Origin: Gammaproteobacteria bacterium
GTDB lineage: Bacteria; Pseudomonadota; Gammaproteobacteria; Eutrophobiales; Eutrophobiaceae
Reading direction: 5' to 3'
Assembly: GCA_965204045.1 (NCBI GenBank)
Contig: CBDBDW010000002.1
Span: 3,026,260-3,090,259, forward strand
DNA length: 64,000 nucleotides
Shown here: positions 1 through 64,000 of the stretch, one piece after another
Layout: every line of letters starts with the position of its first letter
Numbering within the stretch: the stretch's first letter is position 1
Notes under the pieces: generated by a model
The model's database searches: none
Told to the model about the DNA's origin: nothing
The model's input: the letters and a program-made list of their open reading frames with translations, nothing else
Translations under genes and position numbers: made by a program

Positions 1-1
1 T

Positions 2-1120
2 TAATGCCTGGTCCCGAAAGTATCTCAGATCATTCTTAAACTGGATGTGGCGCAGAAACCAAAGTTCAAGTTTAGAATTGCGGAAGTAATTCGTGCCGTT
101 CAGGTATGGCGGGCTTGTAATGACTGCATCGATTGCAAGATCATTCACAAGGTCAATATTTTTGGCATTAGCCGCTGCGAACTCGGGAGCGGATGCCAGC
201 GAGTAGTCCATCCTGACGATGTCTTCTGCCATTTCAATTAACTTGGCAGGAAGAAATTCACCTAACTCCGATTTTTCTTTTTCCAGTTCCTTTTTTGTTT
301 TAAATCGAACGTCACCGGCCTTTTTCAAACAGGAAACGGGTATTAAGCTGGACAAAACTGCAACGGTTATCGCATCAGCCAATAACCCGTCTCTCAGCCT
401 GATTACATCTATGTAGGAACGGAGGCGGAGGATATCAGTGTAGACTTTTTCATCGAAATAGATGCTGTTGCCGAATAAAGCGTGGTAACTTTCTTTCAGG
501 TACTTGTCTTCTTCAAAAGATTTCAGGCCGTAAAAAATTTGACCAGCAACCTGCCTCAGTTGAGCGGACAGCTTCTGACGAACGACCTCGTCAGCGCGCA
601 GTATTGACAATCTGGTCTGAATTAGAAATTGCAGGAGGGGGTTAATTTCCGAATAAATCGTCTTTATCCCGAACGGGTATGCCGCAAAGATGGTTGTTCC
701 GGTACCGACAAACGGATCATAAATTGTTTTGCAGCTTTCGAGTGAGTAGTTTCTGATTAGTGCTTTAATATAATCAGGTGAATAACCTTCAATGTATGGA
801 TACCATCTCTGAAAAGGAACAGTTTTACTTCCGGCAAAAGTTATATCCCGCGCGCTTATTTTTTCGATGCCGTTGATATGTTTCTTGAGAAGTCTTTTGG
901 CAACCTGGTTGACAGAGCGTTCTTCTTTTCGAGCAAACAGTTCCAATTGCTTGTAGCTGCTTATACCGATGATCTCCCTGAGTTCCTCACTACTGAACCC
1001 TTTTACCTTGCTGTAGTAAGGCGCTTCGGGCTCACTGAAGGCAAGCGTAACTGCTTTTCCGCCTGGACTTTCAGTGGGATAATCGCTGAAATAAATCGAT
1101 TTGAAATATTGCTTTGTCAT
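2..1120 (-). CDS. DNA amino-methyltransferase (N4-C/N6-A type), 3' end runs off the window
   Basis: Manual translation from ATG at 1120 is open to the window edge (absent from ORF track): FQRWYPYIEGYS, motif I YDPFVGTGTT, motif IV ITSPPYLN. Confidence 0.85.
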   Translation of the reverse strand, partial: MTKQYFKSIYFSDYPTESPGGKAVTLAFSEPEAPYYSKVKGFSSEELREIIGISSYKQLELFARKEERSVNQVAKRLLKKHINGIEKISARDITFAGSKTVPFQRWYPYIEGYSPDYIKALIRNYSLESCKTIYDPFVGTGTTIFAAYPFGIKTIYSEINPLLQFLIQTRLSILRADEVVRQKLSAQLRQVAGQIFYGLKSFEEDKYLKESYHALFGNSIYFDEKVYTDILRLRSYIDVIRLRDGLLADAITVAVLSSLIPVSCLKKAGDVRFKTKKELEKEKSELGEFLPAKLIEMAEDIVRMDYSLASAPEFAAANAKNIDLVNDLAIDAVITSPPYLNGTNYFRNSKLELWFLRHIQFKNDLRYFRDQAL

Positions 1121-1263
1121 GATATGATAAAGATACCATAATATGATAGTTATTTCTAATACTGTGCTGCCATGTCATTTCGGCTTCATAATCGCTCACA
1201 TAAAAAATTTGTAATGCTCTCAGCAAGTGCCGCTGAGGCCTTGCTTAATAAATTTCCCGTTTC

Positions 1264-2814
1264 TCAGATAATCTGCGTTTGTTGCCCCTGCCAGTAGGGC
1301 GCGCGCAACCTGACCTTGTCGACCTTGCCGGTTGCCAGGCGCGGCAGTTCCTCCACGAAGTTGATTTTTTTTGGTTTTTTGTAGCTGGCGATCAATTTCC
1401 GGCAGTGCTCGATCAGGTCGGACTCCGTAGCCTCGCCGGAAGGCACCACGAACGCGCAGACGGCTTCACCCCAGCGCTCGTCGGGAATGCCTATCACCGC
1501 GCATTGTTTAACTACCGGGTGTTGTTCCAGCGCGATCTCCACTTCCCTGGGGTATATATTTTCGCCGCCGGAGATGATCATGTCCCTTTTTCGGTCGACG
1601 ATAAATAAAAATCCCTGCTCATCCAGGTAACCGATATCTCCCATGTTCAACCAGCCGTCGTTTATCGACTCTGCGGTCGCTGCCGGGTCGTTCCAGTATT
1701 CCTGCATGATGTCCGGGTGACGCACGACGATCTCTCCCGGTTCACCGGTACCTGCAACAGTCCCGTCGGACTTGACGATTTTTATCTCAACCCCGTCACA
1801 GGCCTGGCCGGCCGATAATAACCGGCGCTGCTGGGCGGCTGTTCCGTCCGGCTGATGTTGTGATTTTGTGAGGTTCGAAATGGAACTGCCTTCGGTGGAT
1901 CCGTATTGCTGGATAAAAACCGGACCAAATACGTCCAGCGCCTTTCTTAACAATATCTCCCGTATCGGCGCGGTGGAGTAGAAGATGGTCTTTATCCGGG
2001 CCGGATCACGGGTTTCCGCATATTCATCGGCAAGCAGCATTTCTATCATGGTAGGGACCAGTTGCAGGGTGGTAATCCGCTCTGTTTGCAGGGTATCCCA
2101 GACAACAAGCGGATTAAACTCCCGTTGAATGTAAATTGTCGCGCCCTGCAGGTGATGGGCAAGTTGCAGGAATTTTGCGCCGACATGAAACAGGGGCTGG
2201 ACCAGCAGGAACCGGTCAGCGCGGGTGATCTCCGCCGCATCGCTTATTACCTGTGCAGTCCCATACTGGGCGGATTGACTCAGCACGGCGCCCTTGGGAT
2301 TGCCCGTTGTCCCGCTGGTATGGACGATATATACAGGGTCCCCGGGTGACGGCAGCGTACCCGGCGCATCGATTTCCCCGTCCTTGATGAAGCCCTCACA
2401 GGAGGCGGCCCATTCCGGCAAACTTCCCTGGTCGATCTGCACATACAAGGCGCCGGCAGTCCGTATCTCTTCAACAACGGGCAGAAATTCCGCGCCATAG
2501 AACAATATGGACGGCGTGGTGTTATCGACTATATATTTGATCTCTGACGCAGTAAGGCGGTAGTTTACCGGGGCAGCAATAAATCCCGCCAGTTCGCAGG
2601 CGCCGTATATTTCCAGGTATTCCGCACAATTCCGAGACAGGATGCCAATGCGGTCCCCGCGCCGGCAGCCGGCTTGCTTCAGTGCGCCGACCAGTTGCCG
2701 GACCCGGTTTGCGTGTTGCAGGAATGTATATTTCCTGCCCTGGTCGATAATTGCCGGGTGATCCGGGATCAGTTCGGCGTTACCGGGAATAATATTTGCT
2801 ACGATTCTATTCAT
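1264..2814 (-). CDS. AMP-dependent acyl-CoA synthetase/ligase
   Basis: HTSGTTGNPKG, QYGSTE, GDIG..D, DRKRDMIISGGENIYPREVE, LPRLATGKVDK motifs. Confidence 0.93.
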   Translation of the reverse strand: MNRIVANIIPGNAELIPDHPAIIDQGRKYTFLQHANRVRQLVGALKQAGCRRGDRIGILSRNCAEYLEIYGACELAGFIAAPVNYRLTASEIKYIVDNTTPSILFYGAEFLPVVEEIRTAGALYVQIDQGSLPEWAASCEGFIKDGEIDAPGTLPSPGDPVYIVHTSGTTGNPKGAVLSQSAQYGTAQVISDAAEITRADRFLLVQPLFHVGAKFLQLAHHLQGATIYIQREFNPLVVWDTLQTERITTLQLVPTMIEMLLADEYAETRDPARIKTIFYSTAPIREILLRKALDVFGPVFIQQYGSTEGSSISNLTKSQHQPDGTAAQQRRLLSAGQACDGVEIKIVKSDGTVAGTGEPGEIVVRHPDIMQEYWNDPAATAESINDGWLNMGDIGYLDEQGFLFIVDRKRDMIISGGENIYPREVEIALEQHPVVKQCAVIGIPDERWGEAVCAFVVPSGEATESDLIEHCRKLIASYKKPKKINFVEELPRLATGKVDKVRLRAPYWQGQQTQII

Positions 2815-2833
2815 TATCCGGCTTCAAAGGGGA

Positions 2834-2884
2834 GGGGACAGACCCCCGCTTACAACATGCGGGGGCATATTTAAATCTGTCCCC
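2834..2884. repeat. GGGGAC..GTCCCC family palindrome (variant with inner hairpin)
   Basis: GGGGACAGA...TCTGTCCCC arms enclosing CCCCCGC/GCGGGGG hairpin; intergenic. Confidence 0.6.
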
Positions 2885-4128
2885 TATATCTGTCCCCCCA
2901 AAATCAGTACCAGGTAGAAAACCGCGAACAATGCCAGCGCCCAGATACAGGCTACGCTGTAGCGGGTCAGTCCCGGTGCGGGTCTCATCGTTACCGGCAC
3001 GTCCGCCGAGTGCATGGACCGGTGGATCAACCAGGCCAGCACCGGCGCGGTAAGAAAAGCCAGGGTAGTGGCGATGTCAATCAGTGTTTTAAAGGACTGG
3101 ATATAAAACAACAGGATGCACAGGGATATCAGGATCATCGCCAGGATCGAGGCCAGGTAGATTCTGAAGTGCAGTTTTTCCGGCAATTGTTCTTTCCTGA
3201 AGCAACTCACCAATGCGCAGACCGTGCGCGGGTAACCGTCGTGAATTACCAGCACCGTGGACAGCATGACCGCAAACGCGGCAACGGCAATGATCGGCCT
3301 GGTCCACTGTCCCAGGAGCGAGGTATATATGCTCACCAGTTGGGCTGAAAACTCGGCGGCGGAGGATGAGAACTGCTGGCCGGACCCGTGCATCACGGCC
3401 GTCCCGAGCATCAGGAAGCAGATCGCGGTCAACAGGGTCGAGAAATACCCGACGTGGTAATCCAGTTTTACCTCTCGTCCGGACAGTTTGTCCTGTTTGT
3501 CCTTTTCCAGCACCCACAATGATTGCCAGATACAGGTTTCAAAAGGCGCCGGCATAAAACCAATCAATGCCGCCAGGAACAGAACCGATGACCTGTTCAA
3601 GACATCGGGAGTGAGGATATCGGCCTGTCCCCATTCAATCAGGGGCGCGGCCAACGCCGTTGCCGCCAGGGTCGAGATAAACAGGACGAGGAGCAGAACC
3701 TTTGTAACGCTGTCCAGCCATCGATACTGTCCGGCTGCCAGGCAGGCGCCGGAAAAAACACAGATACCGGCAGCGACCACCGGGATAGGCAGGTCCAGGT
3801 CAAAACTGATAACCGCCAGTCCGGATGTCACCAGGACAACTGCCGCAAACCCGGTGAACATGACACAGAATATCACCACTGCGCACAGCAGCACCGCCCA
3901 TGTCCCCTGCCTGAGGAAACCGGTCAGCAGGTGCTGTCCTGTGGCATGGGCGTATTCATGACCGAAGCGGAAAGTCGGATACTTCATCACAAAAGCCAGC
4001 AGGATAAACAGCAGCAGGTCCATCCCGTATAAGGCGCCGGCGCGGGTCGACTGTACCAGGTGTGACACCCCGATAGCCGCCGCAGCCATCAAAAGACCGG
4101 GGCCGAGAATGGTAAACAGCCTGCTCAT
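2884..4128 (-). CDS. NRAMP-like/APC superfamily membrane transporter
   Basis: LGPGLLMAAAAIGVSHLVQSTRAGA N-terminus and about 11 hydrophobic segments. Confidence 0.8.
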   Translation of the reverse strand: MSRLFTILGPGLLMAAAAIGVSHLVQSTRAGALYGMDLLLFILLAFVMKYPTFRFGHEYAHATGQHLLTGFLRQGTWAVLLCAVVIFCVMFTGFAAVVLVTSGLAVISFDLDLPIPVVAAGICVFSGACLAAGQYRWLDSVTKVLLLVLFISTLAATALAAPLIEWGQADILTPDVLNRSSVLFLAALIGFMPAPFETCIWQSLWVLEKDKQDKLSGREVKLDYHVGYFSTLLTAICFLMLGTAVMHGSGQQFSSSAAEFSAQLVSIYTSLLGQWTRPIIAVAAFAVMLSTVLVIHDGYPRTVCALVSCFRKEQLPEKLHFRIYLASILAMILISLCILLFYIQSFKTLIDIATTLAFLTAPVLAWLIHRSMHSADVPVTMRPAPGLTRYSVACIWALALFAVFYLVLILGGQI

Positions 4129-5165
4129 CAGCGGAGTTGCGGAATTACTTCAGAGGCGAAAACCTGCGTCGCTTCGCGCTGCTTGTCCCGGTTCATTCCC
4201 GGCCAGTATAAGCGAGCTATGAAATGAAACTCAATTCCGGCAGCCTCCTGGTATTGCCTGAGTTTTGCCACCACATCATCCGGCGTGCCTGCCAACGCGC
4301 TGGCGCGCAGTGAAGCAGCCTGTTGTGGAGAAAACGGTGACGCTTTCTGCGGCGGGCCAGTGCGTCCGCGTGCATGCGCCATGTCTGCATACTTCCTGTA
4401 GGTGTAGTGCATATGCTCAGCCAACTGTTCCCATGCGTTCCGCTGCTTCGTCACGAAAGTCGGCAAAAACATACTCGCTGTAAAACTGCCGGGAGCGCGG
4501 GCGGCCTCTTCTAAACCATCCCGTATCCAGGACATTTGCCCGCGAAAATATCCAGGAGTAAATGCTTCGTCAAAACTTCCGCTGGAAATGAACCCGTCTG
4601 CGATCCTCCCCGCGCGACGCACCGCCGGTTTCGCCGTGGCGCCGATCCAGATCGGCATGCCTCCGGACCGTGCCGGTTTGGGCCGGACCGAGACACCCGG
4701 ATAACTGAGCACGTTGCCCCCGGTAACGAGACCACCTGACCATGCCTGCCGCAGGACAGTTACCGTATCCTCCAGCACGCGGTGCCGGTTTCTCAAAGAC
4801 ACATGCAATGCTTCAAATTCTTCCGGACGCCAGCCTTGGCCAAGCCCGAGAATGAAACGGCCATTGGAAATAAGGTCAACGGTTGCACTGTCTTCCGCCA
4901 GCCGCAAGGGTTCGTACAAGGGCGCCAGCGCAACGGCCGTTCCGATTTCTATCCGGTGTGTACGTGCGGCGATCGCTGCACACATGGGCAATACCGATGG
5001 CAGATAGCCATCGTCTACGAAGTGGTGCTCCGATACCCAGACGGAATCGTAACCCAGGGCCTCGGCTTCGATGGCAAGTTCTATTGCTTCCTGGTAACGA
5101 TCAGCCTCACTGCGCCTGTCACCTGCATAGGTCTGGCACGAGATCAGGCCGTAACCAAACTTCAC
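4128..5165 (-). CDS. LLM-class (luciferase-like) flavin-dependent oxidoreductase
   Basis: AEALGYDSVWVSEHHF, PLRLAEDSATVDLISNGRFILGLG. Confidence 0.9.
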   Translation of the reverse strand: MKFGYGLISCQTYAGDRRSEADRYQEAIELAIEAEALGYDSVWVSEHHFVDDGYLPSVLPMCAAIAARTHRIEIGTAVALAPLYEPLRLAEDSATVDLISNGRFILGLGQGWRPEEFEALHVSLRNRHRVLEDTVTVLRQAWSGGLVTGGNVLSYPGVSVRPKPARSGGMPIWIGATAKPAVRRAGRIADGFISSGSFDEAFTPGYFRGQMSWIRDGLEEAARAPGSFTASMFLPTFVTKQRNAWEQLAEHMHYTYRKYADMAHARGRTGPPQKASPFSPQQAASLRASALAGTPDDVVAKLRQYQEAAGIEFHFIARLYWPGMNRDKQREATQVFASEVIPQLR

Positions 5166-5417
5166 AGGTTTGCTCCAACGGCTGCGCTCTGTTTATTCGA
5201 TATAGCTATGAAACAGGTTGTCCGGATCATGCTTCAATGCCAGGTGTTTCGAAAAGGATAAAGCGATTATCAAAATCACTGACGGATTACTTTTATTTAT
5301 CTTGCCGGTTTCGGTTGGAGAACTATCTCCGTTAGAATATATCAGCAAACAGAGAAATAACAGCGCCAATCAATAACCCGGTTATGAGTCAGGTATTGCC
5401 AACGGGGAGGCTGAATT

Positions 5418-6488
5418 ATGACTGTAACAACTAAACGTCCCGGCCCCAGGTTCGGCATCTGGGCGGTTGTCTACGGTACTTCGGCATCACTCCATCATCC
5501 GGAAGACCCGCCCGACGCATCATGGGCACGCAACCGGGACCTGGTGCTGGAGGCGGAAGCCCTGGGTATTGACTCCGTACTGGTAGCCCAGCACATTGTC
5601 AACCCCTTCGGAGATGAATTCGACCAACTGGAAACCCTGACTTCCTGCGGCGCGCTCGCAGCGATAACGGAAAATATCGAGATTATCGCGGCGATCAAGC
5701 CGTACCTGTTCCATCCGGCCGTGTTCGCGAAGATGGCATTGCAACTGGAAGAGATCAGCGAGGGGCGTTTTTCACTCAATTTTGTCAATGCGTGGTTTCG
5801 CCCCGAGTTCGAGAAAGCGGGAATCCCTTTCCCTCCACACGATGAACGCTACGTCTATGGCGGTGAATGGCTGCGGGTCGTCAAAAAGCTCATATCAGGC
5901 GAGCGTGTGACCGTGGATGGCGACAACTTCAGGCTGGACGGCTACCAGTTTAAACCCGCGGCGCAGTATCGGCCACGTCCGCTACTATACTCGGGCGGGG
6001 AGTCCGAGCCTGCGCTTAACCTCACCGTCGAATTATGCGACACCTGGTTCATGTTCGGGCAACCGCTGGAAGATGTCGCCGGGAAGATCGCCGGAATGCG
6101 CAAACGTCCGCGCCGCGGCGCACCACTCAGTTACGGTATTTCGGCATTTCCTTTTGCAAGACCGACACAGTCCGAGGCAGAGGATGCGCTTGCTTATGCC
6201 TTTGAACTCCGTGAAAAGGACAGGGAAGTCTATGAGTCTCTGCACAAGAACGCCGACCCGGAAGTTGTAACCTCCAAAGTGATTGCCAAGGTGCCGGGGA
6301 TCGGTGTCGGTAACGGCACAGGATGTGGTTTCACGGGCTCATACGATGAAGTTGCAAGACGCATCGTCGCCTTTCATAATGCCGGCATTGAGATAATCCT
6401 GCTCGAGTTCCAGCCGTTCGAGCGGGAAATGCGGCGCTTCGCAGAGGAGGTCATGCCGCGTGTGGCAAGACTCTGCTCCCTGAAATGA
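5418..6488 (+). CDS. LLM-class flavin-dependent monooxygenase (SsuD/SfnG-like)
   Basis: AEALGIDSVLVAQH, IIAAIKPYLFHPAVFAKMA, YSGGESE motifs. Confidence 0.85.
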   Translation: MTVTTKRPGPRFGIWAVVYGTSASLHHPEDPPDASWARNRDLVLEAEALGIDSVLVAQHIVNPFGDEFDQLETLTSCGALAAITENIEIIAAIKPYLFHPAVFAKMALQLEEISEGRFSLNFVNAWFRPEFEKAGIPFPPHDERYVYGGEWLRVVKKLISGERVTVDGDNFRLDGYQFKPAAQYRPRPLLYSGGESEPALNLTVELCDTWFMFGQPLEDVAGKIAGMRKRPRRGAPLSYGISAFPFARPTQSEAEDALAYAFELREKDREVYESLHKNADPEVVTSKVIAKVPGIGVGNGTGCGFTGSYDEVARRIVAFHNAGIEIILLEFQPFEREMRRFAEEVMPRVARLCSLK

Positions 6489-6528
6489 CCTGACAATAAC
6501 GTGAACTCCGACTGATACGACCAATTAT

Positions 6529-7383
6529 ATGCACGTCACCCAGGTAAAGCTTGATTCAGGCGTTTCCGTCTCCTACAGGGAAGCAGGTTCCGGGAGTCCC
6601 GTCAATGTTGTGCAGATTCACGGGCTGGGGACCGGACGCAATAATTTTGACCTGTTAACTCCCCACCTGTCAAAGCGCCTGCACACTTACGATATCGACC
6701 TGCCTGGATATGGCGAGTCCGAAAGCGGACCCGGTGAGCGGGGGATTACTTATTTTGCCGACAGTGTTGCACAATTCATAGAAACCCTTGAGCTTGCGCC
6801 GGTCCATGTACACGGGACATCGATGGGCGGGTGCGTTGCAATGGTGCTTGCCGGGAGGCGGCCCGAACTTATCGACAGGCTGGTAATCACCTGTTCCTTC
6901 GCAAAATTTGACCGGGCAAGCCATGTCATCTTCAAAACCTGGAGAATGGCCGCTGCAGCCGGTGTTGAAGCGCTGGCCCTGGTCACCAGCCACCAGGGAT
7001 TCTCCCGGGGTTTCTGGGACAGGCCCGAAAGCGAAAACACGGTGGATGCGTTTGTCTATGCCCTGCAGGGCATGACGCCCATGGAATTTCTCCGCGACCT
7101 TACATTGATAGAAAATGCGGACATCAGCACCGATGCCGCGAACATACGGGCGCCGACCCTCCTGCTCGGCACCGATGAGGATATCATGACGCCGGTGCAA
7201 TCATCGCCGAGCGGCCTCGGCATGACCGACCTGCATAAATTGATTCCGAATTCGAAGCTGGAAATACTGGAGAACTGCGGTCACTTCATCTCCATCGAAC
7301 GGCCCGAGGAGACGGCCCGGGCAATTGCCGATTTCCTGCTCATTGCGGAAGAAAATTTGGGGTCGAATGGGGACGGATTTTAA
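6529..7383 (+). CDS. alpha/beta hydrolase
   Basis: IHGLG, DLPGYGES, nucleophile elbow GTSMGG, C-terminal CGH. Confidence 0.9.
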   Translation: MHVTQVKLDSGVSVSYREAGSGSPVNVVQIHGLGTGRNNFDLLTPHLSKRLHTYDIDLPGYGESESGPGERGITYFADSVAQFIETLELAPVHVHGTSMGGCVAMVLAGRRPELIDRLVITCSFAKFDRASHVIFKTWRMAAAAGVEALALVTSHQGFSRGFWDRPESENTVDAFVYALQGMTPMEFLRDLTLIENADISTDAANIRAPTLLLGTDEDIMTPVQSSPSGLGMTDLHKLIPNSKLEILENCGHFISIERPEETARAIADFLLIAEENLGSNGDGF

Positions 7384-7393
7384 ATCCGTCCCC
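7369..7393. repeat. GGGGACGGA-(W)n-TCCGTCCCC palindrome
   Basis: GGGGACGGATTTTAAATCCGTCCCC; related copies at 14003-14027, 21645-21668 and a half copy near 11260-11278. Confidence 0.8.
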
Positions 7394-7414
7394 GGCCTGC
7401 CATGAATTGTATTT

Positions 7415-8740
7415 TTACTCAGACCCCGAATTTTTTGCCCGGCTTTTGATTGCCTTCCTGTAAACCGTGAGCGCCCGCGCTCTCGCCGTTTTGTGAACGA
7501 TCATGGGCGCCGGGTAGTCCGGGGTATCATATTCAGGCACCCAGCGCCGGATGTATTTCCTGTCCCTGTCAAACCTGTCGGCCTGGGCATAAGGATTGAA
7601 AATCCTGAAGTAGGGCGCGGCATCCACTCCCGTGCCGGCGGCCCACTGCCAGCCGCCGTTGTTGCTTGCCAGTTCGTAGTCCAGCAATTTTTCCGCGAAG
7701 TAACTTTCTCCCCATCTCCAATCGGTCAGCAAGTGCTTGGTAAGGAAACTTGCCGTAATCATACGTAACCGGTTGTGCATATAACCGGTATTGTTCAACT
7801 CGCGCATCCCCGCATCGACAAGAGGATAACCGGTCATGCCTGCGCACCACTTCTCGAATTCCCAGCGGTTGTTTCTCCATTCAATTCCATCATACCTTGC
7901 GTCAAAATTCTGATTTACCACCTTCGGAAAATGCTGGAGAATCACCTGGTAGAAGTCGCGCCAGATGAGCTCGTTGAGGTATTTTTCATTGTAGCGGACG
8001 GCCATCGCGGCAAGCCGGCGGATGCTCACGGTGCCGAAACGCAGGTGCACTCCCATGCGCGTGGTGCCTTGACTGGAGGGGATATCCCGCGTTTCGTGGT
8101 AATTTCGTATGATGCTTTCATCCGGTTCCCGAGGAGGAAATTCAATACCGGCCGGTTCAAAGCCAAGCTGTTGCAGGCCGGGAAACGGTTTAATGCCGGT
8201 CTTCAACCAGTTTGTCTGTGTTTCAGAGGGATATGGTTCCAGATGCTTCCCGGCGAGTTTTTTCTTCCAGGCCTTGCTGTAGGGCGTATAAACGAGATAG
8301 GGGGCGCCGTCTTTTTTCAGGATGTCATTCTCCTCGAATATCGTGTGATCCTTGACTGTCCTGAACGGAATGCCTTTACCGTCCAGGTATTCGCTGACCT
8401 CACGGTCCCGTGTCCCGGCATACGGCTCATAATCGCGGTTAGCCCATGCCGCGTGTACCGCGTAATCCGCGCACAGCGTCTTCCAGACCTCAAGGGGCTT
8501 ACCTGTCCTGACGTCCAGGGACGTTCCCCGCTACCGGAGTTCATCCTGGAGCCGGGTCAGTTCGCTGTGAATAAACTCGACGCGAGCATGTTTTTTGTTT
8601 TCGAGTCCGTCGAGGATATCGCTGTCAAAGATGAATACCGGCTGTACCGGACAATCCTCCCGGTGCGCATAATAAAGACCGCAGTTGTCTTCAAGTCTGC
8701 AATCCCGCCTGAATCAGAAAATCGTTACTTTCTCAGCCAT
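7415..8740 (-). pseudogene. phrB: CPD DNA photolyase, two in-frame nonsense codons
   Basis: Single frame from ATG 8740: MAEKVTIF*FRRDCRLEDN (TGA 8714-8716 at conserved Trp), QDELR*RG (TAG 8531-8533); intact FAD domain WRDFY, TGYPLVDAGMREL, MHNRLRM, NNGGWQW. Confidence 0.9.
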
Positions 8741-9074
8741 GATCGAGCTGGAAGATAACGATCTCAATGATTCACACATATAAATGAAATGTCTGTCCCG
8801 ATTACAATCATTAAAGGGGGGCAAGAAGTGTTTACCTCATGCGTTCTATTTGACCAAGTTTTCCACAATATGGACACTTATTCGCTGCTGTCGTTTTTGG
8901 ATAATGACCTTTCCCATAACGAGTACAATTGGCGCACCAAGATTGACTACAAGATTTACAGCGTTTCATGTTCCCGCCAGAAATTCTACAAACCTGGCAT
9001 TGAGCCATATCGTTATCCTCTTTTAACGCGGTGTATTGTCCCGTAAATTAATGATATTGAAGGCGAACGTCCGG

Positions 9075-10079
9075 TCAATGAACGATATGGTCACTGTCGT
9101 CAAGGCCGATCTGGCGCTTCGCATATTTGGTCAAAATGTCCTTCAAATCATCTTCAAATACAAATTTGACGTTATTCTTATTGCCAATATTTATAAGGTC
9201 AGAGTGATCTTCTTTTTTGGCTTGGGTAATGATGACCACCTTTTCAATCAATTTCTCCTCATCCCTGGTCCAGTAGCTTGCCTTATTTATCTGTTCTATG
9301 ACTTTCTCAGCAGTTCTACCTTCGTGATCTTTAACTTGAACGGCGATGATGTAACTTTTATCGGACAAGCCTGGAATCGTGACTTTGATATCTGTGCCAT
9401 GCTTGCTTTCTTTTTGACTACCAACTGTCTCGACATCAGCACGCGGATATAAGCTTCTCAGTACTTCCGCAAGCACATCTTCCCATTGTTTTGCATTGAG
9501 TTCGGTATTGAGCTTATCGTAGAGCTGCTTACTGAAATCTTCACGTACTTTATCAAAGGCGAAATCGATGGCGCCCATCAACCTGTTTTCATCTGATATA
9601 TCTTGGCCAAGCTGGTCATCAGGTGTGTTTCTGATTTTCTCAATATCAACACTGTAATGATCGATATTCCAAAAGCGGTGTTGATTTTTCAGTGTTGATC
9701 GAATATTGCCAGTAACAGGTTTGCTTGATCTTCGAAATTTCCTGAGGAATTTTGCCGGGAAAATGTGTCCGTAGTCCCCGTGCTCTTCCGAGATTTCAAA
9801 GCAGTAGCCAACATTCCAATCTTCCGTTGCTTCGACGATGGACACCCAGTCCCAATCTGGTAGTCTAGGGACCAATAAGATATGACCTTGCTTGACCTCA
9901 TTAAACATCCTCATGTGTCTGGCCACCTCTGGATGGGTATCTAGTTTTCGGAGATCATGTTCTGAATCGTACCCCCATCCTTGGCGTAACCGGCCATCTT
10001 CCAGCTCCCTTTGGAAGAAAGGAATCTTTTCTATATTGATTCGGTAACCCCAGTAACGGGTTCCAGTTGAGTTTGTCAT
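9075..10079 (-). CDS. Mrr-like PD-(D/E)XK restriction endonuclease domain protein
   Basis: QWEDVLAEVL...HGTDI...IAVQVKD (E..D..QxK) C-terminal motif; lower GC. Confidence 0.7.
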   Translation of the reverse strand: MTNSTGTRYWGYRINIEKIPFFQRELEDGRLRQGWGYDSEHDLRKLDTHPEVARHMRMFNEVKQGHILLVPRLPDWDWVSIVEATEDWNVGYCFEISEEHGDYGHIFPAKFLRKFRRSSKPVTGNIRSTLKNQHRFWNIDHYSVDIEKIRNTPDDQLGQDISDENRLMGAIDFAFDKVREDFSKQLYDKLNTELNAKQWEDVLAEVLRSLYPRADVETVGSQKESKHGTDIKVTIPGLSDKSYIIAVQVKDHEGRTAEKVIEQINKASYWTRDEEKLIEKVVIITQAKKEDHSDLINIGNKNNVKFVFEDDLKDILTKYAKRQIGLDDSDHIVH

Positions 10080-10159
10080 AGGTTTTTGTTGTTGAATAGT
10101 TAAGATTGTTCGTTCTTAAGTGTCGTGCGTAGTGCTGATTTGTATGCCCAATCTCCAAA

Positions 10160-10693
10160 TCATAAATATTCATCTAACGCAGCCAATAATCCACTGATAA
10201 TGAAGCCTCCGCCTGGTGGCTTTTCGTATCGCAATGCAAGGCTGGCTCTTGATTCGTAATTTATAAGATTATTAACTTCCAATTCTTCGAGCATATTCAG
10301 CCAATCCATTGGAACAGATGATCCATTTGATTCCAATTCTAGCTTGTCGAGAGACAGCTTAAAATTTGTCGCAGTTCCAACCCCTCTTATACCTGCATCT
10401 GCGTTGAGTTGTACTCCATCTGCTAATGTAGAATCGATTGGTGTAGCCTGTAATAGCTGATGAACATTTGACAGCCCAGATGCTTGAGTTTCACCGTCCA
10501 AAATTAACTCAGCGTCCACATATACCTGCTGGCTGTATATATAGCCAAGAGCAGTATATCCACCTTCATGCTCTACATATGCGTAATTTTTTTCAGTTCC
10601 TTTAATAACAAATAGAGTTACTCCCAGAATACAAATTGACAAACTGATTTTTAAAACTACATCTACGAATTGATAAAGATTTTCTATTTTCAT
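10160..10693 (-). CDS. hypothetical protein with N-terminal membrane anchor
   Basis: 177-aa AT-rich ORF with GAGGA RBS and one hydrophobic segment. Confidence 0.55.
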   Translation of the reverse strand: MKIENLYQFVDVVLKISLSICILGVTLFVIKGTEKNYAYVEHEGGYTALGYIYSQQVYVDAELILDGETQASGLSNVHQLLQATPIDSTLADGVQLNADAGIRGVGTATNFKLSLDKLELESNGSSVPMDWLNMLEELEVNNLINYESRASLALRYEKPPGGGFIISGLLAALDEYL

Positions 10694-10946
10694 CTGATAT
10701 CCTCATTCGCAAGTTAGTCATGACCCCATTTAAAGGCGTCGGGCCATTGCGAACATTTTTTCAGATGAAAGAAGTCCTCACCTATTCACTTAGACAGAGG
10801 AGCTACCTCTTGTCAGATTACAGTTGTTTTATTCAGTGAGTAACCCGACATAGCGGGAAAACTGAAAAAACGTTCGCAAGGAGAAAGATAAGAAAAATTG
10901 TGAGGGGAGTCAAACCTTATCTTTTCGGTTAAAGATGGTAAAGATA

Positions 10947-11246
10947 GGGTCGGACCACCTTAACTCTGTCCAACTATTTGTTTCCATTGAAATAATTTGC
11001 CATCTGCGGATGGAATTCCCTCTTAAAGCACCATTTATGCCATCAAAAACGAGGTTGAAGAACCTTATGCCTGTTTCACGACGCTACTTCCCTCGTATGC
11101 TTAGCCTGCTTACACAGGGTGTGTTACTCCTTAAAACCATATTTTGGCGTGTGAAAAGCGCAGTTTAAGCCTACTGAAAGCAAGTCTTGTTTAGTCGATT
11201 CCTCTTGTTATCAGTAACTTCTGTCGGTTTGAACTGGTCTGACCCC
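10947..11246. mobile_element. MITE-like element with GGG(G)TCRGACCA inverted ends
   Basis: GGGTCGGACCA at 10947 and TGGTCTGACCCC ending 11246; internal similarity (..TTAAA..GCC.TCAAAAACGAGG) to the 110-bp repeat at 40.6-43.0 kb. Confidence 0.55.
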
Positions 11247-11316
11247 TTAAGTCGCAGAGGATTTTAAATCCGTCCCCAGCAGGGGGAGTGACTCCCGCAC
11301 TTACCAAAGTCGGCGT

Positions 11317-11643
11317 CTATGCCTCGACGCTAAGCCTTCCTTGTTGGTGATGGTCCGACTTTTGAATGACCATCTTTACGTCACGTCCAAGTATGGTCAG
11401 CAGGCGCAGGAGGCGCTCGATGGAATACTCCCGAAAGTTTCCTTGCAGGAGTCGCGAAATATCGGGTTGGGAGAGGCCAAGCAATTTCGCCGCTTCAACC
11501 TGTTTGAGCCTGCGCTGGCGTATGATTTTGTCAATGCGGGTGACGAGTTCTGCCTTTAACAGGTGAACCTCGGCGTCAGGGTGTTCCAGATCTGTAAACA
11601 CATTACCGCTACCACGTTCGATCTTTGTTCTCTCTATATTCAT
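11317..11643 (-). CDS. HigA-like XRE HTH antitoxin
   Basis: GSGNVFTDL, LKQVEAAKLLGLSQPDISRLL; downstream of a RelE-type toxin. Confidence 0.88.
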   Translation of the reverse strand: MNIERTKIERGSGNVFTDLEHPDAEVHLLKAELVTRIDKIIRQRRLKQVEAAKLLGLSQPDISRLLQGNFREYSIERLLRLLTILGRDVKMVIQKSDHHQQGRLSVEA

Positions 11644-11647
11644 TAAA

Positions 11648-12016
11648 CTACTCTTCACTATAGGTGATTTTGTAGTGTTGATTAGTTGCCTTTAGCCTGC
11701 GCTTAATCAGGTCGATATCCTGCTTTGGTGTCGATATGCCTCTCTTGGCCTTCTTCCGGAAAGCATGTAATACATAAACAACCCTCCTGAACTGAACTGT
11801 GTATACCACCCGGTAAGTGTCGCCATCATACCGTGAGACTATTTCCAGGACATTGGAACCAATATTCCTGAGTGATTTCACATTACGGTGTTTTAGTCCC
11901 ATTTGGGCCTGATAAAGGGCAAAACCGACCTGATCTTTCACGTAAGCCGGAAACTTCTTCAAGTCGTTTTTACTCGATCCAACCCATTCTATATATTTAT
12001 ATTCTTCCATGTTCAT
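11648..12016 (-). CDS. RelE/ParE (HigB/Gp49-like) toxin
   Basis: IEWVGSSKNDLKKFP, TYRVVY, VYVLHAFRKK. Confidence 0.88.
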   Translation of the reverse strand: MNMEEYKYIEWVGSSKNDLKKFPAYVKDQVGFALYQAQMGLKHRNVKSLRNIGSNVLEIVSRYDGDTYRVVYTVQFRRVVYVLHAFRKKAKRGISTPKQDIDLIKRRLKATNQHYKITYSEE

Positions 12017-12123
12017 TCCTGACTATAGCGGATCCACCATATTATCGCAATCGAAGATGAATTTTTTATAATAACAGGATAAAGTATTTCCAAGACTTAT
12101 TTCATGATGTGAGAAATACCGGG

Positions 12124-12165
12124 ATGAAGTTTGAATGGGATGACACTAAAGCAGCGAAGAATATT
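12124..12165 (+). pseudogene. N-terminal remnant of a BrnT-family toxin
   Basis: Encodes MKFEWDDTKAAKNI, resembling BrnT N-termini (MxFEWDxxKxxxN), in frame with the downstream gene. Confidence 0.5.
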
Positions 12166-13404
12166 ATGAGACAATACATTCCCTTATGTTCATGGCTTTT
12201 TCCCGTCCTCCTGCTTCTGTTCGGCTGTGAGGCGGAACAAGCCGTTCCCGCCACCGGGGAAGCAGCATCAGATCCATCAGCGCCGGCAGACAGCTCTGTT
12301 GATGTAAGTAAGGAGCCGCTGGCAAAAGACCTGTTCGGCAAGGTTGAAACCTTGCCGGAGGTGCAGCATCCCCACTGGGTCTGGATTTACGATATGGCGG
12401 CAGACTCGATGCCGGACGGGCGCGCCTACCTGTATGACGGAGACACTGCCCGGTTGCTAGGCATGCTGAGCACCGGTTATTCCTTTAATGCGCTGAACCT
12501 GCCGGGCCATTACCGGGAAGTCTATTCGGCTGAAACCTACTATGCCAGGACCACCCGCGGCGAGCGCACCGACGTGGTCAGTATCTACGACCCGTTCAAG
12601 CTGACGCCGGTCGCGGAAATAGAGATCCCGGCAAAACGCGTATCCACCCTGCCGAGACTGGCGGATTCGGCGTTGACCGACGATGATCGTTTCATGGCAG
12701 TATTCAACCTGACACCGGCGGCCTCCTTGAGTATCGTGGACCTGGAACAGCGCCGGTTTGCCGGGGAAGTCATGACCCCCGGCTGTGCGATGGCTTACGG
12801 AGCGGGGGACCGGCGTTTTTTTGCGCTGTGCAGCGACGGGGCACTGCTGCTGATCGATCTTACGGAAGAGGGAACGCAGGCTGCGGCCCAAAGAAGCGAA
12901 CCTTTTTTCAACGCGCTCGAGGATCCGATCCTGGAGACCGGCGTGCGCAGCGGCAATACCTGGTATTTCATATCGGCGCTGGGAAAAGTTCACCCGGTTG
13001 GATTTTCTGCTGACGGACCGGTCTTTTCCGATACCTGGTGGTACCTGGACGGAAAGGACAGGGAGGACAACTGGCGTATAGGCGGCATGCAGCCTCTGAC
13101 CCTGCATGAAGCGACCCAACGTCTCTACCTGTTGATGCACCAGGGTGATTTTTATACCTATGAAGCGCCCGGACCGGAAATCTGGGTCTATGACCTGGCG
13201 ACCCGGGAGCGGGTGGATAAAATCAGTACCAGGCATTCCAGCATTTCAATAGCAGTGAGCCAGGATGACAACCCTCTGCTGTACACTATTACCGAGGATT
13301 TGAGCACCCTGGATATCTATGACGCAAGCAGCGGCGAATACCTGCGCTCGGCCGGAGAACTCGGCATCACGCCGTTTTTGATCGACCCGGCGCCGTTGCC
13401 ATAG
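12166..13404 (+). CDS. TTQ amine dehydrogenase large subunit (MauB/AauB-like), predicted lipoprotein
   Basis: AETYYARTTRGERTDVV, FNLTPAASLSIVDL, TPGC, WRIGGMQ; N-terminal LLLLFGC lipobox; start chosen at MRQY. Confidence 0.88.
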   Translation: MRQYIPLCSWLFPVLLLLFGCEAEQAVPATGEAASDPSAPADSSVDVSKEPLAKDLFGKVETLPEVQHPHWVWIYDMAADSMPDGRAYLYDGDTARLLGMLSTGYSFNALNLPGHYREVYSAETYYARTTRGERTDVVSIYDPFKLTPVAEIEIPAKRVSTLPRLADSALTDDDRFMAVFNLTPAASLSIVDLEQRRFAGEVMTPGCAMAYGAGDRRFFALCSDGALLLIDLTEEGTQAAAQRSEPFFNALEDPILETGVRSGNTWYFISALGKVHPVGFSADGPVFSDTWWYLDGKDREDNWRIGGMQPLTLHEATQRLYLLMHQGDFYTYEAPGPEIWVYDLATRERVDKISTRHSSISIAVSQDDNPLLYTITEDLSTLDIYDASSGEYLRSAGELGITPFLIDPAPLP

Positions 13405-13459
13405 AAAGGACCTGAACGTTCATGACCATTTATCCCGCCGACGATTATGAGGATGAAAA

Positions 13460-13978
13460 ATGAGTTTTTTTGATCGCTGGTTTCAAGACAGAACCCGCTC
13501 CCTGGCGCGCCGCACGTCACGCCGGAGCTTTTTGCGCAAGGCCGGAGTCCTGCTGGTCGGCGCCGGCGCAGTACCGCTGCTGCCCGTTGCGAAGGCAAAT
13601 ACGGGACCGGATGATAGTTCGATTTCCGGACCCGAAGGCGACCCCGGGAAATGCGAATACTGGCGCAACTGCGGCATGGACGGTTTCCTGTGCACCTGTT
13701 GCGGCGGCAGCCATACCAGTTGCCCACCCGGCGCCGAAATGGCGCCCATGACCTGGGTAGGCACCTGCAAGAACCCCGCGGACGGGCGCGATTACATTAT
13801 TGCCTATAACGACTGCTGCGGGAAAAGCACCTGCAATCGCTGCATGTGCAATCGCAACGAGGGAGACCTGCCGAATTATTTTCCGTCCAAGAGCAATGAT
13901 ATCAACTGGTGCATGGGCTCAAGCAACAACGTCTATCACTGTACGACCACCATCCTGCTGGGCCTGGCAGTCAAGTAA
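13460..13978 (+). CDS. TTQ amine dehydrogenase small subunit (MauA/AauA-like)
   Basis: Tat signal SRRSFL; Cys-rich; both TTQ tryptophans present (CEYWRNC, NDINWC). Confidence 0.93.
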   Translation: MSFFDRWFQDRTRSLARRTSRRSFLRKAGVLLVGAGAVPLLPVAKANTGPDDSSISGPEGDPGKCEYWRNCGMDGFLCTCCGGSHTSCPPGAEMAPMTWVGTCKNPADGRDYIIAYNDCCGKSTCNRCMCNRNEGDLPNYFPSKSNDINWCMGSSNNVYHCTTTILLGLAVK

Positions 13979-14002
13979 AAACGTGATTGTTCAGGGGACG
14001 CA

Positions 14003-14027
14003 GGGGACGGACTTTAAGTCCGTCCCC
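14003..14027. repeat. GGGGACGGA..TCCGTCCCC palindrome
   Basis: GGGGACGGACTTTAAGTCCGTCCCC. Confidence 0.8.
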
Positions 14028-14072
14028 GGATACCCCGGATAGAGCCTGTACTGCGGCGAGCGGTTTAATTGA

Positions 14073-15389
14073 ATGAATATTTCAATCAGTAACGACGAGA
14101 TAGCAGCGCTGGTTCAACCGGACCGGGTACACAAACGGGTCTACACCGATCCCGGCATATTTGACCTGGAAATGGAGCGGATCTGGGGCAATGCCTGGAT
14201 ATTCATCGGGCACGAAAGCCAGGTGAAGTCCCCGGGTGATTTTTTTACCACCACCATCGGCAAACAACCGGTTATCGTCACCCGGCACAGCGACAACCGG
14301 ATCTACGTGCTTTATAACCGCTGCGCCCACAAGGGGGCGCAGTTGACCGTAGCGCCGTGCGGCCAGGCGCAGCAGTTACGCTGCGCGTACCACGGTTACG
14401 TATTCGATACTGCCGGCGCACTGGTGCATATTCCCCGGGCGGAAGGCTACCGGGACTCGTCTTTCAGTCGTGACAACCCGATGACCGGGATCCGCAGGGT
14501 TGCCAGGGTAGAGGTTTACCGGGGTTTTATTTTTGCCAGCCAGGCGCGGCAGGGCCCCGACCTGGCAAGCTGGCTGGGGCCGGCCGTCACTTCCATCGAC
14601 AATGCCGTCGACCGCTCTCCCACCGGCGAGCTTGAGATAACCGGCGGCACATTACGTTACATGCACGACGCCAACTGGAAGATCCTGCTGGAAAACGTCT
14701 CCGACAACATGCATCCTGCCGTCACCCACCAATCCGCATGGCAACCTGCAAAACAGGCGGCCGGGGAATACCCTGAAGATCAGAAGCCTTTGCCGCTCGC
14801 CATGCTGGAGCCGTTCGGTTCCAGTTACGATTTTTTCGACACCATAGCCATGACAACCTGCGGCAACGGCCATACCTGGTCCGGCGGGAATGCGACCATC
14901 CACATCGGCTACCCGCGCGAATCGAAATACGTACGGGACCTGGTCGCGGCCCATGGGGAAGAGAAGACCGACCGGATACTTTCCCAGCAACGGCAGAACA
15001 CCATCATCTATCCAAGCATCGCCTTCAAGAGCGCGTTGCAGACGATACGGGTTTACCGCCCCATCGCCGTCGACAGGACCATCCAGGAGACCTGGACGTT
15101 CAAACTGGGCGGCGTGCAGGATGACGTGCTGCACACTTCCGTGCTCTACAACCAGTTGATCTTCTCCCCGTTTTCCATAGCCGGCCATGACGATTACGAA
15201 GCCTATCACCGCATCCAGCACGGCCTGCAGACCGAGGCTTCCGAGTGGGTGAGCCAGCACCGCCATTACGGCCGCGACCGGCGCAACGATGACGGTACGA
15301 CCCAGGCGCCCGGCACCAGCGACATCGTGTTCCGTCACGAATTTGAGGCCTGGAAAAATTATATGATATCCGCAGATGACGCAGATTAA
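14073..15389 (+). CDS. Rieske aromatic ring-hydroxylating oxygenase alpha subunit
   Basis: NRCAHKG...CAYHGY Rieske motif; ANWK..ENVSDNMHPAVTH mononuclear iron site; HDDYEA. Confidence 0.93.
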   Translation: MNISISNDEIAALVQPDRVHKRVYTDPGIFDLEMERIWGNAWIFIGHESQVKSPGDFFTTTIGKQPVIVTRHSDNRIYVLYNRCAHKGAQLTVAPCGQAQQLRCAYHGYVFDTAGALVHIPRAEGYRDSSFSRDNPMTGIRRVARVEVYRGFIFASQARQGPDLASWLGPAVTSIDNAVDRSPTGELEITGGTLRYMHDANWKILLENVSDNMHPAVTHQSAWQPAKQAAGEYPEDQKPLPLAMLEPFGSSYDFFDTIAMTTCGNGHTWSGGNATIHIGYPRESKYVRDLVAAHGEEKTDRILSQQRQNTIIYPSIAFKSALQTIRVYRPIAVDRTIQETWTFKLGGVQDDVLHTSVLYNQLIFSPFSIAGHDDYEAYHRIQHGLQTEASEWVSQHRHYGRDRRNDDGTTQAPGTSDIVFRHEFEAWKNYMISADDAD

Positions 15390-15472
15390 CGCAGATGAAA
15401 TCATGTCAGCCTGGACACGAAACCAGACAATAAATAAAAATAATCTGCGCTAATCTGCGTCATCTGCGGATA
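15367..15472. repeat. 30-bp inverted repeat built of (A)CGCAGAT units
   Basis: TATCCGCAGATGACGCAGATTAACGCAGAT ... ATCTGCGCTAATCTGCGTCATCTGCGGATA (29/30 complementary); overlaps oxygenase stop. Confidence 0.8.
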
Positions 15473-15483
15473 ATAATCATTAA

Positions 15484-16938
15484 ATGTGGAAGCCCCCTGA
15501 AAGAATAAAGCACAAACCCCAGCCCGGGCCGAGTCCGACTGCGGAGGATGCCCGATCGGCATTGCTGTTCTCACCGGTCAGGCTCGGCCCCATCACCCTG
15601 GAACAACGCACCTGGGTGCCGGCAATGGTCCCATGGCGTTCCAACGAGGACGGGTTTGTCACCGATGACGTACTGGACTGGTATGAACGATTTGCGAAAG
15701 GACAGCCGGGAGCCATAGTCATCGAAGCCACCGGTATCCGGGACATCCCCAGCGGGCCGTTGCTGCGTATCGGCGACGACCGGTTCATACCGGGGTTGAG
15801 GGAGCTTGCTGATACGGTGAGAACTGCCAGCGACGGGAAAACCCGCCTGCTGATCCAGGTGATCGACTTTCTCACCATTCGCCGCCGTCCGGACCCAGCC
15901 AGATATTTTTCCCGTTTCCTGGTTATCACCGACCATCACAGGGAAAAGCTGGGCGCCTTTGACTGGCCGGAAGAACAGGTCAGGACACACCTGGCCGGTC
16001 TCTCGGATGAAGACTTGGATGCGGTTCTGACGGAAAGAGAGCTGGAGGCCCTGCGAGTAGGATACCGGGAACGGGTTACCGACCTGCACCTGCCCCATGT
16101 AAGAGACCTGCCGCAGGCAATGCCCGACCTGTTCGCCCAGGCCGCGAGGCGCGCCCGGGAGGCGGGCATTGACGGGGTCGAACTCCATTATGCCCATGCC
16201 TATACGATGGCCTCGTTCCTGTCGGCGACAAATTCCCGTACGGACGGTTATGGCGGCAACCGGGAAAACCGCGTACGCCTGCCCCTGGAGGTTTTCCGGC
16301 ATGTACGCGACGTTGTCGGCACCGATTATTGCACAGGCTGCCGTTTCCTGTCCGATGAGTGCATCGACGGGGGAAGTACTGTCGAGGATGCCGTTTATTA
16401 TGCAGTCGAATTTGCCGGGGCCGGCATGGATTTCCTGTCTCTCTCACGCGGCGGCAAGTTTGACGATGCCAAACAACCGCAAATCGGCTGGGCGGCGTAT
16501 CCCTATACGGGGCGCAGCGGGTATGAATGCATGCCCGGCTATATATCCGATGAAACCGGCCCGTTCGGCAGAAACGTCGATCCCGTTGCCCGCATAAAGT
16601 CTGCCGTCAACGGGTCGGGTTTTACCACACCCCTGGTCGTCATCGGCGGCATCCACGGATTTCAGCAGGCTGAGGCACTGCTCCGCGAGGGCAGGGCGGA
16701 TATCATAGGCGCCGCCCGCCAGAGCCTTGCGGACCCCGACTGGTATCTCAAGCTGAGACTCGGCAAGGGAGACCAGGTAAGAGTGTGTGAATATACCAAT
16801 TACTGCGAAGGACTGGACACGAAACACAAGCAGGTGACCTGCCAGTTATGGGACAGGCTGCAACTTGATGAGCCGGGTATTAAATTATCGGTTGACGGGC
16901 GCCGCCGGCTGGTCGCCCCGGAGTGGAAAGAGTACTAG
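15484..16938 (+). CDS. NADH:flavin oxidoreductase (Old Yellow Enzyme family)
   Basis: LFSPVRLG, GIDGVELHYAHAY, NSRTDGYGG..ENRVRL, ADIIGAARQSLADP. Confidence 0.9.
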   Translation: MWKPPERIKHKPQPGPSPTAEDARSALLFSPVRLGPITLEQRTWVPAMVPWRSNEDGFVTDDVLDWYERFAKGQPGAIVIEATGIRDIPSGPLLRIGDDRFIPGLRELADTVRTASDGKTRLLIQVIDFLTIRRRPDPARYFSRFLVITDHHREKLGAFDWPEEQVRTHLAGLSDEDLDAVLTERELEALRVGYRERVTDLHLPHVRDLPQAMPDLFAQAARRAREAGIDGVELHYAHAYTMASFLSATNSRTDGYGGNRENRVRLPLEVFRHVRDVVGTDYCTGCRFLSDECIDGGSTVEDAVYYAVEFAGAGMDFLSLSRGGKFDDAKQPQIGWAAYPYTGRSGYECMPGYISDETGPFGRNVDPVARIKSAVNGSGFTTPLVVIGGIHGFQQAEALLREGRADIIGAARQSLADPDWYLKLRLGKGDQVRVCEYTNYCEGLDTKHKQVTCQLWDRLQLDEPGIKLSVDGRRRLVAPEWKEY

Positions 16939-16956
16939 GATACTTCTGCCCCAGGG

Positions 16957-17436
16957 TTACCCCATCTGGCGTTCCTTGATTTCATCCAGTGTTTTACAGT
17001 CAATGCACAGGGTTGCCGTCGGTCTTGCTTCAAGACGCTTAATTCCGATCTCCCCCCCGCAAATTTCGCAATAGCCGTAATCGCCTGAATCCAGCATCAT
17101 CAACGACTCGTTGATCTTTTTGATGAGTTTCCGTTCACGGTCCCGCGTTCTCAGCTCAAGGGCAAACTCCTCTTCCTGGGTGGCCCGATCATTGGGGTCG
17201 GGGAAATTGGATGCCTCATCCTGCATGTGGTGCACGGTTCGCTCTACTTCCTCCATCAGGGCCTGTTTCCAATCGGTCAGCATATTGCGGAAGTGCTCGA
17301 CCTGGGCAGGATTCATGTACTCTCCTGCCGCTGCCTTTCTGCTCATCGGCCTTGTATTGGGGGATTGCTCCCCCGTAGCGACGTTTTTCATTTCATTCTT
17401 TACCGTACCGCACTTTATTGCGCTTCCCTTGCGCAT
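16957..17436 (-). CDS. dksA: RNA polymerase-binding transcription factor DksA
   Basis: [22 protein letters not shown]...[15 protein letters not shown]; true start may be further downstream. Confidence 0.96.
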
Positions 17437-17509
17437 TCACACAGTCCGTTTGCTTATTTGAAACCATATTATTACGTCGTGTCAATGTCTTTCAGGTATT
17501 TCTGCAATA

Positions 17510-17899
17510 TCAGGGCAATGTCACGACTTCGGGGCTGCGCCAGCCCTCCTTTCTATGCTCTGCCGTTACAGACGTGTAAATCCCGCCGCGCACGTTAAAA
17601 TCTGCGGTTAATTTCATATACCTGGGAGAAATGGCTTCTACCAGATCTGACAGGATTCGGTTGGTTACCGCTTCATGGAACGCGCCTTCATCCCGGAACG
17701 ACCAGATGTAAAGTTTGAGCGACTTCAGTTCTACGCATAACCCGTCCGGAACATAGCGAAGATCCAGGGTAGCAAAGTCAGGCTGGCCAGTCATTGGACA
17801 CAGACAGGTAAACTCAGGCAGTTTTATGCTGATAGTATAATCACGGCCGGGCTCCGGATTAGTAAAAGTATCCAGTTTTTTGGATGGTGTTGCCGTCAT
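17510..17899 (-). CDS. queF: preQ0 reductase QueF (short type)
   Basis: [39 protein letters not shown]. Confidence 0.95.
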
Positions 17900-18106
17900 G
17901 CTTCTCCTCAATCATCCGGGTCGGAGGTTCCAATATATCAATTTTGGAAACGCCATGTCTAACATGTTACTTTATATTTAATGTAAAATATTAATTATAT
18001 TAACTAGATAAAGTCTATTATTAAATAATAATATGAAGTTTTTTATTTGCATTTTTTCCGGCGCCTTACTTGTATCTTTCTATGCTAAACGGTATGGTTA
18101 TAACTC

Positions 18107-21100
18107 ATGCGCCTGCGCAAGATCAAACTCGCCGGTTTCAAATCCTTTGTTGATCCTACCACCCTGCTGGTCTCAGATAACCTTGTCGGAATCGTTGGTC
18201 CCAATGGCTGCGGAAAATCCAATATCATCGATGCAGTTACCTGGGTAATGGGAGAGAGTTCCGCCAAACACCTGCGCGGTGATGCGCTGACTGATGTCAT
18301 CTTTAACGGATCCAGTGTCAGGCAACCGGTCGGACAGGCCTCTGTGGAACTGATATTTGACAATTCAGAGGGTAAGCTGGGCGGGCCTTATGCCGGATAT
18401 TCAGAAGTCTCCATTAAACGGCAGTTGAACAGGGATACGATATCCACTTACTACCTCAACGGCACACGTTGCCGGCGCAAGGATATCCAGGGCATCTTCC
18501 TGGGAACCGGAATCGGGCCGCGCAGTTACTCGATTATTGAACAGGGCGTGATCTCCAGGCTGATAGAAGCCAGACCTGAAGAGTTACGCGTTTTTCTTGA
18601 AGAAGCAGCGGGCATATCGAAATTCAGGGAACGGCGCCGTGAGACCGAGAACCGGATCAGGCATACGCGGGATAATATCAGCAGGTTGACGGACATACTG
18701 GAAGAACTGGAAAAACAGATGGATCACCTGCAGCGCCAGGCCAGGGCTGCTGAGCGCTTCAAGTTGTTGAAGGAGGAGGAACGCCGGCTGAAAGCGGAAT
18801 TACTTGCGCTGGAATGGAAGGAGTTATCCGGTAATGCAGAGGAAAAGAACAAGACTGTCCGGTTCCAGGAGACCCGGGTAGAGGAGGGGCTGGCCAGGTT
18901 GCGCGGGGTCGAGGGAGAAATTGAAATTCAGCGTGAGAAGTATACCGCGGCTAACGATGCATTCAATAAGGCCCAGGCAGACTTTTACCAGGTCGGGAGT
19001 GATATATCACATACGGAACAGCGAATTAACCACGTCCGGGAGCGTATAGAGACGTTGAAATCGGAAATTGACAAGGCCAGGCAGGATGAACTGAAATTGC
19101 AGCAACAGTTGGCGGGAGATAAAAAGGAACTAGACAATGCCGCCGGAATATCCCTGTCGCTTGAACCGCGCCTGGAGACGGCCGAGCATACAGGCGATGA
19201 GGCATATAACGCGCTGCGCCAGGAAGAGGAATCCTGGCAAAAACTGCAGGCAGAGTGGGATGAACTGAACCGTTCCATCTCCGGGCTCGATAAGCAAATC
19301 GAGGTGAACACGACGCGCAAACAGTTGCTCCTGTCGGGACTGGCCGGTCTGGAACAGCGAATAAACAATCTCGCGAAGGAAGCCGGCGCCCTTGCGCCGG
19401 ACAGTATGCAAGCAAAAATGGCGCAATTATCCGCGGCCGGTTCGGAAAGCGAAAAGCTGCTGGATCAGCAGAAAAATGAGTTCAGCGAGACTTCGGCAAA
19501 CCTGCAGCGTTATCGAACCGGGTTGGCGCAAATCAATGCGCGCATCCTGGAATTACGGGCGGATTACCAGAAGAATGAAAGCAAAATCGCCTCTCTGGAG
19601 GCGTTACAGCAGGAAGAAACACATGATTACAGGGAGTCCCTGGAACAGTGGCTGACCTCACTGGGTCTGGCTGATGCCCGGCGCGTGATAGACAGGCTCA
19701 GTATCGAAGAAGGTTGGGAAACTGCGCTCGAAACCGTTGCCGGTCAACGTCTGCAGGACCTCAGCGTTTCCGATCTGCACGGCCCCGGGGGGGCTGCACA
19801 GGCGCTGGATGCCGGCAAGGCAGGCCTGTTGCTCGATCATGCAGACAACATCCACTACACACCGAGAGCCTGGCCCAGACTTGTCGACAAGATCTCCTCC
19901 GAGGTTCCCGTTGATGCAATCCTGAACAGGATTTACCTGGCGGAAAATATGGAACAGGCCCGGGAAATCTGCGGGGAATTGGATGAGACCGAATCAGTGA
20001 TTACCAGAGACGCTGTCTGGATGAACAACTATTGGGTCAGGATTCACCGACCTGCGGACGAAGACCCCGGGCCTCTGGCGCGGGGACAGGAACTTTCCGG
20101 TCTGAAAGACACCAGGCGCTCTCTTGAAAATGAAATCAGCACGCAGGAACAAAAAGCCGCCGAATATGATGGACTCATCGAAGAGGCGGAGCAACAGTCC
20201 GGGCAGTTGCTGGAACAGTTGAACAACAGGCAGGAAGCTGCGGCCGCGGCCAGGACGCAGTTTACGGAACTGAAGACCCGGCACGAACAGGCCCGGGACA
20301 GGGGCAGGCAGATTGAACAGGAACTCCTGAAGCTGCAGGAGCAGGTGGAAAACGACCAGTCTGAGATAACCGGACTCAAGGTTCAACTGGAACAGGACGA
20401 CGAAGCCCGGCGGGAGTTGCTGGCAAAACGCAGGAATCTGGAAGCCACCAGGGCAGAGCATGACAACCTGCTGGCCCGGGCACGCTCCCGCTGGCAGAAA
20501 ACAAACAGCGAAAGCCACTCGATCGCATTGCAACTGGAGTCGACCAGGGCACAAAAGCTATCGATAGAACAGTCCATCAAGCGCTGTGAAGCACAGCTTG
20601 CAGCGATCCGGGAACGTGTCGGAGACCTGGAGACCTCGGAAGACTCGCAGCACAATCCGCTGCAGGAACTATGTGAAACCCTGGATATCAAGCTGGCTGA
20701 GAAGGTCACTTCGGAAGCCGCGCTGACGGCGGCCAGGGAAAGTGTTCTGCAACAGGAAAAACTGTTCAGAAACAAGGAACAGGAACGCGCTGAGTGCGAG
20801 CTTGAGTTGCAGGAACTACGCACCGATCTGGAACAGGCCAGAATACGGCACCAGGAAATAATTGTCAGGGTGCAGACACTGGAGGAACGGCTGGATGCCG
20901 CGGGGCAGACTCCCGAGACTTTGCTGAACGGACTGGAAGAGCCTGCCGGAAGGCAACTATGGCAGGAAAAGATCGATGCCGTGGAAAACAGGATACAACG
21001 TCTGGGAGCCATAAACCTGGCGGCAATAGATGAGTTTGAGCAGATAAGTGAACGCAAAACCTACCTGGACAGCCAGTACGGTGATTTATCCGCTGCTCTT

Positions 21101-21619
21101 GAAACCCTTGAGAACGCCATTCACAAGATTGATAAGGAAACGCGTTCCCGCTTCAAGGACACATTCGACCGTTTGAATGCCAATCTTAAGGAAAACTTTC
21201 CCTTGTTGTTCGGCGGGGGGCACGCCTACCTTGAGATGACCGCCCAGGACCTGCTGGAAACCGGCGTCACGGTCATGGCCAGACCGCCCGGCAAAAAGAA
21301 CAGCAATATCCACCTGTTGTCCGGCGGTGAAAAAGCCTTGACTGCCGTGGCGCTGGTATTTTCCATCTTTAAATTGAACCCGGCGCCGTTCTGTATTCTT
21401 GACGAGGTCGATGCGCCCCTTGACGATAATAACGTAAGAAGGTTCAGCGACATGGTGAAATCGATGTCAAAAGACGTACAGTTCATCATTATCACCCACA
21501 ACAAGATTACCATGGAGATTACCCGCCAGTTACTCGGAGTAACCATGCACGAAGCAGGCGTATCCCGGCTGGTGTCGGTTGATATCGATGAAGCGGTGGA
21601 AATGGCTGCTTCCGCCTGA
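18107..21619 (+). CDS. smc: chromosome segregation protein SMC
   Basis: GFKSF, GPNGCGKSN, coiled coils, LSGGEK, LDEVDAPLD. Confidence 0.98.
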   Translation: MRLRKIKLAGFKSFVDPTTLLVSDNLVGIVGPNGCGKSNIIDAVTWVMGESSAKHLRGDALTDVIFNGSSVRQPVGQASVELIFDNSEGKLGGPYAGYSEVSIKRQLNRDTISTYYLNGTRCRRKDIQGIFLGTGIGPRSYSIIEQGVISRLIEARPEELRVFLEEAAGISKFRERRRETENRIRHTRDNISRLTDILEELEKQMDHLQRQARAAERFKLLKEEERRLKAELLALEWKELSGNAEEKNKTVRFQETRVEEGLARLRGVEGEIEIQREKYTAANDAFNKAQADFYQVGSDISHTEQRINHVRERIETLKSEIDKARQDELKLQQQLAGDKKELDNAAGISLSLEPRLETAEHTGDEAYNALRQEEESWQKLQAEWDELNRSISGLDKQIEVNTTRKQLLLSGLAGLEQRINNLAKEAGALAPDSMQAKMAQLSAAGSESEKLLDQQKNEFSETSANLQRYRTGLAQINARILELRADYQKNESKIASLEALQQEETHDYRESLEQWLTSLGLADARRVIDRLSIEEGWETALETVAGQRLQDLSVSDLHGPGGAAQALDAGKAGLLLDHADNIHYTPRAWPRLVDKISSEVPVDAILNRIYLAENMEQAREICGELDETESVITRDAVWMNNYWVRIHRPADEDPGPLARGQELSGLKDTRRSLENEISTQEQKAAEYDGLIEEAEQQSGQLLEQLNNRQEAAAAARTQFTELKTRHEQARDRGRQIEQELLKLQEQVENDQSEITGLKVQLEQDDEARRELLAKRRNLEATRAEHDNLLARARSRWQKTNSESHSIALQLESTRAQKLSIEQSIKRCEAQLAAIRERVGDLETSEDSQHNPLQELCETLDIKLAEKVTSEAALTAARESVLQQEKLFRNKEQERAECELELQELRTDLEQARIRHQEIIVRVQTLEERLDAAGQTPETLLNGLEEPAGRQLWQEKIDAVENRIQRLGAINLAAIDEFEQISERKTYLDSQYGDLSAALETLENAIHKIDKETRSRFKDTFDRLNANLKENFPLLFGGGHAYLEMTAQDLLETGVTVMARPPGKKNSNIHLLSGGEKALTAVALVFSIFKLNPAPFCILDEVDAPLDDNNVRRFSDMVKSMSKDVQFIIITHNKITMEITRQLLGVTMHEAGVSRLVSVDIDEAVEMAASA

Positions 21620-21644
21620 TCCGTGCTCCTCACCGCGCATGTAT

Positions 21645-23707
<2,063 letters not shown>

Positions 23708-23742
23708 CTTTACCCGAATAATGGAGGCATTTCATACCGGTT

Positions 23743-24168
23743 ATGACAGCTACAACTGCCAGTAATCATAGGGAGAAACAGATGGGAACGTTTAGAACGG
23801 AGTGTTCGTTGGAAAATTATAAGGACCGAACTCGGTCATTGAGAGTGTCTGATGTCCTGGTTGACACAGGCAGTGAAGCGACATGGATACGACAGGAGCA
23901 TCTCGAAAGCATTGGTATCGAGCCGGAACAGCGGAAACAGGTCTTTTACTTGGCCAATGGACAAAAGATTACCCGATCATTCGGGTATGCAATTGTCCAC
24001 GCGGGCGGCGAATCGACCATCGACGAAGTCGTTTTTGCCCGGAAAGGCGATCAACAACTGCTCGGAGCACGCACCCTGGAGGGTTTGAACCTGGTGGTGG
24101 ACCCCCGCAATAAGCGGCTGATTACCGGCGGACCCAAGCCGGCCCCTGCCAACTACAGTATCCCCTGA
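23743..24168 (+). CDS. clan AA (retropepsin-like) aspartic protease
   Basis: VLVDTGS and LLGARTLEGLNLVVDP motifs. Confidence 0.75.
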   Translation: MTATTASNHREKQMGTFRTECSLENYKDRTRSLRVSDVLVDTGSEATWIRQEHLESIGIEPEQRKQVFYLANGQKITRSFGYAIVHAGGESTIDEVVFARKGDQQLLGARTLEGLNLVVDPRNKRLITGGPKPAPANYSIP

Positions 24169-24214
24169 ACAGGCATTCCTGTCCCGGCAATGCGGGGCCA
24201 GAGTAAGAATATTC

Positions 24215-24397
24215 GTAACTACTCACCCCCCCGTTTGTCATTCCTGCGAAGGCAGGAATCCAGTCAATAACATAGTCGCCGCAGGCGACACGTTATAAGG
24301 TGTCCCGCCGGGACAGGTTTTTTCACTGGATTCCTGCCTTCGCAGGAATGACGAACGAGGAGAAGTGCAGGAAGGACGAGTGGGGGTGAGTAGTTAC
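24215..24397. mobile_element. MITE-like element containing a REP doublet
   Basis: TIR GTAACTACTCACCCCC/GGGGGTGAGTAGTTAC, flanked both sides by GAATATTC; inside, GTCATTCCTGCGAAGGCAGGAATCCAG and its inverse. Confidence 0.75.
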
Positions 24398-24462
24398 GAA
24401 TATTCACGAATTATGCGTAGTGATTCCCCGTAGCTAACTGGATTTTACTCTGACCCCGGATA

Positions 24463-26046
24463 TTATTCAGGCTGCAGGACCGTATCACTGGCCTGAGCAG
24501 TCGGGCTTGACGCCGGATAGTCCAGGGTGTAATGCAGACCCCGGCTCTCCTTCCGGCGTAAAGCCGACTCGATAATCAGGTCTGCCACCAGTGACAGGTT
24601 GCGCAATTCGATCAAGTCGTTATTGATACGGAAATTGCCGTAGTACTCGTAAATTTCAGCCTGCAGGAGTTCGATCCGGTGTTTGGCACGTTGCAGACGC
24701 TTATCCGTGCGCACAATACCCACGTAGTCCCACATGAAGCGGCGAATTTCATCCCAGTTATGGGAAACCACCACTTCTTCATCTGAGTCTGTCACCTGGC
24801 TCTCATCCCATTCAGGTAAAGGACCAAGAGGTGTCCCCCGGTCAAGATTGCGTTTTATATCCTTGTAGGCAGCATGCGCAAAGACCAAGCATTCCAACAG
24901 GGAATTGCTTGCCATACGGTTTGCGCCATTCAGACCCGAACAGGATACCTCGCCGATTGCATAAAGGGCATTGACGTCAGTCCGCCCGTTTTTATCGATA
25001 ACCACACCGCCACAGGTATAATGCGCGGCGGGAACGACTGGAATGGCTTCCCTGGTCAAGTCAAATCCGTATTGGAGACAACGGGCATAGATGGTGGGGA
25101 AGTGATCTATGATGAAATCTTTTCTCACGTGACTGATATCGAGGTAAACACAATCGCTGCCCAGGCGCTTCATCTCGTGGTCAATGGCGCGCGCGACGAT
25201 GTCCCTGGACGCCAACTCTCCCCGTGAATCAAATTTTTCCATGAAGCGGGAACCGTCGGGAAGCAGCAACTTTGCCCCTTCACCGCGCAGTGCCTCGGAA
25301 ATCAAAAAGGATTTCGCCTCCTGGTGATATAGACACGTTGGATGAAACTGCACAAATTCCATGTTGGCGATTTTACAGCCGGCGCGCCAGGCCATCGCAA
25401 TGCCATCCCCGGTGCATATATCGGGGTTGCTTGTATACAGGTAAACCTTGCCGGCTCCACCGGTGGCCAGCACTGTATACCTGGATCGAAATACCCTGAC
25501 CCGGTCATTTTTCTGGTCATAAATATAGGCGCCGACACAGCGCCCATCCGTGATGATGAGATCAAGGCCGGTATGGAATTCGAATAGTTCAATATTGTCG
25601 TGGGCGCGGGTACGATTCTCAAGGGTGCTTTCAATTGCCTTGCCCGTCGAATCGTCCGCGTGCAGGATGCGCCGGTGACTGTGCCCACCTTCCTGGTGCA
25701 GGTGAAACTCCCGGCCTTGGGATTCGGGCAGGCGAGTAAAATTGACACCGAGATCAATCAACCAGCCGGTACTTTTTCTACCGTTCTCTACAACAAACCT
25801 GACCACGTCGGAATGACACAACCCACATCCTGTCTCGATGGTGTCATTGATGTGGGATTCGATGGAATCTTCTGCGCCCAGAACTGCCGATACGCCTCCC
25901 TGGGCGTAAAACGTCGCACCCTCTTTCAAATCCGCTTTAGAGATTACGGCAACATGCGCATACCTGGCCAGTTGCAGGGCCAGGCTTAAACCGGATGCGC
26001 CACTGCCGATAATCAAGGCGTCAGATTGGTGCTGTTCAGTTGTCAT
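24463..26046 (-). CDS. nadB: L-aspartate oxidase
   Basis: [48 protein letters not shown]. Confidence 0.97.
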
Positions 26047-26247
26047 GGGCACGCAGTCTATAGGTGGCATAATTTAAAACATTATGTTTCAATCATACCA
26101 GCCCATCGAGATATAGGAAAAATACTATGATGATTGGCTTTCAAGTTCTGCTCACTGACCCGGATGCTGCTATCATCAGCCTGCGTCGAAAAAGGAGCAA
26201 ACAAGAATTGTCCCTGGAAGATGTGACTGGTTGCGGGATGAGCTTTA

Positions 26248-27084
26248 ATGCCGTTCTTAGAATACATAATTATGAGTCTTTCTACACTAGATCGAGTCAC
26301 CCGAAAATTTGCTGAACCGGACCGTGGTGAGATGACCTATGACGAACGCTGGAACGGCGATGATGGCGGGTTGATTGTTTGTTGGGAGAATGGCCGCAAG
26401 TATCGCCAAAAGAAACCGGAACTCGCCAGTAAGACAATGAATGGAGAGTTACCTTCCTTGGTTTGGAAAGGGGGTATCAGCGATAATATCAATCTCAGCC
26501 ATGATACTAAGAAAAATGGTGATCTGAACGCGAAATATGGCACCTTGTACTATCTCGCCGAATTACAAGGGTTGTCAGGCAAGAACCTGGATATATTACC
26601 ATCCCGAGAATTTCCTCTTATGTGCACTCGGACTGGTTGGCTGATAATATTTACTGGAGACAGTAAAAAATACGGTAAGCCACTAAGCGCAAACAATGCA
26701 CTGGAAATTTGTCACAGGTCGGGGCGAGAATCAGGGAAATCAAATCCTGAGCTTGCCTGTCGCGCTAAGAGAGGCGAATTACCGGCATTGGATTGGCCTG
26801 GAGGTGTTGACACTGTACCTCACCCGTCCCGTCAGTTTGGTTCATTATTCTACCTTGCCCAATGGCAGGGGTTACGAGATGAATCATGGCATGGAATAAC
26901 AGGTAGTAATAAGAACATGTCCACAGCGTGCCCTGTCGGGATTAAATGTGCAGCCAGCGGGACAGTTACTGTCTTTACCAAAGATGCGAGGAAATATTTG
27001 AACAAGCGGGAGATACCAGACATTGAGACTTATCCCGCCCCTACAAATCCGGGCATCCCCAAGACTTATGGAAAAAGAGGTTGA
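26248..27084 (+). CDS. hypothetical protein with a two-fold internal domain repeat
   Basis: PELASKTMNGELPSLVWKGG..YGTLYYLAELQGL versus PELACRAKRGELPALDWPGG..FGSLFYLAQWQGL. Confidence 0.7.
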   Translation: MPFLEYIIMSLSTLDRVTRKFAEPDRGEMTYDERWNGDDGGLIVCWENGRKYRQKKPELASKTMNGELPSLVWKGGISDNINLSHDTKKNGDLNAKYGTLYYLAELQGLSGKNLDILPSREFPLMCTRTGWLIIFTGDSKKYGKPLSANNALEICHRSGRESGKSNPELACRAKRGELPALDWPGGVDTVPHPSRQFGSLFYLAQWQGLRDESWHGITGSNKNMSTACPVGIKCAASGTVTVFTKDARKYLNKREIPDIETYPAPTNPGIPKTYGKRG

Positions 27085-27110
27085 AACTGATGGACATCAA
27101 ACCCATCAAA
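27083..27110 (+). promoter_or_regulatory. putative sigma-E promoter of rpoE
   Basis: GAAACTG-N16-TCAAA versus consensus GGAACTT-N16-TCAAA, 46 bp upstream of rpoE. Confidence 0.45.
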
Positions 27111-27156
27111 ATTGGGGCCGACTACCGGACAGCGCTACGAGAAATAGAAACACTGA

Positions 27157-27735
27157 ATGACTTATAACATATCCGACGAAATACTCGTAGAACGGGTAAA
27201 GCGTGGAGACAGGAAAGCGTTCGATGCTCTCGTGTTGAAATACCAGGGCAGGATTTTGAACCTGGTATCCCGTTTTGTCCATGACCCCAGTGACGCCGGC
27301 GACGTTGCCCAGGAAGCTTTCATCAAGGCATATCGGGCTTTGCCCAAATTCCGGGGCGACAGCGCATTCTATACCTGGATTTACCGAATCGCGGTGAATA
27401 CGGCAAAGAATCACCTGGCTGCAAGGGCGCGCCAACCCTTCGATACGGCTTCAGATTTTGATGAAATGGAACAAATCGGCCACAGCGATACTCTAAAGGA
27501 ACAGACGACGCCCGAGCGGTTGCTGCTTACAGGCGAACTGCAAGAGACTATAATAAGAGCTATTGAAGGATTGCCGGCGGATTTGCGCTCGGCAATCACC
27601 TTGCGGGAAATAGACGGGATGAGTTACGAGGAAATTGCGTCTGTCATGGCGTGCCCCGTGGGCACTGTACGGTCACGGATTTTTCGAGCAAGAGAAGCTG
27701 TGGATAAACAATTGAAACCTTTACTTATCGACTGA
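27157..27735 (+). CDS. rpoE: ECF sigma factor RpoE/AlgU
   Basis: DVAQEAFIKAYRAL..FRGDSAFYTWIYRIAVNTAKN, CPVGTVRSRIFRARE. Confidence 0.97.
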   Translation: MTYNISDEILVERVKRGDRKAFDALVLKYQGRILNLVSRFVHDPSDAGDVAQEAFIKAYRALPKFRGDSAFYTWIYRIAVNTAKNHLAARARQPFDTASDFDEMEQIGHSDTLKEQTTPERLLLTGELQETIIRAIEGLPADLRSAITLREIDGMSYEEIASVMACPVGTVRSRIFRAREAVDKQLKPLLID

Positions 27736-27739
27736 TTAT

Positions 27740-28297
27740 ATGAACGAAGCAAAGAAAGAACAATTGTCTGCCTTCATGGATGATGAGCTTGACGGCCTGC
27801 AAAAAAACCAGGTCGAGCAGATACTGAAAGACCCTGAACTGTTGGATGCCTGGTCCCGTTACCACCTGGTTTCCGACTGTCTGAAAGGTAATCTTCCGAA
27901 ACACCTGGACCGGGAACTGGCAGGGAAGATTTCCAAATCCATTGAGCAGGAACCTGCCATTGTCGCTCCGGGGCGCCTGTCCCATTCATTCGTAAAGCCT
28001 GCCGCCGGCTTTGCCATAGCCGCCTCGGTTGCCGCACTGGCCATCTTCGGCATACAACAGCAACAACCGGGCGGCCCCCATGAAATACCGCAGGACACCC
28101 TGGTGCAATCCGTACCCGGCGCCGGCGGCAATGGAAGCGTCTATGCCCCGGTGCGCCAGGTAAGTAGCGGCAGCGGCAATATCGCCTCCGAATGTAACGG
28201 GAACCCGGGAGAAAACGGCCGCCCGGCCCCGGACAACGGGCAACAGGCGGACAGAAATGAAGCACAGGAAGCACAGTCCGGGGTGAACTGCCCATGA
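27740..28297 (+). CDS. rseA: anti-sigma-E factor RseA/MucA
   Basis: EQLSAFMDDEL, WSRYHLVSD, AIAASVA TM; follows rpoE. Confidence 0.9.
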   Translation: MNEAKKEQLSAFMDDELDGLQKNQVEQILKDPELLDAWSRYHLVSDCLKGNLPKHLDRELAGKISKSIEQEPAIVAPGRLSHSFVKPAAGFAIAASVAALAIFGIQQQQPGGPHEIPQDTLVQSVPGAGGNGSVYAPVRQVSSGSGNIASECNGNPGENGRPAPDNGQQADRNEAQEAQSGVNCP

Positions 28298-29724
28298 CTA
28301 CAATAAGGGCCGGATTGGTATTGCCGTTACTCCTGTTCTGCATTGCCGGAACTGCCGGCGCGGATTCACTGCCGGACTTTACCGAAATGGTACAGGAGAA
28401 CTCCGCGGCGGTCGTTAATATCAGTACGACGTCCAGGAAAGACAATCCGGGGTCACCCGGGCGGTCAATTGTTCCGGATTTGCCTGAGGACAGCCCCTTT
28501 CATGACTTTTTCCGCAAGTTTTTCGAAGAACAGGCGCCCGATAACCCGGGAACGCCCAGAAAGGCGGCATCTCTCGGGTCCGGCTTTATCATTTCAGAGG
28601 ACGGTTATGTCATTACCAACAGCCACGTAGTCGCCGATGCCGATGAAATCATCGTGAGGCTGAACGACCGCAGAGAATTTGTCGCCGAAATCGTCGGAAC
28701 AGACAGGCGCAGTGACATCGCCGTACTGAAGATCGAGGGAAATAAACTGCCTGTGGTCAAACGGGGCAGCTCAGCCGATTTGAAGGTCGGGGAATGGGTG
28801 CTGGCAATCGGTTCTCCGTTTGGTTTTGACTACTCGGTCACCCAGGGGATCGTCAGCGCAATTGGGAGAAGCCTGCCCAACGAAAACTACGTTCCCTTCA
28901 TCCAGACCGACGTTGCCATCAATCCCGGCAATTCCGGCGGCCCCCTGTTTAACCTGGAAGGCGAAGTAATCGGTGTGAACTCGCAGATATACAGCCGTAC
29001 CGGCGGATTTATGGGGCTGTCTTTTGCTGTGCCCATAGACGTCGTCAACAACGTATATTCGCAGTTGCGCGAGACCGGTTATGTCAGCCGCGGCTGGCTC
29101 GGTGTGCTGATACAGGACGTGACCCGGGAACTGGCGGAATCATTCGGCATGGACAAGCCTCACGGAGCACTGGTGGCAAAAGTACTGGACGATAGTCCGG
29201 CGGCGAACGCGGGGATTGAAGTAGGCGATATCATCGTCGAATATAACGGCGCCGGGGTAGCCTTTTCATCCGATCTTCCGCCGTTGGTCGGAAACACCAA
29301 AGTCAATACCAGCGTGCCGCTGGAGATTATCCGGGGCGGCACGCGGAAAAAACTGAAAGTGCTGATTGCAGAACTGCCTGAACGGGACAGCATGGCAAGC
29401 GCCGAGAAGCCCGGTTCGCCGGCTGCGGCCGCCAACGAAATGAAGATCGTGGTGCGGGAACTGACTGCGGAGCAGAGAAAAAGGCTGGAATTGCCCGCGC
29501 ACGGGGTTATCGTGGAACAAGTAATGGAAGGGCCGGGCAGCGAGGCGGGAATTCGTAAGGGTGACGTGCTTCTGATGATAAACAATATGGATGTTGAAAG
29601 CGTTTCACAGTTTGAGGAGATCCTTGCCGGCCTGCCGCGCGATCGTCCAATCCCATTACTGATTCAAAGACGCGGCGCGCCCACCTTCCTGGCATTCAAA
29701 CTGGCCGGGGACAAAGACGAATAA
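28294..29724 (+). CDS. DegP/DegQ/MucD serine endoprotease
   Basis: TNSHV, SDIA, INPGNSGGPL, two PDZ domains, signal peptide. Confidence 0.96.
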   Translation: MTTIRAGLVLPLLLFCIAGTAGADSLPDFTEMVQENSAAVVNISTTSRKDNPGSPGRSIVPDLPEDSPFHDFFRKFFEEQAPDNPGTPRKAASLGSGFIISEDGYVITNSHVVADADEIIVRLNDRREFVAEIVGTDRRSDIAVLKIEGNKLPVVKRGSSADLKVGEWVLAIGSPFGFDYSVTQGIVSAIGRSLPNENYVPFIQTDVAINPGNSGGPLFNLEGEVIGVNSQIYSRTGGFMGLSFAVPIDVVNNVYSQLRETGYVSRGWLGVLIQDVTRELAESFGMDKPHGALVAKVLDDSPAANAGIEVGDIIVEYNGAGVAFSSDLPPLVGNTKVNTSVPLEIIRGGTRKKLKVLIAELPERDSMASAEKPGSPAAAANEMKIVVRELTAEQRKRLELPAHGVIVEQVMEGPGSEAGIRKGDVLLMINNMDVESVSQFEEILAGLPRDRPIPLLIQRRGAPTFLAFKLAGDKDE

Positions 29725-29797
29725 CCTGCTATTCCGGCACTTTGTGATTAACACGGATGTACAGGATTAACAGGATTTTTTCTTAAGAAGAATGCTC

Positions 29798-30085
29798 TCA
29801 CTTCGCCAGTGCTTGCAGTACGGTATCCGGCTCCTTGGAGAGAACGTTTAATAAAACCAGGGCCGGGCCATTAGGGTGCCTGTCACCGCGTTCCCAGTGC
29901 CGTAGCGTGTTGACACTGATGCCAAATGCTGAAGCAAATTCACGTTGACTCATGCCAACGTCAGCCCGGATATTTTTAACATCTATGGGGCTGAGTTTAT
30001 GTATCACAGCCTGGGGGACTTTTCCTTCAGTAAAATCTATCGCTTCCTCCAAACCTGTTTTAATACTGTCATATACTTTATTCAT
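29798..30085 (-). CDS. HigA/NadS-like HTH antitoxin
   Basis: MNKVYDSIKTGLEEAI...GMSQREFASAFGISVNTLRHWERG. Confidence 0.85.
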   Translation of the reverse strand: MNKVYDSIKTGLEEAIDFTEGKVPQAVIHKLSPIDVKNIRADVGMSQREFASAFGISVNTLRHWERGDRHPNGPALVLLNVLSKEPDTVLQALAK

Positions 30086-30250
30086 TACGTGCCTCTTTCG
30101 TAATTCTGCCTTAGAACTCGTGTCAACTTGGCAAGCGTATTTCGTTCCGCTTTGCTGAGATTTTCCTTCTCTCCCTTGCTGAACATCGTAAGCAAAAATA
30201 AATGAAGCAGCTTTACGCTGATATTCAGGCAGTTCCACTATTGTTTGCAC
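30085..30250 (-). pseudogene. RelE/HigB-type toxin with internal deletion and frameshift
   Basis: N-terminus MQTIVELPEYQRKAAS joined out of frame to C-terminus LFLLTMFSKGEKENLSKAERNTLAKL..*, with TAATG coupling to the antitoxin. Confidence 0.75.
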
Positions 30251-30488
30251 ATATCAAATAGTAATCCAATGGACTACCGTTGTCAATCTATACACAACGA
30301 CATAAATAATGTCACGTCATGGTTCGTCATTCCCGCGCAGGCGGGAATCCAGTGGACAATAAAACTCCTTATAATGAATGTTTGCTTACTGGATTCCCGC
30401 CTGCGCCGATGTGTGGACTCCTCCCCCCTTATCATGGTAGTTAAGGGGGGAGAAGCAATTTTGTTTAACCAACAACGAGGAGTCCACG

Positions 30489-31562
30489 ATGAGAGATACT
30501 AACACAATCGGCATAGATTTAGCGAAGCACACGTTTCAGGTGTGCGTGGTCGACAAGCAGGACCGGATGGTGAGCAACCAGGCGATGGGCCGGACGGCGT
30601 TGTCGGCGTATTTAGTGCGTCAGGCGCCGGCCTTGGTGGTACTGGAGGCGTGCGGGGGTGCGCACTATTGGGGTCGCTTAGCGGAGTCGTTCGGTCATCA
30701 GGTGAAGATTCTCTCGCCGCGTTGGGTGTTGCCGTACCGTCAGGGCCACAAGACGGATGCGCGGGATGCGTTAGCGGTGGCCCGTGCGGGGCAGCGGGAG
30801 GAATTGCCGGGGGTGGGGTTGATGGGGGTGGAGCAACAGAGTCTGCAGTGTCAGAAACGCGTGGCGGAGCATCTGACGGACCAATTGACGGCGACGGGGA
30901 ACATGCTGCGTGGGCTGCTGGCGGAGTTTGGGGAAGTGGTGCCGAAGGGGGAGGCGGCGTTACGGCGTGAGTTGCCGCGCGTGCTGGAGGAGGCGGAGAA
31001 CGGGTTGCCGTTGTCGCTACGCCCGCTCTTGGCGCTGGCCTGGCAGTTATGGCAGGCGCAGTCGGCGGCGTTGCAGGAGGCGGAGCGGCAGTTGGCAGAG
31101 CAAGTGCGCGTGACGCCGGCGTGTCGGTCGCTGCTGACACTGGCCGGGGTGGGGCCCAAGAATGCGTTGGGGTTGTATATTGCCCTGGGGGACGGGCAGG
31201 CGTACCGGCATGGTCGGGCCGCGGCGGCCTGTATTGGCTTGACCCCCAAGCAGCACAGCAGTGGGGGCAAGGTGCGCCTGGGGTCGATTGGCAAGCGCAG
31301 CGGGGACAAACGCTTACGTGCCTCGCTCATTACCGGCGCCCATGCGGTACTCCAGGCGCTGGCGCGGCGGGAACCCCGTAATGACGTTGAGGTGTGGCTC
31401 AAAGACCTGGCGGCCCGGCGTGGCGCCGGGCGGGCGGCGGTGGCCCTGGCAAACAAAACCGTGCGTACCGCCTGGGCTATGCTGCGTTACCGGACGGAGT
31501 ACGATCCGGGCCATGCCAACCAGCTGTCGGGCAACCCGCCGGCGGCAGTGGCCGCCGCCTGA
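30489..31562 (+). CDS. IS110-family DEDD transposase/recombinase
   Basis: IGIDLAK, VLEACG, KTDARDA, GLTPKQHSSGGK, AAVALANK. Confidence 0.96.
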   Translation: MRDTNTIGIDLAKHTFQVCVVDKQDRMVSNQAMGRTALSAYLVRQAPALVVLEACGGAHYWGRLAESFGHQVKILSPRWVLPYRQGHKTDARDALAVARAGQREELPGVGLMGVEQQSLQCQKRVAEHLTDQLTATGNMLRGLLAEFGEVVPKGEAALRRELPRVLEEAENGLPLSLRPLLALAWQLWQAQSAALQEAERQLAEQVRVTPACRSLLTLAGVGPKNALGLYIALGDGQAYRHGRAAAACIGLTPKQHSSGGKVRLGSIGKRSGDKRLRASLITGAHAVLQALARREPRNDVEVWLKDLAARRGAGRAAVALANKTVRTAWAMLRYRTEYDPGHANQLSGNPPAAVAAA

Positions 31563-31564
31563 AC

Positions 31565-31790
31565 GGCCAGCCGGGAGAGAGGCGTCAGCGTTTATGTTAT
31601 TTCCTTGCAAGACGGCACAACGTGATAGTGGTCAGACCCACCTTCAGGGACCCTGCTCATTCCCGCGGCGTGAGAACGCCGTTGCGCCGAAGAGGGCTGA
31701 AGGGGCGAACACATCTTGGGCCAGGGGTCGCACCCCAATCAGAGTCCGTATATACGACCGCAGTCTGCCTTCACTATCGATTCGTGCCTA
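31565..31790 (+). ncRNA. putative bridge/seek RNA of the IS1111-type element (ends approximate)
   Basis: Stem-loops whose internal loops match the target (TCATTCCCGCG 31657-31667, TGCGC 31683-31687) and the circle junction (ACACATC 31709-31715, ATATACGA 31750-31757). Confidence 0.75.
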
Positions 31791-32055
31791 CTTGCAAAAC
31801 GGGAGGAGTCCATATAGGGAATGACGAACGTGGCGCAATTTATGACGTTACGTATAATTCCATAGCATATAATTCCGTAGCTGAATTTAGGAATGAAATC
31901 TGTTGACAGAACAGGCGCCCACGCCCCGCTTCCTGGAAATTGATTGTGAGGTCTGAGATATATATCGTCTTCGTTCTTCACAGACCAGCCAGACACAGCA
32001 CCTGAATATCCTGAAGGACCTGCATCTTAAAGTATGCTCGGAAATAAGCGTAGAA

Positions 32056-32728
32056 ATGTCATATGAAGGCGAAACGTTTAAATTTCAACCACCTGTGTGG
32101 GGATGGCATGTTGACCGCGAAGCAAACCTTTTGTATGTCCGCTCCGATCCTGCAGAATCGCTGGTAGACATAACATCAGATTTACTGGCCGATGCCATTG
32201 GTGAAGCACTCGCTTCAATATTTGGCTTGGCTGACGGTGGTGAATTTGCGCGCATATTCCACTGCAAGCACTAGGATCGTGGGGCACTATTGCGCCGCAT
32301 GCGCGGAGAAGCAGCAGCAGAAGAAGATATGGAAAAAATCATGGATGAATTTTCATCGCAGTCACAGATTCAACAGCTTCCAAAATTTCCAGAAGATCAG
32401 CCTATTCCGGATCCCCCTCAAAAGAATGAAAACACTACAGCAACTGACAATGGTGAAATATTAGGCGTTACTACCTTTTATCGATGTCAAAGGTAGAAAG
32501 AACGAAGGGGTTTCCATCGAACTACGAGGAAACGAGAAAAGCGCCGCAATTAAGTATGGTGAAAGGTACTATTTGTATCGTCTGCATGAGTCAATGTCAG
32601 GCAAATTCGTACTTAGTATCCTTCACAATCCGCTGGACCAGGAAGAAGCTTTGGAAGCAGCAGTTTATGTCAATATTAACCGTGCCAAGCAAACGGAACG
32701 ATTTGAGATTACCGGGGGCATACAGTAG
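32056..32728 (+). pseudogene. degraded gene ending in a DUF3883/NOV-like nuclease domain
   Basis: In-frame TAG at 32272-32274, then a frame change near 32475 to FIDVKGRKNEGVSIELRGNE..YYLYRL..HNPL. Confidence 0.5.
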
Positions 32729-32846
32729 GAGGCATGTCATCGTGCCTGGCACAGATATTCTTAATAGCGGCAGGGCGAATTTATGTCTTCCGGCAGATAG
32801 GTTAGAATAACCCTCGTGTATTCAACTATAACTATCCGATAGCCCC

Positions 32847-34643
32847 ATGGAGCGGATCAGAAACTTTTCCATCATCGCGCATATAGACCATGGCAAGTCA
32901 ACGCTGGCGGACCGGTTTATCCAGGTATGCGGCGGTCTGAGTGAACGGGAAATGTCCGCACAAGTGCTGGATTCCATGGAACTGGAAAAAGAGCGGGGCA
33001 TTACTATCAAATCCCAGAGTGTGCGCCTGAATTATCCCCACAGTGACGGCAACTCTTACCAGTTCAACATCATCGACACGCCGGGGCATGTGGATTTCAG
33101 TTATGAAGTGTCCCGTTCACTGTCTGCCTGCGAAGGCGCGTTGCTGGTCGTGGATTGTTCCCAGAGCGTGGAAGCGCAGACGGTTGCGAATTGCTTTGCC
33201 GCCATTGATAATGGCCTGGAAGTCATCCCTGTGTTGAACAAGATAGACCTGCCGGCGGCTGACCCGGAAAAGGCCATGATGGATATAGAGGAATTGATCG
33301 GAATAGATGCAAGGAATGCCCTGCTGGTCAGCGCCAAAACCGGGGAGGGGCTGGAGCGACTTCTCAGCGCCATTATTGAACGCGTCCCCCCGCCTGAAGG
33401 TGATAGCGGGATGCCTCTGACGGCCCTGATTGTCGATTCCTGGTTTGACAATTACCTGGGGGTCGTTTCCCTGGTACGGGTAATCGAGGGCAGCCTGAGC
33501 GTCGGGGACAAGATCAGGATATTCTCTACCGGGCAGGATTACGTTGTTGATGAGGTCGGTTCGTTTACCCCGAAAAGAACTCCGGGCGTCTGCCTGGCTA
33601 CAGGGGAGGTAGGTTACGTAGTTGCTGGCATCAAGGAAATTCTCGGCGCTCCGGTCGGCGATACCATTACCTTGAGTAAACGTCCTGCACAACGCCCGCT
33701 ACCCGGTTTCCAGCCCGCCAAACCCCGCGTATTTGCCGGTATGTTTCCCATCGATTCTAATGACTTCGAGGGCTTTCGGGATGCGCTGGCAAAGCTCAAG
33801 CTGAATGACGCGGCGCTGTATTTTGAACCGGAAACCTCACAGGCCCTGGGCTTTGGGTTTCGTTGCGGGTTTTTAGGCATTTTGCACATGGAAATTGTCC
33901 AGGAACGCCTGGAAAGAGAATACGGCATAGACCTGATAACAACGGCGCCGACCGTGGTGTATGAAGTTGAAACCACTGCCGGCATGAAGCTCTATATTGA
34001 CAACCCTGCCGACCTCCCCGGCGCGAATGAGATGGTTGCGATTCGCGAACCCGTCGTGCGGGCTGATATACTCACGCCGCAGGAATACCTGGGCAACGTT
34101 ATCTCCCTGTGTATTGAGAAAAGAGGCAAACAGAAGAAACTACACTATGCCGGGCGACAGGTATCCATTGCGTTCGATCTTCCCTTAAGCGAAATTGTGC
34201 TGGATTTTTTTGACAGGCTGAAATCGGTCAGCAAGGGATACGCCTCCTTTGATTATCACTTTGAACGCTATAATGAAGCGCCCCTTGTGAAACTGGACGT
34301 GTTGATCAACGGAGACAGGGTGGATGCCTTGTCGAGTATCGTACACAGGGACCTTGCGCAGCGACGCGGGCGTGAACTGGCGGCCAGAATGAAACAGCTT
34401 GTGCCCCGGCAGATGTACGAGGTGGCGATACAGGCAGCCATAGGATCAAAAATCATCGCCAGGGAATCCGTCAAGGCGTTGCGCAAGAACGTTACGGCCA
34501 AGTGTTATGGCGGCGACGTGACGCGCAAGAGAAAACTGCTGGAAAAACAAAAGGCGGGAAAGAAACGAATGAAACAACTGGGTTCGGTGGAAATACCACA
34601 ATCCGCGTTCATGGCGATTCTCGATGTCGGAGGTGGGCAATGA
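32847..34643 (+). CDS. lepA: elongation factor 4
   Basis: [38 protein letters not shown]. Confidence 0.98.
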
Positions 34644-35443
34644 CCTTTGATTTCGCCGGCGTGCTGGTATTGCTTACCGCTGTCAGCGGCATAATCTGGG
34701 CGATTGATGCGATGTTTTTTGCCCGCAACAGGAAACCTTCCACCGGCGATGAACGCACTGAACCGCTGATCGTCGATTATGCCCGTTCACTTTTTCCCGT
34801 TTTTTTCATCGTATTGATCCTGCGTTCATTTATCGTCGAACCATTCCGGATACCTTCCGCTTCCATGATGCCGACACTGTTAAGAGGCGATTTCATCCTG
34901 GTCAACAAGTACGATTACGGCATTCGCCTGCCGGTGCTGAACGCCAAGGTGTTCGGCAGCGGGAAACCGCAACGCGGCGACATCATCGTCTTCCGGTATC
35001 CTGAAGACCCCGCAGTGCCGTTTATCAAGCGGGTAGTGGGCGTGCCCGGCGACCGCCTGCAGTACAAGGACAAAAGCCTGATAATAAACGGCGCGCAAGT
35101 CGGGCTCGATCTCAAGGGGGTTTATCACAGTGATGGAGTAGGCAGGAGAGAGAACGGTTCATACCTCGTGGAAGAACAACTGGGCAAACTCAAACACGAT
35201 ATATTAATCAACCCCTTGCAGCTTTCGTCTGTGGAGATTGACCGGAAAATACCGGAAGGGCATTATTTTGTCCTGGGCGATAACCGTGACAACAGCAGGG
35301 ACAGCCGCTACTGGGGCCTGGTTCCGGACGAAAACCTCGTGGGCAGGGCATTTTATATCTGGATGAACTGGAGCAGCGACGGCATCCTTGACTTGCGGAG
35401 CTGGGATATTGACAGGCAGCGTATCGGGTCTGCAATAAAGTAA
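34640..35443 (+). CDS. lepB: signal peptidase I
   Basis: [32 protein letters not shown]; ATGA overlap with lepA. Confidence 0.97.
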
Positions 35444-35450
35444 CCCCCAA

Positions 35451-36152
35451 ATGGCGCACATGGGCACAGATAAGGATTTAAACCTGCATATCAGGAATGT
35501 CCTGGGACATGATTTTGGCGATGCCGAATTGTTGCACAGGGCAATGACACACCGCAGTTTCAGCAGAAACCACAATGAACGGCTTGAATTTCTTGGAGAT
35601 GCCTTGCTTGGCATGTTCATTGCCGATGCGTTGTTTACAAAATTCCCGGAGGCTGCGGAAAGCGACCTGACGCGGTTGCGCTCATCCCTGGTAAACAAGG
35701 AAACCCTTGCGCGGCTGGCGCAGCAACTTGATCTTGGCAGGCATATCAAGTTCGGTGTCGGTGAGCACAAAAGCGGAGGATGGCGAAAAAAGTCGCTCCT
35801 TTCCAATGCCATGGAAGCGTTGATAGGAGCAGTTTACCTGGATTCAAACCTGGAAAGCTGCCGTCGTTTCATTCTGTCTCTATACGCCAGCCTGCTGGAT
35901 GACTTAACCATCGAGAATATACCTAAAGACCCGAAATCCCGATTGCAGGAATACCTGCAGGCCAATAAAAAGTCGCTGCCTGCCTACCAGGTCATCGCAG
36001 AAGAAGGTGAAGCACACAATAAGATGTTCACTATAGAATGCTGCATTGACGATATTGCCAGGCCTGTCGTGGCCAAAGGCAGAAGCAAGAGGGACGCGGA
36101 ACAGGAGGCGGCAAAGGCAGCATTGAAAATGATATCTCCGGATGCAGGTTAA
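35451..36152 (+). CDS. rnc: ribonuclease III
   Basis: NERLEFLGDA and dsRBD DPKSRLQEYLQ. Confidence 0.97.
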   Translation: MAHMGTDKDLNLHIRNVLGHDFGDAELLHRAMTHRSFSRNHNERLEFLGDALLGMFIADALFTKFPEAAESDLTRLRSSLVNKETLARLAQQLDLGRHIKFGVGEHKSGGWRKKSLLSNAMEALIGAVYLDSNLESCRRFILSLYASLLDDLTIENIPKDPKSRLQEYLQANKKSLPAYQVIAEEGEAHNKMFTIECCIDDIARPVVAKGRSKRDAEQEAAKAALKMISPDAG

Positions 36153-37041
36153 AGGTCCGGAATTCAAGGCCGGTTATGTATCCATCGTCGGCCGTCCCAA
36201 CGTCGGCAAATCGACACTGCTGAACCGGTTGATCGAACACAAGATCAGTATCGTCACACGAAAACCGCAAACGACGCGCTGGCAGATTCGAGGGATAAAA
36301 TCAACGCCGGAATACCAGATAATCTTCACCGACACGCCCGGCTACCAGAATAACCACAAAAACGCGATTAACCGGTATATGAACAGGGAGGTAACGAGCT
36401 CATTGTCGCATACAGACGTGGTCTTGTTTGTTGTTGAAGCAGTCAAGTGGGGTCGCAATGACGCCCTGGTTGCCGGCCTGTTGAAGGAAGTCAGCGCAAC
36501 CCTGGTACTGGTTATCAATAAGCTGGACCTGCTCAAGGAACGCGCAAGCCTGTTGCCGTATATGGATAACCTGAAGGAAAAGCTGCCATTTGCGGAGATT
36601 GTGCCGCTCAGCGCCAGGCGCCGGAAAGATGTCGACCTGCTGGAAAGCAAGATAGTTGCAATGCTCCCACCTGGAGAACCCTTGTTTCCGACCGATCAGA
36701 TCACTGACAGGAGCACGCGCTTTGTGGCGGCTGAATATATAAGGGAAAAAGTGATGGAGCGCCTGGGTGATGAACTGCCTTACCGGACGTCCGTCACTAT
36801 CGACGTCTTTAAGGATGAGCCGGAACTGTTGAGCATATCCGCCACCATCTGGGTGGAACGCCGCTCACAACGGGCCATCCTCATTGGGGGAGACGGCAAA
36901 ATGCTGAAATCGATAGGCGCCGAGGCGCGTATTGAACTGGAAAATTTCTTTTCAAAAAAGGTATACCTGCAAACCTGGGTGAAAACGAAAAAGAACTGGA
37001 CCGAAGACATCAAGGCGATGAAGACACTTGGGTATGACTAG
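36142..37041 (+). CDS. era: GTPase Era
   Basis: GRPNVGKSTL, KPQTTR, DTPG, NKLD, KH domain. Confidence 0.97.
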   Translation: MQVKGPEFKAGYVSIVGRPNVGKSTLLNRLIEHKISIVTRKPQTTRWQIRGIKSTPEYQIIFTDTPGYQNNHKNAINRYMNREVTSSLSHTDVVLFVVEAVKWGRNDALVAGLLKEVSATLVLVINKLDLLKERASLLPYMDNLKEKLPFAEIVPLSARRRKDVDLLESKIVAMLPPGEPLFPTDQITDRSTRFVAAEYIREKVMERLGDELPYRTSVTIDVFKDEPELLSISATIWVERRSQRAILIGGDGKMLKSIGAEARIELENFFSKKVYLQTWVKTKKNWTEDIKAMKTLGYD

Positions 37042-38797
37042 CCCGGCTGACACCATCGGTGAGGCGCTGGTACACAGCAACCTGCTGCAACCCGCGGAGC
37101 TGGAACGCGCGCTCATCGTCAATGACCGGCGCGCGGACGGTATCGGCCCGTTGCTGGTGCGCCTGGGCCTGGTCTCGGAGAAGGACCTGGCCCGCTGTTA
37201 CGCCGAACGGCACGACCTGGCGGTCCTGCAGGAGCACGAATGGCCCGAGCTGCCGGTCAGTGCCGCCAACCTGTCCCACAGGTTCCTGAAGCAGGCGCGG
37301 GTCCTGCCCGTCCTGGCGGACGATAACGGGATAACCCTGGCGGTTGCGGACCCGGAAGACCGCTTTACCATCAAGGCCGTCGAAGTGGCCTGCGAAAAAC
37401 CGGTCGCGCTGAAACTTGCCACCGTGACCCAGGTGGAGCGCGCCCTGGACCGCCTGTATGGCGGCGACAAGTCCCAGATGGAGGGCATCGTCGAGGAAAT
37501 CCGGCCGGAGGACGTTGCCTCGCCGCTCGATTCCATCGAGGAGTTGCGCAACCTGGCGGCGGAGGCGCCCATCGTGCGCCTGGTCAACCTCATCATCAAC
37601 CGGGCCATGACCTTGCGCGCCTCCGACATCCATATCGAACCCTTCGAGAACCGGCTCAAGGTCCGTTACCGCATCGATGGTGTCCTGCAGGAAGGGGAAG
37701 CCCCGCCGGTGCATTCCGCGGCGGCGGTGATCTCACGCATCAAGATCATGGCGAAACTGAATATCGCCGAACGCCGCCTGCCCCAGGACGGCCGCATACA
37801 GGTCAAGGCGCAGGGCAAACCCGTGGATATGCGGGTGTCCACCGTGCCCACCCTGTACGGTGAAAGCATGGCGCTGCGCATCCTGGACAAGGACCAGGTG
37901 GCGCTGGACATGGACGCGCTCGGCTTCGATACGGCGGGGAAACAGCGGTTTGAGGCCCTGCTCACCCAGCCGCACGGCATCATCCTGGTCACCGGGCCGA
38001 CCGGCAGCGGCAAGACCACCACCCTGTATGCCGCGTTGCAGACTCTCAATACGCCCGGGAAGAAAATCCTGACGGTGGAGGACCCGGTGGAATACCAGTT
38101 GGAGGGGATCAACCAGGTCCAGGTGAAACCCCGGATAGGCCTTGATTTCGCAAACGCGCTGCGCTCTATCGTGCGGCAGGACCCCGACATCATCATGATC
38201 GGTGAAATGCGGGATCTTGAAACCGCGCGCATTGCCGTGCAATCGGCGCTCACGGGGCACCTGGTGTTCTCAACGCTGCACACCAACGACGCCGGCAGTT
38301 CCGTGACCCGCCTGCTGGATATGGGGGTGGAAGATTACCTGCTCACTTCCACCCTGAACGGAATCCTGGCGCAGCGCCTGGTGCGCACCCTGTGCCGCGA
38401 CTGCCGGGAGCCCGATACGCCGTCACCGGCGCAGCTCGATGAGTTGCAGCGCTGGGCGGCCGCAGAGGACAGTTCCGACCCCGGCCATGACCTGCTCGCG
38501 GTATTGAACAATGACGTCTCGCCCGGGCAATACCGGCGCGCCGGCGAACTGGTTTTCTACCGGGCAACCGGCTGCAAAAGCTGCTCTTACACGGGTTACC
38601 ATGGCCGCACCGTGATCAGTGAACTGCTGGTCCTGTCCGAGTCCGTGCGCCGGCTTATCCTGTCCCGCGCGGACGCCAGGGAAATACAGCGCGCGGCGCT
38701 CAACGCCGGCATGGACAGCATGAAAATCGACGGCTTGAGAAAGGCGTTGCAGGGAGTGACCACGATTGAGGAAGTGGCGCGTGTGACCCAGGTCTAG
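37034..38797 (+). CDS. gspE: type II secretion ATPase GspE/XpsE
   Basis: ASDIHIEP, GPTGSGKTTTLY, TVEDPVE, GEMRD, STLHTND; ATG overlaps era stop. Confidence 0.95.
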   Translation: MTSPADTIGEALVHSNLLQPAELERALIVNDRRADGIGPLLVRLGLVSEKDLARCYAERHDLAVLQEHEWPELPVSAANLSHRFLKQARVLPVLADDNGITLAVADPEDRFTIKAVEVACEKPVALKLATVTQVERALDRLYGGDKSQMEGIVEEIRPEDVASPLDSIEELRNLAAEAPIVRLVNLIINRAMTLRASDIHIEPFENRLKVRYRIDGVLQEGEAPPVHSAAAVISRIKIMAKLNIAERRLPQDGRIQVKAQGKPVDMRVSTVPTLYGESMALRILDKDQVALDMDALGFDTAGKQRFEALLTQPHGIILVTGPTGSGKTTTLYAALQTLNTPGKKILTVEDPVEYQLEGINQVQVKPRIGLDFANALRSIVRQDPDIIMIGEMRDLETARIAVQSALTGHLVFSTLHTNDAGSSVTRLLDMGVEDYLLTSTLNGILAQRLVRTLCRDCREPDTPSPAQLDELQRWAAAEDSSDPGHDLLAVLNNDVSPGQYRRAGELVFYRATGCKSCSYTGYHGRTVISELLVLSESVRRLILSRADAREIQRAALNAGMDSMKIDGLRKALQGVTTIEEVARVTQV

Positions 38798-38951
38798 TAC
38801 TCTTACTGAAGGAAAGCATCCACTTCCATATCATCATTGAGAGAAATGATTCTGAACTTCTGTCTATTTATAACGCTGGCTTCGGGCAATACTTACCGGT
38901 TGACGTCAGCGACCAGTGGCTTAAAATTGACCTGTCACTTGAACCATCCTG

Positions 38952-39218
38952 ATGACAGAGAAAGACATGAACCGGGAACATGAACTGTTGGACCGCATCA
39001 CTGTACGCCCCGATGTGTTTGGCGGCAAACCCATCATTCGCGACATGCGCATTTCGGTTGAACTCATCCTCAGCCTGCTGGCACAGGGCGTCACAACAGA
39101 TGCCATTCTGGAAGATTACCCGGAACTGGAACCGGATGACATTCGCGCCTGCACCGCCTACGCGCACGCGGTCATCGCCCGGGATTCGCTGGACGCCATA
39201 TCGATAGCAACCTCGTGA
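38952..39218 (+). CDS. DUF433 antitoxin
   Basis: RITVRPDVFGGKPIIRDMRISV..ILEDYPELEPDDIRA. Confidence 0.9.
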   Translation: MTEKDMNREHELLDRITVRPDVFGGKPIIRDMRISVELILSLLAQGVTTDAILEDYPELEPDDIRACTAYAHAVIARDSLDAISIATS

Positions 39219-39583
39219 GATTTCTGGTCGGCCGATGTGCCGGGCGCCGGCTGTCTACGTGGCTGCGTCATCACGGTCATGATGTGCTTGAAGCCCGTGA
39301 CCTCGGCGATGATCCGGGAGATCGGGCTTTGCTTGAGCGTGCTGGCGCTGACGAGAGAATTCTGGTGACGATCGACACAGACTTCGGCGAGTTGATTTAC
39401 TTACACAAGATTCCCCACGCTGGCCTGGTGCGCCTTCCGGATGTCCCGGCCGACCAGCGTATAGCTTTACTTGCCGAACTGATCGAGCGGCACCCTCAAG
39501 CGCTGGAAACAAAGGCGACGGTCACTATCCGTGGTGGCCGCGTGCGCATCTCTTATCCGCCGTCGTATGAAGACAACCCTTGA
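39215..39583 (+). CDS. DUF5615 PIN-like toxin (first acidic residue apparently Gly)
   Basis: MRFLVGRC..GHDV..DRALLE..RILVTIDTDFGEL; coupled to DUF433 gene. Confidence 0.8.
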   Translation: MRFLVGRCAGRRLSTWLRHHGHDVLEARDLGDDPGDRALLERAGADERILVTIDTDFGELIYLHKIPHAGLVRLPDVPADQRIALLAELIERHPQALETKATVTIRGGRVRISYPPSYEDNP

Positions 39584-39589
39584 GTAAGT

Positions 39590-40290
39590 AAACCCGCTAC
39601 CCGGGCTCAGGCGGTAGCGCCAGTCACCGGTCCACTGGTAGTTGTCCCGCGACTTCCTGTGCCACGCGCTGACAAAGTACATCAGGTCGGTGAGCCCGGC
39701 TCCGTCCACGTCCGTCAGCGACAGGTCCGACCAGACAAAGCCGGTCTCCTGCAGGCACACGGTCGATCCCGGGCCGACGCACTCTTTGACCCAGACCGAT
39801 AGTCGCCGCCTTGTTGAAGGCGGTGCAGGAGCGGGCAGGGCGGGGGGTACCCGTGCGGGTTTCCGCCAGCACGTTGCCGCGGGCGTCCTGCACGGCATAG
39901 AAACCTTACGACCTCGATTTTGCCGGCAAAAAGGGGGCTGCTCCGCGCCAGCGTCACCGTTGCCGTTGTCATCGCAGGTGTAGGTGTCACTGCCGGCGCG
40001 TGTGACCGCATGGGGACGGGTTGACCCGTAGGTGTAAGCCCCCACGTCACTCTTGTTGGTGATGTTGCCCAGGGCATCGTAGGTCACCGTCTGTGCGCTC
40101 CGCCCGGCCACCTGTGCCTCGGTCAACCGATTCAGGGTGTCGTAGGTGAAGGTCTCCGTAAGCATCTTGCACACCGAGGTCTCGCCCCGGCTCGTCAGGT
40201 TGCCCACCAGGTCCCACTCGTACTCAAGCGCTTGTATCTTGCGACGCAATACATCCCGGCTGGTGATAGACCGGATGCGTCCGGTCTTAT
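39590..40290 (-). pseudogene. patchwork of diverged fragments of the RHS toxin gene
   Basis: EWDLVGNLTSRGETSV..YGSTRPHAVTRAGS, QDARGNV, VKECVG..CLQET, DGLTDLMYFV..WTGDWRYRLS match non-adjacent parts of 43666-55188. Confidence 0.8.
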
Positions 40291-40404
40291 GGTGTTCTCC
40301 CCTGAAGCTGTGTGGGGCGGGTTACGGGGGAGAGATCAGGGGCGTGAGGTCAGAGGTCGGAACCCATCCTCAGCCTTGTAATGTGCATTGTGCGACCTGA
40401 CCCC

Positions 40405-40630
40405 GTGCATGTTGTTCAAGGCCGGGTTGTGCGGCTCCCGGACCTCCGTCTCCAGCAGCCCCTGCCTGGGGTCGGTGTTGCCGGTGTTGTTGCCGGGGTA
40501 ATAGGTGAACGAGGAACTGCGGGCGGCCGTCACCTTCGCGTCATAGTTGTCGTCGTTGGCCGTCTCGTTGCACTGGCGCATCACCGTGGTCTGCACACCC
40601 CGGCACGTTGCGCAAACGTCCCGGGCAGCA
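40405..40630 (-). pseudogene. RHS toxin gene fragment
   Basis: NETANDDNYDAKVTAARSSSFTYYPGNNTGNTDPRQGLLETEVRE matches about 47240-47430; a shorter copy lies at 42714-42810. Confidence 0.8.
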
Positions 40631-40783
40631 TGGAAACCTTACGGCCTCGTTTTTGAGGGCAAAAAGGGGGTTTTATAGGGAAAATAACAGGCAATACCGG
40701 CATGTAATCCGAACGAAAACAGGTAGTTAGGATGGTCCGACCCCCTCCCTCGGGAAGGATGAAGCGTCCGCGTGCTTCGACGA

Positions 40784-41068
40784 TCAAGCCAGGACTGAAC
40801 GATCTCTGTAGCTTGAATCAATGATAAGGAAAGCATCCACTTCCATATCATCATTGAGAAAATTGAGATGTGCCGGGTCGTAGCCGGTGCGCAGACCCAT
40901 GGGAAATGACTGCTGAACAAAGGAAGTTTTATCAGCATCGCAAAGCAGGTCAGCGAGCCCCCTGGTAACAGCCTGGTTCAATGTTTCCTTGAAGCTTTGC
41001 CCGCGCTGGTGCATAGCTTCACGAAGCAGGCGTTCTGTTTCCGGTTCTAATGTCACTGTTGTACGCAT
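40784..41068 (-). CDS. orphan VapB-like antitoxin
   Basis: MRTTVTLEPETERLLREAM..SFKETLNQAV..GL; no intact toxin follows. Confidence 0.7.
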   Translation of the reverse strand: MRTTVTLEPETERLLREAMHQRGQSFKETLNQAVTRGLADLLCDADKTSFVQQSFPMGLRTGYDPAHLNFLNDDMEVDAFLIIDSSYRDRSVLA

Positions 41069-41182
41069 GAGATACATAATGATGTGAAATATGGGAATTA
41101 TATACGATAGTACCGAAGGACCAGCCTCAATATGCGAAGGTATAATACCCGTCAAATGAGATAGAGCGATACACCTATGCCT

Positions 41183-41473
41183 TCAAAACCCATCTTCCCG
41201 GCCATGTCGGACTCGAACAATGACTACGTGATCTTCCTCCTCCCGGTAGCGCATGACATAATTACTACTACCAAAGGGGATTATAAGTTCCCGGAATGGC
41301 AATGCTTCTTCGACGTGTTTTCCCACTTTCGGATTTTCCCGCAAAATTTGCGCTGCCTGCTTGATTCGATTTGCCGCACGTTGGGCAGCGATAGAATTTT
41401 TTTCTTCTATAAACCTTCGTAATCGAGCTATATCTCTTATGGCCCCGGGCAACCAGACTATTTCACGGGGCAC
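41183..41473 (-). CDS. RelE/ParE toxin
   Basis: IVWLPGAIRDIARLRRFI..RELIIPFG..YVMRYR..IVRVRHGRE. Confidence 0.88.
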   Translation of the reverse strand: MPREIVWLPGAIRDIARLRRFIEEKNSIAAQRAANRIKQAAQILRENPKVGKHVEEALPFRELIIPFGSSNYVMRYREEEDHVVIVRVRHGREDGF

Positions 41474-41721
41474 GGTTTTTCTTGAGCCGTCCCCCAGGAA
41501 TCCAACCAGTCAGTCACAACATCATTACTGACCGCTTCCCCTGTTTCCTGATAATGTTCCCAACGAGCAAGAATCTCCTGTTTCTCAGATTCCCTGGCCT
41601 CCTCCTGGTTGATATAATGCTTCAAGGCCTCTTCAGCGAGATAATTTTTTGATCGATTGGTCTTTTCGGCCAAAGCATCCAACCGCCTTTCCAGTTGTTC
41701 ATCCAGCTTTACGCTCAGCAT
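41458..41721 (-). CDS. CopG/RHH antitoxin
   Basis: MLSVKLDEQLERRLDALAEKTNRSKNYLAEEAL..WLDSWGT. Confidence 0.85.
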   Translation of the reverse strand: MLSVKLDEQLERRLDALAEKTNRSKNYLAEEALKHYINQEEARESEKQEILARWEHYQETGEAVSNDVVTDWLDSWGTAQEKPCPVK

Positions 41722-42129
41722 AACATTCACCCGCTTTAAAGAATTTATAACTACCTGCAGATTAGCATAATCGGTCTCAGTCTGCACTTCCCTTATCCTG
41801 ATTCCCTTATCCTGATTCAACATCCTTATGTTTGAGTTAGAATGGTCCGACCCCTTCCTCATCCCGCCTGGTGATAGACTGGATGCGTCCGGTCTTGTGG
41901 TGTTCTCCCCTGAAGCTGCGTGGGGCGGGTTACGGGGGAGAGATCAGGGGAGTGAGGTCAGCGGTCGGAACCCATCCTCAGCCTTGTGCATTGTGCGACC
42001 TGACCCCCCATACGGAAATCTTACAGCCTTGTTTTTGAGGGCAAAAAGGCGGGTTTAAGGAGAAATATCAGGCAAAACCGGCACGTAAACCGAAGAAAAA
42101 CAAAGAGTTGGGATGGTCCAACCCCTTCT

Positions 42130-42560
42130 TCTCGCCGCCGGCCTCGGGCACGTGCAGCAAATCGCCGTTGCCGTCGCCGTTCATGTCCACCGTGAGGAAC
42201 GCCTCACCGTCCTTGCCGGCGCTGCGGCGCACCTGTGCCGGCATGCCGGTCTCAAACGCCCCGCGCGCGGGCGACCAGCGCCGCACCCGGACCTGGCGCG
42301 TCGGCACGTCGTGGTACAGGAAATCCGGGTAGCCGTCGCCGTTGTCGTCCACCAGCGAGGGCGCGCGCGGCGCCTGGGCGCCGGCCGATGTGGCGGCCAG
42401 CAGGGTTGTCTCAGCGGTGAACCCGGCGCCGTGGCTCAGACGGTATTCCCAGTCGCCTGTCCACTGCCAGTTCTTGCCGGACTTGCGATACCACCTCCCG
42501 ACAAAATACACCAGGTCCGAGAGGCCGTCCCGGTTCAGGTCCGTGGCCCGCACACCCCTG
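42130..42560 (-). pseudogene. diverged FG-GAP region fragment of the RHS toxin gene
   Basis: DLNRDGLSDLVYFVG..DDNGDGYPDFLYHDVP..DMNGDGNGDLLHVPEA matches about 48435-48850. Confidence 0.85.
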
Positions 42561-43053
42561 GCAATACTGCCTTGCTGCCCGCTCGACAGGACAAAGGCAC
42601 CGTCAGAAACAATTAGGATGGTCCGACCCCTTCCTGCTTTTTCCTCCTGCTATCAAGTAAGGGTGTGGTCAAAATATTCGCTGGAGTCTCTGTGCATTGT
42701 GCGACCTGACCCCGTTTCCGTGTTGTTGTCGTCGTTGGCCGTCTCGTTGCGCTGGCGCATCACCGTGGTCTGCACACCCCGGCACGTTGCGCAAGCGTCC
42801 TGGGCAGCATGGAAACCTTACGGCCTCGTTTTTGAGGGCAAAAAGAGGGCTTTAAGGAAAAGTATCAGGCAAAACCAGCATGTAAACCGAATGAAAACAA
42901 AGAGTTGGGATGGTCCGACCCCTTCCTGTGGAATCCACAGCCTCGCTTTGAGGGCAAAAAGGGGGCTTTAAGAAAAAATATCAGGCAAAACCGACATGTA
43001 AACCGAACGAAAACAAAGAGTTGGAATGGTCCGACCCCTTCCTTCCCAGCCCG

Positions 43054-43665
43054 TCATCTCACAAAAATCTCTTTACGTTCACTATTAACTAATACAAAAG
43101 CATCATCTTGATAGCGATAAACGTCTGTAACTAAGGCTCTTTTTTCAGCAGACAAACTCTCTTGATTTTTAACTGTGACCACATTACCCGCTACCTCAAT
43201 ACTTCTCATATTGCTGGCTATGGGTGTCCCTTCAATTAATTCGATTTTACTGCGAGCTAATCCACCAGTAAATTTATATGCCTCAAATACATAAGCATTT
43301 CCGCCTGCATAATAAAATAATAACAAATTTTGCTCATTCTGAAGTTCATGCAGCTTTGCTTTTGGGGAATGACCGTCGATTACCGATAATATGCTCAGAT
43401 ACCGATTATGATAACGCCCAATCAGATAGGTCTCATACGTCGGTATGCAATAGCCATCTGCATTTTCAAAAAAGATTTTTCCTGACTCAAGCGATTCAAG
43501 ACCTTGTGAATCAGCAACTTTTGTATCAATATCGCTGAGCAGTTCCTTCACCTCCAATCTGGAGATGCAAACTTCCGCATTAGCAGTTGGGTCCACCGCC
43601 CGCCCAATTGCAGACACTATAAACAAACAGATACCTGCACCGATTAAAATTAAATTCTTCATCAT
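43054..43665 (-). CDS. putative exported immunity protein
   Basis: Starts immediately after the toxin stop; signal peptide MMKNLILIGAGICLFIVSAIGRA; low GC like the toxin tip. Confidence 0.7.
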   Translation of the reverse strand: MMKNLILIGAGICLFIVSAIGRAVDPTANAEVCISRLEVKELLSDIDTKVADSQGLESLESGKIFFENADGYCIPTYETYLIGRYHNRYLSILSVIDGHSPKAKLHELQNEQNLLLFYYAGGNAYVFEAYKFTGGLARSKIELIEGTPIASNMRSIEVAGNVVTVKNQESLSAEKRALVTDVYRYQDDAFVLVNSERKEIFVR

Positions 43666-46600
43666 CTAATTTCCTCGATAATATTCCCACTTTCTGACAT
43701 ACTGTGATTCCGTACCTCCTCCCTTGATTGTGTTATAGTGCGTCTTCCAGTAATTTGCTTGACCTGTTAGATTTCCTGCTGCAGGTAAACCATCAGTTAC
43801 TCTCAAATATTGCATTCGTGCCATTGCTGTAGCATACGCATCGTTATGTTGAAGGTTCCATAGCTTATTACCCGAAGTTAAGAAAGCAGAAATATTTTCT
43901 GCCAATGCAGGATCATATTTCAGAAAATTTGCCCAAATATCATTATGTGTTCTAGGCTCCATCTGATAGAGACCTAAACCCGGTCCGCCGCTTAATTGTC
44001 TTCTATGAACCAAATCACTTTCTTGTATAGCGGTTCCCAGCAACAATTCTTCAGCAGCAGCACCGCCCATGCCTAATTCATCCAGCGTTGGTTTGATTAC
44101 CTCATCCAGAAATTGTTGGGCCCTGTTCCTCGCAGCCCTTCTGGCATGACTCTCCGCATTAAACAACTGCGCCATGGCAGAGGTCAAGGCCCCGTTGGCA
44201 AACTTCCCCCCGGTAATCCTGGAGATGGTGCCGCCCACGGTGGCCGCAATGGCCGTCCTGCCCAGCACCGCCGGGGTACTCACGTCATCGTACCTGAACC
44301 GCCCCATCACCGCCTTGGACAGGCCCGCAGCCAGGAACCCGTGACCGAACTGCCCGCCCTGCAACTCCGCCAGTATACCCCCGGCCAGCCCGTGTGTCAG
44401 GACGTGCGCCACACCGCCATCGGCCAGTCCCGTCACCGCCGAGAAATGCTGCCCGATGGCAGAGAACGCCGCGGCGCTGATGCCCCCGAACAGGGCACCC
44501 TTGAACGACCCCGTGGCTATCCCGCCGGTTAAGAACCCGAACTGGAAGGCATGGATCCAGGACTCTATCACCCAGGCCTGCACCCCCGGTATGGCTAACA
44601 GCGCAATGCCCAGGAACGGCGCAAAGTCCCCGAACAGCTTGTTCAGGCCCTTGAACAGTTTCTTGAAGATATACCCGCTCGGGTCCGTGGCGTTCAGCGG
44701 ATTGTTCAGCACATAGCTGTAGCGGTTCCAACTCTGTGAGTAATTGGGGAACTGTATGATGGGGTCGGCCTGCATAAACCGCCCCAGCCTCGGGTCATAG
44801 ATACGCCCGTTCATGTGGATAATCCCCACCGCATCCAGCATCTCATGCCCGGTGAAGCCGTACGGGGTCTTGCTGCCATGGCCGGTGTCCGTGAGCCGCA
44901 GCAAGGCCAGCACGGTCCAGTCGTCCGGGGCCCGGCGCTGACCCCAGGCATCGAAGCTTAAGTCCTGCACCACCGTGCCGAAGGCGTCGGTGATGACATC
45001 GATGCTGCCCAGGTGGTCGTATAACAGGTAGCAGGTCAGCTCCCCGGTGCGGGCGCCGGTCTTGTCGTGCGTCTGCTCAATCAGCACCCCGTCGGTGATA
45101 TAACGCTTCCAGGTGTAACTGCCGCCCGGGGCGATGACCTTCTCCACGTTGCCGAGGTACAGGGTGGTGGTAGTGGTGGTGCCGTTGTTGTCGCGCATCT
45201 CATCCGTGCGCTTGATGCGGGTGCGCTCAGGCCCGTACACAAAACTCGTCGTGGTCGTGCCCTTCTCAATGCTCGCTACCTTGTTGAAGGGGGTGTACGT
45301 CAGCGTGCGCCCGGCCCCGGTCAACTGGTTGCCGTTCCTGTCATAGGTGTAGCTGTGGCTGCCGGCGCGTGTGACCGCATGGGGGCGGGTGGACCCGTAG
45401 GTGTAGTTCCTTGCCCCCATGGCGGTGCAGTCGGTGTTGTCCAGGTCGCTCTTGCAGGTGATGTTGCCCAGGGCATCGTAGCGCACCGTCTGCGCACGCC
45501 TGCCGGTCACCTGCGCCTCGGTCAACCGGTTGAGGTTATCGTAGGTGAACCTCTCCGTGAGCATCTTGCCCACCGAGGTCTCGCCCCGGCTCGTCAGGTT
45601 GCCCACCCGGTCCCATTCATACGTGAGAGCCTGTACCTGCCGGTCCAGCACGTCTTTGCCGGTGATACCCTCAATGCGCCCGGTCTTGTCATTGAACGTG
45701 CGGACGGTGCGCACGGCCCCGCCCCCGAGTTCCTCCCCGGTCACGTTGCCGCGGGCGTCCTGCGCGGTAATCGTCCGGTAGGTCTTGCGCGGGGTGTCAT
45801 TCACGTGCACCCCGTCGGTCCACTGGTACGCATAACCCCAGTCGTTGTAGTGCACCTGCACCACGTTGTCGTTCCAGGCGGCGTCGGTGTTGCCCGTGCG
45901 CGTCGCATCGAACAGCTGGTGCACGCGCCCGTACCGGTCATAGGTCTGTTTGCTGTAATAGGTCCCGTCCGTGCCGAGGTTGTGCGTTGTCGTGGCCAAA
46001 CGCCCCAGACTGTCGTAGGTGTGCGTGCGCGTAGTGGTCCCGTCCGTCACCTGCCCCAACTGCCCCAGGCCGTTGGCCGGGTCGTAGGTCCAGGTTGCCG
46101 TCGTCACCGCCGTCGTCGCCTTCGGCAGGGTGTCCTTGCGGGTCTTGAGCCGGCCCAGGCCGTCGTAGGCCATCGCCTGCACGTTGCCCACCGCATCGGT
46201 CTGCTTCACCAACTCGTCAAAGCCGTTGTACTCGTATTTCCATTTGTTCCGGTCCGACTCGCCAGTGCCCGTATAAAACGGCGCGGTCTCCTCGACCTTG
46301 CGCCCGCGCTTATCGTAGGCCCTCGTCACCACCACGTCGCTCACCCCCGTGCCGGACGTCGTGGTGCTTGTCACCTGGCCCCAGGCGTCGTAGCTGTGCG
46401 TGACCGTCGTGCCGGCATGGTCCGCGCTGCGCACCACCTCGCCCAGGGCGTTGCGGGTCTCGGTCTGCCGCTGCCCCTTGCCGTTGGTCGTGGTCGTCAC
46501 CTGCCCGGCGTAACTCACCGTGATGACGCTGTTGGTGGTACCGGCGACATAGTCCGGCAACTCGGTGCGCGCCACCCGGCCCAGGAGGTCGTAGGTGTAT

Positions 46601-49600
46601 GACGTCCAGTAACGGCTCGCGCCCGCATGGTAGGGCGCGCTCTGCCGGGCCACCCGGCCCAGGTTGTCGTAGGCCGTGTCCGTGACAATCCAGGTCTTCT
46701 CGGCAAACCCCTTGGTCGCCGTGCGCACCACCCGGCCCAGCGCGTCCCGGTACTCGCGGGACACCCGGTCCGTGCGCACCGTACGGCCCGCCTCCGTGCC
46801 AACGTTGCCGGGTTGCCGGGTCTCGATGTAATATTTCGCCCCGGTCGGGCAATTCGAATCGCAGGCTTTCCATGCCGTGCCCGTGTACGCGCCGTCCGCG
46901 CTGCGAGCAAAATACAACCGCCCGCCGGGGGTGTACTCGTAGGTCGTACTCACCGTGCGCAGGGGACTGCTGTTGATCACCCGTTCCGACTGCACCGGCA
47001 GCCCGTGCTGGTTGTACGTACTCATGCGCCGCACCACCCGGTTCAGGCAGTCCCGCTCCTTGACCACGAAACGTCCGTAGCTGTCGTACTCCACCGTGTT
47101 GTGGTTGCAGCGGGTCGCGTTCTTCTTGCCCGGGGTCATGCCCCAGTCCACGTCCACCCTGGCCTTCACCCGGTTGCCGAACTTGTCGTAGTCGTAGGTG
47201 GTGGTGTGCGCCGGGATGCCGTCCTCACCGTCCCCGCCCGGAATCGCCTCCCGCACCTCCGTCTTCAGCAGCCCCTTCCTGGGGTCGGTGTTGTCGGTGT
47301 TGCCGGTGTTGTTGCCGGGGTAATAGGTAAACGAGGACGTGCGGGTGGCCGTCAGCTTGGCATCGTAGCTGTCGCTGTTCGCCGTCTCGTTGCGTTTGCG
47401 CGTCACCGTGGCCTGCGTGAGCCGGCCGCGTTGCCTCGCCCAGTCGTCCGGCCCGTAGGTGTTCGCCGTCACCTGTTGAAAGCGTTTGCCGTTGGCGTGG
47501 TCTTCCGTGGTGGCGGTAATCGTCGTCGGGTTGCCGTGGTTGTCCACCGCGGTCACCGTCGTCACCGTGCTCAGCTTCGCCCCCGCCGTCTCCGTGCCGT
47601 TGGCCGTCACCGGCAGGGCGTACACGTCTTCCACCGAGGTCTCGATATAGGGCTGCAACGCCCCCAGCCGGGCGCTGCCGGTGCCGGCGGTGGGGCCGGT
47701 CTGCTCTGTCCGGGCGTCCCAGGACGACTTATAGCCCTTCAGCTTCCAGGTGTTCTGGGCCGCGCGCAGGAGCTTGCCGCTGGCCGTCCTCACCTCCGTC
47801 CTGAGCGGCAGGCCGATGTACGGGAAGTCCTGGCGGTAGGTGGTGGCGGTGCGCACCCCGGTCTGCAGGTCCACCGTGGTCAGGGTGCGGAACCCCAGCA
47901 GGCCGCGCCCGGCAGCCTGCATCTTGCCGCGCTCGTACACGTAACCGATGCCGCTGGTGGCCTTCGCGTTGGCCGCGGTCGGGGCGCTGCTCCGTACCTG
48001 CGTTACCACGTACAGGGGGCCCATCAACTCCAGCACCGGGGCATCCCCGGCGGTGTTTATCAACGGTTCAGTCAGCGAGCCCTTCAACGGGTCTGTCTTG
48101 TCCTTCGGGTCCGCCCAGGGGGCGTTCAGGGCCTTGTAGAACGCATCCGCATCCTGCAGCGTCGACTCCACCGCCGTCCAGCAGTACTGCCCGCCATCGC
48201 CGTCCGCGTCGAGGCGGGCCAGGCGGACGCGCAGGGCAGCGCCGAGGTCCCAGGTAATACAACGCGCCTCCCCCGGCGTGCTGTGCAGCTGCGCGATGCG
48301 CACGTAATTGTCGGTGGCGCCCAGGGACTCGTAGGTAACCTGTGTCTTGGCCTCCAGGCCGTTGGTAATGGCCGTGATGAGGTGCGGGCGCCCCGCCGTG
48401 TTGTGGTGGTACACCTTCAGGGTCTCCGTACTGCCGCTCGCCTCGGGCACGTGCAGCAGGTCGCCGTTGCCGTCGCCGTTCATGTCGGCGCTGAAGAACA
48501 CCTCGGCGTCCTCGCCGTCGGTGTCGCGCACGTGCGCCGGCGCGCCGGTCTTGAACGCGCCGTGCGCCGGCGACCAACGCCGGACCACCAGCCGGTCGTT
48601 CGGCACGTCGTGGTACAGGAAATCCGGGTAGCCGTCGCCGTTGTCATCGTGCAACGAGGGCGAGGAGGGCGCCTGGTCGCCGGCTGCCACGCCGGTCAAC
48701 TTCGTGGCCGCGGTGAACCCGGCGCCGGTGCTCAGGCGGTAATGCCAGTTGCCGGTCCACCGGTAGTTGCCCTTCGACTTCCTATACCACTGCCCGACGA
48801 AGTACACCAGGTCGGTGAGCCCGTCCCGGTTCAGGTCTGCCACCCGCGCGCCCTTGGGCAGAATGGTTGCATAGGTGTCCGACAATATTATCGGGTCGGC
48901 GCGCCCGTAATGCTCGAATCCCGTATCCGTCTGCCGGAATACTTCCAGCCGGCGTTGGTCCATGAGCAGCTGGAATATATTAGACCAGCTGGTCCCCCAG
49001 GTAATCAGGTCGGCCCGGCCGTCCCCGTCCACGTCCGCCAGCGGCAGGTCCGCCTGCGCCAGGGTCTGCCAGCGCAGGTAGGCCGGGCGGGTGCCGGGCG
49101 GGCTGCCCTCAGGCGGAAGAATCGGCGCCAGCTGGGTAAACGGCACGCTGAGGGTTTTTGCGGGGCCATACTTGTAGTACTGGTCCGAGGTCACCGTCTT
49201 CGCCGTGTCCCGCTTCAGGTAACGCACCTCCAGGTGGTACCCGAGCGGCACCTGGGTGAGCCCGGCCGGCAGCTCGTTGTTGTCCTTGTCCACGGCGACC
49301 AGCCGGTAGGCGTCCGCCAGGCCGTCCGCGTCCAGGTCCGCATAGCGGTAGCGCTTGTTGAAACGCAGGACCATGCCGGCGCCGTCCAGGCGCCAGCCGC
49401 CAGTGGTTTGGGGCTTGGCCAGGTACACGGTTGTCCGGTCCGTCTGTTCGCTGTAGACCATGATATCCAGGCGCCCGTCGGCGTTGTAGTCCACCGCCTC
49501 CGTGTGCACGCGCAGGTTGTCGCCGTAATCGGATTCCCCGTAATCATCGCCGTACTGCAGGGCGGACCGGCCGTTGGTGAAATCCTGCCCTGTCAGGGCG

Positions 49601-52600
49601 CCGTTGGCCGGGTCGGCCAGGGCGTACTGGATGCGGTGGTTTTCCTTATCCTCATCAATCTCGGTCCACACCAGGTCGGTGTGGCCGTCGCCGTTGAGGT
49701 CCGCCGGGGTGAAGTCCACCGGCGTCCAATCATCCCTGTTCAGTGCCAGCGCAGTCGCGGCCGCGGACTTGAACCCCGGCGCCGGGGCCGACCAGGTAAA
49801 TTTGGTCTCCGGCAGGCACGCCGATGTGCCCGACCCCACGCACTCCTTGACCCCGGCCAGGCGCGAGAGGACATGCGTCGTAGCGCTCCCGTAGCGCAGC
49901 CGGTAATTGCGCAGGGCGCTCAGCGCGCCTGACGTGCCTGCGCCATACACCGTGATTTTATTCAGGCGTTGCGTGCCCTGCAGCTTGTACCCGGCCAGGT
50001 AGCCCAGGGTGTTGTCTTTGCGGTTGCCGTCGTAACTGAAACGCGCCTCGGCCCGGGCCGTGTTGGTGGCCCCGTAAGCGTAGCTGATTTTATTGATGCG
50101 GTGCCCGTCTGTATCGGCCGTATAGTCGTAGAGGATTTTATTGCCAGCGCTGTCCTTCACCTGTTGCAACGCCCAGGTCAGGATCTTGTCACTCGCGGTG
50201 TTGCCTGTCCGGTTATAAACTTTATGCTCGCTGTCGTCCTTGCCCGCGGCGCCGTAGGTGGACACCGAGCCGTCCTTGCGGGCCACCTCGAAGTAATCCG
50301 GCTGGCCGTTGCGGCTGCCCTTGACCGTCACCGTCAGGAACCCGTCTGTCTCGGTCTTGTAGGTGGTGTTCGCGGCGCCGTAGGTCTGCGTGCGGTCCGT
50401 GCGCAGCAACCGCGCCCCGTCCAAGCAGAAGCGGTCCTTGTCGTTGAACCGCAGCGGTTGCGCTTTCCCGTCCTGGGCGTAGGTCTGGCGGCAGCGGGTG
50501 ATGGCCGATAACCCGTCAAGGCTCCAGCCCACCCCCAGCAGGCCGTTGCCGCGCTGGCTGTTGTAGTGCAGGCCCAGCGGCGGTGTCGCGCCGGCGCTGC
50601 CCGGCGGCAGCGGGAGGTCGATGCGGTAAGTGGCCGCGCCGCTCTCCGCCACCCGGAACTCGCCCGCCAGCGTGCCGACCTTGTCGGCATTGATGCTCTC
50701 CGTGGCCGGGACGATACTGTCGGCCGTTGTCTCGGCCGGGCGCGGCGCATCCGGCACCGTGCCGTCACCCACCGCCACCGTCAGGGCCTTGCTCCAGGGG
50801 CTGCACTGCGCGTCGCGGCAGGCGCGTACCGCGTAGTGCCAGTTGCCGTCTGCCAGGGCGCTGAACGCCACGCGGGTCGCCGTGCCCGTGTTGCGGACCG
50901 TCGCCGTCTCCTGGTCCTGCCGGATGCGCAACTCATACCGGGTCGCCCCCGTCACCGGCTGCCAGCTTATGGTGTGTCCGCCCGTGCTGCCCGGCGGCCC
51001 GCTCAACCCGGCCGGCGCCGTCAGCGCCGCGGCCGGCGTACCCCGGGCCGACTCGCTCCAGGGCGAGTCGCCTTCAGCGTTGCGCGCCCGCACCTGCACC
51101 GCGTACTCCACCCCGTTGTCCAGGCCGGTAATGGCCGTACTGGCGCCGGTACCGTTGAGCGCCCGCGTGGTCCAATTCGCGTTGCTGCCGTGTTCCCGGT
51201 GGCGTATGGTATACCCGGTAATCGGGCTGCCGTTGTCCGCCGGGGCGTCCCATTCAACGCCCAGCGTTCCATCCCCCGGCGTCAGGGCCGGGGCGTCCGG
51301 GGCGTCCGGCGGGCCGGCCTCGGGCACGGTCACCGTCAGGGCCTTGCTCCAGCCGCCGCACACCGTGCCGCGGCAGGCGCGTACCTGGTAGGTCCAGTCG
51401 CCCGCGGCCTTGCCGGTGAACGCCTTGCTCGACACCTCGCCGGCGTCGTACTCCGTCCAGGCGGCGGCGTCCTCGTGTTTCTCGCGCAGCAGGTAACGGG
51501 CCGCATTGCCCGTTTTGACCCAGCTCACCGTGTAATCCCCCGACACGCCCGGGTCGGTCGCGGTCGGCACGGCCGGCACGGGCCGCTCGGGCACCTCCAC
51601 CGTCAGGGCCTCGCTCCACTCGCCGCACGCGCCCGAGGCAGGGCAGGCGCGCACCCGGTAGCGCCAGTCGCCCGGCGCCTTGCCGGTGAACGTCTGGTTC
51701 AACACGTACCTGGTGTATTGGGTCAACCATCCGCCCGCGCCCCGGGCCTCCTGCAACAGGTAGCGCTGCGCCCCCGTCACCTTCTTCCAACTCACCCTGT
51801 AGTTGCCCCACACGTCGGGGGCGGTCGCGGTCGGCAGGTGCTGGGGCGGCTCCGGCACCTCCACCGTCAGCGCCTCGCTCCACTCACCGCATACGGCCGG
51901 CGCGTTGCAGGCGCGCACCCGGTAGCGCCAGTCGCCCCCCTCCCGGTCGCTGAACGCCTTGCTCAAGGCGGCGCCCATGTCGTGCCGGGTCCAGTCCGTG
52001 TCGTCCTCGTGGCGCGCTTCAAGCTCGTAACGGGTCGCATTGTCCGTCCTGGTCCAGCGCACCGTGTAGCGCCCCGCCGCGTCCGGCGTCGTGGCCGTCG
52101 GCTTGGCCGGCGTGGCCGGCGGCACCGGCAGGGTGACCGTGGCCGTCACCGTGCTGCTGTCCGCCGCCGTGCACGCCAGCGTATCGGTGCGCGTGCGCCT
52201 CTGGTTGGTGGCCTGCCAGGTCCCGCTCAAGCCCCGGTCCGTCCCGTTCAGGGTGCACTTGTTCACGTTCACCCCGCGCCAGGTCAATACCGCACTGCCG
52301 CCGTAGGCCACCGTGGGCGGGTCCCAGGTGAGCGTGGCCGCCGGCGTCCGGGCCACCACCACGCTGACCGGCCCGGCCACCACCGTCGTCCCCAGCAACA
52401 GCCGGTAATAATACGTCCCCGACACCGTTTTGCTGAGCGCTTTCGAGGTCGCCCGCGTGCCCACGCCGGCGACGCCCGTCCAGGTCCCGTCGTCCCCCAC
52501 CCGCTCCTGCAACACCCGGCACAGCAGGTTGCCGCGGAAACTCCCCAGGCAGCGGGCGCCGGTCCAACTCACCGTGTAATTGCCGTCCGTACTCGGCGAG

Positions 52601-55188
52601 GGCGCGACTGACAGGGACGACACCCCCGGCACCGTCAGGGTCCCGCTCCAGGAGCCGCACACCGTGCCGTTGCAGGCGCGCACCTGGTAGTGCCAGTCGC
52701 CCGCGGCGTGGCCGGCGGTGACCGCCTTGCTCAACGCGGCGCCGTCATGCTGGGATGTCCAGGTGAGTTTGTCCCGGCTCGCCTGCAACCGGTACCGGGT
52801 CGCATGGGTGACCGCCGCCCACCTGACCGTGTAGGTCCCCAACACGGTCGGCGCACTCGACGTCGGCGTCGCCGGCCCGGCCGGCACCGGCCCCGTGACC
52901 GCCACGCTAACCGGGCCGGCCACCGGGGTCACGCACAGGGACCTGATGTAGGTATTGCAGCGGTAGGTCCGGTAGGAGTAGGCGCCGCCGGGCTTCCCGG
53001 TGAACGCCTTGGAGGTCGTGCCCGGGGCATACCGGCCCACCACCGTCCAGGCGCCGCCCTCGTAGCGCTCGCTCAGTTGCAACGTGCCGGCGCCCGCCTG
53101 CCAACTGACCGTGTAATTGCCGTCCTTACTCGGCGAGGGCGCGACTGACAACGCGTTTGTGACGGTCACCGTCTTGCTGCCGCTCCAGGCGCCGCAACCG
53201 CCGCCGTTGCAGGCCCGTACCTGGTAGGCCCAGGCGCCCGCCGGCACATCGGAAAAGGTCTTGCTGGTCCCGGCCACCGACGCCGGCGCCGACCAGTCCC
53301 CGCCGTCCTTGCGCGCCCGCCAGTTGTACCCGGTCGCCCCGGTCACCCGCCCCCAACTCAGCGTGTGCGCGCCCGTGCCGGAAGCCGGCCCCGTCGGTGT
53401 CGCCGGCGCCGCCAGCGGCGTGCCCTCGCCCGCATCGCTCCACTCGGACCAACCCCCCGCGTTCTGCGCCCGCACCCCGACCCCGTAGCTCACCCCGTTA
53501 TCCAGGCCGGTTATCGTAGCGACAGTGTCCGCGCCGCTGGCCGCATAGGTCGTCCAGCTGCTCCGCCCCCGGGGCTTGCTGCGCAACTGGTAGGCCAGTA
53601 TCGCCGAGCCGTTGTCGTCCGGCGCATCCCAGGCGACGCCCAGCCCCCCGGTGCCCGTCGCCACCCGCGGCGCAGCCGGTTTGTCCGGCTCGTCCGCCCC
53701 GGGCACCGTGACCCTGGCGCCGGGACTGAACTTCGACCAGCCGGCCGCATTCCGCGCCCTGACGTGAACCGTGTACGTGCCCCCCGCCAATCCCGTGAGC
53801 GTGGCGCGGGTGGCCGTGCCGGCCGGGACGGTATTCTGCCAGACGCCGGCGCCGAGCCGGTAACGCAGCTCGTACCGGGTAATGGCGTTGCCGTTGTCGT
53901 CGGGGGCGGTCCAGTCCACGCTGATTTGCCCTGTGCCCGCGCGCAAGGTGGGCCGCGCCGGGGCATCCGGCAGGTCGGGCGGGGGCGGGCGGACCGTCAG
54001 GGTGGCGGGCGCCGGGGCCGAGGTCCCGCCCGGGCCGGTGCAGACCAGCGTGTCGGTGCGTGTCGCGGTACGCTCCCCGGCCAGCCAACGGCCGCTCGTC
54101 GCGCGCGTCACGCCGTTCAACGTGCAACTCGTGGCGTCCGTGGACGACCAGGTCAGGGTCGAGGACCCCCCGTAGTCTACCATCGAGGGATTCCAGGCCA
54201 TGCTCGCGGTCGGGCGCGGCGGTGGCGTCACCGTCACGCTCACCGGCCCGGCAGTCACCACCTCCGTGCTGCCGGCCTGTATCACCAGTCGATAAGCATA
54301 CGTCTGCGCCGCCTTGTTGCTGAATGCGTGCGAGGTCGCCGAGGCGCCCACGCCGGACACTTCGGACCAGCGGTTGCCGGCGCCGCCCACCCGCTCCTGC
54401 AACTGCTGGCACACCCGGCTGCCGCCAAACGGCACGTTGAAACAGCGGGGCAGGGTCCATCTGACCGTGTAAGACCCGTTCGTGCTGGTGGTGGGGGACA
54501 CCGTCATGCGCGCCCCGCTCGCCGGCGTGCCGCGACCACTGGCGCTCCAGCCTGATGCGCCCGCGGAGTTGCGCGCCCTGATCTGTACCTCGTATTGCGT
54601 CCCGTTCACCAACCGCTGTATCGACGTGCTGGCGCCCGCGCCGCTGAACGCATGATCGCTCCAGGACAAGGCGCCGGTGCGCTTGTAGCGCACGTCATAA
54701 TCCGTGATGGCCGCGCCGTTGGCGGCCGGCGCCGTCCAGGTCACCGACAGGTAGGTGCTGCCCGCCGTAATGACCGGCGCGGACGGAGCGTCCGGCGCCG
54801 TTGCCGACGGCGGTTGCGGACCCGACGGCGTCGACGTCACCGTCACACTCACCGCGCTCTCCGAATCCTGGCAGACGGTGTTGCCGAACACCGTAAAGCA
54901 GCGCTCGGTCTTGTAACTGTAGGCGCCCGCCGCCTTGCCGCTGAACGCCTTCGAGGTCACCGTCCGGGCATACGTGCCCACCACCGACCACTCCCCGCTG
55001 CCCGCCTTCTCGTGCAGGCGCGTCTTGATGACTGCATTCGGCGGCGCGGTCCAGGTCACCGTGTAACTGCCCGTGCTCGGCGAGGGCGATATCGATATCG
55101 CCGCCGTCGCCGCCGCGGCCACAAACCACTGCGCCGACAGGAATACGAATCCGACAAGCGCGTTGCGCCAGGGGCTTTTCATCCACAC
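43666..55188 (-). CDS. 3840-aa polymorphic toxin: signal peptide, FN3/Ig-like repeats, SpvB-like and FG-GAP region, RHS/YD core, lysozyme-like C-terminal tip
   Basis: N-terminal signal peptide; repeated W..P..NG..I..Y/VRA.N..G.S.WS; GEFRVAESGAATY..GVGWSL; DxDGDG repeats; GFTGHE..NGRIYDP..NPLNATDPSG; tip with QES..GLYQM. Confidence 0.93.
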   Translation of the reverse strand: MWMKSPWRNALVGFVFLSAQWFVAAAATAAISISPSPSTGSYTVTWTAPPNAVIKTRLHEKAGSGEWSVVGTYARTVTSKAFSGKAAGAYSYKTERCFTVFGNTVCQDSESAVSVTVTSTPSGPQPPSATAPDAPSAPVITAGSTYLSVTWTAPAANGAAITDYDVRYKRTGALSWSDHAFSGAGASTSIQRLVNGTQYEVQIRARNSAGASGWSASGRGTPASGARMTVSPTTSTNGSYTVRWTLPRCFNVPFGGSRVCQQLQERVGGAGNRWSEVSGVGASATSHAFSNKAAQTYAYRLVIQAGSTEVVTAGPVSVTVTPPPRPTASMAWNPSMVDYGGSSTLTWSSTDATSCTLNGVTRATSGRWLAGERTATRTDTLVCTGPGGTSAPAPATLTVRPPPPDLPDAPARPTLRAGTGQISVDWTAPDDNGNAITRYELRYRLGAGVWQNTVPAGTATRATLTGLAGGTYTVHVRARNAAGWSKFSPGARVTVPGADEPDKPAAPRVATGTGGLGVAWDAPDDNGSAILAYQLRSKPRGRSSWTTYAASGADTVATITGLDNGVSYGVGVRAQNAGGWSEWSDAGEGTPLAAPATPTGPASGTGAHTLSWGRVTGATGYNWRARKDGGDWSAPASVAGTSKTFSDVPAGAWAYQVRACNGGGCGAWSGSKTVTVTNALSVAPSPSKDGNYTVSWQAGAGTLQLSERYEGGAWTVVGRYAPGTTSKAFTGKPGGAYSYRTYRCNTYIRSLCVTPVAGPVSVAVTGPVPAGPATPTSSAPTVLGTYTVRWAAVTHATRYRLQASRDKLTWTSQHDGAALSKAVTAGHAAGDWHYQVRACNGTVCGSWSGTLTVPGVSSLSVAPSPSTDGNYTVSWTGARCLGSFRGNLLCRVLQERVGDDGTWTGVAGVGTRATSKALSKTVSGTYYYRLLLGTTVVAGPVSVVVARTPAATLTWDPPTVAYGGSAVLTWRGVNVNKCTLNGTDRGLSGTWQATNQRRTRTDTLACTAADSSTVTATVTLPVPPATPAKPTATTPDAAGRYTVRWTRTDNATRYELEARHEDDTDWTRHDMGAALSKAFSDREGGDWRYRVRACNAPAVCGEWSEALTVEVPEPPQHLPTATAPDVWGNYRVSWKKVTGAQRYLLQEARGAGGWLTQYTRYVLNQTFTGKAPGDWRYRVRACPASGACGEWSEALTVEVPERPVPAVPTATDPGVSGDYTVSWVKTGNAARYLLREKHEDAAAWTEYDAGEVSSKAFTGKAAGDWTYQVRACRGTVCGGWSKALTVTVPEAGPPDAPDAPALTPGDGTLGVEWDAPADNGSPITGYTIRHREHGSNANWTTRALNGTGASTAITGLDNGVEYAVQVRARNAEGDSPWSESARGTPAAALTAPAGLSGPPGSTGGHTISWQPVTGATRYELRIRQDQETATVRNTGTATRVAFSALADGNWHYAVRACRDAQCSPWSKALTVAVGDGTVPDAPRPAETTADSIVPATESINADKVGTLAGEFRVAESGAATYRIDLPLPPGSAGATPPLGLHYNSQRGNGLLGVGWSLDGLSAITRCRQTYAQDGKAQPLRFNDKDRFCLDGARLLRTDRTQTYGAANTTYKTETDGFLTVTVKGSRNGQPDYFEVARKDGSVSTYGAAGKDDSEHKVYNRTGNTASDKILTWALQQVKDSAGNKILYDYTADTDGHRINKISYAYGATNTARAEARFSYDGNRKDNTLGYLAGYKLQGTQRLNKITVYGAGTSGALSALRNYRLRYGSATTHVLSRLAGVKECVGSGTSACLPETKFTWSAPAPGFKSAAATALALNRDDWTPVDFTPADLNGDGHTDLVWTEIDEDKENHRIQYALADPANGALTGQDFTNGRSALQYGDDYGESDYGDNLRVHTEAVDYNADGRLDIMVYSEQTDRTTVYLAKPQTTGGWRLDGAGMVLRFNKRYRYADLDADGLADAYRLVAVDKDNNELPAGLTQVPLGYHLEVRYLKRDTAKTVTSDQYYKYGPAKTLSVPFTQLAPILPPEGSPPGTRPAYLRWQTLAQADLPLADVDGDGRADLITWGTSWSNIFQLLMDQRRLEVFRQTDTGFEHYGRADPIILSDTYATILPKGARVADLNRDGLTDLVYFVGQWYRKSKGNYRWTGNWHYRLSTGAGFTAATKLTGVAAGDQAPSSPSLHDDNGDGYPDFLYHDVPNDRLVVRRWSPAHGAFKTGAPAHVRDTDGEDAEVFFSADMNGDGNGDLLHVPEASGSTETLKVYHHNTAGRPHLITAITNGLEAKTQVTYESLGATDNYVRIAQLHSTPGEARCITWDLGAALRVRLARLDADGDGGQYCWTAVESTLQDADAFYKALNAPWADPKDKTDPLKGSLTEPLINTAGDAPVLELMGPLYVVTQVRSSAPTAANAKATSGIGYVYERGKMQAAGRGLLGFRTLTTVDLQTGVRTATTYRQDFPYIGLPLRTEVRTASGKLLRAAQNTWKLKGYKSSWDARTEQTGPTAGTGSARLGALQPYIETSVEDVYALPVTANGTETAGAKLSTVTTVTAVDNHGNPTTITATTEDHANGKRFQQVTANTYGPDDWARQRGRLTQATVTRKRNETANSDSYDAKLTATRTSSFTYYPGNNTGNTDNTDPRKGLLKTEVREAIPGGDGEDGIPAHTTTYDYDKFGNRVKARVDVDWGMTPGKKNATRCNHNTVEYDSYGRFVVKERDCLNRVVRRMSTYNQHGLPVQSERVINSSPLRTVSTTYEYTPGGRLYFARSADGAYTGTAWKACDSNCPTGAKYYIETRQPGNVGTEAGRTVRTDRVSREYRDALGRVVRTATKGFAEKTWIVTDTAYDNLGRVARQSAPYHAGASRYWTSYTYDLLGRVARTELPDYVAGTTNSVITVSYAGQVTTTTNGKGQRQTETRNALGEVVRSADHAGTTVTHSYDAWGQVTSTTTSGTGVSDVVVTRAYDKRGRKVEETAPFYTGTGESDRNKWKYEYNGFDELVKQTDAVGNVQAMAYDGLGRLKTRKDTLPKATTAVTTATWTYDPANGLGQLGQVTDGTTTRTHTYDSLGRLATTTHNLGTDGTYYSKQTYDRYGRVHQLFDATRTGNTDAAWNDNVVQVHYNDWGYAYQWTDGVHVNDTPRKTYRTITAQDARGNVTGEELGGGAVRTVRTFNDKTGRIEGITGKDVLDRQVQALTYEWDRVGNLTSRGETSVGKMLTERFTYDNLNRLTEAQVTGRRAQTVRYDALGNITCKSDLDNTDCTAMGARNYTYGSTRPHAVTRAGSHSYTYDRNGNQLTGAGRTLTYTPFNKVASIEKGTTTTSFVYGPERTRIKRTDEMRDNNGTTTTTTLYLGNVEKVIAPGGSYTWKRYITDGVLIEQTHDKTGARTGELTCYLLYDHLGSIDVITDAFGTVVQDLSFDAWGQRRAPDDWTVLALLRLTDTGHGSKTPYGFTGHEMLDAVGIIHMNGRIYDPRLGRFMQADPIIQFPNYSQSWNRYSYVLNNPLNATDPSGYIFKKLFKGLNKLFGDFAPFLGIALLAIPGVQAWVIESWIHAFQFGFLTGGIATGSFKGALFGGISAAAFSAIGQHFSAVTGLADGGVAHVLTHGLAGGILAELQGGQFGHGFLAAGLSKAVMGRFRYDDVSTPAVLGRTAIAATVGGTISRITGGKFANGALTSAMAQLFNAESHARRAARNRAQQFLDEVIKPTLDELGMGGAAAEELLLGTAIQESDLVHRRQLSGGPGLGLYQMEPRTHNDIWANFLKYDPALAENISAFLTSGNKLWNLQHNDAYATAMARMQYLRVTDGLPAAGNLTGQANYWKTHYNTIKGGGTESQYVRKWEYYRGN

Positions 55189-55307
55189 ATCTCCTCAGCC
55201 CGCGCCGGCGCGCCGGCGCGCCGGCGCCGCGCACAGGCAAGCCGCCGCGCGCCGCCGGCAAGACCGGACGGGTCCACGTTAATTGAATCGATTGTTATGG
55301 CTTTTCG

Positions 55308-56366
55308 ATGTATCCGTGTTATCGACCCGCCTTTGTTTCACCCAAGGACGTGACGCTCATGACCCGGGAACTGGCCACCCTGGTGGAGGCCGGGCTGCCC
55401 CTGGACCAGGCCCTGCGCAACCTGGGCCGGCTGCGCCTCAGGCAACCGGTGCAGCGCCTGTTGCGCCGGCTCTCGGACAACCTGCAAGCCGGCCTCAGCC
55501 TGTCGGATGCGCTGGCCAAACACCCGGACACGTTCGACAACCTGTACGTCAACATGATCAGGGCGGGGGAGTTCAGCGGTTCCCTGGGTGACGTGATAAG
55601 CCGCCTGGCAGACTACCTGGAGCGCATCGACTCGTTGCGGGCGCACGTGCTGACCAGCCTGATTTATCCTGCTGTCCTGTTCGGGTTTTCCATGTTATCG
55701 TTGATAATACTGATGACGTTTGTCATCCCGGAATTTATACCGTTGTTCGATAATGCCGGCCAGACGCTGCCGCCCCTGACCCGGGCCGTTTTTGCGATGT
55801 CACAACAGTTTCAGCAGTACTGGTGGGCGCTCCCGGCGGCGCTGTTGCTCATATTGCCGGCGCTGGAGAAATGCCTGCAATACCCTGCCTGCCGGCGTGT
55901 TGTCGATGCGGGTTGCCTGCGCCTGCCCTGGCTGGGCGAGGTTGTCAGGCAGGTGGAGGTGGCGCGCTTTGCCCACGGCCTGGGCACGGCAATCGGCAAC
56001 GGCGTGCCGCTGTTGAGCGGTGTCCGCCTGGTGAAAGAGGTGATCGGCAACGTCCGGATTGCAGAGGACATTGAAGCCGTGACCGTGAGCCTGGAGCAGG
56101 GCCGGTCCATGGCGGGACCCTTGAAAGACTCGCCGGTCTGGCCCGAGCTGGCCGCGCAACTGGTTGAAGTGGGTGAAACCAGCGGGCAGTTGGAGGCCAT
56201 GCTGGCGAAAATTGCGGATATCTACGAGCGGGAGGCGCAAACCGCCATAAAACGCTTCCTGGTTATCCTGGAACCGGCGCTGATCCTGGGACTGGGCGGG
56301 TTGATAGCAGTTATCATCGCCTCGGTGCTGCTGGCGCTATTGAGTTTGAATGCACTGGTAATATAA
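55308..56366 (+). CDS. gspF: type II secretion platform protein GspF (short N-terminus, start uncertain)
   Basis: TRELATLVEAGLPL, YVNMIRAGEFSGSL, VGETSGQLEAML, LEPALIL. Confidence 0.9.
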   Translation: MYPCYRPAFVSPKDVTLMTRELATLVEAGLPLDQALRNLGRLRLRQPVQRLLRRLSDNLQAGLSLSDALAKHPDTFDNLYVNMIRAGEFSGSLGDVISRLADYLERIDSLRAHVLTSLIYPAVLFGFSMLSLIILMTFVIPEFIPLFDNAGQTLPPLTRAVFAMSQQFQQYWWALPAALLLILPALEKCLQYPACRRVVDAGCLRLPWLGEVVRQVEVARFAHGLGTAIGNGVPLLSGVRLVKEVIGNVRIAEDIEAVTVSLEQGRSMAGPLKDSPVWPELAAQLVEVGETSGQLEAMLAKIADIYEREAQTAIKRFLVILEPALILGLGGLIAVIIASVLLALLSLNALVI

Positions 56367-56369
56367 AAC

Positions 56370-56798
56370 ATGCGTAACAATAAACCGAAACAACAGGCGG
56401 GCTTCAGCCTGATTGAATTGCTGGTCGTGCTGACCATCATCGCCCTGCTGGGGGCCATAGTCGGTCCCCAGTTGATAGGCAACCTTGGCGGCGCCAGGTC
56501 GGATACGACAAAAATCCAGATCGAGGATTTCGGCGCGGCGCTGGACCTGTTCTATCTCGATAGCGGCCGTTACCCGACCACCGAGGAAGGCTTGCGCGCG
56601 CTCATTGCCGCGCCGTCCGACCTGGGAACCTGGGACGGCCCCTACCTGAAAAAAAACACCATCCCCAGGGACGCCTGGGGCAATGATTACCGCTATGCGT
56701 CGCCCGGAAACAACGGGCCTTATGACTTGTATTCCTACGGCGCGGATAACGCGGAAGGGGGCGCCGGTGAGAGCGGGGACCTGCGCAGTTGGGAATGA
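56370..56798 (+). CDS. gspG: major pseudopilin GspG
   Basis: GFSLIELLVV, GRYPTTEEGLRAL, WDGPYL, DAWGNDYRY. Confidence 0.96.
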   Translation: MRNNKPKQQAGFSLIELLVVLTIIALLGAIVGPQLIGNLGGARSDTTKIQIEDFGAALDLFYLDSGRYPTTEEGLRALIAAPSDLGTWDGPYLKKNTIPRDAWGNDYRYASPGNNGPYDLYSYGADNAEGGAGESGDLRSWE

Positions 56799-57244
56799 AT
56801 CCGGGCTTTACTTTGGTCGAATTGCTGCTGGTCCTGGTTATCCTCACCGCGCTGGTGGCTGTGGTGGTCCCGCCGTTGCAACTCGGCGCGGTCGACAACG
56901 CCCGGTTCCGGCAGGCAAAGCAGGAGATTATTGCCGGGCTGCGCTTTTCCAGGAGCAAGGCCGTCAACACCCAGGACGTCGTCTCGCTCGCCGTTAACCC
57001 GGCAGAGGGCAGGATGCGCATTACCGGCGAGGACCGCAAGTTGCACATACCCGATGATGTCACGCTCACCATGACTACGGCGCCGTCCGGACAGTTGCCG
57101 GAAAACGAAAGCGCCGTCCGTTTTTTTCCCGACGGAAGTTCCACGGGCATGGAGTTTGTGTTCCGGCAGGGTGAACGGGTGTCACGCATCAGCGTGGACG
57201 GGTTGACCGGACGGGTCAGCAGCTTTGAAGGCTTTGAAGAGTAA
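56795..57244 (+). CDS. gspH: minor pseudopilin GspH
   Basis: GFTLVELL prepilin motif, RFFPDGSSTG; position. Confidence 0.85.
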   Translation: MNPGFTLVELLLVLVILTALVAVVVPPLQLGAVDNARFRQAKQEIIAGLRFSRSKAVNTQDVVSLAVNPAEGRMRITGEDRKLHIPDDVTLTMTTAPSGQLPENESAVRFFPDGSSTGMEFVFRQGERVSRISVDGLTGRVSSFEGFEE

Positions 57245-57245
57245 C

Positions 57246-57638
57246 ATGCGGCGGCGCCAGCCGGGTTTTACCCTGCTGGAGGTCGTCATGGCCTTTTTTA
57301 TCACCGCGGCATCGCTCGGCGTCGTATTTGAAATCTATGCGAAAGGCGTCACGGCGGCCGTGCTGGCGAACGAATATGCCTCGGCCCTGTCCATCGCCGA
57401 GTCCCGGTTGGCGGAGATATCCAATGACGCCGAAATGCGCAATCTTGAAAGCCAGGGCACGGAAGAAGGCCGTTATGACTGGAAGCTGCGCGCCACTGAC
57501 CACCTGGTTGCGAACAGGGGCGAGGGCGCGCGCGCCTCTTACTCCCTGTTACAGGTCGATGTCAGCGTCAGTTGGCGGAGCCAGGGCAAATCGCACGGCA
57601 TCGACCTGCGCACCCTGAAACCGATCATTCTCGAGTGA
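57246..57638 (+). CDS. gspI: minor pseudopilin GspI
   Basis: GFTLLEVV prepilin motif; position. Confidence 0.85.
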   Translation: MRRRQPGFTLLEVVMAFFITAASLGVVFEIYAKGVTAAVLANEYASALSIAESRLAEISNDAEMRNLESQGTEEGRYDWKLRATDHLVANRGEGARASYSLLQVDVSVSWRSQGKSHGIDLRTLKPIILE

Positions 57639-58327
57639 TGTTCTCCCGGCAACCCCGAATCCTTCGGCTTCCCGTTTGCGCCCGCGCGGCCTGCGGTTTC
57701 ACCCTGCCGGAGATGCTGCTGGCGCTGTTGTTGTTCAGCCTGGTGTTGCTCATGCTCTACGGCGCCCTGTTCCAGGCCGGCAACCACTGGCGCATGAGCG
57801 AGGTTCAATTGCGGAAAAACGACGATAAACGGTTCATCCTGTCGTTCATCCGCAGGCGTATTGAACAGGTGCTGCCGATTATCCAGGAGCAGGGCGGTGA
57901 TACCCGGATCATGTTTCGGGGCGGCAACCACAGCCTGGAATTCGTATCGGCCCTGCCGTCATACAACATGGACAACGGCCTGTATTTCCTCAAACTGGAG
58001 ATTCAGGAAGAGGAACTGGTGCTCAAGTACCTGCCGCTGGTCCGGCGCCGGAACATGTTCGCGGAAGATATCTTCGCAGACGCCGGACAAACCCGCCTGG
58101 CGCAGCGCGTGGACCAGGTTTACCTGGAGTATTTCGGCCGCCACAGGCCGGGCGCGGAACCGGCCTGGGGGGATGCCTGGGACAACCGCTACTGGTTGCC
58201 CCGGCTGCTGCGCATCCGCTTCGATACCAACGGCCATCACCCCTGGCCGCCGCTGGTCGTCTCATTGCGGTCACAGGCCGAGTGGAGGCCGCCCCAGTTG
58301 GCCCTCTACCTGGAAGATGAGGTCTGA
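57638..58327 (+). CDS. gspJ: minor pseudopilin GspJ
   Basis: GFTLPEML motif, C-terminal W..W...LPRLLRI; position. Confidence 0.85.
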   Translation: MFSRQPRILRLPVCARAACGFTLPEMLLALLLFSLVLLMLYGALFQAGNHWRMSEVQLRKNDDKRFILSFIRRRIEQVLPIIQEQGGDTRIMFRGGNHSLEFVSALPSYNMDNGLYFLKLEIQEEELVLKYLPLVRRRNMFAEDIFADAGQTRLAQRVDQVYLEYFGRHRPGAEPAWGDAWDNRYWLPRLLRIRFDTNGHHPWPPLVVSLRSQAEWRPPQLALYLEDEV

Positions 58328-59233
58328 ATGCAGGTTCTTGTCGCGCCCTGCCGGCCTTCAACGTCTGTCCCCCGGCAGCAAGGGATAGCGCTGGTGCTGG
58401 TCCTCTGGCTGGTGACGCTGATCTCCGTCATGGCCGCGGGGTTCAGTTATGCCATGCGCACCGAAACCTGGCTGACCATCCACGCCGCCGACGCGGCGCA
58501 GGCCCGCAGCCTGGCGGAAGCAGGCCTGTGGCTGGCTGTGGCCGACCTGTTAAGACCCTTATCCGAAAGACGCTGGCCGGCCGACGGCACACCGGCTGAA
58601 GCAGCCTTCGGGGAGGCAACAATCACCCTGCGCATCCAGGACGAAGCCGGCAGGATCGATTTGAACGAAGCCGGCCCGGCGCTCCTGCTGGGCCTGCTGG
58701 AAGCCGCCTCGACGCCGGGCCATGACGTGACGTTGCCGCGCAACGCCATCCTTGACTGGCGCGACCCGGACCATGATCGCCGGCTTCCCGGCGCTGAGGA
58801 CGCCGATTACCTGTCCGCCGGTTACGGTGCGAAAGACGGTCCGTTCAACAGTGTGGCCGAATTGCGCCGGGTGGCCGGGATGACCGATGAACTGTACGGC
58901 AACGTCCGCCATGCCGTCACGATCCACTCGTTGCGGCCCGGCGTGAACCCGCTGCTGGCGCCGCGCCTGGTCCTGGAAGCCGTGCCGGGCAGCGACGGCG
59001 CCCGGATCGATGACTACCTGGCCAACCGTCACAGGCCGGGAGAGGTTGCCGTCATTACGGATGAGGATCACCACTATTTCAATGCCGACCAGGGACGCAC
59101 GTTTACCATCGCCAGCACGGCCAGGGCGGGCCGCAGCACGTTGACGCTGACCGCGGTGGTTGAACTGGACCGGGACGTGAGCCCGCCGTATTCGGTGATC
59201 GGGTGGTCGGAATCAAAACTGCATTATGAGTGA
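58328..59233 (+). CDS. gspK: minor pseudopilin GspK
   Basis: QQGIALVLVLW, IQDEAGRIDLN, AILDWRDPD, SVAELRRVAGM. Confidence 0.9.
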   Translation: MQVLVAPCRPSTSVPRQQGIALVLVLWLVTLISVMAAGFSYAMRTETWLTIHAADAAQARSLAEAGLWLAVADLLRPLSERRWPADGTPAEAAFGEATITLRIQDEAGRIDLNEAGPALLLGLLEAASTPGHDVTLPRNAILDWRDPDHDRRLPGAEDADYLSAGYGAKDGPFNSVAELRRVAGMTDELYGNVRHAVTIHSLRPGVNPLLAPRLVLEAVPGSDGARIDDYLANRHRPGEVAVITDEDHHYFNADQGRTFTIASTARAGRSTLTLTAVVELDRDVSPPYSVIGWSESKLHYE

Positions 59234-60332
59234 CCGTCACTTGCCGCTATGGCGCGGCGCCGCGTTTCCGGCGTTCCTGAGGCGGCGCGCCCGGGATTTT
59301 TTCGCATGGTGGCGGGAGGGACTGCTGCTGGCGCTGCCGGAACGCTGGCGCGCCCGCTTGCGCCCTGTGCCGGATACCGTCACGGTGGAGGCGCAGGACA
59401 GCCTGCTGGTGTTCAAGCTCCATGACGGCGCCGGGCGGCGCCTGCGGGAAGAACGCGCCGTTGCCGCGCGGGACGAAGCGGGACAGGCCGGCATCAACCA
59501 CTGGCTGGAGAATCATGAAAACGAGATCGAACTCATCCTCTTGATCCCCCCTGACAGGCAACTGGACAAGCCTCTGACCTACCCCATCGCTTCAGAGAAG
59601 GACCTGCGCGCCGTCCTGGGGCACGACATGGACAGGCAGACGCCGTTTACCGGCAACCAGGTTTATTTCGACTACACCGTGACCCGCAAGGACCGGCGCG
59701 GCGGCAAAATCCACGTGCATCTCTACCTGGTGTTGAGAAAAACCCTGCACGATCTCCTTGAGACCCTGGGTTTCCTGACCAGGAAGCCGAACGCGGCAAC
59801 GACGGGCCTGGACGGTCGCAACGCAGGCATTGATTTCATGCCCGCATCGGAGCGGCAGGTTAACGGTGCATTCGACCGGCGCTTCAAGCTGACGGCATTG
59901 CTGTCGTTTATCCTGCTTATCGTTGCCCTGTACCTGCCGCTGCTGCGCTACGGCGCGTTAAACGAACAACTGGAAAACGAGGTCGGGGAAAACCGCGTAC
60001 AGGCCATGCAGGCGCAGTCGCTGATCGACAGGAAGCAGGCGATCCTGGCAAGGGCCAATTTTTTAACGAGCCAGGAGCGCTACAAAATTCCCTTTACCGG
60101 GGCGCTCCATGAGCTGACCCGCTGCCTGCCGGACGATACCTGGATCACACAGCTCGCCATCAACGAGGGTAAAATTCAGTTGCGGGGTGAATCCCTGGCG
60201 GCCGCTTCGGTGATTCGCCTGATCGAACAATCGGACTACTTTGAAAAGGCGGAATTCCGCTCTCCCGTCATCAAAAGCGCCGGCGGTCAAAAAGAGCAGT
60301 TCCACGTCGCCGCACGCCTGGCAACAAGATGA
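59226..60332 (+). CDS. gspL: GspL/XpsL (PilN domain)
   Basis: FFAWW, DMDRQTPF..VYFD, LPDDTWI, single TM; position. Confidence 0.8.
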   Translation: MSDRHLPLWRGAAFPAFLRRRARDFFAWWREGLLLALPERWRARLRPVPDTVTVEAQDSLLVFKLHDGAGRRLREERAVAARDEAGQAGINHWLENHENEIELILLIPPDRQLDKPLTYPIASEKDLRAVLGHDMDRQTPFTGNQVYFDYTVTRKDRRGGKIHVHLYLVLRKTLHDLLETLGFLTRKPNAATTGLDGRNAGIDFMPASERQVNGAFDRRFKLTALLSFILLIVALYLPLLRYGALNEQLENEVGENRVQAMQAQSLIDRKQAILARANFLTSQERYKIPFTGALHELTRCLPDDTWITQLAINEGKIQLRGESLAAASVIRLIEQSDYFEKAEFRSPVIKSAGGQKEQFHVAARLATR

Positions 60333-60907
60333 ACGGGCCGAACCTGAAACGCCTGCTGCATGCCGGGGTGTCCGTGAGCCTGGCGCTGGTGACGGTTGCA
60401 ACGATGATTTACACCGTGGTATGGCCGGCGCTGTCTGCGCGGACACTGTTGCAGGAGCGCATGCAGGCATTGCAGTTCCAGGGACAAAAATTCGGCATGG
60501 CCACCTTGCAGACGCCGGCGCTGGAGCAGGAGCTGGAAGAGCTTGCCGGACTTGAAACGAACCGGGAAGGTTTTCTTGAACACAAGCCTCCTGCCCTGGC
60601 CGCGGCCGATTTGCAGCAGTTGTTGACTTCCTACATTGAACAGGCCGGCGGCGCCCTGGTCAGCGCCCAGGTCCTGCAGGAAGCGGACGGCAACCGCCTG
60701 TTTCCCGCCATCACCGTGAAAGTCACCATGCACGGCGCCACGGAATCGCTGCAAAAGCTCCTGTACCGCATCGACACCGGCCCGCTGCGGTTATTCCCGG
60801 ACAACCTGCGCGTGCAGAAAAGGCAGTTCTCCGGCAACCCGGCCCTTGACGAACTGGAGATCCGTTTTGACGCGACCGCCTTTATTTACCAACCGGAAAC
60901 CTCATGA
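60329..60907 (+). CDS. gspM: GspM/XpsM
   Basis: N-terminal TM, ALAAADLQQ, LQKLLYRID; position. Confidence 0.75.
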   Translation: MNGPNLKRLLHAGVSVSLALVTVATMIYTVVWPALSARTLLQERMQALQFQGQKFGMATLQTPALEQELEELAGLETNREGFLEHKPPALAAADLQQLLTSYIEQAGGALVSAQVLQEADGNRLFPAITVKVTMHGATESLQKLLYRIDTGPLRLFPDNLRVQKRQFSGNPALDELEIRFDATAFIYQPETS

Positions 60908-61428
60908 AGCACAAACGCAAACCGCTGCGGAACACCCGGCGCGCGATGACGGTCCTGTGTGTGATACTGGCCGGCGCCGCGGTTTACGAACTGGCGCGGC
61001 CGCATCGCATTGCGCAGCTTGAACTGAAAGCCGGCCGGGACGCGGAGGACCTGTCCGCGCTGTTGCAGGAGAGGGAAGGGGATATCCCGCCGCTGGCGGC
61101 TTTCGCGGAAATCATCGAGCGGCCGTTGTTCATGGAAAACAGGCGGCCTTACGTGGCGCCGGCGCCGGTCGTGGTCCGGGAGCAGGAACCTGCGCCGGCG
61201 GCGCCGGTTGAACCCGATATCACCGAGCAGATTGCATTGCGCGCGACCATCATCATCGGTAAAAAACGGATTGCGCTGATCCAGGAACTCGCGATCGGCA
61301 AACAACGCCGGCTGAACCAGGGCGAAGCCTACAACGGCTGGACCCTCACCCGTGTTGAAACCGACGGAATCTCCATGCAAAAAGGAGAGGAAGTCAGACA
61401 ACTGGAACTGAAGAAAGGACAGTCATAA
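60904..61428 (+). CDS. XpsN/GspC-like T2SS clamp protein
   Basis: TM, IIERPLF..RRP, Pro-rich linker, GE..NGWTL; precedes gspD as in xps operons. Confidence 0.65.
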   Translation: MKHKRKPLRNTRRAMTVLCVILAGAAVYELARPHRIAQLELKAGRDAEDLSALLQEREGDIPPLAAFAEIIERPLFMENRRPYVAPAPVVVREQEPAPAAPVEPDITEQIALRATIIIGKKRIALIQELAIGKQRRLNQGEAYNGWTLTRVETDGISMQKGEEVRQLELKKGQS

Positions 61429-61429
61429 C

Positions 61430-61601
61430 GGGTGTGATTCAAACTGTGATCAAACTCCCCGCCGTCATTCCCGCGCAAGCGGGAATCCAGTGGACCACAT
61501 ATTCCTTATATAAGGAAGGTTTATCGACTGGATTCCGGGTCAAACCCGGAATGACAACGTTGGATACATGCGCCGATTTGACCAAATTTTGAATCACACC
61601 C
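61430..61601. mobile_element. 172-bp MITE with REP doublet and 10-bp target duplication
   Basis: TIR GGGTGTGATTCAAA/TTTGAATCACACCC; CAGTCATAAC at 61420-61429 and 61602-61611; internal CGTCATTCCCGCGCAAGCGGGAATCCAG and inverse variant. Confidence 0.85.
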
Positions 61602-61625
61602 CAGTCATAACAGGAGCCTTGCAAA

Positions 61626-63800
61626 ATGTGGAAACCTATCTTTGATCAGCTGCGCATAGCGCTATTGGTAGCGTTATCGGTGACGTCGTGCAGCCAACAT
61701 CCCCCCGTCCGGACGCCTGCGCATGCCGCGCCGCCGGCTGAGACCGGGGCGCCCCCGGAGGCTGCGCTTGTCACGGATGAAGCGGATGCCGTTCCCGCGC
61801 CCCCGGCGCCGGCCGGTGCCGGCCGGCTGGCCCTGTTCGAACAGGGTAACGGCAGCTTTATTGCCGGTGGCGCCGGGGAAGAGCAGGCAGCCGGACCGGA
61901 CGATGGCGGCATTAACCTCAATTTCCAGGATACCGATATCCGGGAATTTGCGCAGATCGTGCTGAATGACGTACTGAACGAAAACTATGTCATAGACGAA
62001 AACGTGTCAGGCACGGTCACGATAAACAGCGTCAAACCGGTCGATGCGGAAACGGCGCTCACGTTGCTGGAAGACATCCTCGCCATGCACGGGGCCGCCA
62101 TCACCAGGAAAAACGGCATCTACCATATCGTTCCCGAGAACCGGGTCGCGGGCAGCCTGTCGCCGGCGCTGGCCCGGCAGGTCTCCGGCGGGTATGCCGT
62201 CAGGATCATCCCGTTGCAATTTATCGCCGCCGCTGAAATGCAAAAAATCCTCGAACCGTTCATGGCGGAAGGCGCCAACGTGCGCATCGACAGGAAAAGA
62301 AACCTGGTATTCGTATCCGGCACCGGGCAGGAAATTGCTACGGTGCAGGACACCATAGCTGTTTTTGACGTGGACTGGCTGCGCGGCATGTCCGTGGGGC
62401 TTTACCCCCTGGACTATGTTGCGCCGAAAACCATGAAGGTCGAGTTGGAGACGGTGCTGAACGCCATGGATAACGAGGGTGACGGTGACCCGCTGGGGGG
62501 TCTGGTGCGGGTCGTCGCCATGGAGCGCCTGCAGTCTGTCCTGCTGGTCAGCCCGACGCCCGCGGCGCTCCGGGAGGCGGAGTTATGGCTGCATCGCCTG
62601 GACCGGCCCGGGCAAACCCTTGACAAGCGCCTGTTCGTGTACCACGTCCAGAATGCCAAGGCCAAAGAACTCGGCAATACCCTGAGGCATATCTTCAATA
62701 TGTCCGGCAGGTCCGATGCCGCCGGAGACGGGCAAACCGCCGCCGACCCGGCAGGCGCCCATGACCGCCTGTTCGATGCGGGCCCGGCCGGGTCCCGGTT
62801 GCAGTCCGCGGCGCAGCCGGGACTGCCTGCGGCCGTCGGCGCCGGCAGTCAAGGCATCGCGCTGCCCTCCGGACAGACAGTGGACATCATTGCAGACGAT
62901 GCGCGCAACGCCCTGGTGATACTGGCTACGCCCCGGGATTACAAAATGGTGCAGGCGGCTTTGACAAAGCTGGATATTGTGCCGTTGCAGGTGCTGATCG
63001 AAGCCAGCATCGTCGAGGTCAGCCTGAAGGATGAGCTGGGATACGGCGTGGAATGGTTTTTCAAGAACAACTTCGAGCGCGGCAACGTTGTCGGCGGGCG
63101 CGGCGCGCTGGACCTCGGCGCTTCGGGTATTGCGGCTTTGAGTCCGTCGTTTTCCTATACGGTGCTGGATAACGCCGACCAGGCCCGCATCGCCCTGAAT
63201 GCCCTGGAACAGGAAACCCAGGTGAACGTGTTGTCGTCGCCGTCGCTGATGGTGCTGAACAACCAGACCGCGTACATCAACGTGGGCGATGAAATCCCCG
63301 TGCCGGCGCGCCAGTCGGTCAGCAATATCAACCCTGCCGCGCCCACGGTGAACGAAATCCAGTTCCGGCAGACCGGCGTCACCCTTTCGGTCACGCCCAG
63401 GGTGAACGGCAGCGGCCTGGTGACCATGGAAATCAGCCAGGAAGTCAGCAGCGCCGTCACCACGACCTCATCGGATATCGATGCGCCGACCATTCAGCAG
63501 CGCCAGTTGGACAGCACGGTTGCCGTTCACTCCGGCGAGACCCTGGCGCTGGGCGGGTTGATCCAGGATACGGCCAGCAATGCAGAGAGCGGCATCCCGC
63601 TGATACGGCGCATCCCGCTGTTCGGCAAGCTGTTCGGCGAGACCAGGGAAGAACAGCGGCGCACGGAACTGCTGGTGCTGATCACCCCGCGGGTGGTCGG
63701 CAACCGTGATGACGCCCGCAAGATCACGGAGGAATTCAGGCGGAAGCTCAACGGCATTGCGCCGGCTCACCCCCTGCCGGCTGCCGGGTCGTCTTCCTGA
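61626..63800 (+). CDS. gspD: type II secretion secretin GspD/XpsD (lipoprotein signal)
   Basis: LNFQDTDI, QVLIEASIVEV, LSSPSLMVLNNQTA, IPLFGKLFG, RTELLVLITPRV. Confidence 0.95.
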   Translation: MWKPIFDQLRIALLVALSVTSCSQHPPVRTPAHAAPPAETGAPPEAALVTDEADAVPAPPAPAGAGRLALFEQGNGSFIAGGAGEEQAAGPDDGGINLNFQDTDIREFAQIVLNDVLNENYVIDENVSGTVTINSVKPVDAETALTLLEDILAMHGAAITRKNGIYHIVPENRVAGSLSPALARQVSGGYAVRIIPLQFIAAAEMQKILEPFMAEGANVRIDRKRNLVFVSGTGQEIATVQDTIAVFDVDWLRGMSVGLYPLDYVAPKTMKVELETVLNAMDNEGDGDPLGGLVRVVAMERLQSVLLVSPTPAALREAELWLHRLDRPGQTLDKRLFVYHVQNAKAKELGNTLRHIFNMSGRSDAAGDGQTAADPAGAHDRLFDAGPAGSRLQSAAQPGLPAAVGAGSQGIALPSGQTVDIIADDARNALVILATPRDYKMVQAALTKLDIVPLQVLIEASIVEVSLKDELGYGVEWFFKNNFERGNVVGGRGALDLGASGIAALSPSFSYTVLDNADQARIALNALEQETQVNVLSSPSLMVLNNQTAYINVGDEIPVPARQSVSNINPAAPTVNEIQFRQTGVTLSVTPRVNGSGLVTMEISQEVSSAVTTTSSDIDAPTIQQRQLDSTVAVHSGETLALGGLIQDTASNAESGIPLIRRIPLFGKLFGETREEQRRTELLVLITPRVVGNRDDARKITEEFRRKLNGIAPAHPLPAAGSSS

Positions 63801-63867
63801 TTTTGACATCCTCCTGAATTACTCAGCATATAATCCGTAATTCTTAATTTACAATTCGTGAAACATC

Positions 63868-64000
63868 GTGAGAGTTGAACTCAATCCATGTTACATCCTG
63901 CACAGCCGTAACTATCGTGAAACAAGCCTGTTGCTGGATGTGTTTTCCCGCCGGCACGGCAGGATAAGCCTGGTGGCAAAAGGAGCAAGAAAGCAAAAAA
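63868..64000 (+). CDS. recO: DNA repair protein RecO, 5' part
   Basis: Manual translation from GTG: [42 protein letters not shown]. Confidence 0.9.

Follow-up and report, generated by a model that had tools for sequence, protein, structure and literature searches.

An IS1111-group insertion sequence at a fixed REP position and the putative two-module guide RNA downstream of its transposase gene

The element, its copies and its target

The window considered here, that is, the whole stretch of 64,000 nucleotides that was analysed, contains an insertion sequence (IS) of the IS1111 group, made up of a transposase gene, 12-bp subterminal inverted repeats and non-coding regions of 82 nt 5' and 254 nt 3' of the gene. 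The features of the element and of the REP that it interrupts are the following.

30407..31816, + strand: the whole insertion sequence, 1410 bp, with a GC content of 63.8% versus 57% for the window; the edges are set by the restored REP
30389..30406, + strand: CTGGATTCCCGCCTGCGC, the REP half to the left of the insertion, with its final 5-6 nt read by the left target guide
31817..31826, + strand: GGGAATGACG, the REP half to the right of the insertion, with its initial 8 nt read by the right target guide
30325..30352, - strand: intact inverted partner REP (REP doublet), which displays the empty-site sequence
30407..30413, + strand: left extension CGATGTG, 7 nt, preceding the left inverted repeat
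30414..30425, + strand: left subterminal inverted repeat, TGGACTCCTCCC, a motif found also at the ends of relatives
31801..31812, + strand: right subterminal inverted repeat, GGGAGGAGTCCA, the complement of the left repeat, followed by TATA to the end of the element
30412..30488, + strand: 5' leader hairpin, formed between the left inverted repeat and a third motif copy, GAGGAGTCCA (30477-30486)
30489..31562, + strand: transposase/recombinase gene, 357 amino acids, identified by Pfam, NCBIfam and motifs

The transposase matches the Pfam families PF01548 (E 3.7e-13) and PF02371 (E 5.5e-16), and it scores 268.4 bits against the NCBIfam model NF033542, "IS110 family RNA-guided transposase", for which the cut-off is 140. 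The motifs IGID (D10), LEA (E53), KTDARDA (D90, D93) and S258-G259 are present, and the segment GLTPKQHSSG (residues 250-259) is aligned to GLTPRRYESG of IS621 (8wt6) and ISCro4 (9t56), such that SSG falls over the catalytic ESG; it fits the GL-P----S(T)G pattern of the IS1111 group. The alignment to these solved recombinases covers the C-terminal part of the protein. The N-terminal part aligns only weakly to the solved chains, so that the DEDD residues are assigned from the Pfam domain and the motifs.

The anatomy is that of the IS1111 group: the inverted repeats are subterminal and, with 12 bp, within the 7-17 bp of the group, the longer non-coding region lies 3' of the gene, and the left extension has 7 nt, as stated for the family in PMC11187229. 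The element begins with CGATGTGT... and ends with ...CCATATA. The initial CG of the left extension is the donor "core", and IS positions 2-8 are the complement of the right donor guide described below. The third motif copy in the leader hairpin, GAGGAGTCCA, includes the ribosome-binding site, and the hairpin has a folding energy of -36.7 kcal/mol (z -4.0) that is equalled by 1 of 200 shuffles; in most relatives, GGAGTCCAT/CACATG precedes the start codon. The full-length element is also found, with 0 differing letters, in assembled contigs of the sequencing runs X1, X4 and X5 (in X5 with one 1-nt gap), and contigs of run X2 contain a diverged copy at low depth; one of these four runs is perhaps the source of the window. 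Loose ends in the contigs carry uninterrupted REPs, and no joint leading from the right end back to the left end is seen in them, although assembled contigs would not display circles or RNA ends in any case.

An earlier sequence-only reading of this DNA had claimed that excision restores the REP exactly, and this is indeed the case, as CTGGATTCCCGCCTGCGC joined to GGGAATGACG is the exact reverse complement of the neighbouring intact REP at 30325-30352. The restored 28-mer occurs uninterrupted at 195 places in the genome, which has 538 REP-like 28-mers. By blastn, the genome contains 48 copies of the element, 45 of them 100% identical across the 1410 bp. The suggestion that the other copies sit at the same REP position also turns out to be right: all 48 right junctions and 47 of the 48 left junctions fall at one position, in the same orientation and without target duplication, and the remaining copy is missing its initial 29 nt.

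These copies form 44 clusters that do not have both 300-bp flanks in common. Two groups, of 7 and 6 copies, have common flanks, and there the left flanks agree over just 130-170 bp and the right flanks over 30-90 bp, as parts of a mosaic repeat. Since the common part is so short and the neighbouring genes are unrelated, such copies were counted as separate insertions into a repeated mosaic. Another mobile element carrying the IS was considered and rejected, as Pfam assigns the neighbouring ORFs to unrelated genes (TetR, TonB plug, DUF3604, luciferase-like).

The choice of site is strict at one position of the REP. While 48 of 309 REPs with TGCGC are occupied, none of the 229 with T for G at position -4 (TTCGC) is (Fisher p = 6e-13), and when sites with the GG core alone are counted the figures are 45/283 for TGCGC and 0/41 for TTCGC (p = 0.003). 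The sequence TGCGC|GGGAATGA is found at 45 occupied and 238 empty sites. The genome thus constitutes a natural experiment, in which one clonal element has made about 44 separate insertions, about 240 perfect sites are empty and none of several hundred near-cognate REP variants has been used. Guide discrimination can be read from these sites: it is strict at position -4 and absent at the first "core" base.

The putative downstream RNA and its guides

The non-coding region 3' of the gene contains the following features, all on the + strand.

31631..31769, + strand: conserved seek/bridge RNA core with two modules (alignment A1, RNAalifold, pair counts; covariance model R1, 113.9 bits)
31641..31703, + strand: module 1, target-binding stem-loop, with helices P1 (31641-47/31697-703) and P2 (31651-54/31693-96)
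31667-71/31676-80, + strand: apical helix P3 of module 1 (fold, RNAalifold, pair counts)
31705..31761, + strand: module 2, putative donor-binding internal loop, with helices P4 (31705-07/31759-61) and P5 (31719-22/31744-47)
31724-27/31733-36, + strand: helix P6 of module 2 (RNAalifold, pair counts)
31657..31664, + strand: right target guide UCAUUCCC, 8/8 complementary to top-strand GG+GAATGA
31683..31690, + strand: left target guide, UGCGC + CG + A, which has the left-junction sequence of the top strand
31709..31715, + strand: right donor guide ACACAUC, the complement of IS positions 2-8
31750..31757, + strand: left donor guide, AUAUA + CG + A, which has the top-strand sequence of the joined ends

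The stem CCTTCAG/CTGAAGG, continued by CCCT/AGGG and capped by GGCGT-GAGA-ACGCC, had been proposed from the letters alone; it is the minimum-free-energy fold, and covariation in relatives supports it. Taken by itself, the fold of the non-coding region is no better than that of shuffles (z -1.1 and -1.7). The relatives carry the structure: RNAalifold, applied to an unguided MAFFT alignment of 29 of them, returns the same six helices with 25 pairs, 18 of which show compensatory changes. In this alignment 89.8% of the cells are paired, compared to 72.2% in shuffles and 30-44% when the alignment is slid, and 140 cells have changed on both sides, compared to 45 in shuffles (0/500 shuffles equal the observed value). 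For 53 further model-aligned sequences the corresponding numbers are 93.4% versus 75.3% and 222 versus 55 (again 0/500), where it should be kept in mind that alignment A2 was fitted to the model structure and is thereby biased toward pairing. Double-sided changes are seen at 18-19 of 25-26 pairs in both sets. None of 500 shuffles equals, for either set, the paired-cell share, the double-change cells or the covariation score; the number of pairs changed on both sides is equalled by 13/500 for the 29 relatives and by 2/500 for the 53 sequences. The check by covariation that the sequence-only reading had called for therefore comes out in favour of the fold in both sets. Model R1 has a single match within the window (31631-31769) and 48 in the genome, every one of them within a copy of the IS. 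A search of Rfam with this region gave no matching family, the three weak hits (E 0.1-0.97) being the REP doublet hairpin.

We now turn to the guides. The segment TCATTCCCGCG (31657-31667), which had been read as a guide of 11 nt, is present, and the 11-mer match is equalled by 6 of 2000 shuffles; the guide register, however, takes up its first 8 nt only (UCAUUCCC), and the terminal GCG enters the apical stem. An extended or "handshake" role for this GCG was tried and discarded, as relatives have AAA, CAA, CUG or GAG there, with no consistent match. The TGCGC noticed in the same loop is also present and extends to UGCGCCGA (31683-31690), which corresponds to the left half of the REP followed by IS nucleotides 1-3. 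As this guide has the top-strand sequence of the left junction, it would pair with the bottom strand. The register is thus 8 nt (2 + 6) at the 5' side, and the left half + CG + A at the 3' side; a register shifted by one base, as in L106, was rejected because it predicts a left junction one base shorter than that observed. It is important to point out that the REP is palindromic, and that for this reason 8 nt of the 5' guide occur in the top strand of its other arm as well, which means that the strand assignment of the target guide rests on the relatives.

In the relatives, the loop columns match each element's own flanks, so that guide loops and targets do covary, as had been proposed for a check. 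Among 22 non-redundant elements, 240 of 308 guide positions match the flanks, against a mean of 110 when the flanks are permuted (0/20,000 permutations reach the observed value), and for 24 elements outside model building the count is 279 of 336 (0/5,000 permutations). These tests are not fully independent, because related elements have targets in common.

The two donor matches of the earlier reading, ACACATC (31709-31715) and ATATACGA (31750-31757), occupy conserved positions of the loops, and in relatives these positions change together with the ends. By themselves they are near chance, as 327/2000 and 50/2000 shuffles, respectively, reach the same. The left donor guide has two core bases that equal IS bases 1-2 in 48/48 elements, and it tracks both variable features, namely whether IS position 1 is C or A and whether the right end has ATATA or ACATA; elements with CCACATA ends have ACAUA here. 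As for the right donor guide, the closest relatives L103, L106 and L107 have both GATGTGT and ACACAUC, and in L071, L072, L146 and L148 the GATA.. ends occur together with ..UAUC in the 5' loop of module 2. In several relatives ACACAUC is combined with a GATGTAT end, so this guide is mismatched there at one position and tracks the ends only partly.

These last observations bear on the question of whether module 2 is a guide at all. It could be that module 1 alone guides, that module 2 (31705-31761) serves as a scaffold, as a signal for processing or as a binding element for protein, and that the recombinase reads the 12-bp inverted repeats. The repeats are long and conserved, the donor matches of this window are near chance when taken individually, the right donor guide has its left-end mismatch in several relatives, and the 82-nt seekRNA of ISEc11 by itself is reported to give transposition at 42% (PMC11187229). 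If that RNA corresponds to module 1 only, which is our own reading, module 2 may not be essential. However, it would then be difficult to explain why the 3' loop of module 2 holds the right-end bases and IS bases 1-2 in all 48 elements and follows both of their variable features, and why the GATA.. ends of the four relatives are accompanied by ..UAUC; in addition, Durrant et al. (PMC11208160) describe donor-binding nucleotides in IS1111 RNAs. We consider guidance by module 1 alone to be unlikely.

Another option considered was that the protein recognizes the shape of the REP hairpin, in the manner of REP-associated tyrosine transposases, with the RNA acting as a cofactor or regulator only. The target is a perfect palindrome and the insertion lies within its 3' arm, as such recognition would lead one to expect, but REPs of the same palindromic architecture that differ by one base at -4 are left unused (0/229), the loops of relatives match the non-REP sequences into which these insert, and reprogramming has been demonstrated for ISEc11 (PMC11187229), which makes this scenario very improbable. 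Finally, that the matches are a passive remnant without guide function (a REP piece and a copy of the ends captured inside the element, or chance) can practically be dismissed: TCATTCCCGCG is a literal REP fragment in a genome with 538 REP-like 28-mers, but the same alignment columns match different flanks of their own in 47 other elements, they lie in loops of a structure kept through compensatory changes, and just 6/2000 shuffles equal the 11-mer match.

The earlier description of an IS1111-type element with a downstream seek/bridge RNA is thus supported by the protein, the anatomy, the use of the target and the conserved RNA. We conclude that this is very probably an intact, recently expanded IS1111-group element whose DEDD/Ser recombinase is guided by an RNA from its own 3' non-coding region. 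It may also be reprogrammable and active.

Predicted circle-junction promoter, proposed cycle and known systems

One further feature is relevant for the excised form of the element.

31792..31797, + strand: -35 hexamer TTGCAA of the predicted circle-junction promoter (sequence reading, relatives)

It had been proposed that a sigma70-like promoter exists only in the circle, and at the level of the sequence this holds: TTGCAA (31792-31797) is followed by 17 nt and by TA, which becomes TACGAT with the CGAT of the left end when the ends are joined. In the linear form, a sigma70-like scan gave no site 5' of the gene and one weak match within the ORF. Related elements have TTG at this place in 30 of 31 cases, and their joined -10 hexamer is TACGAT (14) or TAAGAT (17).

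By homology to ISEc11 and IS621, the cycle can be pictured as follows. The element would excise as a circle, the joining of its ends would create the TTGCAA-17-TACGAT promoter, from which the gene and the RNA would be expressed, and the RNA-protein complex would then pair the circle junction with an empty REP. In module 1, the 5' side UCAUUCCC would pair with the top strand of the right half of the REP, and the 3' side UGCGC-CG-A with the bottom strand. In module 2, the 5' side ACACAUC would face IS positions 2-8, and the 3' side AUAUA-CG-A would correspond to the joined right and left ends. Recombination would proceed without duplication, always between ...TGCGC and GGGAATGA....

A close counterpart is ISEc11 of the IS1111 group. 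Model R1 matches an ISEc11-family locus (L088) at 1692-1830, 3' of the transposase gene, with 48.3 bits (E 5e-11), and the matched region is the seekRNA demonstrated experimentally by Siddiquee et al. 2024 (PMC11187229). The ISEc11 guide columns in R1 read CAGUAUUUU and GUGAAAAU, which equals the published ISEc11 target GTGAAAATACTG (PMC11187229). The transposases are of the same family, with a low protein identity (37% by tblastn for an ISEc11-family copy). Both elements combine subterminal inverted repeats and a 7-nt left extension with a non-coding region downstream of the gene and a circle-junction promoter, which for the present element is predicted. In both, the segment matching the top strand is placed 5' of the one matching the bottom strand, the order reported for IS1111 members in PMC11187229. 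They differ in the target, which is a linear 12-bp sequence for ISEc11 and a REP here, and in the junctions: ISEc11 has 4 bp repeated at both, one copy being assigned to the IS in that paper, whereas this element has one base only.

Insertion at a fixed REP position is also known for ISPa11 (in the REP of Pseudomonas aeruginosa) and ISPpu10, both of the IS1111 group. For ISPa11 an RNA was co-purified and a seekRNA demonstrated, according to PMC11187229, and both elements are among the predicted bridge RNAs of PMC11208160. Their REP family and their host are different, and the comparison made here covers the group, the kind of target and the published RNA data.

IS621, of the IS110 group, is described by Durrant et al. 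2024 and Hiraizumi et al. 2024 as REP-targeting, like the present element, and as rebuilding a promoter at the circle junction, as is predicted here. Its bridge RNA has, as here, two loops, each serving both strands of target or donor, and the Ser-Gly nucleophile motifs of the two proteins align. Unlike here, the IS621 RNA is placed upstream of the gene, the order of its guides is reversed, and the element is described without long inverted repeats.

Also close are the relatives L031-L087 and L103-L157 from marine gammaproteobacteria and metagenomes, which share the ends (C/A)GATGT(A/G)TGGACTCC ... GGAGTCCATATA with this element and agree with it in RNA architecture (102-129 bits). For many of them the target is a REP-like ...ATGAC(G) sequence. 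The best protein identity to this element is 61% (L103); L110 has a right target guide identical to UCAUUCCC, and guides and targets are otherwise different.

REP targeting, a circle promoter and a downstream guide RNA are biology already described, and the element is an unusually clean natural record of guide reading of a kind that is already known. Its value lies in the fact that RNA-guided recombinases of IS110/IS1111 are in development as programmable insertion tools, and that the rules of IS1111 are far less worked out than those of IS621. For a clade of at least 80 elements, the alignments and the covariance model define an RNA with two modules and tie it to the experimentally proven ISEc11 seekRNA.

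Core dinucleotide and crossover

In IS621, a CT core is reported to have to match in donor, target and both loops (Durrant et al. 2024, Hiraizumi et al. 2024). In the element studied here, the donor and target dinucleotides disagree, and so do the loops: CG stands in the donor and GG in the REP, and GG is what the right target guide reads, in contrast to the CG of the left target and left donor guides. The sequence-only reading had stated that no core dinucleotide is shared at the junctions. This is true of the 45 copies in the common REP and fails for 3 copies in a variant REP, which have CG at both junctions. Across the non-redundant set of 48 elements, which includes this one, a dinucleotide (CG or AG) is common to the IS left end and the right flank in 40. 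The clade thus normally shares one between donor and target, and its lack here is an exception rather than a family trait. Expressed in terms of the IS621-type rule (the same core in target, donor and all four guide segments), 45 of the 48 copies violate it, while the 3 variant-REP copies and 40 of the 48 non-redundant elements satisfy it. The record of sites therefore shows that donor and target can differ in the dinucleotide.

The discordance has a constant polarity. All 44 common-REP copies with both junctions intact have CG at the IS side and GG at the flank side, and the 8 discordant elements of the clade (8/8) show the same polarity. Outside this genome the polarity rests on single copies, because the genomes searched gave at most one full-length match each; here the L038 element was searched against the genomes of L038, L085, L044, L032 and L031 for further discordant copies. 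An uncompensated CG "footprint" was not found among 11 empty CG-variant sites. As the dinucleotide always stays with the right-hand partner, either the effective crossover lies 5' of it, or the information of one strand always wins.

A tentative but quite possible reading is that the "core" of this clade is not an obligatory donor-target identity that ends as a heteroduplex, and that both strand exchanges take place 5' of the dinucleotide (with at most a second-base overlap) or it is always the same strand that is inherited. If this is true, the cleavage geometry would be unlike the 2-nt stagger solved for IS621, and a single base change in the RNA would have raised the number of usable sites about 20-fold (283 GG versus 14 CG).

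The element, its transposase and its target

The sequence-only reading of this locus is confirmed in what it observed, and its interpretation, an IS1111 element with a guide RNA encoded downstream of the transposase, is supported. The features of the element are as follows.

30407-31816, + strand: whole element, 1410 bp, GC 63.8% (window 57%)
7 nt at the left end, before the left repeat: left extension CGATGTG
30414-30425: left subterminal inverted repeat, TGGACTCCTCCC, 12 bp
30489-31562: ORF, 357 aa
254 nt after the ORF: non-coding region
31801-31812: inverted copy of the subterminal repeat, then TATA to the element end

The transposase has the Pfam domains PF01548 (DEDD_Tnp_IS110) and PF02371, and scores 268 bits against the NCBIfam model NF033542, 'IS110 family RNA-guided transposase' (cut-off 140). 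The IGID, LEA and KTDARDA motifs give D10, E53, D90 and D93. The C-terminal part aligns to the solved recombinases IS621 (8wt6) and ISCro4 (9t56), with GLTPKQHSSG placed on GLTPRRYESG, their catalytic-serine motif. In a tblastn search of plasmids, an ISEc11-family transposase matched the protein at 37% identity and an IS4321-family one at 33%.

The 18 nt before and the 10 nt after the element, when joined, match the reverse complement of the uninterrupted REP (30325-30352) base for base, and excision would thus restore the REP exactly, as had been claimed. The element's own genome (4.94 Mb, GC 56%) contains 48 copies longer than 1000 bp, 45 of which are 100% identical over the full 1410 bp. 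That other copies would sit at the same REP position is borne out: the right junction is ATATA|(G/C)GGAATGAC in 48/48 and the left one ...TGCGC|CGATG in 47/48, the odd copy, which ends a tandem array, being without its first 29 nt. Every copy has the same orientation with respect to the REP. There are 44 copy groups that do not have both 300-bp flanks in common. What the flanks of seven and of six copies have in common is limited to 130-170 bp on the left and 30-90 bp on the right; this shared part is a repeated mosaic with the REP doublet inside. We therefore count about 44 separate insertions, or 31 at the most cautious count.

The array, outside the window at G000:C2:459699-468426 (G000 being the own genome), has six copies head to tail. 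Four of its spacers are identical, 60 bp long, and consist of the REP right half, 32 nt and the REP left half; its final two copies have small deletions. Unequal recombination between two adjacent occupied REPs is its probable origin; the small indels could be errors of the assembly.

The REP itself (30325-30406 with 31817-31826, and other copies in the genome) belongs to a larger mosaic repeat, in which two inverted REPs lie some 35-70 nt apart and which in many copies is bounded by inverted GTAACTACTCACCCC / GGGGTGAGTAGTTAC. The mosaic looks like a REPIN or MITE-type unit, and the element uses only one of the orientations of the REP sequence. Adjoining the REP doublet is a 150-aa ORF (29798-30250, - strand), whose C-terminal part, judged from the translation, looks like a helix-turn-helix (XRE-type) regulator.

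A predicted two-module RNA and its guides

The minimum-free-energy fold of the non-coding region includes the stem-loop that the sequence-only reading had placed downstream of the transposase, and adds a long closing stem, 31604-31636 / 31763-31797. Single-sequence folds of this region were no better than those of shuffles (z -1.1 and -1.7), and relatives were therefore used for the test. A scan of one genome per species gave 57 loci, mostly from marine gammaproteobacteria, with proteins 33-50% identical, and a scan of metagenomes gave 60 more (best 61% identical). Their ends have (C/A)GATGT(A/G)TGGACTCC ... GGAGTCCATATA in common.

For alignment A1, 29 distinct non-coding regions were aligned by MAFFT, unguided, over the stretch corresponding to 31631-31769. 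From it RNAalifold predicts six helices; they comprise 25 pairs, compensatory changes being present in 18, and agree with the helices drawn by hand. The stem-loop is among them. Alignment A2 consists mostly of metagenome loci outside the model building, but was aligned to the covariance model R1 and is hence biased towards the structure. Covariation across homologues is present in both.

Table. Pairing in the two alignments
A1, 29 sequences: cells paired 89.8%; shuffled 72.2%; slid by 1-3 columns 30-44%; double-change cells 140 (shuffled 45); shuffles reaching observed 0/500
A2, 53 sequences: cells paired 93.4%; shuffled 75.3%; slid by 1-3 columns 33-48%; double-change cells 222 (shuffled 55); shuffles reaching observed 0/500

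The structure has a target-loop module (module 1) and a putative donor-loop module (module 2).

Table. The two modules
Module 1 helices: P1 31641-47/31697-703; P2 31651-54/31693-96; apical P3 31667-71/31676-80
Module 1 5' loop, 31657-64: UCAUUCCC, complement of GG+GAATGA
Module 1 3' loop, 31683-90: UGCGC+CG+A, the left-junction sequence
Module 2 helices: P4 31705-07/31759-61; P5 31719-22/31744-47; P6 31724-27/31733-36
Module 2 5' loop, 31709-15: ACACAUC, complement of IS positions 2-8
Module 2 3' loop, 31750-57: AUAUA+CG+A, the joined-ends sequence

The order is the same as in the IS1111 members presented by Siddiquee et al., with the top-strand match first. According to the text of Durrant et al. 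(PMC11208160), IS1111 bridge RNAs sit in the right end, and the donor-binding bases are often in a multiloop.

R1 finds one place in the window and 48 in the own genome, every one within IS copies. In its match to an ISEc11-family locus (L088), the guide columns read CAGUAUUUU and GUGAAAAU; the ISEc11 target is given as GTGAAAATACTG (PMC11187229). Siddiquee et al. report that this region of ISEc11 gives a seekRNA that is essential and reprogrammable (PMC11187229). These results tie R1 to a known RNA; of note, the two-module model connects a clade of marine elements with the seekRNA proven for ISEc11.

The RNA-coding part alone (query 1144-1288 of the L038 element, a relative) was matched away from a full element at two loci of Vibrio-related genomes, L097 (G003:C23:77617-77762) and L099 (G001:C6:1144-1290), which may be orphan guide-RNA genes or IS fragments. 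Another relative's locus, L053, has two equal-scoring R1 matches 843 nt apart (2636-2779 and 3479-3622), suggesting that the right end is duplicated or that a second element is present in part.

We now consider the guides, for which the alignment columns were compared with each element's own flanks. For 22 non-redundant elements, five of the 29 A1 rows being left out because of too short flanks, 240/308 positions match (permuted-pairing mean 110; reached by 0/20,000 permutations). The metagenome and plasmid set alone, 24 elements, gives 279/336 (0/5,000 permutations); these tests are not fully independent, since related elements share targets, but the effect is still large. All 48 elements together match at 543/672 guide positions. 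The guide loops thus covary with their targets. In the window alone, the matches are reached by 327/2000 shuffles for the donor 7-mer, 50/2000 for the donor 8-mer and 6/2000 for the target 11-mer. The claimed match of the first loop to the target strands is upheld by the last figure and by the loop columns matching the relatives' own flanks. The putative donor guides of the second region follow the element ends to differing degrees across elements. The left donor guide has core bases equal to IS bases 1-2 in 48/48 elements and also tracks the right end, ATATA or ACATA; the right donor guide tracks GATG or GATA ends, but with a one-position mismatch in several relatives.

The metagenome relative L106 (55% identical) has inserted into a REP from the same broad family, ..GCCTTCG|CGGGAATGA... 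Its insertion point, with CG common to both junctions, is shifted leftwards by one base from that of the window element. In another, L110, the right target guide is that of the window element.

Site occupancy and the core dinucleotide

The 13-mers spanning the insertion point in the own genome can be divided into occupied and empty sites, and constitute a notably clean natural record of specificity.

Table. Occupancy of site classes
TGCGC GG GAATGA: occupied 45, empty 238
TGCGC CG GAATGA (variant; other REP arm altered to compensate): occupied 3, empty 11
TGCGC AG GAATGA: occupied 0, empty 12
TTCGC with CG, AG or GG: occupied 0, empty 108 + 80 + 41 = 229

Occupancy differs between TGCGC and TTCGC (Fisher p = 6e-13; p = 0.003 for GG-core sites alone) and not between GG and CG cores (p = 0.48). 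The base at -4 is therefore discriminated, while the first base past the insertion point is not.

In 40/48 non-redundant elements, IS bases 1-2 (CG or AG) recur as the first two of the right flank, a common dinucleotide that corresponds to the 'core' as the term is used for IS621. The earlier statement that no core is shared thus holds for the 45 common-REP copies, but not for the three variant-REP copies or these 40 elements. Among the 8/48 discordant elements, the right target guide fits the dinucleotide of the flank and not that of the donor in five (the window element and relatives L036, L038, L103 and L119). As the guide is written for the flank, the discordance is programmed and no off-target event; this programmed discordance is a notable feature of the window element. 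The right target guide of the window element is set for GG, the REP's dinucleotide, while its left target and left donor guides are set for CG, that of the IS.

CG is found on the left and GG on the right in each of the 44 common-REP copies whose two junctions are intact. The empty variant-CG REPs have the compensating change in the other arm in 9/9 cases, and the sequence around the two remaining empty CG 13-mers is different. Among the empty CG sites of the own genome, no uncompensated CG footprint was seen. For IS621, the top strands are described as cut 3' of the CT core, with matching cores strongly preferred (PMC11208158, PMC11208160). If the cuts were staggered by 2 nt across a mismatched base, a heteroduplex would be expected, and replication would then yield junctions of both types. 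The one-way junctions suggest that the exchange takes place 5' of the dinucleotide (or over its second base only), or that one strand always prevails. Those discordant relatives whose genomes were searched are present there in a single copy.

Expression signals and occurrence in sequencing runs

As had been pointed out, joining the ends creates TTGCAA (31792-97), 17 nt and TA|CGAT, a circle-only promoter predicted from sequence. Of 31 elements, 30 keep the TTG at that position, and the -10 formed on joining reads TACGAT or TAAGAT. In the linear copy, the region upstream of the gene contains no comparable site. The leader has a strong predicted hairpin (30412-30488, -36.7 kcal/mol, z -4.0), formed between the left inverted repeat and a third motif copy, GAGGAGTCCA (30477-30486), which covers the ribosome-binding site; GGAGTCCAT/CACATG precedes the start codon in most relatives. 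It is plausible, and indeed likely, that this hairpin keeps read-through transcripts from being translated. RNA made from the junction promoter would begin within the left arm and escape the block.

At least half of the element's sampled words are present in nine of the sequencing runs X1-X20, including sponge and marine metagenomes; none of the runs containing the sequence is recorded as RNA. X1, X2, X4 and X5 were examined as contigs. In X4 and X5 the element is full length, has 0 other letters and meets the REP at the same junctions, and one run may be the window's own source. X2 has a diverged copy, with 13 other letters and 22 gap positions, at very low depth.
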